Shown: positions 1-64,000, counted from the first letter of the stretch. The stretch is DNA of 64,000 nucleotides from an uncultured Nitrospiraceae bacterium (GCA_963846575.1 CAWJWJ010000002.1:1248001-1312000), one strand, 5' to 3'. Translations and numbers: made by a program. The notes: generated by a model not told the origin, from the letters alone.

Positions 1-3
1 GCG

Positions 4-3000
4 GTGCACTCCACGCGCGCGCGGCTCGGCTATTACGACGGTGCCGTCTCCTGTTTCCTGCTGCTGTCTTCCGTGGCATTCGACAGTTCCGTCGCCGGCA
101 TTTTTTGGACTTTGAGCGGAGGCGGCACGTTGTGTCTCCCCGGGGAGGGAGTACAAAAAGCTCCCGTCGAACTCGGCGTCCTTATCGAACGGGAACAGGT
201 GACGCATGTGCTGTGCCTTCCCTCTCTATATTCATCGTTACTGGGGGAGGTGCCGGTACACCAACTGCGCTCGCTCCGGACGGTCATCGTGGCCGGCGAA
301 AGCTGCCACCGCGATTTGGTGGCGCGGCACCATGCTCATCTGCCGGGGACGCAGCTCTGTAACGAATACGGCCCGACGGAAGGGACGGTCTGGAGTAGCG
401 TGTACCAGTGCCGGCAGCCGGAAGGGAATACGACCGTGCCGATCGGCCGGCCGATTGCCGGAGTAAGCATCTATCTCCTGGATCATGGCTTGAGACCGGT
501 TCCCATCGGGATTCCCGGCGAATTGTGTATTGCCGGAGCAGGCCTGGCCTCGGGGTACCATAACCGGCCGGCCCTGACCGCGCAGAAATTCATCCCCGAC
601 CCCTTCGGATCGGCTGCCGGAAGCCGTCTGTACCGGACCGGTGATCTGGCACGCTACCGGCCGGATGGAAACATTGAGTTTATCGGACGCCGCGATCAGC
701 AGGTGAAGCTCCGCGGCTATCGCATCGAACTGGGGGAGATCGAAGCACGGCTGCTCGAGCATCCGGAGATAGAGGAAGCCGTGGTGCTTCTCCGCGAGAG
801 CCGCGCCGGGGAAACGCAGCTGGTGGCCTATCTCGTCTCCAAACAGGCGGCACTCAAGGCTCCGGTGGTGAAGGAGTATCTGAAGGCCAGCCTGCCGGAA
901 TACATGGTTCCCCCGACGATCGTCTTCCTGGGTGCCTTGCCACTGAGCCCCAATGGCAAGGTGGATCGAAACGCGTTGCCCGCGCCGGATGCCGGGACTG
1001 CCCTGCTGGAAAGGTACGAGGCACCTCGCACGACGACGGAGGAACTCCTGGCCGGGATCTGGGGCGATGTGCTGCAGGTGCCCCGGGTGGGGGCGGGTGA
1101 CAATTTTTTCGACCTGGGCGGCCATTCCCTGCTTGCGACGCAAGTGATGGCGAGGGTGCGGGAGGTGTTTCAGATGGAGGCGCCTGTGCGCCTCCTCTTC
1201 GAGACGACTTCCGTGGCGGAGCTGGCCCGGGTGCTGGACTCGTTCCGCTGCCGGAGGCCGGGCCTCGACGCGCCGCCGCTCGTACCGATCAGGCGAGAGG
1301 AAGCAGCGCCGCTCTCCTTTGCGCAGCAACGCCTGTGGATCCTGGCTCAGTTGGATCCGGAGGGGACGGCCTACAATATTCCGATCGCATTGCGCGTCAC
1401 GGGCCCATTGAATCTGGCCGCCCTGGAATGGAGCTTTCATGAACTCGTCGCACGCCATGAGGTGCTGAGAACGACCTTTCAGACCACGAAGGCCGAGGCA
1501 GTCCAAGTCATCGCGGCCTCTCTCAGGGTTCCGCTACCGGTGATCGATCTGCAGCACGTCCCCGAACAGACTCGCCTCGAAGCGGCGATGCGTCTGTCTG
1601 AAGCGGAGGCGAACCGGCCGTTCGAGTTGCAATATGGTCCGCTTGTGCGGACCAGTGTCATTCGGCTGCAGCCGGAAGAACACGTCCTGCTGGTGAGCCT
1701 GCACCATATCGTGTCGGATGCCTGGTCTGCCCGGATTCTGGTCCATGAAATGAGCCTGCTTTACGAAACGTCTCTTCACGGCGGGGCATCGACGCTGCCG
1801 GAGTTGCCGATTCAGTATGCGGATTTCGCCATCTGGCAACGCAGCTGGCTGTCGGGCGATGTGCTCGAACGGGAGTTGTCGTATTGGCGGCAGCTGTTGG
1901 GAGGAGATCTGCCGCAACTGGAGTTGCCCACGGATCGACCGAGGCCTGCGGTTCACAGGACCCACGGAGCCACCCTGTCATCGCTGCTGCCCGGAGATCT
2001 ATCAGCCGCCCTGAGAGAACGTAGCCGCCGTGCCCGCGCGACGGTGTCCATGCTGTGCCTGGCGACCTTCTCGTTGTTGCTCTCGCGCTATTCAGGACAG
2101 GAAGACCTCGTTGTGGGGACGCCGGTGGGCAATCGCACTCGCCGCGAGCTGGAGCCATTGATCGGGTTTTTTGTGAATACCCTGGCCCTGCGCATCAACC
2201 TGTCCGGCAATCCGACGGTCGACGAGGTCGTGGCGCGGGTGCGGGACGTGTGCCTCGGGGCCTATGCGCACCAGGAGGTCCCCTTTGAAAAGCTGGTAGA
2301 AGTGTTACAACCAGCGCGACAGCTCGGCGCCTCCCCGATCTTCCAGGTCATGTTTGATTTTCAGCATGCTTCCGCTGAACCGCCGGAAGTGCCCGGGTTG
2401 CGGTTTGCACCCTTGGCCGCCGTCACGCACACCGCCAAATTCGATCTATCAATGACCGTCGCGGACCGGGGCGCGGAGTTTGAGGTGAGCCTCGAATACA
2501 ACACCGATTTGTTCGAACCCTCCACCATCGGACGTATGGCCGCTCACTTCCAGTCGCTCCTCGACGCGGTCGTGACCAGGCCGCAGCAGCGACTGAGCGA
2601 GCTCGCGCTGATGGGGGCGGAGGAGCGGGTGACGGTGGTGGAAACGTGGAATCAGACGGCGCGCGCCTATCCGACCGACCGGACGGTGCCGGACCTGATT
2701 GCCGCCCAGGCGGTGCGAACCCCCACGGCAGTGGCCGTCCGGGATGGCGAGAAGACGCTGACCTACGCGGCGCTGCTGGAGCGGGCGAATCAGGTGGCGC
2801 AAGCCATTCGGGCCCACGGGGTCGGGACGGAGTCCCTGGTTGGTATCGCGCTGGAGCGGTCGCTGGATTTGGTGGTGGGTCTGCTGGGGATTTGGCAAGC
2901 CGGGGCGGCCTATGTGCCGCTGGACCCGAGCTATCCGTCGGAACGGCTTGCCTACATGCTGGCCGATAGCGAAGCCGCGCTGCTCCTGACGCAGACGGGG

Positions 3001-5280
3001 CTGGGCGTACGGGTGTCCTTCGCCGGGCCCACCTTGTACGTGGACCGGGATTGGCCGCGCATTGCCACCTATCCGCCGGTGGCTCCCGACGGCGAACGCC
3101 CGGACGAGGCCCTGGCCTATGTCATCTATACATCGGGGTCGACGGGGTTGCCCAAGGGGGCCGGTAACACGCACGGGGCGCTGCGCAATCGTCTTCAGTG
3201 GATGCAGGAGGCCTATGGGCTGACGGCGGCCGACCGGGTGTTGCAGAAAACCCCGATCAGTTTCGACGTGTCCGTATGGGAGCTCTTCTGGCCGCTGCTC
3301 GTCGGGGCCGAGCTGGTTCTGGCCGCCCCGGGCGAACACAAGGATCCGGCGGCGCTGATTGAACGCATCGTGCGGACCGGGGTCACGACGTTGCATTTCG
3401 TGCCGCCCATGCTGCAGGCGTTTCTCGAGTCGTCCGGGGTCGAGCGCTGCCGGTCGTTGACGAGGATCATGTGCAGCGGTGAAGCCTTGCCGGCGGATCT
3501 TCCGCCGCTGGTGCATCGGCTTTGGCCAGGGGCGGGATTGCACAACCTCTACGGGCCGACCGAGGCCGCCATCGATGTGACCGCCTGGGCCTGTCCGCTC
3601 CAGGCGGGGAGCACCGTGCCCATCGGGCGTCCGATCGCTAACACGCAGATCTATGTGTGTGATGCAGAGGGAGAGCCTGTTCCCATAGGGGTACCGGGCG
3701 AGCTTTATATCGGGGGCGTGGCCGTCGGGCGGGGTTATCACCGGCGGCCCGCGCTCACGGCGGAGCGTTTTGTGCCGGACCGGTTCAGTGCGAACCCGGG
3801 CGCGAGGCTCTATCGCACCGGCGATCTGGTGCGATCCCGGCCAGATGCCGCCATCGAGTATCTTGGCCGCCTGGATCACCAGGTGAAGATTCGAGGAGTC
3901 CGGATCGAGCTGGGGGAGATCGAGCAGACGCTGCGTCAACAGCCGGGGATTCGAGAGGCCGTGGTTGTGGCGCGTGGCGACGGGCCTAAGCAACTGGTGG
4001 GGTATGTGACGACGATCCCGGAGACGGCCGTGGACTGTGCGGCGCTGCGGCAGGCATTGGGGCGGACGTTACCGGACTATCTCGTGCCGGCGGTGATCGT
4101 TCCGATGCCGCACCTGCCGCTGAGTCCGAACGGCAAGGTGGACCGCAAAGTCTTGCCGGCTCCGGATCTGGGGAGTGCGCTCACGAATCGTTACGTGGCC
4201 CCGCGGACTGTCCGGGAAGAAATGCTGTCGACACTATGGGCTGAGGTGCTGGGACTGTCCCGTGTGGGGATTCATGACAACTTCTTCGATCTGGGCGGGC
4301 ACTCTCTCTTGGCGGTGCGACTCGTCTCTCGATTGCAACAGTCGATCGGTCGCCCTATCTCATTGATGTCGGTCTTCCAACATCCGACCGTAGCGACATG
4401 GGCGGACTACTGCGACGGTCTCGAGGACGAACGTCCCTCGCCGTTACGATCCATACAGCCAGCTGGTTCTCGTCCCCCGTTGTACTGCATCGACCCCACC
4501 GGGACGCATGTGCTCGCGTACCGGCCCTTGGCCTATGCGCTGGGGGAGGATCAACCGGTCTACGGCATCACCCTGAGCCGGATCTTTTCAATGTCGTGGA
4601 CTGACCTTTCGATCGCGCGGATGGCGGCGGAGTTCGCGCGTGAGATCCGACATCATCAACCGACGGGGCCCTATCGATTGCTGGGATGGTCGAATGGCGG
4701 GGCCATGGCCCTGGCAATCGCTCAGGCGTTGGAATGTCAAGGAGAAGTGATCGAGTTCCTCGGGCTTCTGGATACGCAGCCCCCTCTGGAGACTCATGCC
4801 GGCGGGCATGTCGAGATCATCGATGAAATGATGGCTTACATTTCGCGCGAACGCCGCGAAACGTTTTTTTCCCTGCCCGACACAGAACGGCAGGCGCTTC
4901 GCACGCAGTTAATGCAGCTCAACGAGGAAGATCGGCTCGTCCACGCGATTCGATGGGCGCTCGCCCACGGATTATTGTCTGCCGAAGAATCACAGGCCTC
5001 GGTTGAGGCGCTCAAGATCGGGTACGCCCTGGGAAGGAGCACAATCTGCTTCCTGCAGGCATTCCAACCCGGAACCCTTCACGCCCCGCTCTCGGTTTGG
5101 TGGACCAGCGACACGCTCGGGCGGCATGGCCGGGCTCCGATCGACTGGCAGCGATACACCCGTGGGGAAGTATCCAGTTACTCCGTTACCGGTGATCACA
5201 GGGATGCGGTGCAGAGCATTCAGGTGCATCAAAAGATCGACGAGATTCTGCGCGGGCTCCGCGCGGAGGAGTGTGAATGA
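4..5280 (+). CDS. NRPS, terminal part (partial A-PCP-C-A-PCP-TE); probably 5'-truncated by the window edge
   Basis: A motifs YGPTE, YRTGDL, YTSGSTGLPKG, NGKVDR; two PCP motifs FFDLGGHSLL; C motif HHIVSDAWS; TE motif GWSNGG. Confidence 0.97.
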   Translation: MHSTRARLGYYDGAVSCFLLLSSVAFDSSVAGIFWTLSGGGTLCLPGEGVQKAPVELGVLIEREQVTHVLCLPSLYSSLLGEVPVHQLRSLRTVIVAGESCHRDLVARHHAHLPGTQLCNEYGPTEGTVWSSVYQCRQPEGNTTVPIGRPIAGVSIYLLDHGLRPVPIGIPGELCIAGAGLASGYHNRPALTAQKFIPDPFGSAAGSRLYRTGDLARYRPDGNIEFIGRRDQQVKLRGYRIELGEIEARLLEHPEIEEAVVLLRESRAGETQLVAYLVSKQAALKAPVVKEYLKASLPEYMVPPTIVFLGALPLSPNGKVDRNALPAPDAGTALLERYEAPRTTTEELLAGIWGDVLQVPRVGAGDNFFDLGGHSLLATQVMARVREVFQMEAPVRLLFETTSVAELARVLDSFRCRRPGLDAPPLVPIRREEAAPLSFAQQRLWILAQLDPEGTAYNIPIALRVTGPLNLAALEWSFHELVARHEVLRTTFQTTKAEAVQVIAASLRVPLPVIDLQHVPEQTRLEAAMRLSEAEANRPFELQYGPLVRTSVIRLQPEEHVLLVSLHHIVSDAWSARILVHEMSLLYETSLHGGASTLPELPIQYADFAIWQRSWLSGDVLERELSYWRQLLGGDLPQLELPTDRPRPAVHRTHGATLSSLLPGDLSAALRERSRRARATVSMLCLATFSLLLSRYSGQEDLVVGTPVGNRTRRELEPLIGFFVNTLALRINLSGNPTVDEVVARVRDVCLGAYAHQEVPFEKLVEVLQPARQLGASPIFQVMFDFQHASAEPPEVPGLRFAPLAAVTHTAKFDLSMTVADRGAEFEVSLEYNTDLFEPSTIGRMAAHFQSLLDAVVTRPQQRLSELALMGAEERVTVVETWNQTARAYPTDRTVPDLIAAQAVRTPTAVAVRDGEKTLTYAALLERANQVAQAIRAHGVGTESLVGIALERSLDLVVGLLGIWQAGAAYVPLDPSYPSERLAYMLADSEAALLLTQTGLGVRVSFAGPTLYVDRDWPRIATYPPVAPDGERPDEALAYVIYTSGSTGLPKGAGNTHGALRNRLQWMQEAYGLTAADRVLQKTPISFDVSVWELFWPLLVGAELVLAAPGEHKDPAALIERIVRTGVTTLHFVPPMLQAFLESSGVERCRSLTRIMCSGEALPADLPPLVHRLWPGAGLHNLYGPTEAAIDVTAWACPLQAGSTVPIGRPIANTQIYVCDAEGEPVPIGVPGELYIGGVAVGRGYHRRPALTAERFVPDRFSANPGARLYRTGDLVRSRPDAAIEYLGRLDHQVKIRGVRIELGEIEQTLRQQPGIREAVVVARGDGPKQLVGYVTTIPETAVDCAALRQALGRTLPDYLVPAVIVPMPHLPLSPNGKVDRKVLPAPDLGSALTNRYVAPRTVREEMLSTLWAEVLGLSRVGIHDNFFDLGGHSLLAVRLVSRLQQSIGRPISLMSVFQHPTVATWADYCDGLEDERPSPLRSIQPAGSRPPLYCIDPTGTHVLAYRPLAYALGEDQPVYGITLSRIFSMSWTDLSIARMAAEFAREIRHHQPTGPYRLLGWSNGGAMALAIAQALECQGEVIEFLGLLDTQPPLETHAGGHVEIIDEMMAYISRERRETFFSLPDTERQALRTQLMQLNEEDRLVHAIRWALAHGLLSAEESQASVEALKIGYALGRSTICFLQAFQPGTLHAPLSVWWTSDTLGRHGRAPIDWQRYTRGEVSSYSVTGDHRDAVQSIQVHQKIDEILRGLRAEECE

Positions 5281-5384
5281 CGTTAAGCAAGGTTTTGTGA
5301 CGAGCCTCGTCTTTGGAGGCCTGCTCTAAGCCGGCACTCACGAGAATCCGGAACAGGGGGCTTTATGACAAGTAGCCAATTCGA

Positions 5385-5460
5385 TGGTGCGCCCGACAGG
5401 ACTTGAACCTGTAACCCCCAGATCCGTAGTCTGGTGCTCTATCCATTGAGCTACGGGCGC
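5385..5460 (-). tRNA. tRNA-Arg (ACG)
   Basis: Reverse complement GCGCCCGTAGCTCAATGGATAGAGCACCAGACT-ACG-GATCTGGGGGTTACAGGTTCAAGTCCTGTCGGGCGCACCA; cloverleaf, T-loop and encoded CCA. Confidence 0.97.
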
Positions 5461-5475
5461 GATCGGTACTGTGGA

Positions 5476-5512
5476 GAGCCCGCTCGAAGAAGGAAGTCTT
5501 CGGAGCGGGCTC
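5476..5512. other. Strong hairpin in the tRNA-Arg leader (processing or termination element)
   Basis: GAGCCCGCTC/GAGCGGGCTC plus inner GAAGA/TCTTC, about 15 bp with one bulge. Confidence 0.55.
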
Positions 5513-5527
5513 CAAGAAGCAGCGCCC

Positions 5528-5557
5528 GTTATACAGGCTTGAGGGAAGAACGGTCAA
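5528..5557 (-). promoter_or_regulatory. sigma70-type promoter for tRNA-Arg
   Basis: Minus strand TTGACC-N18-TATAAC followed by a GC-rich discriminator. Confidence 0.6.
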
Positions 5558-5579
5558 GTCTCACGTGTCAGTTACGTCG

Positions 5580-7268
5580 TTAAAAGATGCTCCTACTCAA
5601 TTCTCCGGATGGTGAGCTTTCGTTTCCGCTCCTGTCGTAGGCAGTCACCACGAAGAAGTAGGTCGATCCCAACGGCAACGTCAGTCGCGTCGTTGTAACA
5701 TTTCCCACATCGAACATTTGAGCGCGCGAGCCCGAGGACGTCCCTACGTACACCCGATACCCTTGAAGATCGCCTTCACTGTTCGCACTCCATGTGACGG
5801 TGACCGTTCCGGTTCCCGTCCCGGAAGGTGGCGGCGGCGGCGTGGCACTGCCGATCGGCGGCGGTGATGACGGCGGCGTGGTGCCGGTTGCAGAGACCGT
5901 GGCTGTCACCGGGATGCGCAACATGTTTGACCCGTTGGGGCCGCTTTCGCTGATATAGACTACGGCGGAATAGGTGCCGACATTCAACGCCGCGGTGTTG
6001 ACCGTGACGGTGATGGGATCGACTTCGGAGGTAATCGTCTGGGTGCTGCCATAGGGCGGGTTGAGCGTGATCCAGGACTGGTTCGTGCTGATGCTATAGG
6101 CGCTCTGACTCGAGCCGGATTTTTGCAGATTAAAAATACCTGTCGCGGGTGAGCCTTTGGGGGCCGAGAGCGAGAGGGCGGCAGGGAAGGCCTGGATCAT
6201 GGGCGTCAAGGATCCGCTCGGGGGTGGGGGCGGCGGCGTCGTGGATGGCGGCGGCGGCGTGCTCGACGGCGGCGGGGGCGTCGTGGATGGCGGTGGCGGC
6301 GTGCTTGACGGCGGCGGCGGGGTCGCTGCTGGCGGCGGCGTGGTGCCGGACGCGGCGACCGTGATCGCGACGGGGATGCGCAACATGTTCGACCCGTTAG
6401 GGCCGCTTTCGCTGATATAGACTACGGCGGAATAGGTGCCGACATTCAACGCCGCGGTGTTGACCGTGACGGTGATGGGATCGACTTCGGAGGTAATCGT
6501 CTGGGTGCTGCCATAGGGCGGGTTGAGCGTGATCCAGGACTGGTTCGTGCTGATGCTATAGGCGCTCTGACTGGAGCCTGATTTTTGCAGATTAAAAATA
6601 CCTGTCGCGGGTGAGCCTTTGGGGGCCGAGAGCGAGAGGGCGGCAGGGAAGGCCTGGATCAAGGGTTTCAAGGAGCCGCTGGGCGGTGGGGGCGGCGGCG
6701 TCGTGGATGGCGGCGGCGTGCTCGAGGGCGGCGGCGGGGGCGTCGTGGATGGCGGTGGCGGCGTGCTTGACGGCGGCGGCGGGGTCGCTGCTGGCGGTGG
6801 CGTGCTCCCGGCTGCGGTCACGGTAGTGGTCACCGGAATGCGCCACGTGGTCGAGACACCAGGACCGGATTGTCCGATATAGATGACCCCCGAATAGGTA
6901 CCAGCCGAAAGTCCCATCGAAGCGGTATTCACCGTCACCGTAATGACGTCGGTTTCGGTGGAAATTGTTTGAGTGCTGCCATAGGGGGGATTGAGCCAAA
7001 TCCAGGATTGGTTTGCGCTGATGAAATAGGTCTGTTGTGAGGCGTCTGTCTTTTTGAGGGTGAGGGTTCCGGTGCCGGTGCTTCCCTGTGGGACCGTGAT
7101 CGATACGGCGCCCGGCGTAAACTGAATATTCTGTCCGAAGGCCAGTGACCCTCCTGCCGCACATTCCATCAGTCCGAACATGAGCATCAAGGCGAGTATA
7201 TGTCCGGTCGCACGAGAGCGGACGCCTTGAATTGGATGTGCGTTGAGTGATGCGGGTAGGCCGATCAT
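5580..7268 (-). CDS. Secreted/surface protein with three BACON/Ig-like repeats, Pro/Ser/Thr linkers and a C-terminal Fn3-like domain
   Basis: N-terminal hydrophobic signal; repeats with SxNQSWIxLNP and GTYS; C-terminal VTVTW..GYRVY..YFFVVTAYD..GNES. Confidence 0.8.
   Translation of the reverse strand: MIGLPASLNAHPIQGVRSRATGHILALMLMFGLMECAAGGSLAFGQNIQFTPGAVSITVPQGSTGTGTLTLKKTDASQQTYFISANQSWIWLNPPYGSTQTISTETDVITVTVNTASMGLSAGTYSGVIYIGQSGPGVSTTWRIPVTTTVTAAGSTPPPAATPPPPSSTPPPPSTTPPPPPSSTPPPSTTPPPPPPSGSLKPLIQAFPAALSLSAPKGSPATGIFNLQKSGSSQSAYSISTNQSWITLNPPYGSTQTITSEVDPITVTVNTAALNVGTYSAVVYISESGPNGSNMLRIPVAITVAASGTTPPPAATPPPPSSTPPPPSTTPPPPSSTPPPPSTTPPPPPPSGSLTPMIQAFPAALSLSAPKGSPATGIFNLQKSGSSQSAYSISTNQSWITLNPPYGSTQTITSEVDPITVTVNTAALNVGTYSAVVYISESGPNGSNMLRIPVTATVSATGTTPPSSPPPIGSATPPPPPSGTGTGTVTVTWSANSEGDLQGYRVYVGTSSGSRAQMFDVGNVTTTRLTLPLGSTYFFVVTAYDRSGNESSPSGELSRSIF
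5911..6661. repeat. Intragenic near-identical duplication: 5911-6199 vs 6373-6661 (offset 462 bp)
   Basis: About 289 bp with roughly 4 synonymous mismatches by eye; flanked by GGC-rich Pro-linker repeats. Confidence 0.9.
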
Positions 7269-7323
7269 GGCAGGTATCCCCCTTAGGTATGTTCAAATGG
7301 AAAATGCAATCGCCTGTTGGTTG

Positions 7324-7338
7324 GCAACAGGCGTGCCA
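7324..7338 (-). promoter_or_regulatory. sigma54 (-24/-12) promoter for the BACON/Fn3 gene
   Basis: Minus strand TGGCACGCCTGTTGC, exact GG-N10-GC with TTGC, about 55 bp upstream of the start. Confidence 0.75.
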
Positions 7339-7773
7339 CCGCAAGTACAGCAGGTGTTGCGCTTATTTGTTTGTCGGGAATCACTCAGCAGAATTCGGTG
7401 AGATTCCGGACAGGACGAAGATCAGGGCTGACCCTAACCAAAGAACTTCGATTAGGCAAGTAAAAAATTCGTAACGGTCAGGTACGCTGTTCACCGAGGT
7501 CAGGTAGAACGGCTCTATCCGGAGACGACCAACGGTTTGAATGAGTCACCGGATGGCACAAACCCGCCGGAGTTTCCTCGTCGATTCACATCACAGCGTT
7601 GGAATGAGGCTCGGAGCCGGGGATCGCCGGTTGTCGCATCATATTGCGGCTCAGAAACTTGTTGACCGGTGCCCATAGGTAGGGTATCTGTGTGCCGCCC
7701 TTTAGATGAGGTACGTAGTCGATCAAATGTGGCACGGCAAAAAGTGACCGGAATATAGAGGAGTCTTGAGACT

Positions 7774-8808
7774 ATGATCGCGCTCCGATCTCTGGCCTGG
7801 GTGTTCGTGCTGTGCCTTGCCGTAGAGGGTGTATCGTTCGCCACAGAGGAAGCCGCGCCTCCTCCTCGCCCATCCTCGAGCCCCCGGGTGGATGTCAGCC
7901 TGTCCGAATGGTTTAGCCAGGGTGAAACGGTCTGGAGCCATAACGCCTCCGGTCTGGACCCGAACCTGGGCAACCCCAGTTCAAAACTGAAGTACAAGGA
8001 TACCGGCACCAACGTGACCGAACTCACCGCGCGGGTGCACCTCAAGAACAAGGTCTTCGTCCGGGGCGCGTTCGGATACGGCGTCGTCGGCGGTGGGCGC
8101 CTCACGGACGATGATTTTCTGAGTGCTCAGGGCGCGGCAAGCCAGGGCGCGAGCGTCAGCGGCGCACATCGATTTTCACGCACCTACAGCGACATTAGCG
8201 GCGACAACCTTTGGTATCTCAACGGTGATCTGGGCGTGACGGCATATACGTTTCCAAACAACAAGGGCAGTCTCGGGTTGTTCGTGGGATTGCAGTATTG
8301 GCGGGAGCGGCACACTGCAACCGGGGTGACGCAAGCCGAATGTACCACAGCGTCCTCTCCGAGCTCGGATTTCCGCTGTTCTCCGGCGGGTACGGTCGGA
8401 TTCCGCAATCAAACGGTGATTACCAATTCCGTGACCTGGGTTTCGGCGCGCTACGGAGGCGAGCTCGAGTACAAGCTCGACTCACGCGTCAGTATCGACG
8501 CAAAAGCTGCGCTGTTGTTCTCCTATCTGAACAATGAGGATGTCCACCACCTGAGAACCGATCTGGCGCAGGATCCGAGTTTCCGGATGACGGGTCTTGG
8601 CGTCGGAACGAATACAGATGTGAACCTTCGCGTCAGAATCTGGGATCGCTTATATCTGACGGGTGGCTATCGCGTCTGGTGGAATCGCGTGCTCACGGCT
8701 GATCAGTGGAAAATCTACGGCGCGAATGGATCGTCGGCGACGGCTCCTCTGACTGAATTTCAAACCCTTCGGCATGGACCCACTGTCGGACTGATCTATA
8801 CGTTCTAG
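7774..8808 (+). CDS. Omptin-like outer-membrane beta-barrel protease
   Basis: Signal peptide, amphipathic strands, terminal YTF; RLTDDDF and EDVHHLR resemble omptin DxD and DxH catalytic motifs. Confidence 0.65.
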   Translation: MIALRSLAWVFVLCLAVEGVSFATEEAAPPPRPSSSPRVDVSLSEWFSQGETVWSHNASGLDPNLGNPSSKLKYKDTGTNVTELTARVHLKNKVFVRGAFGYGVVGGGRLTDDDFLSAQGAASQGASVSGAHRFSRTYSDISGDNLWYLNGDLGVTAYTFPNNKGSLGLFVGLQYWRERHTATGVTQAECTTASSPSSDFRCSPAGTVGFRNQTVITNSVTWVSARYGGELEYKLDSRVSIDAKAALLFSYLNNEDVHHLRTDLAQDPSFRMTGLGVGTNTDVNLRVRIWDRLYLTGGYRVWWNRVLTADQWKIYGANGSSATAPLTEFQTLRHGPTVGLIYTF

Positions 8809-8939
8809 GCGTCGGCAAAACCGGGTGATCGCTGAACGGTCCGACCTGCACGTTTGCCTTCGAGGTATCACGCCGGCAGCACACGCAGACCGTTCTGCTG
8901 CGCGGAGGCTTCAAGGTCGGCGGGCCTGGAGTGGAACGG

Positions 8940-10013
8940 TTATCGGGACCGGGAGGGACCGGTTTCATCTTCGTACTCGGCGAACAGCCGTTTGGCCTCC
9001 GGGTGGAGTAGATGGGGTTGCCCATAGGGGATGCCGGCGGTTCGAAACAGCGGGGTCAGCTTTTCGTTCGGGTGCAGGTATCCCGCCCGCAGGGGGACGG
9101 ACCGTTTCGTGTGACGGATAAGCGAGCAGGGGGTTGGACGGATGGCCGTCAACCAATCGGCAATATCCTGGGGGTTTCCGATGGAAGCGGAAAGCAGCAG
9201 GAGACGGGCTTGCGCTGGACAGAAGATCAAGGTTTCTTCCCAGACGACACCACGTTCCGGATCGGCTAAATATTGGGATTCATCCATGATGACCAGCCCC
9301 AGGGTATCCAGGCGAACGTCGATTTCCCCGCCCGCTGCATCATAGAGCAGATTGCGCAAAATCTCGGTGGTCATGATCAACAGGGAAGCCTGAGCGTTCT
9401 CGCGGCGATCACCCGTGAGAATTCCCACCTGCTCGGGGCCGAAGATGCGCGAGAATTCGGTGAATTTCGTGTTCGAGAGCGCCTTGAGTGGCGAAGTGTA
9501 AATCACCGTGCGATTTTCACGTATCGCCCGCGCAGTGGCCTCGATAGCGACATATGTTTTCCCGCTTCCCGTAGGCACGCTGACCACGACGTCCGTTTCG
9601 GCGAGCCGTGCCAGCGCGTCAATCTGCCAGGCATCCGGCACAAAGGGTTGCGGCGGCGGCACCCCGATGCCCGATAACCATTCGTGCAGTGAAACGGGCG
9701 GGTCATGGTGATGGCCAGGCTCTTCGGTCTTTGCCGGACGCTGCGGCTGGTGGGGCGCGAGGGGTCGGGGTTTGATTGGCGTCCGGGCCGGGGTTTCGGC
9801 GGTTGCAGCGGGCCGGCGATGAGTCTGTTCTTCGATCAAGGCGAGGAGATCAGACTCCAGGCCGGGACGGTTTTCCGGCGAGGCATGCAAGAGTAGATCG
9901 ACGAGTTTACGTTTGCCTGACCGGAAGTGCCGGCTGATGCGTCCACGCGCCAGGCGATGGAGCAGTGAGACCGGTTGTTTCAACAGAAGCTGTTCGAGTT
10001 CGTGTGTCGTCAT
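8940..10013 (-). CDS. HelY/Ski2-like helicase, N-terminal RecA1 (ATP-binding) half
   Basis: PTGSGKT, YTSPLKALSN, GILTGD, MTTEILRNLLY, motif II DESQ, motif III SAS; no RecA2 motifs. Confidence 0.9.
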   Translation of the reverse strand: MTTHELEQLLLKQPVSLLHRLARGRISRHFRSGKRKLVDLLLHASPENRPGLESDLLALIEEQTHRRPAATAETPARTPIKPRPLAPHQPQRPAKTEEPGHHHDPPVSLHEWLSGIGVPPPQPFVPDAWQIDALARLAETDVVVSVPTGSGKTYVAIEATARAIRENRTVIYTSPLKALSNTKFTEFSRIFGPEQVGILTGDRRENAQASLLIMTTEILRNLLYDAAGGEIDVRLDTLGLVIMDESQYLADPERGVVWEETLIFCPAQARLLLLSASIGNPQDIADWLTAIRPTPCSLIRHTKRSVPLRAGYLHPNEKLTPLFRTAGIPYGQPHLLHPEAKRLFAEYEDETGPSRSR

Positions 10014-10116
10014 GCGGACCTTGTGCCTGTAGAGGCAGCCGTTTCCGCAGGTCCTCCTGATGGCCGACAGGCCACCAGCGTGGCTGACCGGCTGCTACGA
10101 ATCATGCGGTACGTCC

Positions 10117-11979
10117 TCACGGTAATTCCTCCAGTACCCCTCGCCGCATCGCCTCGATGGCCTTGGACGCCGACTCCGCAAGGGAGGGGTGCGTCCCTTT
10201 CAAGGTTTTGAGTTGCGACAGAAACTCGATCGTGCGCGCAAACAGCCTGAACATGTCGCCCTCGGCCATCGTCGTGAGACGGGCCAGCCCGATCCAGGTG
10301 AGGGTTTGGTCCGCCACCCATCGTTCCGTCAACGCCGCGACGTCGGCCCGAAGCATCGGTGGCTCCTCGTGGGGGAGGAGGCTCTCTGCCAGTTTACGGA
10401 CTTGAAACAGCAGCGTGACGAGCCCCGTGCTACCCCGGGGAAAGGACCCCGGACGGTCGTCATCATGGGCGATACTGGCCATGATGGCGGCAAGCAAGGG
10501 CGGGTCGATCGCACCAAACGCTTCAGCACGGATGAGTTCAGTGATCAAGAGGGAATGATCGATGCGGATGAGCCTCGCCCATTCGCCGTCGGCGGTGAGC
10601 TGGGCATTGGCGTTGAGGTAGCCGAATCGCTCCAAGACATCGATTCGTTCCTGGAAGCGATGCCACAAACTCGTTTGAAGGGCCTGGATGGACTTCGTGT
10701 GCCGGAGAATTTCCTGACGGATCCGCGACGCCTTGGGGAAATCCCGCTGGCAGGCCTGCCGTGAAGGGCAGGACGGACAGGGGAAATCACCCAGGGTATG
10801 AATAATGGAGCTGTCGAGCGGCGCGTCCTCTTCGGGTTGGGCCAGGATCGGCAGGATCGGCAGCCGCGGCGGCAGGTCCACCAGGTGCTGAGTTAATTGT
10901 TCCATTGCTTGCGGAGTCGTCCACGGGTAGGTGGACGATTCCTCGAAGTCATACGTGCGGTCGAACACCTGCGTGACGATCGAGGCGGGACACTCGCTCA
11001 GTGCGCCGCCTTCCCGCATAAGCGTCAGCATGGGCGCGTGCTGGCCCTTGCTGCGGTACTGGCGGAGGATGATGCCGCGCCCCCGTACCAGTCCGATGAC
11101 CCGTCCCGGTGTGAGAAAATTCAAGCGCGCCGCGACGTCCGGCGGTTCCTGCCTGGCTGCGGGCCCCCGGGGTTTCTTTCGTTTACGGGCCTGGTCAAAA
11201 ACCTGCCACTGCGTGATCCAATCCGAGCAGACCCGCGGGCCGAAAGGCTCCATCTCCACGCGGAGGGCGTCGAGTTTGGTTTCGAGCACGGCGGTGCGCT
11301 GGTTCAACTGGAACTGGGCAAAACTTTTCGCCAGGATCGACTGAATCTGTTCGCGCGGATGCGCCTTGAGCAGGTTCAACACCATCGGATAGCTGATCAC
11401 GAACTGGCTGTGGATCGGTTCCGGCTGTCCCGTGAGTCCCTTGGTCAGGACGGTCAGGTCGATGTAGGGCGATGGGGTGATGACGGCAAATCCCACGAGG
11501 TCCTTGCCCCGGCGGCCGGCGCGGCCGGCCAGTTGCTGAATTTCACTGGCCGTCAAATCAGTGAAATCCCGGGCCTTGCGGATGCTGGACTGAGTCACGA
11601 CCACGGTGCGCGCGGGGAAGTCGACACCGGCGGCAAGCGTGGTGGTTGCGAACACGGCGTCGAGAGAGCCGGTGCGCATCAGTTCTTCGACCGCGATCTT
11701 CCAGGAGGGCAAGTGCCCGGCATGATGTGCCGCGACACCGATACGTTGGACGGTGTCGATCAGGGGATGTTCCGCGATGCTGGGAAACTGTGAGGTGACG
11801 TGGGTCAGGACCTCGGCAATTTGCGCCTGGCGGGTCTTGGGAAGGACGACCTGACTGCGCTCGAAGGACTGCATAGCCTCGTCGCAGGCCCGTCTCGAGG
11901 TAAGGAAAATAATCGCGGGAGTGAGATTTCTTTGGCGGAGAGTCGCGACCAGATCAACCGGATGAATCGACGGCGGCAT
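10117..11979 (-). CDS. HelY/Ski2-like helicase, C-terminal half (RecA2, arch, DSHCT-like)
   Basis: PAIIFLTSRRACD, HHAG, ATTTLAAGVDFPARTVV, QLAGRAGRRG, C-terminal EGD..R..RRGV; no Walker A. Confidence 0.88.
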   Translation of the reverse strand: MPPSIHPVDLVATLRQRNLTPAIIFLTSRRACDEAMQSFERSQVVLPKTRQAQIAEVLTHVTSQFPSIAEHPLIDTVQRIGVAAHHAGHLPSWKIAVEELMRTGSLDAVFATTTLAAGVDFPARTVVVTQSSIRKARDFTDLTASEIQQLAGRAGRRGKDLVGFAVITPSPYIDLTVLTKGLTGQPEPIHSQFVISYPMVLNLLKAHPREQIQSILAKSFAQFQLNQRTAVLETKLDALRVEMEPFGPRVCSDWITQWQVFDQARKRKKPRGPAARQEPPDVAARLNFLTPGRVIGLVRGRGIILRQYRSKGQHAPMLTLMREGGALSECPASIVTQVFDRTYDFEESSTYPWTTPQAMEQLTQHLVDLPPRLPILPILAQPEEDAPLDSSIIHTLGDFPCPSCPSRQACQRDFPKASRIRQEILRHTKSIQALQTSLWHRFQERIDVLERFGYLNANAQLTADGEWARLIRIDHSLLITELIRAEAFGAIDPPLLAAIMASIAHDDDRPGSFPRGSTGLVTLLFQVRKLAESLLPHEEPPMLRADVAALTERWVADQTLTWIGLARLTTMAEGDMFRLFARTIEFLSQLKTLKGTHPSLAESASKAIEAMRRGVLEELP

Positions 11980-13201
11980 TCAGTTTCATTCCCTTTGAGA
12001 TAACGACCAGCCCGGAGTCGGTGACTTTGAAGCGTTGGCGGTCCGTGACCGGGTCGTAGCCGATCTCGGTTTTGGGTGGGATGATGACGTCTTTGTCGAT
12101 GATTGCGCGTCGGATGCGGGCATGCTCGCCGATCACGACGTTTTCCATCAAGACGGACTCCCGTACGTCGGCATGGTCGTGAACGCGCACGTTGGGGGAG
12201 AGAACCGAGTTCTGCACGCGCCCGCCGGAAATGATACAGCCTCCGCAGACGATGGAATCGAGCGCGACTCCCATCCGGCCGCCCTGGAAATCCTGGGCAA
12301 AGACGAACTTGGCGGGAGGGAATTGTCCCTGATAGGTGCGAATGGGCCATTCCTGATCGTAGAGGTTGAAGAGCGGATCGACCGCCACGAGGTCCATGTT
12401 GGCTTCCCAATAGGCATCCAACGTGCCGATGTCGCGCCAGTACTTCACCGCTTTCTTGTTCTCGTCCTGGAATTTGAACGCGTACACGCGGTTTTCATTG
12501 ATCATGCGCGGAATGATGTTCTTCCCGAAATCGTGTTTGGTCCCTTCCTTGGCGTCCCGGATGAGCTGCTCGCGGACGACCTCGGTCCGGAACAGGTAGA
12601 TGCCCATGGAGACAAATGCCTGTGTCGGATCGCCGGGAATGTGCGAGGGCTTTTCCGGTTTCTCATCGAAGCTCAATATCCGCCGGTCTTCATCCACTGC
12701 GATGACGCCGAATCGGTTGGCATCGGCCAGCGGGGTTTCGATCGCACCCACGATTGCATCCGCCTGCTTCTCGATCAGCAGGTTGTACATGTCGGCATAG
12801 TTCATCTTGTAGATGTGATCTCCGGCCAATATCAGAAGGAACTCAGGGAGATCATTGTCCAGCAGGAACAGATTCTGAAACACGGCGTCAGCCGTGCCTC
12901 TGTACCAGTCTTCGCTGATGCGTTGCTGCGGAGGAATTGAGGCAATGTATTCGCCCAGCTCGAGATTCAGAATATTCCATCCGGTGCGGATATGCCGGTC
13001 GAGCGAATGGGATTTGTATTGGATCAGGACGGCGATCTGGCGCAGCCCGGAGTTCAGGCAGTTACTGAGCGTGAAGTCGATGATGCGGTATTTGCCGCCG
13101 AACGGAACGGCTGGTTTCGCGCGCTGATCGGTGAGAGGATTCAAGCGCTCGCCCTTTCCTCCCGCCAGCACCATGGTGAAGATCTTTGGCATATTAGGCA
13201 T
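11954..13201 (-). CDS. glgC: Glucose-1-phosphate adenylyltransferase (start may be 13192)
   Basis: LAGGKGERL, RAKPAVPFGGKYR, WYRGTADA, GDHIY, SMGIY, YWRDIGT. Confidence 0.97.
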   Translation of the reverse strand: MPNMPKIFTMVLAGGKGERLNPLTDQRAKPAVPFGGKYRIIDFTLSNCLNSGLRQIAVLIQYKSHSLDRHIRTGWNILNLELGEYIASIPPQQRISEDWYRGTADAVFQNLFLLDNDLPEFLLILAGDHIYKMNYADMYNLLIEKQADAIVGAIETPLADANRFGVIAVDEDRRILSFDEKPEKPSHIPGDPTQAFVSMGIYLFRTEVVREQLIRDAKEGTKHDFGKNIIPRMINENRVYAFKFQDENKKAVKYWRDIGTLDAYWEANMDLVAVDPLFNLYDQEWPIRTYQGQFPPAKFVFAQDFQGGRMGVALDSIVCGGCIISGGRVQNSVLSPNVRVHDHADVRESVLMENVVIGEHARIRRAIIDKDVIIPPKTEIGYDPVTDRQRFKVTDSGLVVISKGMKLNAAVDSSG

Positions 13202-13253
13202 AGATGGGCGGGATTGTATCAGGACGATGACGGAATAGAAAGCACGCAGAATG

Positions 13254-13282
13254 TTGACTTCATCTCGAACTGGGACGATACT
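13254..13282 (+). promoter_or_regulatory. sigma70-type promoter
   Basis: TTGACT-N17-GATACT upstream of the 13335 ORF and pot operon. Confidence 0.55.
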
Positions 13283-13334
13283 ACGAATCGGCGGGCCTCC
13301 CCGGCCTCAGGTCGGTCTCAATCAAGGAGCAGAC

Positions 13335-13613
13335 ATGAAAAAAGTCAATGCGCAGCCGGTCGGTATCAAGTCTGGAACCGAGGCGGCCAATCCGATGATG
13401 GAAATGGTCTGGCGACTCGGACGGTTGGAGCGGCAGGTGCAACGCTTGTCCGAACTGGTACGGAACCATGCCGAAGACAATGACCGGTTGGTGCGGATTG
13501 TGGCGGAGGATCGTGACGTGATTCGACGCGAACTGTTGCGGAAGCACGAACATCGGGTGCGGGTGCGCAAACATCTGCGCGATGTGAGTTCCAAAGTCGG
13601 CATGGAACACTGA
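13335..13613 (+). CDS. Small coiled-coil hypothetical protein
   Basis: AAGGAG RBS before ATG 13335; heptad-like LERQVQRLSELV. Confidence 0.65.
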   Translation: MKKVNAQPVGIKSGTEAANPMMEMVWRLGRLERQVQRLSELVRNHAEDNDRLVRIVAEDRDVIRRELLRKHEHRVRVRKHLRDVSSKVGMEH

Positions 13614-13652
13614 CCGTTGTCTTCCGGTATGCCGCGGTGAACCCAGCCTCTG

Positions 13653-14792
13653 ATGGCGACGCTTGCCACTCCTCCTTTATCCGCATCTGACGGTTCCACC
13701 CTCCCTTCAGGTCCCACGATCGAGATCCGCGGAATCGGGCGGCGCCATGGGTCCGTCATGGCCGTCGATCACGTGAGCTTTGACGTTCGTCGCGGCGAAT
13801 TTTTTTCCATTCTCGGTCCGAGCGGCGCGGGGAAGACGTCTTTGCTGCGCATGATGGCCGGTTTCGAGGACCCCGACGAGGGCGATCTGTTGATTGAAGG
13901 TCGGTCGATGCTCGGGGTGCCGCCGAATCGACGGCCCGTGAATCTGGTCTTTCAATCCTACGCGCTGTTTCCCCATCTGACTCTATTTGAGAATGTCGCC
14001 TTCGGCTTGAGAATGCGGGGGATACGCGCGTCCCTTCTCCATGAGAAGGTGCAGCAAGCCCTGGTAATGGTCAAGCTGACCGGTAAGGAGGCGCGACTGC
14101 CGGCGCAGCTCTCGGGCGGCGAGCAACAGCGGGTGGCCCTGGCGCGCGCGTTGGTCAATAAACCGGCGGTGGTGTTACTCGATGAACCGCTGGCGGCGTT
14201 GGATCAACAATTACGGCAGGAGATGCAGGTCGAACTGAAATCCATTCAAGAACAGGCGGGACTGACGTGTGTGTGCGTCACGCACCATCAGGAAGAGGCC
14301 ATGATGATGTCGGACCGCATCGCGGTGATGCATCAGGGACGCATGTGGCAGATCGGGCCTCCCCGGGAAGTCTATGAGCGGCCCGCCAATCTGTTTGTGT
14401 CGAGATTTCTTGGCGTGTCCAATGAACTGCCCGGCAAGATCCTTGGCAGCAGGGGGGGAGAGACAGCCTTTCAGCCTGCCGCGGGTGAGCAACCTCCCTT
14501 GCTGGTGCGATGGCGTAGCGGCGCCGAGAATGGCCGGTCGGCCACCTTGTCTCTCCGACCGGAGCACCTTCGCATGACGACTGAACGGCCTTCGGTGTCC
14601 GACCAGGTCGTCCCGGGTCGGATTGAAAAGGTGCTTTTCGTCGGGAGTGACACGAAATATCTTGTTCGAGTGAGCCAGGATCGACGATGGGAAGTCCGGC
14701 TGGCCTCGACGGCCCACTCGGCATCGTTCGTTCCGGGAGCGTCGGTGTTTCTTCAATGGTCCCTGTCTGACGGGCGGCTCTTCCTGGAATGA
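13653..14792 (+). CDS. potA: Spermidine/putrescine ABC transporter ATPase
   Basis: GPSGAGKT, LSGGEQQR, LLDEP, PPNRRPVNLVFQ, TOBE-like tail; operon context. Confidence 0.9.
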   Translation: MATLATPPLSASDGSTLPSGPTIEIRGIGRRHGSVMAVDHVSFDVRRGEFFSILGPSGAGKTSLLRMMAGFEDPDEGDLLIEGRSMLGVPPNRRPVNLVFQSYALFPHLTLFENVAFGLRMRGIRASLLHEKVQQALVMVKLTGKEARLPAQLSGGEQQRVALARALVNKPAVVLLDEPLAALDQQLRQEMQVELKSIQEQAGLTCVCVTHHQEEAMMMSDRIAVMHQGRMWQIGPPREVYERPANLFVSRFLGVSNELPGKILGSRGGETAFQPAAGEQPPLLVRWRSGAENGRSATLSLRPEHLRMTTERPSVSDQVVPGRIEKVLFVGSDTKYLVRVSQDRRWEVRLASTAHSASFVPGASVFLQWSLSDGRLFLE

Positions 14793-15685
14793 CGATGCCA
14801 GCCCGCCACCTCCAGCCTCTCCGCAGGGTTCCCCGGTTGTCCTGCCGCTCCTGTTGGCTCGCTGCACCCGGGTTGATCTGGATGGCGCTGTTCTTTCTCG
14901 TGCCGCTCGGGATGGTGTTTGCGATCAGCTTTGCCTCGCGGGGGACCTATGGCGGCATTGTCTGGGACTTCACGGCGGCGAACTACCTCGATCTCCTACA
15001 CCCGCTGTACGGCAAAATTCTCGCTCAATCGCTGTGGTACGCGACGATCACCACAGCACTCTGCTTTCTTCTGGGATTCCCGCTCGCGTATGTCATTGCC
15101 CGCAGTCCCGCCCGCTGGCAACCGGTGTTCCTCCTGCTCGTCATGTTGCCGTTCTGGACAAATTTTCTCGTGCGGACCTATGCCTGGATGATTCTGCTTC
15201 GCCATGACGGCCTGATCAACCGGGTGCTGACCACAACGGGGATTGCGGATGGCCCGTTGGAACTCCTCTATACGCCGACCGCGGTCGTGATCGGGCTGGT
15301 CTACGGATATCTCCCGTTCATGGTGTTGCCCTTGTACGTGGCCATTGAGCGTCTGGATCCACTTCTGGTGGAGGCGGCCTGGGATCTTTACGCCTCGCGC
15401 TGGGCGGTCTTTACGCGCATCATTCTCCCGCTGACCAAGCCGGGCATCGTCGGCGGCTGCATCCTGGTCTTCGTTCCGTCGATCGGCTCCTTCATCACTC
15501 CGGATCTCCTGGGCGGGGCTCGAAGCATGATGATCGGCAATCTCATCCAGCACGAATACCTCGTGGTGAGGGACTGGCCGCTGGGTTCCGCTGTATCGTT
15601 TGTGTTGATGGCGGTGGTCATGGCAGCGGTCAAGCTCTATTACCGGAGCGCCTCTCAAGCCGAGGGGCCCCTGGAGGCACGATGA
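14789..15685 (+). CDS. potB: Polyamine ABC permease
   Basis: LPFWTNFLVRTYAW, YLPFMVLPLY, EAAxDL loop. Confidence 0.9.
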   Translation: MTMPARHLQPLRRVPRLSCRSCWLAAPGLIWMALFFLVPLGMVFAISFASRGTYGGIVWDFTAANYLDLLHPLYGKILAQSLWYATITTALCFLLGFPLAYVIARSPARWQPVFLLLVMLPFWTNFLVRTYAWMILLRHDGLINRVLTTTGIADGPLELLYTPTAVVIGLVYGYLPFMVLPLYVAIERLDPLLVEAAWDLYASRWAVFTRIILPLTKPGIVGGCILVFVPSIGSFITPDLLGGARSMMIGNLIQHEYLVVRDWPLGSAVSFVLMAVVMAAVKLYYRSASQAEGPLEAR

Positions 15686-16455
15686 AACGTGGATCGACCG
15701 GTCTGACCGCGATCAGTCTGCTCTCGATGCTGTTCCTCTACGGGCCGATCTTCGTGCTGGTGCTGTATTCGTTTAATGCCGCTCATCTGTCGATGGCCTG
15801 GGGCGGGGCGACGCTCAAATGGTATGAGGCGCTTCTGCACGACGAGGCGTTGCTGACCGCGACGGCAAACAGTCTGCTCATTGCCGTGGTCTCCACTATC
15901 GGGGCTACCGCCCTGGGCGGGCTCCTTGCGCTCGGGATGGACCGCATGTCTCATCGCCGGCAACAGACCATCGAAGGCGGGCTGATTCTGCCATTGGTCA
16001 TTCCCGAAGTGATGATGGGCGTCGCGCTGATGCTCTTTTTCGTGATGTTTCGGATGCCACTCGGCCTCACCACGGTCATCCTCGGGCATATTGTTTTTAA
16101 TATTCCCCTTGTCACGATCATGCTTAGAACGCGACTGCGCAAGCTGGATCCCGCGTTGGGAGAAGCGGCGTCCGACTTGGGCGCCAGCGACTGGCAGGTG
16201 TTTCGTTATGTCACCTTGCCGTTGTTGCGGCCGGCCCTGTGGGGCGCCATGCTGGTGGCCTTCACGGTATCCCTGGATGATTTCCTGGTAACCTTTTTCA
16301 CAGCCGGTCCGGGGGCGACGACCTTGCCGCTCAAGGTCTATTCGATGATCAAGTCCGGCGTCACCCCGGAGATTAATGCCCTGTCGGCCCTGTTGCTGAT
16401 GATCTCCATGGGCTGCGTGGCCCTCTCCCTGCATCTGCAGCGTCGTGAGGTATAA
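15682..16455 (+). CDS. potC: Polyamine ABC permease
   Basis: FLYGPI..YSFN, EAASDLGA, SLDDF, TTLPL..TPEINA. Confidence 0.9.
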   Translation: MKRGSTGLTAISLLSMLFLYGPIFVLVLYSFNAAHLSMAWGGATLKWYEALLHDEALLTATANSLLIAVVSTIGATALGGLLALGMDRMSHRRQQTIEGGLILPLVIPEVMMGVALMLFFVMFRMPLGLTTVILGHIVFNIPLVTIMLRTRLRKLDPALGEAASDLGASDWQVFRYVTLPLLRPALWGAMLVAFTVSLDDFLVTFFTAGPGATTLPLKVYSMIKSGVTPEINALSALLLMISMGCVALSLHLQRREV

Positions 16456-17526
16456 GTGCCGTCACCCTTCCTGCGCATGGTGCTCTGTACGATCTGCCTT
16501 GTCGGGCCGATCGGAGGGCTGTCCGCCTGCGGGCCATCTTCCTCAGACCATACGACGGCGGCCCGACCGGTTCTGCACTATTTCACCTGGTCCGATTATG
16601 TGGGACCGGAAATCATCCAGGAATTTGAGCGGCGTGAGCAGGTCAGAGTTGTCGTCGATACCTTCAGCAGCAATGAGGAGTTATTGGCGAAACTCCAGAG
16701 CGGTGCGACGGGCTACGACGTGGCGGTCCCGTCTGACTTCATGGTGGCGATCATGATGCAGCAGGGTCTGCTCAGTGAGTTGGATCTGCAGGAATTGCCC
16801 AACGCCTCTCTGCTGGAGCCGCATCTGCAGGCGCTCCCTTTTGATCCCGAGGGCCGGTATTCGGTCCCGTACCTGTGGGGGACCGTGGGGATTGGATACG
16901 ATTCCGACGTCATTCCCGTCGCGCCGGATAGTTGGTGGATTCTCTGGGACCCTCGCTTTAGAGGTCGGATCAGCATGTTGAACGATCAACGGGAAGTGTT
17001 CGGTTCCGTGTTGCGAGCCATGGGCCAGTCTATGAACACCACGCAACCCGAAGTGATCGAGGCGGCAAAGGAGCAACTGTTGCGCCAGAAACCGCTGGTG
17101 AAGACCTACACGAGCGATCATTACGACCAGCTGCTGGCTTCGGGGGAGGTGGTCTTGGCGCAGGGGTGGGGGGGACCGATGGCGCGCGCGATGGTTGAAC
17201 GGCCGTCTATACGGTATGTGGTGCCGAAAGAAGGGGCCACGCTATGGGCCGATTGTCTGGTGGTTCTGAGGTCCGCACCGCAACCGCGGCTGGCCATGCG
17301 ATTCATCAACTTTTTAATGGCGCCTGAGATCGCGGCGCGTACTTCGGAGCGGTTGCGTTTCGCGTCCGCCTCCCGCGGAGCCCGTGATCATGTGAGTGCC
17401 TCGACCAGAGAGAACCCTGCCATCTATCCGCCCCTCGATCAGTTGGACCGGCTGGAATGGATGCGGGATGTGGGCCGGGCGATACGTCTGTACGACCGTG
17501 CCTGGACGGAATTGAAGATGCAGTGA
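16456..17526 (+). CDS. potD: Polyamine ABC substrate-binding lipoprotein
   Basis: Lipobox LSAC; WSDY, SNEELLAKL, YDVAVPSD, PYLWGT, PKEG. Confidence 0.9.
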   Translation: MPSPFLRMVLCTICLVGPIGGLSACGPSSSDHTTAARPVLHYFTWSDYVGPEIIQEFERREQVRVVVDTFSSNEELLAKLQSGATGYDVAVPSDFMVAIMMQQGLLSELDLQELPNASLLEPHLQALPFDPEGRYSVPYLWGTVGIGYDSDVIPVAPDSWWILWDPRFRGRISMLNDQREVFGSVLRAMGQSMNTTQPEVIEAAKEQLLRQKPLVKTYTSDHYDQLLASGEVVLAQGWGGPMARAMVERPSIRYVVPKEGATLWADCLVVLRSAPQPRLAMRFINFLMAPEIAARTSERLRFASASRGARDHVSASTRENPAIYPPLDQLDRLEWMRDVGRAIRLYDRAWTELKMQ

Positions 17527-17548
17527 TCGCGATGCGGCTTGCCGTGGT

Positions 17549-17576
17549 TTCAAATGCCTGGGAGAATCAGTATAAT
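17549..17576 (+). promoter_or_regulatory. Probable promoter for the efflux operon
   Basis: Perfect TATAAT at 17571-17576 with weak TTCAAA -35. Confidence 0.45.
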
Positions 17577-17613
17577 CATCGCCCTGTCCTCCGTTGTTTG
17601 ATTTTCCCTCACG

Positions 17614-18960
17614 ATGCGTGACGACATGTTCCAACACAGTGGTAGTCCACGATGCGGTTTGCGCAGGGCAACCGGATCGCTCCTTGTCTGCGTCCTGCTC
17701 TGCACGATGGCGATGCTCCCCACGGGGGGCGCGCAGGCCGTTGAACCAGTTCCGGGCGGTTCGTTGCCTCCACCGGCGGTCCGCCTGAATTTATCCGAGG
17801 CCGTCGCTCTTTTTCTGCGACAGAACCTGGATCTGATCATCGCCAAGTACGGCATCGAGTACAGTAAGGGGCAGCAAATCACGGCCCGTCTTTTTCCGAA
17901 TCCTGTGCTCCAGATCGGCACCAGCGCCGCGTTCACCCAGGGCAATACCGTCGGCAATTCGGGTGCGCTCACGACACAGCTGCTGCAACTCTTCGAACTG
18001 GCCGGCAAGCGCGGGTACCGGATCGAGAGCGCCGGGTTCGGGGTGCAATCGGCCGAGGCGGACTTCGAGGATGCGGTCCGCCAGTTGGGCTTCACGATCA
18101 AGGACGTGTATTACCGTGTGCTCGTCGCGCAACGTCGCTTGGCGCTCGCCGAAGAAAACCGGGATCGCTTCGCGCGGATTCTGGACGTCAACACGATTCG
18201 TTTTAAGAAGGGGTATATCGCCGAAGTCGATCTCATCCGCATCCGGCTGCAGGTCGTCGATTTTCAATCGCAGGTCATCGAGGCCATTCAAGACGGTGAA
18301 TCCGCAAGGGGTGATTTACGTCAGCTCCTGCGGTTGTCCCCGGCGACCAAGCTGGAGCTGACGACGGAAATGGACTATCGCCGTGTGGATCCGGACATGG
18401 GAAAACTCCGCACGGTAGCGATGGAGGTTCGCCCCGACATTCGAAGCAAGCGGGCGTCGCTGCTGCAGCGTGAATCGGATCTGAAGCTGGCCAAAGCGTT
18501 TCGCATACCGGATGTGACCATCGGCGCCGGGTACTCGGTGCAAGGCCCACGCGGCCCGGATAACCAGCAAATGGCCATCCTGAACCTGGGCGTGCCACTA
18601 CCGCTCTTCAATCGCAATCAGGGTGGCATCCTTCAAGCAGAAGTCGGCCTGCAATCCGCGCAGGCGGACCTGGACCGCACGGTGAATCAGGTCGAAAACC
18701 AGGTCGACGTCGCCTATCGCAATTTGCTGCAGAGCCGCCGACTGGTGGAGGCCTATCTGGCCGGCGTCCTGGACGATGCCCGCTCCACCTTTACGATCGT
18801 CGAACGTGCCTACGAGCGGGGAGGCGCCACCATCCTTGATCTGCTCGATGCGGCCCGCACCTCTCGCACGATTCAGCAGAATTTTATCGAAGCCTTGTTT
18901 TCCTATCAGCACAATCTGTTTCAATTGGAAAGTTCCGTGGGACAGGAGATCGCGTCATGA
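17614..18960 (+). CDS. czcC: TolC/CzcC-family outer membrane efflux protein
   Basis: Signal peptide, FPNP, ELAGKR, PLPLFNRNQG. Confidence 0.85.
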   Translation: MRDDMFQHSGSPRCGLRRATGSLLVCVLLCTMAMLPTGGAQAVEPVPGGSLPPPAVRLNLSEAVALFLRQNLDLIIAKYGIEYSKGQQITARLFPNPVLQIGTSAAFTQGNTVGNSGALTTQLLQLFELAGKRGYRIESAGFGVQSAEADFEDAVRQLGFTIKDVYYRVLVAQRRLALAEENRDRFARILDVNTIRFKKGYIAEVDLIRIRLQVVDFQSQVIEAIQDGESARGDLRQLLRLSPATKLELTTEMDYRRVDPDMGKLRTVAMEVRPDIRSKRASLLQRESDLKLAKAFRIPDVTIGAGYSVQGPRGPDNQQMAILNLGVPLPLFNRNQGGILQAEVGLQSAQADLDRTVNQVENQVDVAYRNLLQSRRLVEAYLAGVLDDARSTFTIVERAYERGGATILDLLDAARTSRTIQQNFIEALFSYQHNLFQLESSVGQEIAS

Positions 18961-20105
18961 GGCCGGGCTGGATCCCGTTGGTGTCTTTGGCAGGGGTCCT
19001 CACTCTGTGGGCCTGTAGCCAAACGCAGGAGTCGAACTCCTCCTCGTCGTCCGCCTCTTCCAACGGCGTGTCTTCACAAGAGGTACCCTCGGCTGCAAGT
19101 CAGATCGAAACGGCCGTGGTGGACTTCAAACCGGTCCAGCCCGAGCTGATACTGGTCGGAAAAGTGGCCTATGGCGAAGATCGCTACTCGCGAATTTCTT
19201 CTCCCTTGCAAGGCCGTGTCGTGGAGGTACGGGCCCGCCTTGGCGATCACGTGGAGGCCGGTTCCACCCTTCTGGTCATCGACAGCTCCGACATCACGGC
19301 GGCCTATTCCGAATTCGTCAAAGAAGCGTCGGAGATGGAATACTCGAGCCGCGCCCAGGAATTGGCGAAGGAGCTCTACGCGACCAAGGCGCTGGCGCTC
19401 AAGGATCTCAAACAAGCCGAAAATGATTTGATCAAAGCGCGTGCGGAGTTCCGACGAGCGAAGGAACGATTGTTGTCATTGCGCATCCCGTCCGCTGAGT
19501 TGGAAAAACCCCTCGCGCAGCAACGCATCACTTCCCGTTTCGAGATGAAAAGCCCGTTGACCGGTACGGTGGTTGAGCGGGCCGTGACGCCGGGGCAATC
19601 GGTCGGGGGTGACGCGAGTCAGGTGTTGTTCACGGTGGCCGATTTGGATCGACTGCAAGTCGTAGCCGATGTCTACGAGCGAGACCTGGCGCTGGTCAAG
19701 GTCAGCCAGGTGGGTCGTATCAACGTGGAAGCCTACCCTGGAAAGGATTTCGCCTCCGTGGTGGCCTCCATCGGCGACGTCGTGGACCCCAACACCAGGA
19801 CGATCAAGGTCCGGGCCTGGGTAGACAATCAAGAGCAGCAGTTGAAACCAGAAATGTTTGCCCGGCTGAGGCTGGACATCGGGGACGCCAGCCCATTCTT
19901 GACGATCCCCAAAGAAGCGGTGGTCGAAATCGACGGGCGCCACTTTGTGTATGTGGTCGACGCGCCCAATCACTACCTCAAACGCGAGGTCGTCGTCTCG
20001 AATGTCTCCACTGATCAGGTCCGAATTCTCAAGGGACTGACGGCCAGTGAACGGATCGTCACGAAGGGGGCGGTGCTAATTAAGGGGCAAGAGGTGAAAG
20101 GATGA
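18957..20105 (+). CDS. czcB: RND membrane fusion protein, CzcB/CusB family
   Basis: Lipobox LWAC; SPLTGTV, LKPEMFA. Confidence 0.85.
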   Translation: MRPGWIPLVSLAGVLTLWACSQTQESNSSSSSASSNGVSSQEVPSAASQIETAVVDFKPVQPELILVGKVAYGEDRYSRISSPLQGRVVEVRARLGDHVEAGSTLLVIDSSDITAAYSEFVKEASEMEYSSRAQELAKELYATKALALKDLKQAENDLIKARAEFRRAKERLLSLRIPSAELEKPLAQQRITSRFEMKSPLTGTVVERAVTPGQSVGGDASQVLFTVADLDRLQVVADVYERDLALVKVSQVGRINVEAYPGKDFASVVASIGDVVDPNTRTIKVRAWVDNQEQQLKPEMFARLRLDIGDASPFLTIPKEAVVEIDGRHFVYVVDAPNHYLKREVVVSNVSTDQVRILKGLTASERIVTKGAVLIKGQEVKG

Positions 20106-20162
20106 CACGATGATCGTGGCGATGGCTCCGACCCTCTCTGACCGGCACAGGTCCCCAGGCCC

Positions 20163-23100
20163 ATGATCGTTCGTATCGTCGAATTGTCGCTCGTTCAACG
20201 GTTCCTCGTCTGCGCCCTCGGATTCTGTCTCCTCTTCGGCGGGCTCTACGCGTTTCAACAGCTCGACATCGTGGCCTATCCGGACCCTTCCCCTCCCATG
20301 GTTGAGGTCATTACGCAGTTTCCGGGCTGGTCCGCCGAAGAAATCGAGCGCCAAATCACCATTCCCATCGAAGTGGCGCTGAATGGGGCTCCGGGACTGA
20401 CTGATATCCGATCCCTTTCGATCTTCGGGCTGAGTGATATCAAGGTCTACTTCGACTTCAACACCCAGTACTTTTTTGACCGGCAGGAGGTCATCAACCG
20501 CCTGGCCACGATCACCCTTCCTCAAGATGTACAACCATCCCTGTCCCCCTGGTGGGCGATCGCGGAAATCTATCGCTACGAGCTGGCCAGCGACGGGAAG
20601 ACGAATCTGACCGACCTCAAAACCATTCAAGATTGGCAACTGCGCCGGGAATTTCGACGGGTGCCGGGCGTGATGGATGTCACCGCGTTTGGAGGCACGA
20701 CCCAGGAGTATCACGTCGATATCGATCCGGGAAAACTGATCAGCTATGGGGTCAGCCTGCCGCAGGTCATGGAAGCCTTGACCAACAGCAATGCCAATGT
20801 CGGCGGCAATTACCTCACCCTGGGCGCGCAAAACTACAACATCCGCGGGCTGGGCCTGATCAATGGGCTGGAGGATATTCAGAACGTCATGGTGGCCGAA
20901 AAGGAAGGCACCCCTATCTTTGTGAAGACGCTGGGAACTGTGTCGGTCGGCCATCGGGTGCGGCTGGGCAAAGTCGGGATTGATGATAATGACGATGTGG
21001 TGGAAGGGGTCATCTTATTGCAACGCGGCTATAAGGCGCTGTCGGTGCTCGAACGGGTGCGCCAGAAAGTCGATGAGCTGAACAAGTGGAAGTTGCCCGA
21101 CGGGGTGAAGATTAAAACATTTTATGACCGGACCGCTCTGATTCATACCACCGTCGAAACGGTCACCGATATTTTGATCAGCGGCATGGTGCTGGTCTTC
21201 ATTATCCTCTTTGTCTTTCTCGGCCACTTGCGCGCCTCGATCATCGTGGCCCTGACCATTCCGATGTCGCTGCTGTTTACCTTCACCATGATGGTCGTGA
21301 TCGGGCAGTCGGCCAATCTGATTTCGCTCGGCGCCATCGATTTTGGCATCATCGTCGATGCGACGCTGATCATGGTAGAGAGCATCTTCTTTCATTTGGC
21401 CCATGACCAACGCCTCGGGTTGACGGTGCCGCAACAGATCGTGCGGGCTTCACGCCAGGTGGGGCGGCCGATCTTTTTTTCCACCGCCATCATCGTGGTC
21501 GCCTTCATTCCGTTGTTCACGATGACGGGCGTCCCGGGAAAAATTTTCGCGCCGATGTCCATCACGTACGGATTTGCGCTGTTCGGGGCGCTTCTCATGG
21601 CCTTTACGCTGGCACCCGTGCTCTGCTCGTTGTTCCTGACCGAAGCCGTCAAGGAAGAAGACACGCGTTTCGTCGGAGCGATCCGCCGGAGCTATCTCGC
21701 CGTCTTGCGGTGGGCCTTGAACAACAACATGAAAGTGATCGCGGCCTCACTGCTGCTGCTGGTGACCGCCTTTGGCGCCATGCAATTTGTGGGTGGGGAG
21801 TTCATGCCGGCGCTGGAGGAAGGGAATCTCTGGGTTCGCGCCACGATGCCGGTCGATATCTCGTTCGATGAGGCCGCGCGGCTGACGGGCGAAATCAGGC
21901 AGATGTTCCGCCGATCACCCGAGGTCGTGACGATCGTCTCACAACTGGGGAGACCCGACGACGGAACCGACCCCACCAGCTTCTTCAACGCGGAATTCCT
22001 CGCCAATCTCAAACCGCGGAAGGGCTGGCGGCCGGGTTTGGACAAGGATCAGCTGGTGGAGGAAATCGAAGCGCGCGTCAAGACCATCCCCGGCGTCATC
22101 TTCAACTTTTCGCAAGTGATCCAAGACAACGTCGAAGAGGCCATGTCCGGGGTAAAGGGCGAGAATTCGATCAAGTTATTCGGCACGGATCTCAAGACGA
22201 TGGAAGCGAAGGCGGTGGAAATCGAGACCGTCATGAAGGGCGTACGGGGCGTCAAAGATCTCGGGATCTTCCGGTTGGTGGGGCAGCCCAATCTTTTGAT
22301 TCAGGTCGACCGGGAAGCCAGCGCCCGGTATGGGTTGCGGGTCTCCGACGTCAATGCCGTGGTGCAGGCGGCTGTGGGCGGACAGGGTGTGACGCAGGTG
22401 TATGAAGGCGAGCGGCTGTTTGATCTCGTGGTCCGGTTTCTGCCCGAGTTCAGGAGAGATGCCGAAGCCATTGGGAATATTCTCGTGAGTACGCCAAACG
22501 GGGCGCGGATTCCCTTGAAGCAGGTGGCGACGATCAAGACACACACCGGCGCCTTCATTATCTATCGTGAAAACAACGAACGGTATATCCCCATCAAATT
22601 CAGCGTCCGTGACCGTGATCTGGAGAGCACCGTGAAAGAGGCCCAGGCCAAAATGGCGAAGACCGTGTCGCTTCCTGAGCGATACCGGATCGAATGGGCA
22701 GGTCAGTACGATCAACTCACCGAAGAACAAAAGCGGTTGACGATGATCGTACCGGTGAGCCTCGTGTTGATCCTCTTCCTGCTCTACACGACCTTCAATT
22801 CGCTCAAGAATGCGCTGCTGGTCTTGGTGACCGTGCCGTTTGCGCTCATCGGCGGTATCTTTTCCCTCGTGCTGACCAGCACCAATTTCAGTATTTCCGC
22901 CGCGGTCGGGGTTATCTCGACTCTGGGAGTGGCGATTCTCGGGGGAGTCCTGTTAATCTCACGTATCGAAGATTTCCGGCGCGCCGGCGCGACGCTGCGC
23001 GAGGCGGTCCTGAAGGGGGCAGATGTTCAGATGCGCCCCATTCTCATGGCCACCCTGGCAGCCGCCATTGGACTGCTTCCCGCAGCCTTGGCGACGGGGA

Positions 23101-23267
23101 TCGGATCGCAGGCGCAGAAACCCCTTGCCCGGGTGGTCGTAGGGGGGATGCTGACGGCGGCGGTGCTCATTCTGGTCGTGCTTCCCGTGCTCTACGAAGT
23201 GGTTCATCGCCGTAGCGCGACCGAGCAACCGGTTGAGGGGGAGCCTGAATCAGCGGACCCCCAATAA
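20163..23267 (+). CDS. czcA: Heavy-metal RND transporter, CzcA/CusA family
   Basis: AYPD..P, EEIERQITIPIE, SLGAIDFGIIVD, RPILM. Confidence 0.93.
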   Translation: MIVRIVELSLVQRFLVCALGFCLLFGGLYAFQQLDIVAYPDPSPPMVEVITQFPGWSAEEIERQITIPIEVALNGAPGLTDIRSLSIFGLSDIKVYFDFNTQYFFDRQEVINRLATITLPQDVQPSLSPWWAIAEIYRYELASDGKTNLTDLKTIQDWQLRREFRRVPGVMDVTAFGGTTQEYHVDIDPGKLISYGVSLPQVMEALTNSNANVGGNYLTLGAQNYNIRGLGLINGLEDIQNVMVAEKEGTPIFVKTLGTVSVGHRVRLGKVGIDDNDDVVEGVILLQRGYKALSVLERVRQKVDELNKWKLPDGVKIKTFYDRTALIHTTVETVTDILISGMVLVFIILFVFLGHLRASIIVALTIPMSLLFTFTMMVVIGQSANLISLGAIDFGIIVDATLIMVESIFFHLAHDQRLGLTVPQQIVRASRQVGRPIFFSTAIIVVAFIPLFTMTGVPGKIFAPMSITYGFALFGALLMAFTLAPVLCSLFLTEAVKEEDTRFVGAIRRSYLAVLRWALNNNMKVIAASLLLLVTAFGAMQFVGGEFMPALEEGNLWVRATMPVDISFDEAARLTGEIRQMFRRSPEVVTIVSQLGRPDDGTDPTSFFNAEFLANLKPRKGWRPGLDKDQLVEEIEARVKTIPGVIFNFSQVIQDNVEEAMSGVKGENSIKLFGTDLKTMEAKAVEIETVMKGVRGVKDLGIFRLVGQPNLLIQVDREASARYGLRVSDVNAVVQAAVGGQGVTQVYEGERLFDLVVRFLPEFRRDAEAIGNILVSTPNGARIPLKQVATIKTHTGAFIIYRENNERYIPIKFSVRDRDLESTVKEAQAKMAKTVSLPERYRIEWAGQYDQLTEEQKRLTMIVPVSLVLILFLLYTTFNSLKNALLVLVTVPFALIGGIFSLVLTSTNFSISAAVGVISTLGVAILGGVLLISRIEDFRRAGATLREAVLKGADVQMRPILMATLAAAIGLLPAALATGIGSQAQKPLARVVVGGMLTAAVLILVVLPVLYEVVHRRSATEQPVEGEPESADPQ

Positions 23268-23292
23268 TGGCAACGCTTTTGAGAAGGTGGTC

Positions 23293-24099
23293 ATGATGAT
23301 GAAACTAAAGCAGCGGTGGTTCTATCGTGTATTCGTTTCCAGCTGTGCCTTGATGGGAGTGGCGGGAATGGTCCTGGGCGAGGCCCGGTCTGCTCCCACC
23401 GTCTGGCCGGTCCAGATGCCCTATGAGGCCCCGCCCAAATCCGAACCGGTGCCCGATGTTTCCGTGCCCCCCAATACCAATCCCCTCACTCCGGAAGAAT
23501 TAAAGCGGGCAGAGGCGTTGCTGCCCTTGCTGGAGGGCAAACAGGAGTTTTGGGCGATGGGAGAATTTGTCCATCTGGGCGAGTCGGTTATTCCGGTGGT
23601 GACGAAGGCATTGACGATGCCTGGCCCTCGGATCCGGTACAACGCGATTGAGACCATATCGATGATCAAGGCCCCGAGGGCCGTGCCGGCGTTACTGGAC
23701 ACGGCCAAGCAGAGTGACGAGATTCCACGGATCAGGGAACATGCCCTCCGGGTGGCCGTGCGCCTCGATCCGCTTCAAACCCCGCCCGCCATCGAATTGA
23801 TGGCGAAAGACCCTAATTCGATGATTCGAAAGGCGGCGGCGTTCGAAGCGCGGTACGTCCGCCATAAAGACGTGATTCAACCGCTGATCGATATGATCGG
23901 GGACGAGGAGCGATTTGTGGCCATGTCCGCCGTGCAGTCGTTGTGGATGCTCACAAGGCATGAAACGGAATTTCACGACTGGGACGCCTCCAGCAGGCAG
24001 GATCGGCAGGCTTGGGCGCAGGAATGGACGGAATGGTGGACTCAGTCGAAAGAGTCGTTTGAATTGCCGGAGCCCAGGGTTCGGCGACGGCCCTCCTGA
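23293..24099 (+). CDS. Secreted HEAT-repeat protein
   Basis: Signal peptide; repeats IRYNAIETI, IREHALRVA, IRKAAAF, VAMSAVQSL. Confidence 0.7.
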   Translation: MMMKLKQRWFYRVFVSSCALMGVAGMVLGEARSAPTVWPVQMPYEAPPKSEPVPDVSVPPNTNPLTPEELKRAEALLPLLEGKQEFWAMGEFVHLGESVIPVVTKALTMPGPRIRYNAIETISMIKAPRAVPALLDTAKQSDEIPRIREHALRVAVRLDPLQTPPAIELMAKDPNSMIRKAAAFEARYVRHKDVIQPLIDMIGDEERFVAMSAVQSLWMLTRHETEFHDWDASSRQDRQAWAQEWTEWWTQSKESFELPEPRVRRRPS

Positions 24100-24309
24100 G
24101 AGTTGGCCGGGCAGGCAGAGTCCCGGGCCGGTCAGCACAGAGCTTTTCGGAGTGAACGGTGCCGGTGTGAAGGCCGCCTGCTGAAGCGGGTGGCGGAGAA
24201 CCTTCGACGAGCTGGTTGCGGTTTTTTCAGAGGTCGTGGTAGGAATAAAAAGATCGGTGGTGCCGCTGACGTCGGTGGCGCGGCGGGGAACATTACACAA
24301 GGGTGCAGC

Positions 24310-24840
24310 ATGGCGATACTGGCAATAAGCAAACTCGGCAATCCTATTCTCCGGCAAAAGGCCTTGCCGATGAGCCCCGGCGATATCAAGAAAGCATCCT
24401 TCCAGCAACTCATTGATGACATGTTTGAAACCATGTACGACGAGCCGGGCATCGGATTGGCCGCTCCGCAGGTGGGGCGCTCCCAACAGCTTGTCGTCAT
24501 GGATTGCCCCGGGGAGGGTGGTTTTCCCAAGACCGTGCTCATCAATCCCACCATTCTCTTTTACGGGCCGGATCAGACGGAGGGCTGGGAGGGATGTCTG
24601 AGCGTCGATGGTCTCCGCGGCAAGGTGACGCGTCCATCGAGCGTCCGCGTTACGGGATTGGATCGTGATGCGAAGCCCGTGGATTTCGAAGCGAGCGGGT
24701 TATACGCCGTGTGCATCCAACACGAAATCGATCACCTCCTCGGGAAGTTATTTCTCGATCGCATGAGTGATTTCTCCACGCTGACGCAGATGGATGAGTT
24801 TCAGAAGTACTGGCAAAAAGAAACCGCCAGTGTCATCTAA
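24310..24840 (+). CDS. def: Peptide deformylase
   Basis: GIGLAAPQ, EGCLS, QHEIDH; start MAILAISKLGNPIL. Confidence 0.96.
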   Translation: MAILAISKLGNPILRQKALPMSPGDIKKASFQQLIDDMFETMYDEPGIGLAAPQVGRSQQLVVMDCPGEGGFPKTVLINPTILFYGPDQTEGWEGCLSVDGLRGKVTRPSSVRVTGLDRDAKPVDFEASGLYAVCIQHEIDHLLGKLFLDRMSDFSTLTQMDEFQKYWQKETASVI

Positions 24841-24864
24841 TCTCTCCCGGATCGACGGGTCGTC

Positions 24865-26589
24865 GTGAATTCTCTCCTGCGCGTACTCTCCTACCTCAAG
24901 CCGTTCCGAATGCTGGCCGCAGTCACGTTCCTCTGCGCCGGCCTTGCCACGGCGTTGGAACTGGTCCCGCCCTACCTGATCAAGATCATCATCGACGACG
25001 TCATCCAGTCGAAGCGTCCCGAGATCCTGTCGTGGGTCCTGGGAGCACTGCTCGCATCGTACATCCTACGAAACCTGGTGAGTTCGATGCGGGTCCGGTT
25101 CAACAATCTGCTTGAACAGAAGGCCGTTCACGCACTACGCATGCAGGTGTTCGGGGCGCTCCAACGTTTGTCGTTAAGCTACTTTGAGAACCGGTCGACC
25201 GGAGAAATCATGACCCGGGTAACGAGCGACACCGAACATGTCGAGCGAATCTTCGTCGACGGCCTCGAAGGGTTATTGACCGCTTCGTTGACGTTGATCG
25301 GGATCATGATCATGTTGTTTGTGTTGAATTGGAAACTGGCGCTGCTCTCGCTGTTGCCCATTCCTATTCTGGCAGTCTGTGCCGCCTGGTTTACCCGGAG
25401 GGTCCATGGGTACTACGCGCAAATGCGCAAAAGCGTGGCAGAACTCAATGCGTACCTTCAGGACGCCCTGTCCGGCATCAAGGAAACGATCGGGTTCAAT
25501 CAGCACGAGTATGAGCGGAAGAGGTTTGAAAATTTGAGCCAAGCCTACAGCCGCAGCAGTTTACGCGCCATGTATTTGTGGTCCTGGTATTGGCCGGGCA
25601 TGGTGTTCGTGGGCAGCACCGGGACGGTGTTGATTTTGTGGTATGGCGCAGGAGAGGTCCTGGCAGGACATTTGACGGTCGGTGAGTTGGTGATGTTCCT
25701 CTCCTACCTCGGCCTGTTTTACACCCCGATCAACGAAATTCACTCGCTCAATCACATGTTGCAACATGCCTTGGCGGCCAGTGAGCGCGTGTTCGAGATT
25801 CTCGACACCAAATCAGAAGTCGAAGACCGGCCAGGCGTTACGGCGCCGGCCGAGCGGTTGAGCGGCGCGGTCGAGTATCGAGAGGTGAGCTTCGGGTACC
25901 GGCAGGACGGGATCGTATTATCCGACGTCAACCTTACGGTCAAGCCTGGCGAGCGAATCGCATTGGTGGGGCCGAGCGGAGCCGGAAAGACCTCCCTGCT
26001 GAAACTCTTGATGCGGTTTTACGACGTGGGTAGTGGCGCGGTGCTGGTGGATGGGCATGATGTCCGGGATCTACCGGTGGCGTTTTTGAGAGGTCAGGTC
26101 GGTCTCGTTCAGCAGGAACCCTTTCTTTTCAACGGGACGGTCCGCGAAAACATCGTCTATAGCGATTTGTCGGCCGGTCACGAACGCGTCGAGGCGGCGG
26201 CCCGCGCGGCCCGGGCCCATGACTTTATCACCCGCTTGCCTGACGGGTATGATAGCTGGATCGGCGAGCGCGGCGTGAAGTTGTCGGTGGGGCAGAAACA
26301 GCGGGTCTCCATTGCGCGGGTGCTGCTGAAGGATCCGCCGATCGTGATCTTTGACGAGGCGACGTCCAACATCGACACCGAGACGGAGGTGAAGATTCGC
26401 GAGGCCCTGAACGATCTGACCAAGGGCCGGACGACCTTCATCATTGCCCATCGCTTGGCGACGCTGCACGACGTCGATCGCATCCTGGTGGTTGAGCAGG
26501 GCAGCATCGTCGAAGAAGGCAATCACGAGGCTCTCATGCGCGTAGGAGGTGTCTATGCCGGCCTCTACGAAGCTCAGTTTAAGATCTAG
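24865..26589 (+). CDS. ABC exporter, fused TMD-NBD (MsbA-like)
   Basis: Multiple TM segments; GPSGAGKT, LSVGQKQR, IFDEATS, IAHRL. Confidence 0.92.
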   Translation: MNSLLRVLSYLKPFRMLAAVTFLCAGLATALELVPPYLIKIIIDDVIQSKRPEILSWVLGALLASYILRNLVSSMRVRFNNLLEQKAVHALRMQVFGALQRLSLSYFENRSTGEIMTRVTSDTEHVERIFVDGLEGLLTASLTLIGIMIMLFVLNWKLALLSLLPIPILAVCAAWFTRRVHGYYAQMRKSVAELNAYLQDALSGIKETIGFNQHEYERKRFENLSQAYSRSSLRAMYLWSWYWPGMVFVGSTGTVLILWYGAGEVLAGHLTVGELVMFLSYLGLFYTPINEIHSLNHMLQHALAASERVFEILDTKSEVEDRPGVTAPAERLSGAVEYREVSFGYRQDGIVLSDVNLTVKPGERIALVGPSGAGKTSLLKLLMRFYDVGSGAVLVDGHDVRDLPVAFLRGQVGLVQQEPFLFNGTVRENIVYSDLSAGHERVEAAARAARAHDFITRLPDGYDSWIGERGVKLSVGQKQRVSIARVLLKDPPIVIFDEATSNIDTETEVKIREALNDLTKGRTTFIIAHRLATLHDVDRILVVEQGSIVEEGNHEALMRVGGVYAGLYEAQFKI

Positions 26590-26670
26590 CGCGAGAAGGG
26601 TCGGTAGAATGGTTGCGGCCATCGAACGAAGGTCGGTATACTTTGTCACCAATCAGAGGATGTCATACCA

Positions 26671-26865
26671 ATGGTGCTGATTTACGAGAATGATCCGCTC
26701 GACAATGAGGACGCCCGAGGGCGTTTCTATCATGTGTGTCGTGGCCGTATTGATCGAACTGAAATTCAACTGCCCGCGGGTCAGTCGATCTATGAGTGCG
26801 GGGTTTGTGGAGTGGATCTGGAGCCGGAAGATTTTTGGATCGCGCGGCAGAAGGGGTCGGTGTAA
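26671..26865 (+). CDS. Small putative Zn-ribbon protein
   Basis: HxC...CGVC; tightly followed by the next ORF. Confidence 0.55.
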   Translation: MVLIYENDPLDNEDARGRFYHVCRGRIDRTEIQLPAGQSIYECGVCGVDLEPEDFWIARQKGSV

Positions 26866-26867
26866 CC

Positions 26868-27077
26868 ATGGCTGGAAGTGTAGGCCGAAAGACAGTATCT
26901 GTTTCACGTGGGCTCATGATGTTGTGTGAAACCTGTTACGATCAGGTGTATCACGAGAATCTTCCTGACGCCCGGAACTTTATCGCGAATCACGAAGCAT
27001 TGTTCGATACCATCTGTATGGGTTGCACCGACATCAATCGTCCACTGATCGATGACATGCTCGGCAGTTCGGAATAA
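26868..27077 (+). CDS. Small CxxC..CxxC protein (start 26868 or 26916)
   Basis: CETC and CMGC pairs. Confidence 0.55.
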   Translation: MAGSVGRKTVSVSRGLMMLCETCYDQVYHENLPDARNFIANHEALFDTICMGCTDINRPLIDDMLGSSE

Positions 27078-27488
27078 CTGTCAGGCGGGTCTCGTCCCTG
27101 AGAGCTGTCACAAAGCACGCTCAGCTTCGACCCTCCCGGCTAAGGCGTACCGCCTGTGGGGCGGACCATGCCGGACGCCTCATTTCTCTTAACTTTCTTA
27201 CAGTACGCCACAGTTGATGGGGGGCCGGTTGGCCCTGGTCGCCTTTGATGGTGTTGTCCGGACTCCCGCTGAGAAAGCAACCATTTGCGGGGTTTCTTGA
27301 ATCAAGGCGCTTGACGAGTCTCGGAATTCGGCCGAAAATCTGCCCGTTTCAGAAGTGATGTGGTCGGATACAATCACCTTACGGCTACGGCAGGACTGAC
27401 CGAATGTCCGATGAGGAGCGAAAGCGGAGGCCCAGTTTGCCGCGCTCAAACGCTATCTCGAACGCGACAGAAGCAGGTCGATCGCGAG

Positions 27489-27935
27489 ATGCCCGGCGCC
27501 ACGCAGCAGGAAAAGTCTGCGACGATCGGCAGGCGATTGAGCGACAACCTGCAAGCCTCGCGTGAAAAAGCAACGCGTGAGACCCTTACCTCGATTTTGC
27601 GTGGAAAGAAATTACAGCGTGAGGCGAACCAATCTGATCGCGATGATTCCGGCGGGGGATATTATTCGGAGAGGTCGGAGAGTATTTATTTGTTTGTGGA
27701 TCACACGTTCCGCCACGAAATACGGAGCTTCAGTTCCGTCTCCGGCGGCGGGCTGTCTCTCCCATCGGAGCGCAAGAGTGTCTCGTCAGGCACCTGGGCG
27801 GTGGAGATGGTGGCAGGCGACGCGCATCTCGTGCTGAGAACGGACGAAGCAATTGTGGAGAGCTGGAAAACCCGCGACGGTGGGGTTGGAGTGCAGTACC
27901 TGAATGGAGCGCGATGGAACCGGTACACACTGTGA
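27489..27935 (+). CDS. Hypothetical beta-rich protein
   Basis: ATG 27489 within ORF 27360-27935; beta-strand pattern with SGTW. Confidence 0.55.
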   Translation: MPGATQQEKSATIGRRLSDNLQASREKATRETLTSILRGKKLQREANQSDRDDSGGGYYSERSESIYLFVDHTFRHEIRSFSSVSGGGLSLPSERKSVSSGTWAVEMVAGDAHLVLRTDEAIVESWKTRDGGVGVQYLNGARWNRYTL

Positions 27936-28160
27936 CTTGTAGGTTAGGTCGTTCTAGAGGATACGGCTGATCGACATATCCCTCCTTCATCGATGCGTGG
28001 TGGTGGCATTCAATCGATTGGTCGGGGAGATCACGGAAGGGCTGGCAGTATCGCTTCGGACCCACGAGGGGGCTGGCAGGATGCTCCGGTCAGAGACTAG
28101 GCTGATCCCTACGAGGGCATGACGGACAGCTTTGAAAGCCCTCCACTCTGTCGGGCGCGG

Positions 28161-28490
28161 TTATTTACAGGCTTTCCCGTCGAAAATCAGGCAGGTGGAT
28201 TCTCCGGACTTGACCTTCCAGCTTTTCAGTAACGGGGGCTGGCCCTCGCGGGTTTCGACCACAATGTCCACCAGCCCGGATTGCGGCAATTTGTCCATAT
28301 GGGGTCGACCTGCTTCGGGTATTTCTACCCAAAACACCGCCCCGAGAGTCGAAATCAGAATGCGGCTGTTTTCGACGTCTACATTGATAATCGGACTGTA
28401 GTAGCTCTTCTCCGCGGCGGATGCGTTTCCGGAAAGCGTCATACAGCCAAGGAACAGAATGAGTGCGAAGCGCAAGAGGATAAGCCGCAT
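28161..28490 (-). CDS. Secreted hypothetical protein
   Basis: Signal peptide ending ASA; C-terminal Cys pair. Confidence 0.7.
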   Translation of the reverse strand: MRLILLRFALILFLGCMTLSGNASAAEKSYYSPIINVDVENSRILISTLGAVFWVEIPEAGRPHMDKLPQSGLVDIVVETREGQPPLLKSWKVKSGESTCLIFDGKACK

Positions 28491-28591
28491 CGATCGCTCC
28501 CTTCATGATAGATCAGGGCGCGATTATGCCATCGTTGCCGATCGATTGGTAGAGGGGGGAGCGCAGAATCGACGGACCGGTTGGGGGGAGA

Positions 28592-29104
28592 TCAGACAAT
28601 ATGGACGTCGGCGGGGCGAACCTTACCGCCGGTAATCCAATAGGTACGAATATCTGCCGCGGGGGCATGCATGAGCGAGACGAGGAGGTAGGCAGGGACA
28701 GGCAAGTTGATTCGCTGCCAGATCTCCTCATAGTCGGTGGCGATCTTGATGTCCGTGTGGGAAGGTCGGGCCGGGTCCTTGGGATGGGAATGGTACACCA
28801 CCTGAAGGTCGAGACCCTGCTTACGGATGTCCTTCTTGGCCGCTGAAAAGTCCTGCATGTCCATCACAAAGGCGATTTCGGCCCGTTCCTCCGGTGACAG
28901 TCGTTCGAGGTGGGCGACTTTATCATCGTCGAAGGTGGACAGCTTTTCTGCTCCTTCGAGGGCCACGATATTCGTGATGCGGTAGAGATGTGTCACCGCC
29001 TTGTTCGTGCCGGCGAGCAGCCCGCAGCATTCGAATGGAGCCAGTTCCCTGGCGTGGGCGACGATTTGGTCCAGTATGTGCTGCGGGATCGAAAGGTCTG
29101 GCAT
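28592..29104 (-). CDS. JAMM/Mov34 metallopeptidase (Mec-like carrier-processing enzyme)
   Basis: PFECCGLL and YHSHPKDPARPSHTD (E...HxH-x7-S-x2-D). Confidence 0.92.
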   Translation of the reverse strand: MPDLSIPQHILDQIVAHARELAPFECCGLLAGTNKAVTHLYRITNIVALEGAEKLSTFDDDKVAHLERLSPEERAEIAFVMDMQDFSAAKKDIRKQGLDLQVVYHSHPKDPARPSHTDIKIATDYEEIWQRINLPVPAYLLVSLMHAPAADIRTYWITGGKVRPADVHIV

Positions 29105-29105
29105 G

Positions 29106-29909
29106 TCAGATGGTGCAGGCGACGCTGTAATCCCCGCCCAGGTCTTTGATGGTCGGGGTAGCGCTGCACAGGGGGCAGCGCGGGTCTTTCGGTCGTGAGA
29201 CTTTGCGGAATTTCATCTCCAACGCGTCGTAAATCACGAGCTTATCTGCCAGAGTTTCGCCGATGCCGAGGATTTCCTTGATCGCTTCCGAGGCCTGCAG
29301 CACGCCCATGGTTCCGGCCAACACTCCCAGAACACCGGCTTCCTGACAATTCGGGACCAGTCCTGCCGGCGGTGGCTCCGGATAGAGGCATCGGTAGCAG
29401 GGATGACCGGCATGCGGCTTGATGGTCGTGAGTTGTCCTTCGAAGCGAAACATACTTGCCGAGATCAGTGTTTTCCTCGCGAAAAAGCAGGCATCGTTGA
29501 CCAAAAATCTGGTGGTGAAATTGTCAGACCCATCCAGCACGATATCGTAGTCTTTCAACAGCTCCAGAATGTTCGCAGTGTCGACATTCAGTTGATAGGT
29601 CTTGATCATGATATCGGGGTTGATGGCCGATAGCATCCGTTGACCGGATTCCACCTTGGGAAGGCCGACGGTCGCAGTGGTATGCAGAATCTGCCGCTGG
29701 AGATTCGATAAGTCCACCACATCGCCATCTACCAGGCCGATGGTGCCGATGCCGGCCGCGGCTAGATAGAGAGCTGCGGGTGACCCGAGACCACCGGCGC
29801 CGATGAGCAGGACTTTAGCTTTGGAAAGTTTGACCTGTCCCTTGCCGCCGACTTCATTGAGAATGATATGCCGGCTGTAACGCTGAATCTGTTGTTCGGT
29901 GAATTCCAT
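29106..29909 (-). CDS. moeB: MoeB/ThiF-family E1-like adenylyltransferase, copy 2, no rhodanese domain
   Basis: RYSRH, GAGGLG, SNLQRQ, CYRC, CQEAG, CPLC. Confidence 0.93.
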   Translation of the reverse strand: MEFTEQQIQRYSRHIILNEVGGKGQVKLSKAKVLLIGAGGLGSPAALYLAAAGIGTIGLVDGDVVDLSNLQRQILHTTATVGLPKVESGQRMLSAINPDIMIKTYQLNVDTANILELLKDYDIVLDGSDNFTTRFLVNDACFFARKTLISASMFRFEGQLTTIKPHAGHPCYRCLYPEPPPAGLVPNCQEAGVLGVLAGTMGVLQASEAIKEILGIGETLADKLVIYDALEMKFRKVSRPKDPRCPLCSATPTIKDLGGDYSVACTI

Positions 29910-29993
29910 GCGACCTATCTCTCGTCCTGCGTGAAACGTGACGTTCGTCGGTTTACCTGGGAAGAAGGGTCGCGCGACCCGTTGCGTCTAGTC

Positions 29994-30233
29994 CTATTCG
30001 ACCACGTTCAATTCAATCGGATCGACGACGCAGCCCTTGATTCGGATTCCATCGATGGCGCGTTCAATTTCTTCTGTCTCGCCGGTGAGTTCCAAATCCA
30101 TCCAACCGGTCGTCTCCCGCACATCTGCACGGCGCACGTTTGTGACGACCTTGAATTCATGTCCGATTTGATAAATGATCGGCTCCTTGATCTTGTTCTC
30201 GGGAAAACGAATGTGAAAGCGTAGACTGGTCAT
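29994..30233 (-). CDS. Stand-alone NIL-domain protein
   Basis: FP...EPIIYQI..F.V.TNVRRADV...GWM.LEL.G pattern; 79 aa. Confidence 0.8.
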   Translation of the reverse strand: MTSLRFHIRFPENKIKEPIIYQIGHEFKVVTNVRRADVRETTGWMDLELTGETEEIERAIDGIRIKGCVVDPIELNVVE

Positions 30234-30235
30234 GG

Positions 30236-30508
30236 CTATCCTCCGGCGATCGCAGGAACAATGGACACTTCATCGCCGTCCTTCAGGGAGGTCTCTTTTC
30301 CGTTGAGGAATCGGATGTCTTCCTCATTGACGTAAATGTTGACGAAACGCCGCAGGTCACCCTTGTCGTCGCACAGACGATTCTTCAAGCCGGGATAGGC
30401 GGCATCAAGCGAACCGATCATATCGACAATATTGGCTGCTGCGGATTCAACTTCTCCCTGGCCTTTCGTCAGCGGCCGCAAGGGAGTCGGAATACGAACC
30501 TTGATCAT
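30236..30508 (-). CDS. MoaD/CysO-like ubiquitin-fold sulfur carrier with free C-terminal GG
   Basis: VRIPTPLR, FVNIYVNEEDIRFL, PAIAGG-stop; ATGA overlap with the upstream PLP enzyme. Confidence 0.93.
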   Translation of the reverse strand: MIKVRIPTPLRPLTKGQGEVESAAANIVDMIGSLDAAYPGLKNRLCDDKGDLRRFVNIYVNEEDIRFLNGKETSLKDGDEVSIVPAIAGG

Positions 30509-31755
30509 GAGTCACCACCACCGTTCTTTCCCATTTTGAATGTTTTCTGGAAACTGACCAGGCTGGGCTGGATGCGGAACGGACGCCCCACGGCATCCAC
30601 GACCGCTTCCTGGGTCTTGAGCCCGTTTCCAGTAATATAGGCGACGGTCACGTCGCTCTTCTTGATCAGCCCCTGTTTCACGAGTTTGCAGAGCACACCG
30701 ATGGTCACACCGCCTGCCGTCTCGGCAAAAATACCTTCAGTCTGAGCCAGCAGTTTAATGCCTTCGACCACCTCCTCATCGCTCACGGCGTCCATCGCGC
30801 CTTTGCTCTCTGCCGTGGCTTTCAACGCATAGTACCCGTCTGCCGGGTTGCCGATGGCGAGCGACTTGGCGATGGTCTTCGGCTTGACCGGTTTGAAGAA
30901 GTCCCGTCCCGCCTTAAACGCGGTGGCAATCGGGGAGCAACCTTCGGCCTGCGCGCCATTGATCTTAGTCCGAACCTCATCGACCAATCCGAGCGCGTGC
31001 ATTTCGTGCAATCCCTTCCAGATCTTTGTCAGCAGCGAGCCGGAGGCCATGGGAATCACTGCTTGATCTGGGGTGCGCCATCCGAGTTGTTCGACAGTCT
31101 CAAAGGCCAGGGTCTTGGAGCCTTCGGCATAGTAGGGTCGAATGTTGATGTTGACGAATGCCCACCCGTGTTCACCGGCGATTTCGCTGCAGAGCCGGTT
31201 CACGTCGTCGTAATTACCCTCGACCTCCACCACATTCGGCTTATAAATCAGATTGCCGAGGACCTTCGCCGCTTCGAGGTCGGCCGGGATAAACACATAA
31301 CACTTCATTCCCGCTGCCGCCGCATGCGCTGCCACGGAATTGGCGAGATTGCCGGTTGACGCACAAGCCACCGTCTCGAATCCGAGTTCGCGCGCGCGGG
31401 TCAGGGCCACCGAGACGACCCGATCTTTGAACGACAGGGTCGGATGGTTGACCGTATCGTTCTTGATATACAGCTCATCCAACCCCAGGTAGGCGGCCAG
31501 GTTCTTTGCCCGCACCAGCGGCGTCAACCCTGCATGGGGTCCGATAAACGAGGTGCTCTCCACCGGCAGCAAGTCGACATAGCGCCACATGCTCTGGGGA
31601 CCCTGTTCGATCTTTTTCCGCGAGATCGTGCGTTTGATCTCGTCGTAGTTGTATTTCACTTCGAGCGGGCCGAAGCACATCTCACAGACATGGATGGCTT
31701 TGGGAGGATATTCCTTCCCGCATTCCCGGCACACGAGCGCTTTCATTTTTGCCAT
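30505..31755 (-). CDS. Threonine-synthase-like PLP enzyme with N-terminal Zn ribbon; possible O-phosphohomoserine sulfhydrylase
   Basis: CREC..CEMC, PTLSFKDR (PLP Lys), ASTGNLA, EGSKT, TGNGLK. Confidence 0.85.
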   Translation of the reverse strand: MAKMKALVCRECGKEYPPKAIHVCEMCFGPLEVKYNYDEIKRTISRKKIEQGPQSMWRYVDLLPVESTSFIGPHAGLTPLVRAKNLAAYLGLDELYIKNDTVNHPTLSFKDRVVSVALTRARELGFETVACASTGNLANSVAAHAAAAGMKCYVFIPADLEAAKVLGNLIYKPNVVEVEGNYDDVNRLCSEIAGEHGWAFVNINIRPYYAEGSKTLAFETVEQLGWRTPDQAVIPMASGSLLTKIWKGLHEMHALGLVDEVRTKINGAQAEGCSPIATAFKAGRDFFKPVKPKTIAKSLAIGNPADGYYALKATAESKGAMDAVSDEEVVEGIKLLAQTEGIFAETAGGVTIGVLCKLVKQGLIKKSDVTVAYITGNGLKTQEAVVDAVGRPFRIQPSLVSFQKTFKMGKNGGGDS

Positions 31756-31768
31756 GGAGACACCTTCG

Positions 31769-32593
31769 CTACAAGTTACGTTGACCCGGAAGCGCACAGG
31801 TCGGCCCGACGTCGCCGTCTTCAAACAGCTCGGTAATCGTGGGCCGCTCACCGCACAGCGGACACTCGGGGTTCCGCTTGATGCGGATTTCTCTGAACTG
31901 CGTACGTCGCGCATCGAAGTCGAGGAGGCGATCGGTCAGCGGACGGCCGATGCCGAGGATCAATTTGAGCGCCTCGGTGGCCTGGATCGTTCCGATGATT
32001 CCTGCCAGCACGCCAATCACGCCCGCTTCCTGACAGGACGCCACCAGGCCCTCGGGCGGCGGCTTTTTGAAGACGCAACGATAACAAGCGGACTTTTTGG
32101 GAATAATCGTAGTCACACGGCCGTCGAATCGAAGGATGCCTCCGTGGACAAGCGGCTTTCCTGCAAAAAAACAGGCATCGTTGATGAGAAACTTCGTCGG
32201 AAAGTTATCGACGCCGTCGAGCACCACATCGTACTCGCCGATTATCTTCAGGGCATTACCGGCCGTGAGACGTTCCTCATGCATCACTACGCTCACGTCA
32301 GGATTCAGGGCCTGAATTTTCTCTTTGCCGGACAAGACCTTGGAACGTCCCACATCGGAGGTGTGATGAATGACTTGCCGCTGCAGATTGCTCAGGTCAA
32401 CCACATCGCTATCGATCAGTCCGATGGTGCCGATTCCGGCGGCCGCCAGATACAGCGCGGCGGGCGAACCAAGACCGCCGGCCCCGACGACGAGCACCCT
32501 CGCCTGGATAATCTTCTTTTGTCCTTTTCCGCCGACTTCGGGAAGAAGGATATGCCGGCTATACCGGTTGATCTGTGTTTCAGTGAATTCCAT
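31769..32593 (-). CDS. moeB: MoeB/ThiF-family E1-like adenylyltransferase, copy 1, no rhodanese domain
   Basis: MEFTETQINRYSRH, GAGGLG, SNLQRQ, CYRC, CQEAG, CPLC. Confidence 0.93.
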   Translation of the reverse strand: MEFTETQINRYSRHILLPEVGGKGQKKIIQARVLVVGAGGLGSPAALYLAAAGIGTIGLIDSDVVDLSNLQRQVIHHTSDVGRSKVLSGKEKIQALNPDVSVVMHEERLTAGNALKIIGEYDVVLDGVDNFPTKFLINDACFFAGKPLVHGGILRFDGRVTTIIPKKSACYRCVFKKPPPEGLVASCQEAGVIGVLAGIIGTIQATEALKLILGIGRPLTDRLLDFDARRTQFREIRIKRNPECPLCGERPTITELFEDGDVGPTCALPGQRNL

Positions 32594-32673
32594 GGCGGTT
32601 CTCGTCGCTCGTGAAAGGTGAAACCTTGAGGCTCTATCGCGAGATGGACTCCACGAGGCGCGGGTGACGCATC

Positions 32674-33603
32674 CTAAATGTTGAAATACTTCTCGATGCT
32701 GATATAGCGCTCCCCGGTATCGCACAGGATCGTCACGACGTTTTTCCCCGGGCCCAGTTCCTCGGCAATCTTTTGTGCCGCGAACACGTTGGCGCCTGCA
32801 GAAATGCCGACCAGGAGTCCCTCTTTTTTCGCAAGCAGTTTGGCGGTCTGGTAGGCTTCATCGTCGGTCACGGTTACCACGCGATCGAGCAATGTCCGGT
32901 TCAGGACCTTGGGGATGAAGCCGGCACCGATGCCCTGAATCTTGTGGGGCCCTGGATCTCCGCCGGATAACACCGGTGATCCTGCCGGTTCCACAGCAAT
33001 GATCTTGGCTGCCGGATTGCGTCCCCGGATGACCTCGCCGCAACCCGTAATCGTGCCGCCCGTTCCCACGGCTGCGACGAATGCATCAACCCGCCCATCG
33101 AGAGCTTCCACAATTTCTGGTCCCGTGGTTTTCCGATGCATGTCAGGATTGGCCGGATTCGAGAATTGGTCGGGCATATAGTAAGACGGGTTCTGCGCGA
33201 CGATACTCTCGGCTTCCTTGATCGATCCCTTCATGCCTTCCCACGCTGCTGTCAGTACCAGTTGTGCTCCATAGGAGGAGAGAAGACTGGCTCGCTCCAT
33301 ACTCATGCTTTCAGGCATGACCAGAATGAGTTTATACCCGCGCACTGCTGCCACTAGGGCCAAGCCGATGCCCGTATTGCCGCTGGTCGGTTCGACGATC
33401 GTTCCGCCGGGCTTCAGTTTGCCCAGCCGCTCCGCCTCGTCGATCATATTCAGGCAGATGCGATCCTTGATACTACCACCCGGATTGAACGATTCCACTT
33501 TGCCGTAAATCGTGGCCGAACCGGGTTTGCTCAGCCGGTTGAGACGGACCAGCGGGGTGCGCCCGATCAACTCGGTGATATCTGGGTGGGCCCTGAGGGT
33601 CAC
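32674..33603 (-). CDS. cysK: Cysteine synthase
   Basis: NPGGSIKDR, PTSGNTG, DQFSNPAN, GTGGT, HKIQGIGAG, DTGERY. Confidence 0.95.
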   Translation of the reverse strand: MTLRAHPDITELIGRTPLVRLNRLSKPGSATIYGKVESFNPGGSIKDRICLNMIDEAERLGKLKPGGTIVEPTSGNTGIGLALVAAVRGYKLILVMPESMSMERASLLSSYGAQLVLTAAWEGMKGSIKEAESIVAQNPSYYMPDQFSNPANPDMHRKTTGPEIVEALDGRVDAFVAAVGTGGTITGCGEVIRGRNPAAKIIAVEPAGSPVLSGGDPGPHKIQGIGAGFIPKVLNRTLLDRVVTVTDDEAYQTAKLLAKKEGLLVGISAGANVFAAQKIAEELGPGKNVVTILCDTGERYISIEKYFNI

Positions 33604-33800
33604 CGGCCACCGCCCATGTAGAAGAGAAATTCCACGTGATCGCCGTCTTTCAATTGGGTGGTCTCGAGATGTGTTCGCTCAAGCATGGTGTCATTGACCT
33701 CGACCGCCACCATTTGGGGTTCGATACTCTTGGCCTTCAAGAGATCCAGCACAGTCCCCCCTGCGATACTCTCAGACTTGCCGTTGATCATGACCTGCAT
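33600..33800 (-). CDS. ThiS-like sulfur carrier ending GGGR (masked di-Gly)
   Basis: MQVMINGK..VAVEVN..LKDGDHVEFLFYMGGGR-stop; GTGA overlap with cysK. Confidence 0.9.
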   Translation of the reverse strand: MQVMINGKSESIAGGTVLDLLKAKSIEPQMVAVEVNDTMLERTHLETTQLKDGDHVEFLFYMGGGR

Positions 33801-33840
33801 TATCCGCTCCTGGGAAGGTAAGAGTCTAAAGAATTTCAAC

Positions 33841-33870
33841 ACGTTAGCAAACGGCTTCTTGATTTGTCAA
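33841..33870 (-). promoter_or_regulatory. sigma70 promoter of the sulfur-carrier operon
   Basis: Minus strand TTGACA-N18-TAACGT about 40 bp upstream of the start. Confidence 0.65.
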
Positions 33871-33940
33871 GACAACCGGCCCTTGTAAGTCGATGCGAAT
33901 AGTGCATTGCCAGCGTCATGCGGTATTGCCAGCCGCTTTC

Positions 33941-33968
33941 TTGACTTTCACCATGGCTAGCTTACAGT
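33941..33968 (+). promoter_or_regulatory. Divergent sigma70 promoter
   Basis: TTGACT-N16-TACAGT. Confidence 0.55.
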
Positions 33969-33992
33969 ATGCGCCGGTCCGGAGGGTAGGGA

Positions 33993-34370
33993 ATGTGGAA
34001 GAAAAATTTCTTATTTCGCGCGCATGAGGCGGCTCCGCTGAAAGAGTCGGAAAACGAACTTTTTCATGATGCAGAACCGGCCTTGGACAGTGCCGGGCTT
34101 CAAATGGAAAAGTTTCTCTCGGTCTGGGTGCAGGGTGAAGGTGAAGACGACAGCCCCACGATGTACACGAATCTGTATGTCAGAACGGCCACGTTGGATT
34201 TTCGAACACGCGCCGGCTTTCTCCAGCCTCTACAAGGCCGCACGCATCAGATTAAACAAATGCTGACGCCGGAGCAAAAAGGATTTTTGCGGGGCTGGTT
34301 GTCGAAAACTTCGCCCCAAGCCTGGGAAGAGTCTGACGACCATTTTCGAACGCTGTTCGATCTCGACTGA
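33993..34370 (+). CDS. Hypothetical protein
   Basis: GGAGG RBS, promoter, 125-aa ORF. Confidence 0.7.
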   Translation: MWKKNFLFRAHEAAPLKESENELFHDAEPALDSAGLQMEKFLSVWVQGEGEDDSPTMYTNLYVRTATLDFRTRAGFLQPLQGRTHQIKQMLTPEQKGFLRGWLSKTSPQAWEESDDHFRTLFDLD

Positions 34371-34380
34371 TTCGTTTTGA

Positions 34381-34601
34381 GCGGGATGTGGAAGAAATCC
34401 GCGAGCGGCGTGTTCGCCAGACAAAGTGACCAGGTAATTCTGGCGGCGTTCACGAGTCTCACGCGCCGCGGTCATGATGCTGCGAACTGCCGCTCCTCCA
34501 CCCAGCTTCTCTGCGAAACGCGGTTGTTCGTGACTGGTCTGGTCGGGCAGGTCCTGGACAGGCGCGGTGTGGCGCAGAACACTACACGGTCAACATCCCG
34601 C
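34381..34601. repeat. Degenerate MITE-like element with terminal inverted repeats
   Basis: GCGGGATGTGGA ... TCAACATCCCGC (11/12 inverted match), non-coding, intergenic. Confidence 0.45.
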
Positions 34602-34743
34602 CGGCATTCTCAACCATGACGCTCATCCACTTTAGTCCTACGGACCTTGCTGCAATCTCGTATGAGGACCCCATTGAGAGCCCCGCGGCTGGCTGCGGTA
34701 TCACCGCTGACAGGCAGCAGCTCGCCGGTTCGGGGCTGTTCAC

Positions 34744-35319
34744 ATGATCGTTCCTCAGCCGTGCAGGACTCGAATAGGTCATCCGATTTCCACTCGTCTG
34801 GTCGTCTGGGCTATTGTGAGCGCCTGCGCTCCGGTGCTGATCCCCGTAGACGCCTCCGCCGCTATCGATATCTATTATGCCCCTGAGGACCAGCCCCTTG
34901 ATCATGTCGTCGCCCTCTATGCCCGGGCGACCCGCCATATCTATGTGTCGGTGTACGCGCTCACGGCACCATCGGTGGTGAAGGCGCTGATGGAGGCCAA
35001 ACGACGTGGCGTGGACGTGCGTGTCATCACCGACCGCGAACGACTGACGGACCCCAAGCAGCAGAGTGCGATCAACACCCTCCGGCTTGCCGGGGTTCCC
35101 ATCCGGATCAACCGCCACGATGGATTGATGCATTTGAAGCAGGTCGTGATCGACGATGAAATCAATATCTCCGGGTCGGCGAATCACACGACGAGTGGCA
35201 ACCGTTATAATGACGAGCGGCTTGATGTCATCACGGATGCACGGTTGACCGCCAAGGCCCGCGAGAAATTTTTAGCCATGTGGAACGACCGGACGCGATT
35301 TGAGGGATGGACGAAGTAG
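34744..35319 (+). CDS. PLD-family Nuc-like nuclease, single HKD, probably exported
   Basis: MHLKQVVID..SGSANHT..NDE; hydrophobic N-terminus. Confidence 0.88.
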   Translation: MIVPQPCRTRIGHPISTRLVVWAIVSACAPVLIPVDASAAIDIYYAPEDQPLDHVVALYARATRHIYVSVYALTAPSVVKALMEAKRRGVDVRVITDRERLTDPKQQSAINTLRLAGVPIRINRHDGLMHLKQVVIDDEINISGSANHTTSGNRYNDERLDVITDARLTAKAREKFLAMWNDRTRFEGWTK

Positions 35320-35343
35320 GTCGAGGGACGCCGCTGCAGAACC

Positions 35344-36609
35344 ATGATTGAAACCGATGTGGCCATTGTCGGCGCGGGCGGGGGAGGCGCTGTCCTGGCG
35401 CTGATGCTCGCGCAGAAGGGCGTGCATTCGGTGGTGCTGGAGCGGGCCGCAGGACCGCCACAGGGGTTGCGAGGGGAAATCCTGCAGCCGAACGGCCAAC
35501 GGGTGTTGGACCGTCTGGGGCTACTGGACAAACTGCCGCCCCATGCCACTCGGTCGATCACGCGCTTCAACTTCTGCCGGGCGGGTGGAGAACGGCTTTG
35601 CACGGTTGATTATGGTGAGCTGCCGGCTCCGTATAATCGCGCGGTGGTGACGTTGCCGAATGTGGCGCACCATGCCATTCTCGATGCGCTGGAAAAGCAG
35701 AATCCCGGGGCGCTTTGGTATGACTCCACGTTTACCGGCCTTCGGTACGACGGGGCGCGCGTGATCGGCTTGCAGGCCACCCGGCACGGCGAGCCGGTCG
35801 ATGTGTCCGCGCGGCTGGTCATCGGCGCGGACGGCGCGTTTTCAAAAGTTCGGGAGTCTCTCGGCATTGCTGCGCAGGTGCATCGATATCCAGAAAGTTA
35901 TCTCATTGCGATTCTCAAGGCTCCCCCAAACTTCGACGAGGCGCGGTACCTGGTGGGCAGGCGCGAAATCCTGGGCCTGTTTCCCGCCGCCGGGCAACAG
36001 GTCTATGCCTTCTATATGATCAAATCCGGATCGTACGACGCGGTCAAAGCTGAAGGCCTCGAGGCGCTGCGGCGGGCCTGGGTTCGTATCGATCCCGCCA
36101 CGGAAGGCATTGCCCAAGGATTGGTCGATTGGAGCCAGACGGGATACATGCCGACGGGGCGCGTAAAAACCGATCGATGGGTGGCGGACGGCGCATTGCT
36201 CATCGGCGATGCGGCCCATGCCATGAATCCTCATGCTTCCCAGGGTCGAATGCAAGCCATGGTAGATGCGGTGGTGGTGGCGGATCTGATCCCCGGCTGG
36301 TTGAAAAAAGATGATTTCTCCGCTGAGTCGTTACGTGCGTTCGAAGTCGCCAGGCGGCCGCAGGTGACGATGTTGCAGCAGTTGGCCGATGAGCAATGTC
36401 GATTCTGGAATACCGGCAATCCGCTGGTAGCCTTTATGCGGGACCGGGTCTTCCGAACGCTGGACCGCAATGCGCGTCTGCGCTACCGCGTGCTCTCCAC
36501 CACGGCAGGCCTGCGAACCAACCCGCCGTTTTCCTTGTTGGATCGGATCATGGCAGCGGGCTTGCTGCCCGATCCGGGCGCGCAGATGAGATCGCCCGAT
36601 GAAACATGA
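35344..36609 (+). CDS. FAD-dependent monooxygenase (UbiH/PheA-like fold)
   Basis: GAGGGG, GADG..S.VR, IGDAAH..NP..QG. Confidence 0.88.
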   Translation: MIETDVAIVGAGGGGAVLALMLAQKGVHSVVLERAAGPPQGLRGEILQPNGQRVLDRLGLLDKLPPHATRSITRFNFCRAGGERLCTVDYGELPAPYNRAVVTLPNVAHHAILDALEKQNPGALWYDSTFTGLRYDGARVIGLQATRHGEPVDVSARLVIGADGAFSKVRESLGIAAQVHRYPESYLIAILKAPPNFDEARYLVGRREILGLFPAAGQQVYAFYMIKSGSYDAVKAEGLEALRRAWVRIDPATEGIAQGLVDWSQTGYMPTGRVKTDRWVADGALLIGDAAHAMNPHASQGRMQAMVDAVVVADLIPGWLKKDDFSAESLRAFEVARRPQVTMLQQLADEQCRFWNTGNPLVAFMRDRVFRTLDRNARLRYRVLSTTAGLRTNPPFSLLDRIMAAGLLPDPGAQMRSPDET

Positions 36610-36866
36610 GGCGTTGAGTTTTCCATCTGGGCAAGAATGACCGAATCGGCGGGGTGCTCACGCGTATCGTCCAGTAAGGTGCAACAACGTCCCCGCCGCG
36701 AAGTATAATGAGTTTCATGCGTGTGGCCGCCGGCGAAGGGAATGAGCCGGGGCCTCACGTGCGTTCCTGCCTCATCCCCCGGCTGCCGGATGGGCGCGTT
36801 CCCGATAGGGGATAGGGCCGCCGGCTGAATCTTCAGCAACCCGGTACAACGACAACAGAGGTACTT

Positions 36867-37625
36867 GTGACACAGCCTACCGCACTCGATGTTCCCTCGG
36901 AAGTTCAACAACTCCTACAGCGATATGTCAAAGAGACCAGTGCTTTACTCGGCTCACAGCTCGAGGGAATTCTGCTCTACGGAAGCGCCGTGCGCGGGGA
37001 GTTCCTTCCCGGCCGATCCAATATCAATCTGCTCCTCATGATGTCCGGCTATGACCGTGAATGTTTGAAACGGTACGCCAAGTCGCATCGACGATGGAGT
37101 CGCGAACAGTTTGTCGTGCCGCTGGTGCTGACCGAAGCTGACCTTACAAGACCAGGCACGGTCTATCCGCTCGAATACCTTGAAATTCAAGAGCAGCATC
37201 GGGTGTTGTGGGGACGAGATCCCTTTATCGGTATGCACATTGACCGCACGCATCTAGGCTATCAGGTGCGGCAGGGCATTGAAGGAAACCTGGTGCGACT
37301 GCGGCAGCGGTTCATCGAAGGGGGTGGCACGGAAGAAGCCATTGCCATGCTGTTGCCCTTGTCCCTGACGGCGCTGCTGCCCTGCTTGCGTGGTCTGCAG
37401 CGGCTTGCGGGGCAGGCGCCGCTGTTTCAGTCGGAAGCGCTCCTGAGTGGGATCCAGGCTATGACGGGACTCGATCTGGCCGGGTTGACCGATGTGCTTC
37501 ATTTGAAGCGCGGGATCATCACCCCCGGGCCGGTCGAGGTGCCTCGATTGTTCGATCGATATGCCGCCGATCTCGTGGCAGTAGTCGCACTGGTCGGACC
37601 GGACGGGAAAGTGGCCGCACGATGA
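36867..37625 (+). CDS. Nucleotidyltransferase-fold protein, degenerate active site
   Basis: LYGSAVRGE...SNINLL; YPLEYLEI. Confidence 0.75.
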   Translation: MTQPTALDVPSEVQQLLQRYVKETSALLGSQLEGILLYGSAVRGEFLPGRSNINLLLMMSGYDRECLKRYAKSHRRWSREQFVVPLVLTEADLTRPGTVYPLEYLEIQEQHRVLWGRDPFIGMHIDRTHLGYQVRQGIEGNLVRLRQRFIEGGGTEEAIAMLLPLSLTALLPCLRGLQRLAGQAPLFQSEALLSGIQAMTGLDLAGLTDVLHLKRGIITPGPVEVPRLFDRYAADLVAVVALVGPDGKVAAR

Positions 37626-38356
37626 GGAGACATGCGATGACATGGTATGTCTCCGCGGCATTGTGGTGTGCGCTCTTACTGGTGGCGCCTTCGGCTGGTG
37701 ACGCGCGGGACCCTGTGCCGGCCTATGACCCGCTCGGGTATGTCAGCGACCACGCGGGAGTGATCGATGCGGAATGGCGCGAGCGAATAAGGTCGGTCTG
37801 CCAGGATCTCGAACGGAAGACCGGCGTCGAAATGGTGGTGGTCAGCGTGCCGTCGTTGAAGCCCTATGCATCCGCCAATGACTATGCGATGGGTCTGTAT
37901 CAAAAGTGGGGCATCGGCTCTGCTCAGGATGAACATGGAGTCCTGGTCTTGTTGTCGGTCCAGGAACGTCAGGCGGCTGTGACCATGGGACGGCGAATGC
38001 TGCCGGTGATGGGCGGCCAGGTGGTCGGCCAGGTGGGGCACGATTATCTGGATCCGGCCATCAAGAATGGCCACTTCGGCGAAGGCCTCTATCGCACGGT
38101 CGTGGGGTTGGCCTCTGTTTCACAGGAGATTCGTGTCGGTGCGATCAAGAAGACACACTTTCGCGGCCTCGGGTTTTGGATCACGATCTTTACCGTGAGC
38201 GGAGCCCTCTGGTTCCTGTGGTGGCTGAGCCGTCCTGATCTCCGGCATCCCTTTGCGCGCCTGCGGCGCGGAGAATACTGGGGAAGCGGACAGGGCGGGT
38301 TCGGCGGAAACTTCGGCGGGCTGGGTGGAGGAACGAATGGGGAGGGGTGGAAGTAG
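37622..38356 (+). CDS. TPM-domain (YgcG-like) membrane protein
   Basis: YVSDHAGVI, EMVVV, KWGIG..GVLVL, TM helix, Gly-rich tail. Confidence 0.88.
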   Translation: MRRHAMTWYVSAALWCALLLVAPSAGDARDPVPAYDPLGYVSDHAGVIDAEWRERIRSVCQDLERKTGVEMVVVSVPSLKPYASANDYAMGLYQKWGIGSAQDEHGVLVLLSVQERQAAVTMGRRMLPVMGGQVVGQVGHDYLDPAIKNGHFGEGLYRTVVGLASVSQEIRVGAIKKTHFRGLGFWITIFTVSGALWFLWWLSRPDLRHPFARLRRGEYWGSGQGGFGGNFGGLGGGTNGEGWK

Positions 38357-38544
38357 AGGAGGGAGTGGGTGTGCAGGCCTCTTGGCCGCCTCACGGCTCC
38401 GCCGGCCTGCGCAAATGTGACGCTCGTGATTCCCCGCGTCGCGCACATCGAGGAACGCGCATACGCGGCCCTCTCTCAATCAAACGACCAGCCAGCCTAG
38501 CAGTTGTCAATGCTGTGATTTTTGAATGGTTTGCCTCCTGCGTC

Positions 38545-38940
38545 CTACCGTGAAGGACCTTGTAACTGAGCCATCATGGCGGCCGGATCCCAGTAACCCC
38601 ACATCTGCTCGATCTTTCCATCGGGGTTGACTTCGAACACATCGATACCCTCGAAGGAAACCTCCCGGCCATTCTTCCCGGTACCGCGTCCCGTGAACTT
38701 CACCGCGACACGGTTGCCGGATGAGAACACATGGTCTTCCTTCAGTCCGAGATTCTGGAAGGCCTCGAGGACGCCGGCTAGAAATGCGCGCAGAGCGGTT
38801 TTACCGTGTAATGGCGCGGACGCCCCCGGCTCGTAGCTGATGGCCTGTTCCGCGAAGCAGGTTGACCATGCGTCCGGGTCCATGTTCCTGATGGCGGCAA
38901 AATACTTGGGGATCACCGGCGGGATTGGCTGGGATGCCAT
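38545..38940 (-). CDS. SnoaL/NTF2-like protein
   Basis: YFAAI..D...FA, GIDVFEVNPDGKI..YWD; AGGAGG RBS. Confidence 0.85.
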   Translation of the reverse strand: MASQPIPPVIPKYFAAIRNMDPDAWSTCFAEQAISYEPGASAPLHGKTALRAFLAGVLEAFQNLGLKEDHVFSSGNRVAVKFTGRGTGKNGREVSFEGIDVFEVNPDGKIEQMWGYWDPAAMMAQLQGPSR

Positions 38941-39312
38941 GTCGGTCCTCCTTTGTTAACCAACAGACAGGTTACTCGACGATGGGGACTGAGAATTCTA
39001 CTGTCACATGGAATACGAAATCCCTCCGGGCGTTGGACTTACTCGTCTCGGCGCATCAGTGCTTTTTTCAATGGGCGGTGATCGGCCGGGTAAGCATACC
39101 CCTGAGCGGATACAATTGACAGCAACCCGGCGGTGGGAACGGAGCATGTGGTTCTTTGCTGTCCCTTGCGCTAGACTTTGAAGAGGACAACAGCAACCAT
39201 TTCAGCCGTAGGTGCCGGACGCTGTATGAACCAATGCCCCTTCTCGGCAGGAGCGTTTTACGTAGAAACGAAGGCATATCGATAGGTCGGCCATTCGACA
39301 AGAAAGCGTCTT

Positions 39313-39687
39313 ATGATAGTAGAAGTCGAATCAAATGAGAATTGTGATGCCAGCCTCTTTGCCCGTTTCAAGGAGGCCGGCGCTCCTCGCGCCGTGGTGC
39401 AGATCCGGCTTTCAGAACGGAACCCTGCCGGTGAGTGGTGTTGGATCACCGGGTGGAGTGATGATCCGCGGACGCCCGTCTGCCCGGCCTACGTTCAAGT
39501 CGTTGAGGACTCTGGTTCGGGGCTGGCCCACCTCGTGTATGGCGGGCTCTATGGTCTACGATTCAAACCCGTGAGCGTGGATGAGCCTTGGAGTCTTCAA
39601 AGTCCCAATCAATGGGGAGATGCGTACCTCTCGCTGGCTGATGATCATGACCTGCGGTATGCCGGCTTCGATATCGCCTCGGGGTGA
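39313..39687 (+). CDS. Hypothetical protein
   Basis: 124-aa Trp/Cys-rich ORF. Confidence 0.6.
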   Translation: MIVEVESNENCDASLFARFKEAGAPRAVVQIRLSERNPAGEWCWITGWSDDPRTPVCPAYVQVVEDSGSGLAHLVYGGLYGLRFKPVSVDEPWSLQSPNQWGDAYLSLADDHDLRYAGFDIASG

Positions 39688-39930
39688 AGTCTTCGCGGAT
39701 CCCGGATGCCCTGTCAGAGTCTTACTCGGGCGTAAACAGACCGGACGGTTTCACCAGACAGATATGTCTATGTGAAAGCCAGTCTCCGGTCGCCACTGGT
39801 CTCGATGGAACCTTGTTGATCTTTGTGTTCGGGGTGTAGAATAGAATCTTGACAGTCCATGCTTCGGACGACCGGGGTATCTCCGGTCGGCTCATCAGCG
39901 AATGACCACCTTCAGCCTGGAGGTGCGTAT

Positions 39931-40119
39931 ATGTTTTCTGCCTGGAATCTCAACACGTGGATCGCGAGCCTGGGAGCGGTGCTGTTCATCGGCAGTCTTC
40001 TCACTGGTTTCGCTGCCCTTGTCACTGTCCTGATGTCTCGCGTCTGGAGAGAAGACCCGGATCTCGCAGACGTGCCTCTCTCGAGCCCTGAGACCAAGGA
40101 CATTCGCAGGGCCGCGTAA
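39931..40119 (+). CDS. Small single-pass membrane protein
   Basis: GGAGG RBS; one TM helix; ends RRAA. Confidence 0.6.
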   Translation: MFSAWNLNTWIASLGAVLFIGSLLTGFAALVTVLMSRVWREDPDLADVPLSSPETKDIRRAA

Positions 40120-40488
40120 CCCGCGCTCCGGTGCTCCCCCGCTCCTCAGTGTCTGTCGACCTAGGCCTGCACGACGCGTGCGGTGATGGCAAAGCGGGCC
40201 AGGGGAGCCACCTCCTGCACGGGTGTGAGGCGTTGAATCTGGTTTATGCGGCCCACCGAGCCTGGTGAGTGAATCCAGGCTCGGAGAGAACCTGACATCC
40301 GCGCCCGCCCGGATGATGAGAACAATAAGATGAAGAGCCTTATTAGGTCAGCCAACGGGATCGGGGGTTTTGATCGTGCTCTGGGAGAAATGCAGCGCCG
40401 CTATCGAACTGGGGAAAGTGGCGCGTGACCACAGGTTGCCTGAGCGTGCGGATCCGGTTGTATTGCCCCACAGAGAAGGGAGGCGACG

Positions 40489-40911
40489 ATGCCGTACAAC
40501 ATTGCCTCAAAAATTGTCCGTAGAGTGGTCATGATCGATGAGCACCGTTCTGTACTCGAGGCCGCGATGCTCATGGCCGAAGAGTTTGTCGGATCGGCAG
40601 TGATCACCAGCGCATCAAAAACGACCGGTATCTTTACCGAGCGGGACCTGATGATGCGTGTCGTGGGAAAGAAGCTGGATCCCGCAGCGGTCACAATCAA
40701 GGATGTGATGACGAAAGACATGGCCATCGTGAGTCCGAAGGACAGCGCGAACTATTGCTTGGACTTGATGAAGGCCTACCGCTGCCGCCATCTGCTGGTG
40801 TTCGAGGGCGAGGAGTTTGTCGGGGTTGTCTCGCTCCGGGATTTGGTGGCGCTACTCGTCGAGGAAAAGGAGGAGCTGATCGCCTCGCTCCAGCAATATA
40901 TCTGTTCCTGA
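40489..40911 (+). CDS. Tandem CBS-domain protein
   Basis: GIFTERDL, DVMT, RHLLV..GVVSLRDL. Confidence 0.92.
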   Translation: MPYNIASKIVRRVVMIDEHRSVLEAAMLMAEEFVGSAVITSASKTTGIFTERDLMMRVVGKKLDPAAVTIKDVMTKDMAIVSPKDSANYCLDLMKAYRCRHLLVFEGEEFVGVVSLRDLVALLVEEKEELIASLQQYICS

Positions 40912-41096
40912 CTTGGCTGCGGGTGTTTCAGGACGGAGGCGAACTAAGTCTCCGATGCGAGCAATTTATTCGTCGCGCGCGCTTACGCGGTCCTGCACCC
41001 GGAAGCATGGTGTGACAACGCGGGCAATTCATGGTCACTTCTTTTGCAAACTAGCGGCTCCATTCTTCCTCGATAACAGCAGCCCACTCGTGTGAA

Positions 41097-41350
41097 GTCC
41101 AGATCAAGCAGGCGGAACTCTCGGCCCTGTGAGCCTGAAGAACCTGTGTATCAAACCGCTGTCTGACCTTAAGCTCAGATAAACAGCGAGGATGCGGTCC
41201 TGTCTGCACGCATCTGAGGAGGTGTGGCCGCTCGTCACGGTTACGGCTTGTTAGATGAGGACCTGAGGTCCGGCATGCCGACGCCGCTTGGTGAGCGTGA
41301 TCGCGCGCTGGCAGGGGAGGTCGTTGAGTTAAGTCAGGCGAACGCTCACT
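41097..41350. ncRNA. Candidate structured RNA, family unassigned
   Basis: Dense inverted repeats in a roughly 510-bp gap between convergent genes (see findings). Confidence 0.3.
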
Positions 41351-41422
41351 TATGACGGGGGATCAGGGGTAGCCTATGCCGGTAGGGCGCCTGTCAACGT
41401 GGGGGGTGTGAGAATCGGCGGG

Positions 41423-41854
41423 TTATCCCCTTTTCGGGACCGTGCGTCCTTCTTCCAAGTCCTGCAGATCGGCCCAACTCGTGAGGTCGGTTCGCGCAGG
41501 GTCGACAGCATCGCGGTATTTGTTGAAAGAAGCCTGCTTCTCCGGCGTGGTCGGACCACGGCTGAGCATCATGCTGTTCCATTCCTCTAACTCAACCTGC
41601 CTGTGCGGTCGGGCCGTATGGCGAAACCACTGGGCGACCCCGTCGTCGGTCTGGTTGCCAGTCACCGCCGCAGTGAACTGTTCGGCAGTGATGCCCGCAT
41701 ACTCCAGAAGCCGATCGTCCATAGGGCAGGGATAGATATATTCGCCCTCGGTTCCCGCCAGCACGGCGCGGCATTTGTCGATCATGCGCCCGAGGTGCAC
41801 ATAACCTTCCAATCTGGCGCGCATGCTGCGCGGAAACCCCCGTCGTAAGTCCAT
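41423..41854 (-). CDS. DUF5069-like protein
   Basis: DL...PRS...GYVHLGRMIDKCRA...EYIYPCPMD; DLEEGR. Confidence 0.75.
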   Translation of the reverse strand: MDLRRGFPRSMRARLEGYVHLGRMIDKCRAVLAGTEGEYIYPCPMDDRLLEYAGITAEQFTAAVTGNQTDDGVAQWFRHTARPHRQVELEEWNSMMLSRGPTTPEKQASFNKYRDAVDPARTDLTSWADLQDLEEGRTVPKRG

Positions 41855-42531
41855 CAGGCCAGCAGCTTGTGGTTCTGGAACGTCATGGTCCGGACCATGA
41901 CCTCGCCGTTTTCGTAGGAAATGATGCGTCTGCTCGCCGGAAGATCAGAGTTGCCGACTCGCACATGGCTATCGGTAAAGCTCTCGCAATTGCGAAGTTT
42001 TCCATCCTGCGGGGCAAAATAGTACACCGTGTATTTTGTCGTCAGGTGTTTCTGGTCCTGGGTGGTGCTGCTTTCTTCCACGTTGATCGTAAACGCGACA
42101 TGCGGCATCTTGCGGTTGATCTGGGTGATGCGGTCGTTCTTGATCCGGTAGAACGACTGCATGCCGTCGCCATGCAGATCCAGCCGACGGCCTAATGGAT
42201 GGTCGGTGCCGGCCTCGAGCGTGAGGCGATGTTTGCCGTCCGATTCCTCGAACTTGCGTGGCGCCCGATGGACGGCAATCATGCCGATCTGTTCCTGCGC
42301 CCATTTCTGAATAGTTTCGTCCGGTAGCTGGACGGTCACCTCTCGCGGCCCTTTCACCACCACGGCTCCGCTGAGGACCTGTCCATTGGTATTGACCGTC
42401 AGGTCGGCGGAAAATCCACCAAAATCGGACTGCCACCTGGCGGTACTGTTAAAGGCCCGCTGGAGGAGCGCACGGGCTTGTGGATCGTCGGCAACGGCAG
42501 TGGCTGTATCGGTTGGCGTAGGGGCTTGCAT
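41854..42531 (-). CDS. DUF3386-like protein
   Basis: RAF..TARW...F.GFSA, HR..R.FE, S.YRIK...I.QINR. Confidence 0.7.
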   Translation of the reverse strand: MQAPTPTDTATAVADDPQARALLQRAFNSTARWQSDFGGFSADLTVNTNGQVLSGAVVVKGPREVTVQLPDETIQKWAQEQIGMIAVHRAPRKFEESDGKHRLTLEAGTDHPLGRRLDLHGDGMQSFYRIKNDRITQINRKMPHVAFTINVEESSTTQDQKHLTTKYTVYYFAPQDGKLRNCESFTDSHVRVGNSDLPASRRIISYENGEVMVRTMTFQNHKLLA

Positions 42532-42787
42532 AGGGACTCCTTTTCATCGTGAAATCTTAGAATGACATACGGAGATTATAGAAGGCCCGGATGCCCGTCT
42601 ACAACCCGCAATGGAGACCGGAGGAATTTAGTAAACGCAAAGCAGTGGCCGGAATCCTGAGAAATTCACTCCGATAGCCCAGTTTGGGTAGTACTGGCTA
42701 GGCTGAATCTGTTACAATGCGCGGCATTTCATCCGGCAATCCGGCCTGTCAGTCGAGTGAGTCTGGGTATCCCTGGAAAGGAGCGCT

Positions 42788-43135
42788 ATGGAGCGGCGAG
42801 CGGCGTCTCATACGGAAGAAGAGGAAATGAATCAGCGGCGTCGGCTGCTTGGATTGGCCCGCAAGGGCGATCCCAAAGCCATCAGCAAGCTGTTCGAGTT
42901 GTACCAGGTGCGTGTGTTGAACGGTGACATGTTGAGTAAACTTAACAAGTCGTACTATAAGGCGGCGGCGGCCCAAGAACAGAAGGGACCCCAGGCCAGC
43001 GCCAAGGCGGTCAAACCTCAAAAGTCCGCCCATGGGAGTCCGAAAGGCAGTTCTAAACCCTCAACAATTGTTGCGGCACCGGGGACGAAGCCGAAAGGCG
43101 CGAAGGCGTCGGATCAGAAGAAACGAGCGAAATAA
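42788..43135 (+). CDS. Hypothetical protein with a basic Lys/Ala/Ser-rich tail (start may be 42827)
   Basis: RBS before both starts; ARKGDPKA helix; low-complexity tail. Confidence 0.6.
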   Translation: MERRAASHTEEEEMNQRRRLLGLARKGDPKAISKLFELYQVRVLNGDMLSKLNKSYYKAAAAQEQKGPQASAKAVKPQKSAHGSPKGSSKPSTIVAAPGTKPKGAKASDQKKRAK

Positions 43136-43189
43136 ATGACCTCTGTCGAAACAATAGACACGGGTCGGGCCTCGTCTGCTGGGGGCCGC

Positions 43190-43483
43190 TTATTGGACCC
43201 CGACGCGTAGCCCTCCGCCTGCTAGCTTCTTTCCGATTTCCTCTGCCGCTTTTCGTTCTCCTGTATACACCGTGGCCTGGCCTTCATGATCGATGCGCCA
43301 GGCCAGCTCGAAGGCTCTGGATGAATTCATGCCCGGGATGCTCTTGCACAGCAGGGCGATCACCTGTTGATAGGTGTGGCAATCGCAGTTGAAGACGATG
43401 ACGCGGGCCTCCAGGTCGTCGCCCGTTCCCACGTCGGTCGTGTCGAGAGCCTCTGGGGTAAAAACAGGGGTAAGGGTGCTCAT
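43190..43483 (-). CDS. clpS: ClpS-like adaptor protein, atypical
   Basis: RVIVFNCDCHTYQQV, A...A.RIDHEGQATV..G...AE. Confidence 0.75.
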   Translation of the reverse strand: MSTLTPVFTPEALDTTDVGTGDDLEARVIVFNCDCHTYQQVIALLCKSIPGMNSSRAFELAWRIDHEGQATVYTGERKAAEEIGKKLAGGGLRVGVQ

Positions 43484-44208
43484 ACGGTCATCTCGTCGGG
43501 AGAAAAGTATAAAGGATGTTCACCGGAGATGTCGACATACTCATTGTGGAGTGTCACACCTTCTCGCTCCAGAGTGTGATTCAACAGTGTGAAATGCGAA
43601 CGGGAGTCAGTGACCGCTGACAGACTGTGAGTCTTGGCGAGACGAAGGGTATACACCTGCGCCGCGGCGGTCTTGAGTAGCGCCAATCCATATTCGAACT
43701 CATAGGCTTCCTCTATTCTGAGGACCGGTCTGGCTAGGGTCTGTAGGAGGGCTACGGTATAGGGACGGTCGCTGCGATCCGTTTCCAGGAGACGCAGCAA
43801 TGCCGCTGGGCCCGGTACGATATTTTGCCCAATGTGCATGGCGTGCGTCAGGTCGAAAAGTCCCCGTTGAAACCGGCGGTCGTTACGCAGGGCGGTATGA
43901 AAAAGTGTCCGCCAGTGACGGTTGCCAAGATCGCGGTCGACGTCGGCTATTGCCTGGGCGTCCAGAGCACCGCTCACGGGGTAGCCTTGCACCAGACGAC
44001 CGGATTCCACCAGGGTCGGGTGCTCGTCGCCCATGCGATCTTGATAGGCCATCGTGCCCATGAGGGGTGTGAGGCGAAGCGCCATGTAATCACGGAAATG
44101 AATCGAATGATAGCGAGACAGCAAGGCGTCCAAGGTTCGTGGGGCGCAGAGATGAAATGGATAAAACAAGGCACGGTGCAGGAGCGTGGGATTCATGGGC
44201 ATTGTCAT
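43480..44208 (-). CDS. Hypothetical protein
   Basis: Long ORF overlapping clpS start (ATGA); RALFYPF. Confidence 0.65.
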   Translation of the reverse strand: MTMPMNPTLLHRALFYPFHLCAPRTLDALLSRYHSIHFRDYMALRLTPLMGTMAYQDRMGDEHPTLVESGRLVQGYPVSGALDAQAIADVDRDLGNRHWRTLFHTALRNDRRFQRGLFDLTHAMHIGQNIVPGPAALLRLLETDRSDRPYTVALLQTLARPVLRIEEAYEFEYGLALLKTAAAQVYTLRLAKTHSLSAVTDSRSHFTLLNHTLEREGVTLHNEYVDISGEHPLYFSPDEMTV

Positions 44209-44242
44209 CGTCTGGCGGAGTAGGGCCCCCGGAGGCGACAGC

Positions 44243-44443
44243 CTACCAGTTGTCCATATCGATGACTTCAGTCGCATCCCAGAGGTTCTTCAACTCGGCG
44301 TCAGCACTGGCCTTTTCGCGATCCGCGTCGGTATCTTCTCCAAACCTTTTTGTCTGAACCGTCTCCTCCTGGTTTTCCGAGGGGCCGGTCTGCTCGACTG
44401 GCTGTCGCCGGCGGCGTTTGCTGGGGTCCATGTTGACAGGCAT
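44243..44443 (-). CDS. Small charged hypothetical protein
   Basis: AGGAGG RBS before ATG 44443; 66 aa. Confidence 0.55.
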   Translation of the reverse strand: MPVNMDPSKRRRRQPVEQTGPSENQEETVQTKRFGEDTDADREKASADAELKNLWDATEVIDMDNW

Positions 44444-44493
44444 GAGTCTTCCTCCTTTGACGCAATTAGTCTCCCCTCTACCGGGGCCGGAAG

Positions 44494-45669
44494 TCAATGT
44501 TCGGCTTGCTGTGCTGTCTGACGCTCCAGGCTTGCCAGCAGGGCGACCGCGACGCTGTCAGCATACCTCCGGCCTCTCGCGGTGAGCCGGACTTGCTCTC
44601 CGCTACGTGCCAGCAGGTCGTCCGCTACCAGCTCGTTCACTTTCCGAATGACTCCTGATAGCGCCATGGCATCAGTGCGCTCCAACGACACGCCGTCGAT
44701 CATGCGGAGTCCCAGGACCAGCCGTTCGCAACTATCGAGATCGGGCGCCAGTGGTTCGGACTCCTCCACTGGAAGCGCTCCGCTGGTGAGCGCCTGGGTG
44801 TAAGAGGCGAGATCGCTCACATTGCCGGCGCGCCGACCTCCGACGTAGGATTGCGCGCTCGGTCCCAAGCCGAGGTATTGACCGCCGGTCCAGTGGAGTC
44901 GGTTATGCCGGCAGGCATAACCGGGTCGGCTGTAGTTTGAGATTTCATATCTGCCGTAGCCTGACTCGTTCAGTATCTCCTCAGCCAGGTTGTCCATCGC
45001 GTTCTGAAGGTCTTCGTCAGGGGCGGGGACGGTTCCCCGTTCGATAGACATCCTGAGCGTAGTCCCTTCCTCGATGGTTAACGCGTAACAGGAGAGGTGC
45101 GTCGGGGCGAGGTCGATCGTCTGCCGGAGCGATGCAGCCCAACTCTTGAGTGTCTGGTCCGGGAGCCCATACATCAGGTCGAGATTGATGTTCGTAAACC
45201 CCGCCTTTCGCGCGGAGGCAACAGTGTCGACGGTGTTCAGGACCGAGCCGTGGCGTCCGACCCGCAGTAATTCTTCCTGGTCCATTGATTCCGCCCCGAA
45301 GCTGACCCTGTTGAAACCGGCGTCCCGTAATTGTGCCAGACCGTCGGCAGTCACCGAGTTCGGATGGGCCTCGACCGTCACCTCTGCATCGTGAGCCAGG
45401 CCGAAGGTGTGTTTGGCCGCCGACAAAAGGCTAATGAGTTGGTGAGGCGTCAGGGTCGTGGGCGTCCCGCCACCGAAGTACACAGAGTCCAGCGGTTCCG
45501 TTCCAAACCGGCCTGCGGCACCATAGGAACGTATCTCAGTAAGTAGCGATGATACGAAGGTAGCAGCCGCGCTGGCCTGGTGGATCTCCAGATAGAAGGC
45601 GCAGAAATGGCAGCGTCGGTGACAGAAGGGGATATGCAGGTACAGGCCCCGGCCGGCGGTCTGAATCAT
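44494..45669 (-). CDS. hemW: Radical SAM heme chaperone HemW-like
   Basis: YLHIPFCHRRCHFC, YFGGGTP, DLMYGLP, HLSCYAL, YEISNY, HN. Confidence 0.9.
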   Translation of the reverse strand: MIQTAGRGLYLHIPFCHRRCHFCAFYLEIHQASAAATFVSSLLTEIRSYGAAGRFGTEPLDSVYFGGGTPTTLTPHQLISLLSAAKHTFGLAHDAEVTVEAHPNSVTADGLAQLRDAGFNRVSFGAESMDQEELLRVGRHGSVLNTVDTVASARKAGFTNINLDLMYGLPDQTLKSWAASLRQTIDLAPTHLSCYALTIEEGTTLRMSIERGTVPAPDEDLQNAMDNLAEEILNESGYGRYEISNYSRPGYACRHNRLHWTGGQYLGLGPSAQSYVGGRRAGNVSDLASYTQALTSGALPVEESEPLAPDLDSCERLVLGLRMIDGVSLERTDAMALSGVIRKVNELVADDLLARSGEQVRLTARGRRYADSVAVALLASLERQTAQQAEH

Positions 45670-45675
45670 GATGGT

Positions 45676-45939
45676 TTATTCGTGCTTTGCGGTCGGTGAA
45701 AAGTCGCGGACCATGGCGACTTCAATTTCGTCCGCCGCGGAGATCCCGCGGTTTCGGACGTGAGCCTTCCACTCCGGATATTCCCGCAAGGTCTCGAACA
45801 GCTGTTTGATCAACACCGGCTTAATCTGCATTTCCCATTCGCGGAGCCACGCATGTTCGTCGTGAGATCCCTCATAGTCATCGGGAAACTGTGCTTCGAG
45901 GCTGATTCGAAACAAAAAAGATTTGTCTTCTGACCACAT
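45676..45939 (-). CDS. Hypothetical protein
   Basis: GGAGG RBS before ATG 45939 (MWSEDKSF). Confidence 0.65.
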   Translation of the reverse strand: MWSEDKSFLFRISLEAQFPDDYEGSHDEHAWLREWEMQIKPVLIKQLFETLREYPEWKAHVRNRGISAADEIEVAMVRDFSPTAKHE

Positions 45940-46020
45940 TGGTGGCCTCCCATGGGCTGATGATTGCGAAGTTGAACCGCGCTTACTTATAATATTGAAA
46001 ATTCCAAGGAGTATAGCCCC

Positions 46021-46248
46021 ATGCCCATCTTCGAGTACGTGTGCCACGAATGCAACCATCGTTTTGAACTGATCGTGCAGGGGAGTGCAGTCCCAGTCTG
46101 TCCGGCTTGTAAGGGAACGGTGCTGGATAAACAATTTTCCGCGTTCGGCGTCGGGGCGACCGGGGGCTGGCCTGTAACATCCGGGTCTAGCGGGGAGTGT
46201 GGTTCTTGCGGAGATCCGCGCGGGCCTGGTTCCTGTTCCACGAATTGA
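46021..46248 (+). CDS. FmdB-family zinc-ribbon protein
   Basis: MPIFEYVCHEC..FE..CPACK; Cys-rich tail. Confidence 0.9.
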   Translation: MPIFEYVCHECNHRFELIVQGSAVPVCPACKGTVLDKQFSAFGVGATGGWPVTSGSSGECGSCGDPRGPGSCSTN

Positions 46249-46266
46249 TCCCAACAGAGGCGCATC

Positions 46267-46587
46267 ATGGACGATTCTGAAGCACAAACAAACCGTGCGA
46301 TCGGAACCCTCGCTCAGTCTGACCCGCTGATCAAACTCCTGCAGGAAGTCAGGCTTAAACGGATGAGGCCTAGCGACCCGGGGTTACGGGCTGTGACGGA
46401 GTCCTGGGTGGGTGTCTACACGCAGGTCTTAAAGTCACAAGCATTCCACCCTACCGTGTTGGCCAGACTGAATCCTCTTCCCCGGCTGGAGGTACTCGTC
46501 GAGGCAGAGGTGTTGTCGTGGGATCATCCCGGCACCAGAGATCTTCGCGAATTGTTCGAACGGCTGATCGGTTCTTCTCCTCCCTAG
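46267..46587 (+). CDS. Hypothetical protein
   Basis: RBS and operon spacing. Confidence 0.6.
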   Translation: MDDSEAQTNRAIGTLAQSDPLIKLLQEVRLKRMRPSDPGLRAVTESWVGVYTQVLKSQAFHPTVLARLNPLPRLEVLVEAEVLSWDHPGTRDLRELFERLIGSSPP

Positions 46588-46602
46588 CAGGACCTACGAG
46601 AC

Positions 46603-47301
46603 ATGCGGTTGCTGATTGCCTTGGGCCTTCTGGTGCATGCTTGTTCGGGGCCGGCCGGGGTTTCGGCAGACACGTCGTTCGGTGTTCGTCCCCTGCAAGC
46701 GAGTTATGAGTCCGCCCTGGCCGTTCTTCCCTCTCCCGCCAGAATTTTGCTCGACTCGGCCGCGATTGAACGATTCCTCGTGGAATTGGACGGGATGCCG
46801 CCTGATTGGTCCAGAGTCTACGGGCAGGGACACCAGGACCCCGGCCATGACGAGCGATTATTTGCGCTGAACCGCGAACGGGATGCCCTGCGGGAGGGAA
46901 ACGCCGCCCTGCAGTCCTTGCTCACGGTTTCCTGGATTGGCGAACTCTCCGAGTTTGACGAGCAAGCCGGTGGATTTCGTGTGGCAGTCGGACCGAAGTT
47001 CCATGAGACCGGTTGGGGGATAGTGCGATTCAAATATGAAGACCTGCCGGCTAGACTCGTGGCTCTTGCGGGCGAATCAACCATGCGTCTGCGGGCGCGG
47101 TTGCAGGATGGAGAGCAGGTAGCGGTCGATGTCCTCCTAACCGGTCGGCTTATCCAGGAAGAATCTCTGGTGTACGACTTTTCGCATGAGGAGGAAGGCC
47201 GGGGGCTCATCATGCCGGTGGTTCGCGTGGAAGCGGTGGAGTTTGTGCTGAACGACCCGGGGGGGGCGGCAGAAATGACTGCTCCCCGGCTCCCACTGTG
47301 A
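46603..47301 (+). CDS. Exported hypothetical protein (possible lipoprotein)
   Basis: Signal with VHAC. Confidence 0.6.
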   Translation: MRLLIALGLLVHACSGPAGVSADTSFGVRPLQASYESALAVLPSPARILLDSAAIERFLVELDGMPPDWSRVYGQGHQDPGHDERLFALNRERDALREGNAALQSLLTVSWIGELSEFDEQAGGFRVAVGPKFHETGWGIVRFKYEDLPARLVALAGESTMRLRARLQDGEQVAVDVLLTGRLIQEESLVYDFSHEEEGRGLIMPVVRVEAVEFVLNDPGGAAEMTAPRLPL

Positions 47302-47539
47302 CGCATGCGTATTACGGGGCCTGTCTCAGGTAGGGGTAGGCGTGATGCAGACAGGATTCGCAGACCGTCGAGGATCTTTGATCACGCTTGCCGCTGCGGA
47401 TAGCCTTACGAGCGTCGCCAACTGTTCCGTCACTTGTGTCTTGTTTGTACTTCACACAGTGAAGGTAAGGGCGGTGGAGATGCCGCATTCAGACAGGAGC
47501 GATGCATCAACCCTGGAGTCGAATCTGCTGAAATAGTTC

Positions 47540-48436
47540 TTAGTACGCATCCCTCGCGCAACGAAAGCCGGTGCCGGATGGCCGGCTATCCATCGTGCCC
47601 CAATCGCGGTCGGAGGTACGCAAGCTGATGGCCGGTTTCAGCCATGACCCGCCGCGCATGGCCTTGATGGCGCCGCGCTCCGGACCCTGCGGATTGTTGA
47701 GAGGAGCCTCGCGATAATAGTTAGGGTTGTACCAGTCCTGAACCCACTCGGCTACATTGCCGGCCATGTCCAGCGCCCCATATGGACTGGCGCCTGCCGG
47801 AAAGCTTCCGACCGGTAATGTCAGAATTTCACCCTTGAGCCCCTTTTCTCTAGAAATGGCGGCTCCGTCTCCCTTCATCCAAAAAGCCTCCCATTCCGTA
47901 CTGTCTTTGAACTGCACGGTCTGTTTTGCCCAGTAGCTGGCACTGTTACCCTTCTCGAAGTCCCATTCGCTGCCCCAGGGGTATTTTCGACCGTCGGTGC
48001 CACGCGCGGTTTTTTCCCATTCTGCTTCGGTCGGCAGCCGTTTCTCTGCCCAGTGACAGAATGCAACGGCATCGAGCCAGCTCACATTCACCACGGGATG
48101 TTGGTCGGTGCCTGGCAGCGGGGCGTCGTGTTCCCACAGAGTTGAAACCGGGTTGGCATTGGCGGGAGTCTGATAGCCGGTGGCCTTCACGAACCGGTAA
48201 TAAGCGGCATTGGTGACCTCGTACCGGTCGATCCAGAATGCGCTGAGGTAGATCAGACGGAGCGGATGCTCGTCGGGCAGCCCGTCACTGCCGGCCGACG
48301 TCCCCATCGTGAACTCGCCTGCTGGAATCAGTATCATGTCGTCATACTCGATAGCCCCGATTGCCACCCGCAGGTCCCATGTGGTCAGGCAAACGAGCGC
48401 AGTCAACAGCAGACGCATTGCACCCGCGCTGATCAT
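47540..48436 (-). CDS. Exported FGE-sulfatase (SUMF1/PvdO-like) domain protein
   Basis: IPAGEFTMG, YEVTN, RLPTEAEWEK, DMAGNVAEW, RGGSW, GFRCA; signal peptide. Confidence 0.92.
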   Translation of the reverse strand: MISAGAMRLLLTALVCLTTWDLRVAIGAIEYDDMILIPAGEFTMGTSAGSDGLPDEHPLRLIYLSAFWIDRYEVTNAAYYRFVKATGYQTPANANPVSTLWEHDAPLPGTDQHPVVNVSWLDAVAFCHWAEKRLPTEAEWEKTARGTDGRKYPWGSEWDFEKGNSASYWAKQTVQFKDSTEWEAFWMKGDGAAISREKGLKGEILTLPVGSFPAGASPYGALDMAGNVAEWVQDWYNPNYYREAPLNNPQGPERGAIKAMRGGSWLKPAISLRTSDRDWGTMDSRPSGTGFRCARDAY

Positions 48437-49185
48437 GGCTTTTTCAGTCCGCAGGCTTTGGCCACGCTGTCACGGTATTTCATCCACAAAGTTAGTCCCT
48501 GCGTCACGGAATTGATGATTGCATTCTGCCGGCTGCGGGTCTCTGCGTAATTGACGACCATGGTATAGGCGTCCTGCCGGTGTCCCGACTCAACCTTTTG
48601 ATGCGCGCGGATAAGATCCATGTGCCGTCTGTCGATATCATGGTGACGGATCAGGGGATGGGCGTCGACGTAGGCCTCGATTTCCGAGTCGGTTTTTGGT
48701 TTGGATGGATCTTGAATTTCATGGCGGTCCTTGATGCTGCCCTCGACGAACACGGCCAGGACCGCCGCTCCCACGATCCAATCGCGGCTGGCCGTAATCT
48801 TTTCCAGCCAGTTGCGATACCGCGCGCTCGCGGGCAGGAGGGCGGCGGTTTGAAACGAATCGCTGTCGAAGCCCAGGCCCCGCATCATCTCATTGAACAG
48901 TTCGGGGTGGGACCGACCGAAGGACAGTCCGCCCGTGTCCTCTTCGTAAATATTCTCCGCCAACATCCGTCTGACATCGGACGGGGGGTTCTGTCCATGT
49001 ACGCGGGCGAGCAAGACGGGAAAGTCTCGAACATAGACCAGAAATTCCTGTTGAAAGTGAACCTTCAACTGGGACTTGCTGATGCCAGGCCCCATGATGA
49101 TCGGCCAGGCCCAGTGATGCTTGCGGTCCATGATGGCCAACAGACGCTCCAGAAATTGCGCGCGGGTCAGTCTCTTTTGTGCCAT
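48433..49185 (-). CDS. CADD/PqqC/TenA-like heme-oxygenase-fold diiron protein
   Basis: YVRDFP, ENIYEE..G..SHPEL, VEGS, HQKVESGH. Confidence 0.8.
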   Translation of the reverse strand: MAQKRLTRAQFLERLLAIMDRKHHWAWPIIMGPGISKSQLKVHFQQEFLVYVRDFPVLLARVHGQNPPSDVRRMLAENIYEEDTGGLSFGRSHPELFNEMMRGLGFDSDSFQTAALLPASARYRNWLEKITASRDWIVGAAVLAVFVEGSIKDRHEIQDPSKPKTDSEIEAYVDAHPLIRHHDIDRRHMDLIRAHQKVESGHRQDAYTMVVNYAETRSRQNAIINSVTQGLTLWMKYRDSVAKACGLKKP

Positions 49186-49232
49186 GCCTTGCCTTCCTTC
49201 TTTCTCACTGGCTACAATCAGCCACGGATCAC

Positions 49233-49517
49233 ATGAAACCCATTACCCTTCAGGACTCAGACCAGATTCTCAACTTCCTTGCCGAAGTGACATTGCGCGG
49301 CAGAGGATTCACGACCGACTGCCTATTGGACTATGTCCTGGACGAGGGATTTACCGAACCGATCTATCTCAATGCCTCGGGTGAAGACCCTGACGCCTTC
49401 TACAAGGAGCAGCCCCAGGCTTGGGCGATTTATCAGGTGCGTGAGTGGAAGCGAGTCTTGACCGTGTCCGGGGGACCGGGGAAGGACCGGCGCGTGCAGA
49501 TCACCGAGACCCCCTAG
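49233..49517 (+). CDS. Hypothetical protein
   Basis: ATG 49233, 94-aa ORF. Confidence 0.6.
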   Translation: MKPITLQDSDQILNFLAEVTLRGRGFTTDCLLDYVLDEGFTEPIYLNASGEDPDAFYKEQPQAWAIYQVREWKRVLTVSGGPGKDRRVQITETP

Positions 49518-49779
49518 CGGTTTGAGTACAGACCTTCGGTCCCACCGAGCAGCGGATGCCCTGACCCGGTAGTTTCTCGCTCATGAGTCTCTGTTCAATC
49601 TCGATGTGCCGGACGCCATCTGAAAGAATTCCCAAGGGCATCCGTTGTTTCTCAGCTCAGTGTATTAATCATCGCCTGGAATTGCAATGAATCGTGCGCT
49701 GTCCGTCGAAGGACAGGGCCGTTTCGAGAGACACCAGCCTATCAGGCCCGATGATCCGCGTACCGGGAGGTCGACAGTG

Positions 49780-50046
49780 ATGCAGCCACGTATGCGTGCG
49801 AATTCTGCGAGACTGGTGACCTTGTGCGAGCCGGGTGATGTCGGTGAACTGGCTCTCATCAAAAGCCTCCTGGACGGCAACGGCATCCCCTATGTCGTAC
49901 ATCATGAACACATGGGGGCTCTCTACCCGGGAGTGTCGATGTTGTGCAGCCGGGTGATGGTGGCGGAGGGCGAGAAGCAGCGGGCCGAAGTTCTGCTCAG
50001 CCGCCTCGCGCTTCAGATTCGTGAGGCGACAGAGGATCCGGAGTGA
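49780..50046 (+). CDS. DUF2007-like putative signal-transducing protein
   Basis: E..LIKSLL..NGIP; V.V...E..RA; GGAGG RBS. Confidence 0.7.
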   Translation: MQPRMRANSARLVTLCEPGDVGELALIKSLLDGNGIPYVVHHEHMGALYPGVSMLCSRVMVAEGEKQRAEVLLSRLALQIREATEDPE

Positions 50047-50190
50047 GCCTCGGTCGACCCTGTCGGGCACACAGTCCCTCCTGAGGCCGAGAGACTCAGG
50101 CAAATGATCCATCCGGAAGCTCTTCAGGAAGCGGCTGTCGACGCACAGATCGCGCGCCGTCACGAACGTGAGCGGCATTCATAGGGCAGG

Positions 50191-50643
50191 CTAAGGATGT
50201 CCCTTTGGTTTGACCATCTCAGGGGCATTGGGGAGCGGCAGGCGTACGTCCGATCCAGAATAGTGTCCTCCGATCAGCTTCCCTTCTTCGAAGTAGAGAT
50301 AGCGGTGTTTGACCACTGCCGGGCTTTCCCAATCCTCAAAAATCCATTCCTCCCGTCGGAGGCCGTCACTGGTGTGCGTCACATTCATCGTATTGGGGCC
50401 ACCCCAGGCCTCCAGCACCTGTTTGCGGTCCATGCCCACCATCACCCGGTGGCTTTCGATGTGCTTGGAGAAGTCGGGGTCGAGCCAGCCGGGCAGGAAA
50501 CGAAACGCGATCAGGCTCAGGACGAATAGCCCCAGGAAAGCATAGATGATGATCCGGACCGGCCGTTGGCGGATGAACGGGGTGGGTTCCGCAGCCGGGG
50601 GGATGGGGGAAGCTGGAGTGGCAGAGGTTGTCTGATCAGTCAC
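50191..50643 (-). CDS. Membrane-anchored hypothetical protein with a SmpA/BamE-like motif
   Basis: TM helix; VGMDRKQVLEAWGGP..EEW..YLYFEEG; GTG start with RBS. Confidence 0.65.
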   Translation of the reverse strand: MTDQTTSATPASPIPPAAEPTPFIRQRPVRIIIYAFLGLFVLSLIAFRFLPGWLDPDFSKHIESHRVMVGMDRKQVLEAWGGPNTMNVTHTSDGLRREEWIFEDWESPAVVKHRYLYFEEGKLIGGHYSGSDVRLPLPNAPEMVKPKGHP

Positions 50644-50813
50644 AAATATCCTTCCGTCATGAACCTGTCGAGATACGCGTGTACCGCTTTGCATGCTAAA
50701 CAATCGATTTTCGGTCCGTCAAGAGACTCCAGAGCCTTAAGGGCGGGCGCTTCCCGGGGCCTGGTCCCTACGGCGACCTGCTATGCTTAAGAGGACCGCT
50801 GGGAGGGCTGATT

Positions 50814-51464
50814 ATGGGGGGATCGTTCCGGGCTCTGTGGCGACGCGTCGTGTGGATGGTTGCAGGCTGCTGCCTGATGTGGCAGGCGGGAACTGCCATT
50901 GGAGCAGGAAATCTCTACGTCTACACCGATGCGCAGGGGCAAGCCGTGCTCACCGACGATTTGCAGCAAGTGCCGGCTGAATACCGGGGACGCCTGAGAG
51001 CGGTCACCAATGGGGAGCCCCCGAGCGCCGCAGCGATGACCTCTGCCGCGCAACCGCCGGCGAGCCGCCCACTGTCCACACCGGGCCCGTTGCAGGAGAT
51101 CATCCGCGCGGTGGCAGAGAATGTGAGCCCCATCCAAGGCCTGACTCCCCACCAGACAGCTGTTGTCATTCTTGCAGCCGGCTGCGGCATGGCGCTACTC
51201 TTGTTTATGTTTCTCAGCTCGAATCCGGCCGTCAGGCTCCTTGCCAAATGCCTATTGATTCTGGTCAGTCTCACAGCGGTCTATCAACTGGTTGTCGGGG
51301 GCTCATCTGTTCCAGGAACGGGCGCCGGCTCCGCTCCGCTAGCATCGGGACAGTCGAAAGACAATGTGATGGGTCAGGTGAGATCCAAGACTGAGCAGAG
51401 TTATCGCCTGCAGGACGAACGCACCACCCGCCAGCTCGATCAAGCCGGTCAATCAGCGCCGTAG
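50814..51464 (+). CDS. DUF4124-like domain membrane protein
   Basis: Signal; LYVYTDAQG...TD...VP; two TM helices. Confidence 0.65.
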   Translation: MGGSFRALWRRVVWMVAGCCLMWQAGTAIGAGNLYVYTDAQGQAVLTDDLQQVPAEYRGRLRAVTNGEPPSAAAMTSAAQPPASRPLSTPGPLQEIIRAVAENVSPIQGLTPHQTAVVILAAGCGMALLLFMFLSSNPAVRLLAKCLLILVSLTAVYQLVVGGSSVPGTGAGSAPLASGQSKDNVMGQVRSKTEQSYRLQDERTTRQLDQAGQSAP

Positions 51465-51470
51465 CGACGG

Positions 51471-52250
51471 CTAGTCCGCATATTTGGGGACGGGGATTTT
51501 TCGCACTGCCGGTGCGGGTGGCGGCTGTTGGGCAAAAGCCTTGGAGTAGGGATTGAGGATAGGTTCATGCGTGTTGCGTTGACGCAATTTGACTAACGGA
51601 AGACTCTGGGTACCGATTTCCATGCGATCGATCAGAGCCTTCGACGTCAACGGGTCAGGTAGTCCCTGCAACGCGAACATTTGAAACGCCAGTGACCAGT
51701 CAAGCGTATCCTTCCCTTTTTCTCGCACTATAAAACGAGCGTCGGGCGAAGGAGTTCCGGTAAAAAAGAGCAGCATGATGTTGGACCGGAAGACCGGGGC
51801 GGTGGCGTCCTCGGGTGGCTTAAACTCCGGCACGAGTCCGGGAACTTTGCTCAACGGCACGGGCGGTGTGAATTCGATGTCCACGAGACGAACGAAGAGC
51901 GGGGGCTGATCGCTTTGGTCGTTACGATCGAAGGTGTAGCTGAACGAGTAGCGCACGTCGATGCCGTCACGTTTGAAGGTATACACGTCTTCGCCGTTTT
52001 CCGGCGAGACCACTTTTTTGAAATATTGTTCCCAGTCTCCGATCGGATAATAGGTGAAGACGCGCAAGGCGGCCTTGCGGTCGCGCACGGCCTGCGGCAG
52101 CCCGAGCTTTTCGTGTAGTTCGGTCTGGCTGAGCCCCAGGTAGCCGTCCTCAAAATAGGGACCGGCCAGGGCCGGAATCCGGGCCTGGCCGACGAAGCTC
52201 ACACAGAAGAAAAGCACAAAGAAGAGGCGGGTGACTGTCTGATGCGCCAT
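51471..52250 (-). CDS. Secreted hypothetical protein
   Basis: Signal peptide ending ALA; own promoter. Confidence 0.7.
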   Translation of the reverse strand: MAHQTVTRLFFVLFFCVSFVGQARIPALAGPYFEDGYLGLSQTELHEKLGLPQAVRDRKAALRVFTYYPIGDWEQYFKKVVSPENGEDVYTFKRDGIDVRYSFSYTFDRNDQSDQPPLFVRLVDIEFTPPVPLSKVPGLVPEFKPPEDATAPVFRSNIMLLFFTGTPSPDARFIVREKGKDTLDWSLAFQMFALQGLPDPLTSKALIDRMEIGTQSLPLVKLRQRNTHEPILNPYSKAFAQQPPPAPAVRKIPVPKYAD

Positions 52251-52288
52251 AGGGGTACCACTCAGGCTTGAGCCAGACAACGTCGGGC

Positions 52289-52317
52289 ATCGTATCGGCC
52301 GAGGTAGGCAATGTCAA
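52289..52317 (-). promoter_or_regulatory. sigma70 promoter
   Basis: Minus strand TTGACA-N17-TACGAT. Confidence 0.65.
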
Positions 52318-52337
52318 GGCAAGGAATAAGCAATGAC

Positions 52338-52367
52338 TTGCCGAAAAATCTCCGTTCCCGATATGAT
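52338..52367 (+). promoter_or_regulatory. Probable metH promoter
   Basis: TTGCCG-N18-TATGAT. Confidence 0.5.
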
Positions 52368-52441
52368 GGCCGCTTACTTGTGAGTCATGTGAAGCGCGCC
52401 CCACGGCCTGTCACTCGGGTAATAGAAAGACATAGGTAGCC

Positions 52442-55400
52442 ATGCCGGAATCAGACATTCGTGATCTGCTGCGAGAGCGCATCCTGATTTTAGACGGTGC
52501 CATGGGCACGATGATTCAGCGGTACAAGCTGGATGAGGCCGCGTTCCGCGGGGAGCGGTTCAAAAATTGGGAGAAAGATCTCAAGGGCCACAACGATCTC
52601 TTGAACATCACCAGACCGGCCGTGATCGAAGAAATTCATCGACAGTACTTCGAGGCCGGAGCGGACATTGTCGAAACGAATACCTTTAACTCTCAGTCCG
52701 TGTCGTTGGCCGACTATGGCATGGATGACCTGGGGTACGAACTGTCCAAAGCCGGAGCCGAATGCGCCCGTCGCGCTATGCTGCAGGTTCTGGCGAAGCA
52801 GCCTGCGCGGCGGTGTTTTGTGGCAGGTGCGATCGGACCCACGACCAAAACCTCTTCGGTTTCGACGGATTCCAATGACGCGGCCGCGCGGGGTACTACC
52901 TATCCCGAACTGGTTCGCGCCTATGGCGATCAAGTGCGGGGCTTGTTGGATGGCGGTGTCGATTTGCTCCTGGTTGAGACCATCTTCGACACGTTGAACG
53001 CCAAGGCGGCGTTTTTTGCCATTCAGCAACTATTCGCCGAGGGCGCCCGGCAGGTGCCGATCATGGCGTCGGTCACCTTTATTCAGGCCGGCAGCAATCG
53101 CGGCTTTTCCGGGCAGACGGTCGAAGGCTTCTGGAACTCCATTTCGCATGTTCCGTTGCTCAGTGTGGGGATGAATTGCGCGCTCGGTCCGAAGGAGATG
53201 CGGCCGCTGATCGAGGAACTCTCTCAGATTGCGCCGACCTATGTGAGCAGCCACCCGAACGCCGGATTACCTAATCCCTTACTGCCGACGGGCTTTCCCG
53301 AAACTCCTGAATCGTTGGCGCCGCAGTTGCGGGACTGGGCTGAGAACGGCTGGTTGAACATCGTGGGCGGTTGCTGCGGGACGACGCCGGACCATATTCG
53401 GTCCATTGCCGAGGCCGTGCGTGGTCTGTCTCCACGGCAGGCCGGCAAGGTCGAGCCGTTCCTACGGTTGAGCGGCCTTGAAGCATTGACCGTCCGGCCC
53501 GAGTCGAACTTCGTCAACATCGGCGAACGGACGAATATTACCGGGTCACCCGCCTTTTCCAAGCTCATCCTCGCCGGCGATTATGACAAGGCCCTGACGG
53601 TGGCACGCCAGCAGGCCGAAGGCGGCGCACAGATCATCGATATCAACATGGATGAGGGACTTCTGGATTCCAAGGCAGCCATGGAGAAGTTTTTGCGGCT
53701 CCTCGCGGCTGAATCCGACGTTGCCCGCGTGCCGATCATGGTGGATAGCTCGAAATGGGAGGTCCTCGAAACGGGCCTCCAGAACATACAGGGCAAGGGG
53801 ATCGTCAACTCGATCAGTTTGAAGGAAGGCGAAGCCAAGTTCCTCGAACAGGCGCGCCTCGTTCGCCGCTATGGGGCGGCCATGGTGGTCATGGCATTCG
53901 ATGAGCGCGGACAGGCTGATTCCGTGGCTCGCCGCATCGAAATCTGTGAACGCTCTTATCGACTGCTCACGGAGCAAGTCGGCGTCCCGCCCCAGGATAT
54001 TATTTTCGACCCCAATATCCTCACCGTGGCCACGGGACTTGATGAGCACAATAACTATGCGGTCGACTTCATCGAAGCGACCAGATGGATCAAGCAGCAC
54101 CTGCCGCTCGCCAAGGTCAGCGGAGGGGTCAGCAATATCTCTTTCTCGTTCCGGGGCAACAACGTGGTGCGGGAGGCCATGCATGCGGCCTTTCTCTACC
54201 ATGCCATTCAGGCGGGGCTCGACATGGGTATCGTCAATGCCGGGCAGCTCGCCGTCTACGAGGAAATTCCGAAGGATCTGCTGGCGCTGGTAGAGGATGT
54301 GTTGCTGAACCGTCGTCCTGATGCCACCGAACGATTGGTCACCTTTGCCGAAACCGTCAAGCAGAAGGGGAAGGCGGCCGTCAAAGACGATGAATGGCGC
54401 GCCGGAACCGTTGAAGAGCGGTTGGCGCATGCGCTGGTGAAGGGGCTGACCGACTACATCGATCAGGACGTGGAAGAGGCCCGACAGAAAACGACGCGGC
54501 CGCTCGATGTCATTGAAGGGCCCTTGATGGCGGGCATGAATATCGTCGGTGACTTGTTCGGATCGGGGAAAATGTTTCTGCCCCAGGTCGTCAAGAGCGC
54601 CCGGGTGATGAAGAAGGCTGTGGCCTACCTGATGCCGTTCATGGAGGCGGAGAAGCAACGCTTGGGCACGTCACGCGCGAACGGGAAGGTGCTGCTCGCC
54701 ACGGTCAAGGGTGATGTCCATGATATCGGGAAGAACATCGTGGGCGTGGTGCTGGGGTGCAACAATTACGACGTGATTGACCTTGGCGTCATGGTGTCAT
54801 GTGAAAAAATTCTCGCGACGGCCCGCGAGCAGCAGGTCGATATTGTGGGGTTGAGCGGCCTCATTACTCCCTCGCTGGACGAAATGGTCCATGTGGCGAA
54901 GGAGATGACGCGGCAGGGGTTCGAGCTTCCACTCTTGATAGGCGGCGCGACGACCAGCAAGGCGCACACCGCGGTCAAGATTGCCCCTTCCTATCGCCAT
55001 GCGACCGTGCATGTACTGGATGCGTCTCGCGCCGTCGGCGTCGTCGGAAGCCTGATCAATGAACAGCAACGGGAAAGCTTCGCCGAAACCATCCGGGCCG
55101 ATTACGATCGGGTTAGGCAGGCGCACCAGGACCGGGGCCCGAAAAGCCTCCGCAGCCTTCAGGAGGCGCGCAAGCACCGGCTCTCCAGCGACTGGGCGAC
55201 GACCGATATTCCTACGCCTTCCTTTACAGGCCTGCGTAACATTGATGGGCTCCCGCTGCGGGAACTGGTGCCCTACATCGATTGGTCACCCTTCTTTCAC
55301 ACCTGGGAGTTACGGGGACGGTACCCCGGCATTTTCGACGACGCCACGGTGGGCCCAAAGGCGAAGGAACTCTTCGCGGATGCGCAGGCCCTGCTGGAGG

Positions 55401-56125
55401 AGATCATCGGCGGCAACCTGTTGACTGCCCGCGGGGTGTATGGCTTCTTTCCGGCCAATAGCGTGGGCGACGACATTGAAGTGTACAGCGACCCGGAACG
55501 CCGTGAGGTCCGGACCCTGTTCCATACGCTGCGCCAGCAGATGGAGAAGCCGGCGGATCAGTGGAATCTGGCCCTGGCGGACTATCTCGCGCCGAAAGAG
55601 TCGGGACGGGCGGACTACGTGGGGGCGTTTGCAGTCACGGCCGGCATCGGGGCGGGAGCGCTCTGCGCCAAGTACGAGCAAGATCACGACGACTACAACT
55701 CCATCATGGTCAAGGCGCTGGCCGATCGGCTGGCGGAAGCCTTTGCCGAATGGCTGCACAAACGAGTCCGCGGGGAGTGGGGCTATGGGCAGACGGAGAC
55801 ACTCACCCACGAGGAGCTGATCCGCGAGCGATACCGGGGTATCCGTCCCGCTCCCGGTTATCCCGCCTGTCCGGATCATACCGAGAAACGGACGTTGTTC
55901 GACCTGCTCGGTGCGGAGGCCAGGTGCGGAGTGACCTTGACGGAATCCTTCGCGATGTTGCCGGCGGCATCCGTGAGCGGACTCTATTTCGCGCATCCGC
56001 AGGCCAAGTATTTTGCCGTGGGAAAGATCAATCGCGACCAGGTCGAGGACTATGCAGCCCGGAAAAAAATGCCACTCCCCGAGGTCGAGCGGTGGCTGTC
56101 GCCTAACCTGAACTATGATACCTAG
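52442..56125 (+). CDS. metH: Cobalamin-dependent methionine synthase
   Basis: [44 protein letters not shown]. Confidence 0.98.
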
Positions 56126-56362
56126 TTTGAACCGTCGGCCTGGAAGGATGACTCATAGGTTGCCCTGCCACATGAGGCCGACGTACGGTTGCCGGCCTGC
56201 CTAGACGCGGTGTCGTTCACGACGCCCTTGGGTCATCCTGCCGGAATTTCCGCCTCGGACCATCGCACTCCTGATGGCCTCGTGCCTTACAGTCTCTTCC
56301 TGACTATTCCAGGTGGCGAACTCTGTGGTGGGTCGGTGACGTGGCACTGTCCACGGGGAGGA

Positions 56363-56863
56363 TCAGTTCTTGAGGGCTTCGAGAGCCGGAGGAAGGGCAG
56401 GAGGGGCGGCGGACCCTGACGTGACGCTCGCGAGAGAGTTCTTGATCCAATGGTAGCGCTCTTCTGCCCAGGCGTTAAAGGTCTCCGAGTTTTCAAAGAC
56501 CAATTCCCACGCCTTGGCTGCGTCCAGCAACAGGAGTTGATGCGGGCGATTCTGTCCCGGAAAATAGACGACCAGAACGGCGGATTTGCCGGTGAGACTG
56601 ATATCGGTGAAGACATGGATCATGGATGCGTCGGGAAGGGACACATCGCGAGTGGCTGCTTCGACCAGCGGCTGGTATAAACGGTGAAGCAGATGGGTCG
56701 TGTCTTCGTACGGACTGGCCGTCCGCAACAGCCGGGGATTAGGTTTGTCCCCGAATAGGTTGTCGGTCAGATAGGTCGCTGCTTCCCAGGTCGGCATCAT
56801 GCCGGATGACGCGAGATTCTCGCAAAGATAGGCGATCCAATTACGTGGTCGATTGGCCATCAT
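56363..56863 (-). CDS. Hypothetical protein coupled to the HD-GYP gene
   Basis: ATGA overlap with the upstream gene. Confidence 0.65.
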   Translation of the reverse strand: MMANRPRNWIAYLCENLASSGMMPTWEAATYLTDNLFGDKPNPRLLRTASPYEDTTHLLHRLYQPLVEAATRDVSLPDASMIHVFTDISLTGKSAVLVVYFPGQNRPHQLLLLDAAKAWELVFENSETFNAWAEERYHWIKNSLASVTSGSAAPPALPPALEALKN

Positions 56864-58035
56864 GACTGGTTCAACTCCTGAGTGGAAACGCGATGCCGGG
56901 AGGCGGAATACCAGTTGGGGTCGGCAAACTGGTCGTAAATACGTTTGATCTCGTCCATCGAGTTGAAGAAGATATCAAGGAGATCCGGGTCGAAGTGTTT
57001 CCCGCGCTCGTTCAGCATCAGGTCTTTGGCATGGTCGAAATCATAGGCCGGTTTGTAGACCCGTTGAGTTGTCAGGGCGTCAAAGTTGTCCGCGATCGCG
57101 GTAATCCGGCCTTCTAGCGGAATTCCCTCTCCCGCGAGTCCACGCGGATATCCGGTTCCATCGTATCGTTCATGATGAGTCCAGGCGATGAGGGCGGCTA
57201 CTTTCAACAGCTCGGAATCCGATCCGGCCAGGATACGATAACCGATCTCAGTATGGTGGGTGATGACCTTGAATTCTTCCGGGGTGAATTTCCCCGGCTT
57301 CAGCAGCACGTGATCGGGAGTGCCGATTTTACCGATATCATGCATCGGACTGGCGGTACGGATCAGGTCGCAACGGTCAGGCGACAGGCCATAGCGGCGA
57401 GCCAACAGTTCGCAATAATGGCTCATGCGTTGGATATGCTGCGCTGTGGAGCTGTCACGATACTCGGCGGCGATGGCCAGCCGTTGAATGGTTTCTTCAC
57501 GGGATAGGCGTAACTCTTTTTCACTGCGCTCCAGCCACTCAAGTGCCTGCTGCAGGGCGATCGTCCTGGTGCGAACGACTTCCTCCAGATGTTCCCGATG
57601 CATGGCGTTCTCGATTTCCAGTTTGCGTCGTCGCAACGCGTTGGCCACGTTGATCAGTACTTCGTTAGCTTCGAAGGGTTTGATCACATAGCCGAAGGCT
57701 CCCATATCGAGAGCCGCGTTCGCGAGCACGGGGCTGTCGAGTCCCGTGATCATGATGACGGCGGTGGTGGGGTATTGGACGAGAATGTGGCGGACGAGAT
57801 CCATGCCGGATTCGCCCGGCATATTCACGTCGCATAACACGAGGGCGTAGGAGGATTTTTCCAACCGTTGACGCGCCTCACGGGATTCACCGGCCAAGGT
57901 TACCTTATATCCATGGGGTTCGAGCAAATAACCCAGTAGCCGACGAATGGGCTCCTCATCATCCACAATCAAGATGTTGCGGTTGTCCAGAAGCGAGGGC
58001 TCGTTGATTTGTTCGGTAACAGTCTGAATGGTCAT
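56860..58035 (-). CDS. Response regulator with HD-GYP c-di-GMP phosphodiesterase domain (RpfG-like)
   Basis: ILIVDDE, CDVNMP, KPF; HDIGK, HHERYDGTGYP. Confidence 0.95.
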   Translation of the reverse strand: MTIQTVTEQINEPSLLDNRNILIVDDEEPIRRLLGYLLEPHGYKVTLAGESREARQRLEKSSYALVLCDVNMPGESGMDLVRHILVQYPTTAVIMITGLDSPVLANAALDMGAFGYVIKPFEANEVLINVANALRRRKLEIENAMHREHLEEVVRTRTIALQQALEWLERSEKELRLSREETIQRLAIAAEYRDSSTAQHIQRMSHYCELLARRYGLSPDRCDLIRTASPMHDIGKIGTPDHVLLKPGKFTPEEFKVITHHTEIGYRILAGSDSELLKVAALIAWTHHERYDGTGYPRGLAGEGIPLEGRITAIADNFDALTTQRVYKPAYDFDHAKDLMLNERGKHFDPDLLDIFFNSMDEIKRIYDQFADPNWYSASRHRVSTQELNQS

Positions 58036-58143
58036 AGATCGCCGGCTCGTTAGATTGAACTGCTCACATCAGGTTATGGACGTAGACCCCGTATCGGTCG
58101 CAACCGTCTATGCCTAAAGGCATGCGATGAAGCTCATGTGCAA

Positions 58144-58159
58144 TGCACCTTCCGTGCCA
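58144..58159 (-). promoter_or_regulatory. sigma54 promoter for the HD-GYP operon
   Basis: Minus strand TGGCACGGAAGGTGCA (GG-N10-GC). Confidence 0.65.
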
Positions 58160-58431
58160 TTCCGTCGCATGCCTTTTCTGCATCTTTCCAGAGCCCAGGG
58201 TACCAAACTCCGTTGATATGCCGACAAGATTGTACGCATCGGGATCCGGCGCGTGCCCGGTACCGGATCGGTTCGTGTCAACTCTGACGGTCGTCCAGTT
58301 GCTTGTAATTCAAGGACAGGGATTGCCACGGATGGCCGTGTCCGCTTCGATGGTGGATTATACATCGGTCCACGGTGATTGCCAGTTGAAACGCAGCTTC
58401 GGGAAAGCCTCGTCCCACGGTGCCCATGGAT

Positions 58432-58460
58432 TTGCTCTTTAAACCTTCGTTCCCTATAAT
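58432..58460 (+). promoter_or_regulatory. sigma70 promoter for rph
   Basis: TTGCTC-N17-TATAAT. Confidence 0.6.
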
Positions 58461-58506
58461 CCGCTCCCTTACATTACATAGCGTTTACGGGAAGGGGTGC
58501 TGGGCC

Positions 58507-59250
58507 ATGGAAAGCGGTGCAGGATTAGGTCGGATTGATGGCAGGCGGCGTGAGCAGATCCGTCCGGTGAAGATTACGCGCAATTTCATTAAACATGCGG
58601 AAGGATCTGTTCTGATCGAAATGGGCGATACGAAGGTAATTTGTACCGCCTCCGTCGAAGAGAAGGTTCCTCCGTTTTTGAGAGATAAGGGCCGGGGGTG
58701 GGTCACGGCCGAATATGCCATGCTGCCACGGGCGACGCACGACCGGTCCCCCAGAGAAGCAGTGAAGGGCAAACAAGGCGGGCGCACGCTGGAGATCCAG
58801 CGCCTGGTGGGACGTGCCCTGCGCGCCGTCATCGACACCACGCGATTGGGCGAACGCACCATTTGGATCGATTGCGACGTGATTCAGGCTGACGGCGGAA
58901 CGCGTACCGCCTCCATTACCGGGGCTTTCATCGCCCTGGCGGATGCTCTGGCTGTATTAAAAAAGAAAGCGCTGCTGAAGCAAAACCCTCTCACCGACTA
59001 CCTTGCGGCGATCAGCGTCGGAAAAGTGGGTGGACAGGTCTTAGTCGATCTGGCCTATGAGGAGGATTCGCAGGCGGAAGTGGACCTGAATCTGGTCATG
59101 ACCGGGGCGGGCCGCTATGTTGAAGTGCAGGGGACGGCTGAAAAGACACCGTTTGATAAGAAAGACATGGATGAATTTCTGGACCTCGGGTGGGGGGCCA
59201 TCCGTGAACTGGTCGAGCTGCAGAAATCACTGATCGGATCGCTTGGTTGA
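58507..59250 (+). CDS. rph: Ribonuclease PH
   Basis: [40 protein letters not shown]. Confidence 0.97.
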
Positions 59251-59252
59251 TC

Positions 59253-59867
59253 ATGCAGATCGTGTTGGCGACCAGAAATCAACACAAGAAGCAGGAGCTT
59301 CTGACTCTGCTCCAGGATCTGAGCGTCGTGATTAAGACGTTAGACGATTTCCCCGAGGCGCCGGATGTCGTCGAAGATGGCGACACCTGTGAGGCGAACG
59401 CCATGAAAAAGGCCGTGGAAATTGCCCGATACACGGCGCTACCGGCAGTCGCGGATGATACCGGTCTGGAAGTCGACGCCCTCGGTGGACGCCCCGGGGC
59501 GTTCGCGGCACGATACGCAGGGGAACATGCCACCTACGAAGATAATTGTCGGAAGCTGTTGGGCGAGCTCCGGGGGGTTCCGGTCTCCCAACGGGGGGCG
59601 CGGTTTGTGACAGTGGCGGCCATCGCCTTTCCTGATGGTGAGATGCTGTCGGCGAAGGGGGTCCTGGAGGGCACGATTGCCGAAAAGGCAGCCGGGTCCC
59701 ATGGCTTCGGATATGATCCCATATTCCTGGTCGCCGACCATGATCAGACTCTGGCACAGCTCCCACCGGACGTCAAAAACAGCATCAGCCATCGTGCCCG
59801 TGCCTTCAGAGAGGCCAAGACGCTGCTTCAGCGGGTGATGGCGGAACGGTCTCAAGTCAAGGCATAA
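59253..59867 (+). CDS. rdgB: XTP/dITP pyrophosphatase (HAM1 family)
   Basis: LATRNQHK, ADDTGL, GFGYDPIF, SHRA. Confidence 0.96.
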   Translation: MQIVLATRNQHKKQELLTLLQDLSVVIKTLDDFPEAPDVVEDGDTCEANAMKKAVEIARYTALPAVADDTGLEVDALGGRPGAFAARYAGEHATYEDNCRKLLGELRGVPVSQRGARFVTVAAIAFPDGEMLSAKGVLEGTIAEKAAGSHGFGYDPIFLVADHDQTLAQLPPDVKNSISHRARAFREAKTLLQRVMAERSQVKA

Positions 59868-60076
59868 GCATTCTGCTGAACCCGCTCGATCGTCGTCTGA
59901 TCTCCTGCCCGATAGGCCCAATCATTAAGTGCTTCAGTCCGGTCGCTTTCCCTCTCCTTCGGGTGTCCTTTTCCCTACGCTACCGTTGCCTCGTCATGGG
60001 CGTCGGTGTGTTGCTTCTTCAGGTACGTGATAGGTACCACTCAGCGAAAAAGGAGAAAGGAATTCTTGTCGGAGGG

Positions 60077-60922
60077 TCACTCTGGCTGAGTGGGCCAGCC
60101 CTTTTCGGTCATGCATTGGCGAAACGTGTCGTAGGGATTGGAAAGCGAATTCTGCGAATGCTGAATGCATTCGCTTTGGTCCACAGCTTGCCGTTCGTTC
60201 TTCGGGAGTTCGGGGCTGGACGGGCGAATGTCGCTTGGCACGGCCGTCCGGTCTGCCGGTGACGGGTCACTCTGGACATTGTCGTGGGCTGGCGACTCCG
60301 TTGGTGCGGGGCTGCCGGGCTGAGCCGTGGCAGCCGGGACATGCGTAGGCGAAACGGATTCGGGCAGGCCATCCGGTATGAACGTAGATTGGCCTTGAGC
60401 TGCACCTGCACAATGGGGGTATCCGAACGGATCCACAACGATTCGCCCCGTGGGGCAGGGAGCCTGTGTGGTTGTTGCGTGGTGAGGAGCGGGCCCGACA
60501 AGCGGTTTCAGCCTGACCCACTCATATCCCCGGCTCCTCATGCACTGACTGTAAGCATTCGGGCCGGTCATGGACGGAGCTGGATCGTGAGCCACGACGG
60601 TACCATCTCCTGATACTCTCTCCGTGGTGGCTTGTTCGGCTCCTAGCCTCGCGCATTGCCGGGAGTCGGCATCAGACTCGATGGTGGCTTCTGGCCCGAC
60701 CACACCCGGCTTTGCCCAGAAGCCTTGTTCCACCGGCTGACAGGAGGCACAGATGAGGGTGGCGAGTACCAGCGCCACATCCACAGGCCGGCAATCGAGT
60801 CTTTTCGGCGTTCTGACAGCGGCAAAGAAACGGAACGACATGGAAGGCACCTGCGATAAGGTATCTCTGAAGGGATTATAAACAACTGACGTGCCTGGAA
60901 CACTCATAGATAGCGACTCCAC
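60077..60922 (-). CDS. Hypothetical Cys/Pro-rich lipoprotein (start uncertain)
   Basis: Lipobox-like ICASC; two C...CM..(R/K)G(Y/W) motifs separated by a Pro-rich linker. Confidence 0.55.
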   Translation of the reverse strand: MESLSMSVPGTSVVYNPFRDTLSQVPSMSFRFFAAVRTPKRLDCRPVDVALVLATLICASCQPVEQGFWAKPGVVGPEATIESDADSRQCARLGAEQATTERVSGDGTVVAHDPAPSMTGPNAYSQCMRSRGYEWVRLKPLVGPAPHHATTTQAPCPTGRIVVDPFGYPHCAGAAQGQSTFIPDGLPESVSPTHVPAATAQPGSPAPTESPAHDNVQSDPSPADRTAVPSDIRPSSPELPKNERQAVDQSECIQHSQNSLSNPYDTFRQCMTEKGWPTQPE

Positions 60923-61148
60923 GCAGCCGATCAGCGGTACAGGCCTCTCGCCCGAGCCGAAATGCCGCCTTATCTATCACGGACCTGAACCTTGTTGACC
61001 AACTGTTCGTTCCTATGAGAACATCCGCTCGTGCGACATGCGGAGACAACGCGCCAGTGCTCATGGCTTCTTTGGTGGGTCGCTGGCACGTCACACGCCA
61101 AGCATGTCTCATCCGCGAGCTCTCTGCACATGCTGGAAATCATTCAGT

Positions 61149-61227
<79 letters not shown>

Positions 61228-61585
61228 TTCAAAGCTTTCCCTTCCAATGTCGCATGCTCCCTACGGGCTTGAATCCTGCCCGATCCCATTACCTGTCTCT
61301 ATAACCTACTACGTTTGAATCGTTGTACTTCAGTGACCGTCCGCCATTAGAGGCAGAGAGGCACCAGGCTGACTGTCTCTTGCCGGACTGCTGCCCTCAG
61401 TTGCCACGCGTCGACCTTAAACCGGTCGTGAGGGTGCGAGGGAGGCTGGGGTCTTCGGTTTGGCCGATAAGGGCTTTCCCTAGCTGATAAACCGCTGCAT
61501 CACTGACACTGTAAAACCTAACAGATAGAAAATCATCCCATGGCACTGCGGAGTCCGGACGGTTAGGTTACCTCGGAGACCAATT

Positions 61586-63046
61586 ATGTTTTTTCAACGC
61601 ATCAAGACCCCTGGTATTGCACACAATGCCTATTTGGTCGGCTCGAACGGCATGGGTGTCCTTGTCGACCCCAGGCGAGACGTCGATGAATATTTCGAAA
61701 TCGCGCGCACGAATAAATTGGAAATCCGCTATGTTCTCGAAACTCACCGTCAGGAAGACTTCGTGCTCGGCTCCGCAGCCGTTCGTCGAAGGTGTGGAGC
61801 AAAAATTGTTTCTGGTAAACATAAGTATTTTGCCCACAGCGACCTGCGCCTCGCGGATGGAGGGGACCTTGAGGTGGGGGAGCTGATATTCCGCTGCCTC
61901 TACACTCCAGGCCATACGCCCGAAAGCGTCTCGTACGCGGTCTATTTCCAGGACAAGCCCGACAGAGCCTGGGCCGTCTTCACGGGCGATGCCTTATTTG
62001 TCGGCGAGGCCGGTCGAACCGATCTGCCCGACGTCGACAAAACGGCCGAGAACGCGGCGATTCTGTTCGACAGCATTCAAGATAAAATCAAGCCGCTCGG
62101 TGATCAGACCCTCCTGTATCCGGCCCACGGGGCAGGCTCGGTCTGCGGGGGAAACATTGCGGACTACGATGAATCCACGCTCGGGTTTGAACGCAGCTAC
62201 AACCCGGCATTCACGCAGACGCGGGAGGAATTCATCCAACTCAAGCTTAAGGAGCGGATACCACGTCCGCCGTATTTTCGTTTGATGGAAAAACTCAACC
62301 TGAAAGGCGGCCTGGCCCTGAGCCAGGGCCCCGATTCGATCCCCAGTCTCTTGCCGAAGGATTTTAAGCGTGAGTCGGCGAAAGGGATTGTCATCGACAC
62401 GCGGCTGCCCGCGGCATTCGGGGGCGGCCACATTCCAGGATCTTACAGCATCTGGCTGGGGGGCCTGCCGGTCTTTGGCGGCTGGATTGCCGATGACAAG
62501 GTTCCTGTCTATCTGGTACTCGATCGGCCGGGTGATTTAGAAGACGCATGCCTGCACCTCCAGCGGATCGGTGTCGATAATGTGCGCGGAGTATTAGCCG
62601 GCGGGTTCGAGGGATGGCGTGACGCGGGGCTCGAGATCTCGATGTCCGGCACCCTGAGCGTGACGTCTGACGCGTTGCAAGCCAAGCGGACGGCGGTTCT
62701 CGACGTGCGCGAGATCTCCGAATTCGAGGAGGGGCACATCGGGGGCTCCCGGCATGCCTATGTCGGGTTCATTCCGGAGTTGAGCACCATCGGCCGCCAA
62801 CTCGACCGGAAACAGCCTCTGGCCGTGACTTGCAGTGTGGGACACAGGGCGAGTTTAGCCGTCAGCATGCTCCTGCGCATGGGCTTTACGAACGTGTTCA
62901 ATCTTCTTGGCGGGATGACCGCCTGGAAAAAGCTCGACAAACCGGTCGTCACGGGGCCCGATAAAACGCGTACCCTGGACAGGAAGATCGTTGCTCGAGG
63001 CATCAGTAAAGAGCCGGCTGCCAAAGCCGTGAGGGCAGCCACATGA
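61586..63046 (+). CDS. MBL-fold plus two rhodanese domains (CstB-like persulfide dioxygenase/sulfurtransferase)
   Basis: ETHRQEDF, TPGHT, TGDALF, PAHGAGSVCG; second rhodanese loop CSVGHRA. Confidence 0.88.
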   Translation: MFFQRIKTPGIAHNAYLVGSNGMGVLVDPRRDVDEYFEIARTNKLEIRYVLETHRQEDFVLGSAAVRRRCGAKIVSGKHKYFAHSDLRLADGGDLEVGELIFRCLYTPGHTPESVSYAVYFQDKPDRAWAVFTGDALFVGEAGRTDLPDVDKTAENAAILFDSIQDKIKPLGDQTLLYPAHGAGSVCGGNIADYDESTLGFERSYNPAFTQTREEFIQLKLKERIPRPPYFRLMEKLNLKGGLALSQGPDSIPSLLPKDFKRESAKGIVIDTRLPAAFGGGHIPGSYSIWLGGLPVFGGWIADDKVPVYLVLDRPGDLEDACLHLQRIGVDNVRGVLAGGFEGWRDAGLEISMSGTLSVTSDALQAKRTAVLDVREISEFEEGHIGGSRHAYVGFIPELSTIGRQLDRKQPLAVTCSVGHRASLAVSMLLRMGFTNVFNLLGGMTAWKKLDKPVVTGPDKTRTLDRKIVARGISKEPAAKAVRAAT

Positions 63047-63639
63047 GATCAGCCCTAAGGTTTGCAGTTGTCTCGATTATGCTGTTACTGGCCGGGAACC
63101 TGTATGCCCAGACTCCGGCGCCTGATACGACCTGGTATGGAACCGGCGGCGCTTGGTCGCCCTACCTGGCGGGAGCGTTGATCGGGGTGTTGGCCTGGCT
63201 GACCTTTTATTTTTCAGAACATCCGATCGGCGCCTCGTCTTTTTACGCGACGGTGGCGGGATTGATTGGGAAGGTAGTTGCACCCCGGCACACCAGCAGG
63301 CTTGCCTATTATCGTGACAATCCACCGAAGATCAGCTGGGAATTCGCCTTCGTGATCGCGATCATCATGGGATCGGCGCTGGCGGCGGCCACGGGCGGAG
63401 AATTTTCCCTCCGCGGGCTTCCCCGGCTCTGGACCGATCATCACGGTGCAGACAGCGGCCTCACTTACGCCGCTTTGAGCTTTGTAGGCGGCATGCTGAT
63501 GGCCTTTGGCGCGCGGCTGGCCGGGGGGTGCACGAGCGGACACGGCATCAGCGGCACCCTGCAGTTGAATGTCTCGTCATGGATCGCCGTGATTTGTTTC
63601 TTTATCGGCGGCGTGATTGCCGTGCAGTTCATTTATTGA
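63043..63639 (+). CDS. YeeE/YedE-family sulfur-compound transporter
   Basis: WSPYLAG, GARLAGGCTSGH. Confidence 0.9.
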   Translation: MRSALRFAVVSIMLLLAGNLYAQTPAPDTTWYGTGGAWSPYLAGALIGVLAWLTFYFSEHPIGASSFYATVAGLIGKVVAPRHTSRLAYYRDNPPKISWEFAFVIAIIMGSALAAATGGEFSLRGLPRLWTDHHGADSGLTYAALSFVGGMLMAFGARLAGGCTSGHGISGTLQLNVSSWIAVICFFIGGVIAVQFIY

Positions 63640-63688
63640 AGTAATCACCGGGCATCTGACGATACCCGCTATCGTTTCTTCTGAGCAT

Positions 63689-64000
63689 ATGAACAAGATT
63701 ATTCAGGCCGTTATTTTTGGTTCCCTCTTTGGCTTTCTCCTACAGAAGGGGGGCGTCGCGAACTACCACGTCCTGGAAGGCCAACTCCTGCTGCAGGATT
63801 TTACGGTCATCAAGGTCATGTTGTCGGCTATCCTCGTAGGAATGGTCGGGATCTATGTGCTGCACAAAATGGCTGGCACCAAGTTACACCTCAAGCCTAC
63901 TAAAATAGGCGCCAACGTCCTTGGAGGATTGATTTTCGGCGTAGGGTTCGCATTTGCTGGTTATTGCCCGGGCACGGGGGCGGCAGCCCTGGGTCAGGGG
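63689..64000 (+). CDS. Second YeeE/YedE-family subunit, truncated by the window end (not in the ORF track)
   Basis: MNKIIQAVIFGSLFGFLLQKGG...GGLIFGVGFAFAGYCPGT. Confidence 0.88.
   Translation, partial: MNKIIQAVIFGSLFGFLLQKGGVANYHVLEGQLLLQDFTVIKVMLSAILVGMVGIYVLHKMAGTKLHLKPTKIGANVLGGLIFGVGFAFAGYCPGTGAAALGQG

Follow-up and report, generated by a model that had tools for sequence, protein, structure and literature searches.

Why would one operon encode two different ubiquitin-like sulfur carriers, each overlapping the gene of a different PLP enzyme? The question is raised by a window of 64,000 nucleotides from an uncultured Nitrospiraceae bacterium, the whole stretch of DNA analyzed here, in which eight minus-strand ORFs run in the order ThiS-like, CysK, E1a, ThrC-like, MoaD-like, NIL, E1b, JAMM. 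A sequence-only reading had proposed a single tight operon with two carrier channels, one to cysteine and one to homocysteine, either parallel or serial, with dedicated E1s and a shared JAMM. Judged from sequence, the operon seems on balance to be a protein-thiocarboxylate sulfur hub that makes homocysteine and cysteine in two parallel channels. Its features, in window coordinates, are:

33799..33828, minus strand: weak candidate for a sigma-70-like promoter where the operon begins (TAGACT-18-GATAAT)
33600..33800, minus strand: ThiS-fold sulfur carrier, 66 aa (TIGR01683/PF02597); C-terminus FYMGGG-R, with a one-residue cap
32674..33603, minus strand: CysK-type cysteine synthase, 309 aa, GTG start (TIGR01139, 452 bits; cut-off 351)
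31769..32593, minus strand: E1a, MoeB/ThiF-family adenylyltransferase (PF00899 only, no rhodanese domain)
30505..31755, minus strand: ThrC-like PLP enzyme, likely MetM homocysteine synthase, 416 aa (TIGR00260)
30236..30508, minus strand: CysO/MoaD-type carrier, likely MetO, 90 aa (TIGR01687); free C-terminal GG (AIAGG)
29994..30233, minus strand: stand-alone NIL-domain protein, 79 aa (PF09383)
29106..29909, minus strand: E1b, MoeB/ThiF-family adenylyltransferase (PF00899, no rhodanese domain)
28592..29104, minus strand: JAMM metalloprotease, Mec/HcyD-like (PF14464, Prok-JAB)

Layout and conservation of the operon

Order, strand and spacing (-4, 80, 13, -4, 2, 84 and 1 bp in operon order) agree with the tight operon described earlier, and the full eight-gene order recurs in 62 of 80 GTDB loci (58 directly, two with a split gene and two after correction). 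The remaining loci comprise two without an adjacent JAMM gene and 16 that are shorter, with one end missing; genome counts here and below refer to related genomes, not to independent events. Both reported overlaps are present in the window, each carrier ORF sharing 4 bp with a PLP enzyme ORF (ThiS-like with CysK, ThrC-like with MoaD-like), and the exact overlap is not universal: family f3 shows 0 bp and 6-7 bp gaps. The two E1s are paralogs as stated (both PF00899, 57% identical), and thiG and moaE are indeed missing from the operon, both occurring elsewhere in the genome beside their own carriers. Catalytic motifs of the operon enzymes are intact, and in Nitrospira moscoviensis all eight matching genes appear in the proteome, at ranks 141-999. 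An apparent swap of CysK and ThiS in loci L106 and L112 was rejected as an artefact, as was an 809-aa E1b ORF in L040 that runs across a stretch of N. The -10 hexamer of the candidate promoter extends into the proposed start codon, and the number of promoter sites did not exceed chance (5 against 3.0 +/- 1.5 in shuffles); an Rfam search of the window returned two tRNAs only and no riboswitch. A literature search, with most subscription journals outside its scope, found no description of this operon or of a carrier-dependent CysK.

The homocysteine half

The ThrC-like enzyme and the MoaD-like carrier are, by sequence comparison, very likely MetM and MetO, and homocysteine is likewise very likely made from O-phosphohomoserine on the MoaD/CysO-type carrier. 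The references were Streptomyces albulus MetM (A0A059WBP2) and MetO (A0A059W7F4), with orthology judged through a proxy pair from the actinobacterium Nonomuraea. This pair lies behind a SAM riboswitch and is 52% (ThrC-like) and 48% (carrier) identical; in a tree its ThrC-like protein clusters with MoaD-linked proteins, away from the short ThrC. Homolog searches with the ThrC-like protein listed close relatives only, and a representative/cluster search gave a Micromonosporaceae homolog and no Streptomyces among the 10 of 150 matches looked up. The enzyme has an N-terminal CxxC..CxxC (residues 9, 12, 24 and 27) and PLP Lys110 in SFKDR; a NinF Pfam match at residues 9-32 was rejected as merely a match to the CxxC motif. 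The carrier, whose best solved relative is Mycobacterium tuberculosis CysO (3dwg_C, E 1e-21), is encoded in 79 of 80 loci, the exception being a 2-kb locus, and its tail is capped in 36 of the 79 orthologs.

A MetM/MetO/Mec/MoeZ thiocarboxylate route to homocysteine has been described in S. albulus (Hasebe et al. 2024, via the accessible parts of PMC13759103 and PMC12172450). As far as those parts describe it, that system likewise has a ThrC-like PLP enzyme with a MoaD/CysO-type carrier directly downstream, a JAMM and an E1 available, a supply of O-phosphohomoserine, no canonical met genes, and an enzyme often mislabeled threonine synthase. Unlike it, the present locus gathers all parts in a single operon, adds NIL and a second carrier with CysK, has rhodanese-less E1s and shows no SAM riboswitch in the window. 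The earlier reading, which knew of no characterized system with this full architecture, did not name this route: the homocysteine half is published, which limits the surprise of its chemistry, while the cysteine half is uncharacterized. The Nitrospira MetM itself may already stand in supplement tables of Hasebe 2024, Krishnamoorthy 2011 or O'Leary 2008.

The host genome, 99.93% complete, lacks canonical homocysteine genes yet is equipped to make O-phosphohomoserine. A check for metA/X/B/Y/Z had been suggested, and none was found full-length: profile searches that detected their controls returned no MetA, MetX or DUF39, and the best match to MetB/C/Y/Z scored 37.6 bits over part of the model. 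MetH is encoded. A hom-thrC-apgM-ask cluster places hom beside thrC, together with an apgM/HomK-like gene that passes the cut-off of TIGR00306 and misses that of TIGR02535. The short ThrC of that cluster is 34% identical to the ThrC-like enzyme and falls on the opposite side of a branch with support 100. A search of 151 genomes of the phylum found the ThrC-like gene in 114. Among the other 37, 35 hold DUF39 or a PF01053 enzyme; in the 114 with the gene, DUF39 is found in none, a PF01053 enzyme in 32, and neither in 82. In other lineages the ThrC-like and MoaD genes lie beside hom, thrC, apgM or ask, or behind metK-ahcY.

These observations bear on the existing annotation, under which the locus would hold a second threonine synthase, an ordinary CysK, and thiamine and molybdopterin carriers with their E1s. 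Databases do label the ThrC-like protein threonine synthase, and a role of the E1s in thiamine and Moco synthesis is probable. According to the accessible parts of PMC12172450, a Microcystis homolog of MetM (51.6% identity) had threonine synthase activity in vitro together with deaminase activity, and gave no rise of methionine in vivo. Against the annotation, thiG and moaE have carriers of their own, a short ThrC is already present in the threonine operon, no other homocysteine route is visible in the genome, a SAM riboswitch precedes the ortholog, and the distribution across the phylum is complementary; we regard the annotated functions as highly improbable. With the MetM/MetO assignment, the threonine synthase label would be corrected across a nitrifier phylum. 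The operon is also a candidate for a gene-less step in the N. moscoviensis model iNmo686 (PMC8407350), which reaches homocysteine by two cystathionine reactions to which no gene is assigned. The model file omits the locus tags of the operon cysK and ThrC-like gene; the gap is visible in that file only, the main text of PMC8407350 making no mention of a methionine gap.

The earlier reading left open whether the channels are parallel or serial. In a serial relay, CysK would make or break cysteine and its sulfur would charge ThiS and then MetO, the whole operon serving homocysteine. One operon does hold all the parts, and neither E1 has a rhodanese domain, leaving a sulfur donor required. However, the ThrC-like, MoaD and NIL genes occur without ThiS or CysK in 11 of 11 loci of other lineages, and in family f20 the ThrC-like gene is present in 10 of 10 genomes, with neither CysK nor CysE found in any. 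Since the homocysteine half occurs without CysK, the channels look parallel and not serial; moreover, the operon CysK is the only one in the genome and must therefore make the cell's cysteine. A serial relay is thus very unlikely, and the two parallel channels are retained, with homocysteine very likely the product of one and cysteine, going by gene context, probably that of the other.

The NIL gene accompanies the MetM/MetO pair in 20 of 20 loci of the phylum, and all seven solved relatives of its product are MetN or the MetN C2 domain. The chances are about even that NIL is a methionine-sensing partner, in which role it would probably exert methionine feedback on the homocysteine channel.

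The cysteine half

Gene context suggests that cysteine is probably made from O-acetylserine on the ThiS-type carrier, and we lean toward CysK using this carrier as its sulfur donor. The enzyme itself looks ordinary. All features expected of OASS-A are found: PLP Lys46, TSGNT (73-77), GTGGT, GPHKIQGIGAGF (218-229), and a CysE in the genome, with which CysK is co-distributed. It scores above the cut-off of TIGR01139 (cysK) and below that of TIGR01138 (cysM); among solved structures it comes closest to ordinary OASS enzymes (CysK1, 2q3b, E 7e-102), with no CysM among the best 60, and it keeps the OASS-A motif QGIGAGF, which has been described as giving a narrow cleft. A role as phosphoserine sulfhydrylase was rejected on the co-distribution with CysE and on this motif.

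Its C-terminal tail, by contrast with canonical CysK, is clade-specific: ERYISIEKYFNI. In a quick tree built on hand-picked or thinned rows (17 of 99 linked CysKs), a single branch with support 89 splits operon-linked from unlinked enzymes, and the linked ones share the distinct tail. Of 56 metagenome CysK loci selected by this tail, 53 have ThiS fused or immediately upstream, against none of 17 canonical controls; the search pattern was derived from the Nitrospira motif and returns mostly close relatives. The carrier's own end is also conserved, GGG plus one non-Gly residue closing 66 of 67 complete ThiS-like orthologs and a fourth Gly the remaining one. Longer proteins of the ThiS subfamily (n=118) include fusions with CysK (70), MetY (20), E1 (8), ThiG (5) and, once, sulfite reductase-TusA. 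Where the tail of the fused CysK is visible, it is of the EKY/F type in 58 of 64 and follows the canonical S[TVM][GP] pattern in none. A FastTree tree, again of hand-picked or thinned rows (31 of 65 fused CysKs), forces at least five changes between fused and split ThiS-CysK.

The ordinary appearance of CysK can also be taken at face value, with MetM/MetO as above, CysK using free sulfide, and the ThiS-like protein acting as a sulfide catcher or shuttle among sulfite reductase, E1s and other carriers, placed beside cysK for co-regulation only. This would fit the TIGR01139 match, the full set of OASS-A motifs, the presence of CysE and the fusions of the carrier subfamily to E1 and sulfite reductase. 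It would also fit the tail-type CysKs that lack an upstream ThiS (3 of 56, and locus L163), two of which are followed by a CysH-like gene. It leaves unaccounted, however, that CysK is by far the commonest fusion partner of the carrier, with repeated fusion and fission, that the EKY/F-type tail prevails in the fused enzymes, and that the carrier is near none of the canonical CysKs; we consider it unlikely. Whether an ordinary-looking CysK draws sulfur from a protein carrier is the directly testable point.

Another reading makes the capped ThiS-like protein a ubiquitin-like modifier or a plug-in regulator of CysK, through TtuB-style conjugation or a tail in the CysE-binding groove, and no sulfur donor. 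The C-terminal Ile of CysE usually docks into CysK, and the CysE of this genome ends DSDSSR, without it. In Thermus thermophilus, E1, JAMM and carrier are enough for conjugation, according to the accessible parts of PMC3980101. Yet the fusion partners of the carrier subfamily include MetY and sulfite reductase, which belong to a sulfur-donor system, and no target class beyond sulfur enzymes was seen, which makes a modifier or regulator improbable. Structure modeling was neutral between these readings and the carrier as donor: a complex predicted from CysK, PLP and the trimmed ThiS carrier scored 0.02 (mark 0.32) and was counted neither way. In the AlphaFold2 model of CysK (mean pLDDT 86.5), residues 299-309 fall below 50, so the position of the tail cannot be read.

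Krishnamoorthy and Begley reportedly described in 2011 a Wolinella succinogenes system, HcyS/HcyD/HcyF/Sir/MetY, with a capped ThiS-type carrier, a JAMM and a rhodanese-less E1. By that description the present locus resembles it in all three and in sulfite reductase as a likely sulfide source; fusions to MetY and to Sir-TusA likewise occur in the present carrier subfamily. CysK (O-acetylserine) takes the place of MetY as PLP partner here, and MetY and MetX are absent from the genome. The known carrier-dependent cysteine synthase, M. tuberculosis CysM of the CysO/CysM/Mec/MoeZ system, also works with a JAMM and an E1 and takes phosphoserine (accessible parts of PMC11361707); the synthase proposed here is CysK-type and likely supplied by CysE, and it adjoins a ThiS-type carrier, the CysO-like one adjoining the ThrC-like enzyme. 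Two operon classes predicted by Iyer, Burroughs and Aravind 2006 (accessible parts of PMC1779556) are also similar, 4c in combining ThiS/MoaD, JAB and E1 with cysteine synthase, and 4e in having SirA/TusA and sulfite reductase together with an E1 that lacks a rhodanese domain. In those parts, no class combines two carriers and two E1s with both a threonine-synthase-like enzyme and NIL, and the strings 'threonine synthase' and 'NIL' occur 0 times in the full text of PMC1779556.

Sulfur supply and the shared E1s and JAMM

Because the E1s lack rhodanese domains, sulfur would come from outside. MoeZ, for its part, has a rhodanese domain. The genome's sulfite reductase carries a TusA domain (Sir-TusA), in divergent loci the operon itself includes genes for sulfite reductase and TusA, and the source is most likely sulfide from Sir-TusA, which its TusA domain may channel. 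Three families with the ThiS-CysK module gave no match to the Sir-TusA gene (f7 0/3, f12 0/2, f15 0/7).

In the proposed cycle the JAMM would trim Arg from ThiS-GGG-R, as the cap suggests, and the E1s, going by their motifs, would adenylate the C-terminal Gly of the carriers. By orthology to MetM, the ThrC-like enzyme would couple carrier-COSH to O-phosphohomoserine; CysK, on its gene context, would couple ThiS-COSH to the aminoacrylate from O-acetylserine. An S-to-N acyl shift followed by JAMM release is the route in analogous carrier systems; by this analogy, the JAMM here would free the amino acid and recycle the carrier.

E1a (Cys187, two CxxC, C-terminal Cys266) and E1b (Cys188, two CxxC, C-terminal Cys265) each form their own clade of 14, with supports of 100/99 and 99/94. 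The JAMM motif is intact (Glu25, His105, His107, Ser115, Asp118), and the only other JAB match in the genome is RadC. Elsewhere the genome has thiS-thiG and moaC-moaD-moaE loci and a ttuB-ttuA-like pair, the thiamine ThiS being also capped (GGG-AG). Five carriers thus face the two operon E1s, its only ThiF-family proteins, and one non-RadC JAMM; it is therefore very probable that these enzymes also serve the thiamine ThiS, the Moco MoaD and the TtuB-like tRNA-thiolation carrier. Exactly two ThiF matches occur in 27 of 41 relatives, two carriers share one E1 at loci L164, L196 and L213, and two of eight single E1s have E1a-type residues. The idea of dedicated E1s is not supported by these counts; that of a shared JAMM is likely right. 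The suspicion that thiamine and Moco labels are wrong applies to the carriers, since thiG and moaE have their own, and not to the E1s, whose moeB/thiF labels probably name a second job.

A preference of E1a for ThiS and of E1b for MetO can be suggested only tentatively. Equally speculative is a joint reading in which a CysK subfamily with the tail S[IMLV]E[KQP]YF takes ThiS thiocarboxylate fed by Sir-TusA, not sulfide, the E1s sort five carriers by their tails, and NIL is a methionine-sensing subunit of MetM. If true, neither cysteine nor homocysteine synthesis would release sulfide in aerobic Nitrospirota, and the CysK subfamily would be widespread. In T. thermophilus a single E1, TtuC, serves TtuB, MoaD and ThiS (accessible parts of PMC3980101), and few E1s for many carriers, with thiS-thiG, moaD-moaE and a ttuB-ttuA-like pair, are found here too. 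Unlike TtuC, the present E1s are two long-retained paralogs, facing five carriers and encoded in an amino-acid operon; with their fixed differences they offer a compact system for the study of carrier specificity.

Structure, conservation and expression of the carrier operon

The operon probably works like the MetM/MetO system plus a Wolinella-style capped carrier joined with CysK. Its homocysteine half is known chemistry; for the predicted pairing of CysK with a carrier, the NIL protein and the E1 pair, we found no description in a literature search that left most subscription journals outside. The Wolinella system likewise has a capped carrier, but the PLP partner here is CysK instead of MetY, and by the features tested this is not a CysM/CysO system.

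All eight open reading frames lie on the minus strand, separated by gaps of -4, 80, 13, -4, 2, 84 and 1 bp. Family scans identified ThiS, cysK (above cut-off), a ThrC-like PALP enzyme, a MoaD-family carrier, NIL, Prok-JAB and two ThiF/MoeB proteins (E1a and E1b), both without rhodanese, and the catalytic motifs are intact. The complete order recurs in 62 of 80 GTDB loci; the adjacent JAMM gene is missing in two, and the remaining 16 are short, with one end missing. Among 20 loci from the same order as the window's genome, eight separate genes occur in 15 and an in-frame ThiS-CysK fusion in three, while two are cut short. The tight operon described in the sequence-only reading is therefore real and conserved. 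Neither of the flanking frames, 28161-28490 (minus; 109 aa, likely with a signal peptide) and 33993-34370 (plus; 125 aa), matches a Pfam or NCBIfam family.

NIL is present in all 20 phylum loci, and its solved relatives are only MetN proteins or their C2 domains. The NIL-type C2 domain of MetN binds methionine.

The E1a and E1b sequences separate into two clades, each with 14 members (supports 100/99 and 99/94), that span ten families and differ by fixed residues at positions 134 (K/R), 150 (H/S), 152 (G or A/S), 169 and 175. The segment 150-154 (HGGIL in E1a, SASMF in E1b) corresponds in the alignment to the ThiF/MoeB strand that lines the carrier tail, and the substitutions fit carrier specialisation. 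The fixed differences agree with the earlier proposal of dedicated E1s, but against it stand loci with two carriers and one E1 (L164, L196, L213) and single E1s carrying a mixture of both residue sets.

In Nitrospira moscoviensis, NITMOv2_2396-2403 correspond to the operon's eight genes, the match being made on gene order, label and mass (PMC8407350 supplement). The whole-cell proteome in that source contains all eight products, at ranks 431, 274, 999, 318, 141, 213, 876 and 435, with short ThrC at 902, and RPKM drops along the row from 1208 to 65, as would be the case for a single transcript (PMC8407350).

Proposed pairing of CysK with a ThiS-like carrier

CysK matches TIGR01139, carries QGIGAGF, a motif tied to CysK (PMC12895370), and has ordinary OASS enzymes as its best solved relatives; by sequence it looks like OASS-A. 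The genome encodes a CysE above cut-off. Across the 151 phylum genomes CysK (137) and CysE (135) co-occur, and neither was found in any of the 10 genomes of family f20; because of this co-occurrence, O-acetylserine is the likely substrate of CysK. The genome's CysE (L051:1348-2010, minus) ends in DSDSSR, with no C-terminal Ile; several further Nitrospirota families have their CysE match within a frame of ~710-750 aa that probably encodes a fusion.

Operon-linked CysKs end in S[IMLV]E[KQP]YF, as opposed to the STGLF-like tails of 17 unlinked CysKs from the same phylum, and in a quick tree a branch with support 89 sets them apart from the unlinked ones. A metagenome scan for the operon-type tail returned at least 118 stretches, with DNA for 80, of which 56 had at least 300 bases upstream. 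A ThiS-like gene lay directly upstream or was fused in 53 of the 56 listed versus none of the 17 controls, 41 of the 56 sharing 75% identity or more with the window's CysK, so that the set is mostly close kin. The three exceptions and one further locus (L163) show that this tail does not always come with a neighbouring carrier.

Among 7996 longer candidate proteins scored with the carrier profile, 118 matched: 70 fusions to CysK, 20 to MetY-family enzymes, 8 to E1, 5 to ThiG, 1 to sulfite reductase-TusA and 14 others. The CysK fusions with a visible tail (n = 64) are of the EKY/F type in 58 cases and of the canonical pattern in none; two carrier-CysK fusions look like frameshift artefacts, and the starred tree branches force at least five fusion/fission changes. 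Nearly all carrier fusions keep GGG in the linker and 66 of 67 stand-alone orthologs bear a one-residue non-Gly cap, so a protease would be needed either way. Together, this genomic context makes a strong guilt-by-association case for a predicted CysK-carrier partnership. Polyprotein-like fusions of the carrier subfamily also occur, namely ThiS-E1-JAB in one chain (P0219), ThiS-Sir-TusA (P0169) and ThiS-MetY (P0201).

The likely homocysteine half and its probable independence

GapMind 2026 counts MetM, MetO, Mec and MoeZ as a route that starts from O-phosphohomoserine and has experimental support, and it states that MetM is frequently misannotated as threonine synthase (PMC13759103). In a quick tree, 17 MoaD-linked ThrC-like proteins, the operon's included, split from six short ThrCs with support 100. 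As a proxy for Streptomyces albulus MetM/MetO we used a Nonomuraea gerenzanensis pair, in whose row a SAM riboswitch accompanies a 52%-identical ThrC-like enzyme and a 48%-identical carrier; S. albulus metM is implied to have a SAM riboswitch too (PMC12172450). Counting against this assignment, a Microcystis homolog acted in vitro as a threonine synthase and deaminase, and in vivo it did not raise methionine (PMC12172450). PLSDB classes the Nonomuraea record (NZ_LT559118.1, L183; 11.85 Mb) as a plasmid; its size suggests a chromosome.

The sequence-only reading had pointed to metA/X/B/Y/Z as the genes to look for: MetA, MetX, full-length MetB/C/Y/Z and DUF39 were not found in the genome, by searches each positive in control genomes. 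The N. moscoviensis model file of PMC8407350 has no gene for the two homocysteine-forming cystathionine reactions. B12-dependent methionine synthase MetH is encoded inside the window (52442-56125, plus), ~19 kb from the operon, and a short ThrC gene lies elsewhere in the genome with hom, an apgM/HomK-like gene and aspartate kinase. The ThrC-like gene is present in 114 of 151 phylum genomes; of these 114, 82 encode neither DUF39 nor a PF01053 enzyme, 32 encode a PF01053 enzyme and none DUF39, while 35 of the remaining 37 genomes encode at least one of the two. These losses represent few independent events, since they fall mostly in two families.

In other lineages, ThrC-like, MoaD and NIL genes occur without ThiS or CysK in 11 of 11 loci, which favours parallel over serial channels, the two arrangements earlier left side by side. 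A short ThrC gene follows next in seven of the 11, the loci that were scanned also have hom, apgM-like and aspartate kinase genes as neighbours, and two ThrC-like loci come after metK-ahcY. In two f20 loci (L152, L153) the trio sits beside thrC, and neither locus encodes an E1 or a JAMM. Remoter ThrC-like relatives (P0333, P0339, P0361, P0340, P0370, P0376, P0384) are fused to a LeuA allosteric or PadR-like domain.

Probable shared activation and candidate sulfur supply

The window's genome (4.2 Mb, 99.93% complete) encodes five ubiquitin-fold carriers, two in the operon and three elsewhere:

G000:C2:2364838-2365038 (locus L055), thiamine ThiS, upstream of thiG; capped, ending GGG-AG
within the genome's moaC-moaD-moaE locus, the Moco carrier
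L058:1441-2718, TtuB-like carrier ending VISGG, preceding a TtuA-like tRNA sulfurtransferase gene

The TtuB-like/TtuA-like pair occurs in a presumably mesophilic Nitrospira. Only two ThiF-family proteins are encoded in the genome, both in the operon, and its JAB matches are the operon JAMM and RadC. As thiG and moaE each have their own carrier, yet share a genome with only two E1s and one non-RadC JAMM, the operon carriers do not belong to thiamine or Moco synthesis, and the E1s and JAMM very likely serve those pathways as well. Thiamine ThiS, being capped and having no E1 or protease near its locus, would depend on the operon's enzymes. Like TtuC of Thermus thermophilus, one E1 for several carriers (PMC3980101), the operon E1s very likely work for other pathways' carriers. 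The suspicion that thiamine/Moco annotations are wrong here accordingly holds for the carriers and probably fails for the E1s. Among 41 relatives, ThiF matches number two in 27, three in 10 (the third full-length in 3 of these), one in 1 and zero in 3; the ThiF-free relatives are also without the ThrC-like gene, a pattern that points to gaps in the assemblies.

The genome's sulfite reductase (825 aa; G000:C1:961959-964433, L187:3960-6434) has HEPN-like and C-terminal TusA domains and shares 31% identity across 801 residues with a natural ThiS-Sir-TusA fusion. Behind its gene come cysH, a glycosyltransferase-family-3-like gene and a CysD-like gene. Divergent metagenome loci (L196, L203, L213, L263, L264) carry sulfite-reductase-like and TusA genes within the operon, where they separate CysK from the ThrC-like gene or lie just upstream, as in class 4e of PMC1779556. 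The Sir-TusA gene occurs in 55 of 151 phylum genomes, spread over seven families with linked CysK as well as 2 of 38 genomes of family f11; the same search did not find it in f7, f12 and f15, though the ThiS-CysK module is present there. Ten rhodanese matches in the genome are further candidate sulfur donors beside Sir-TusA.
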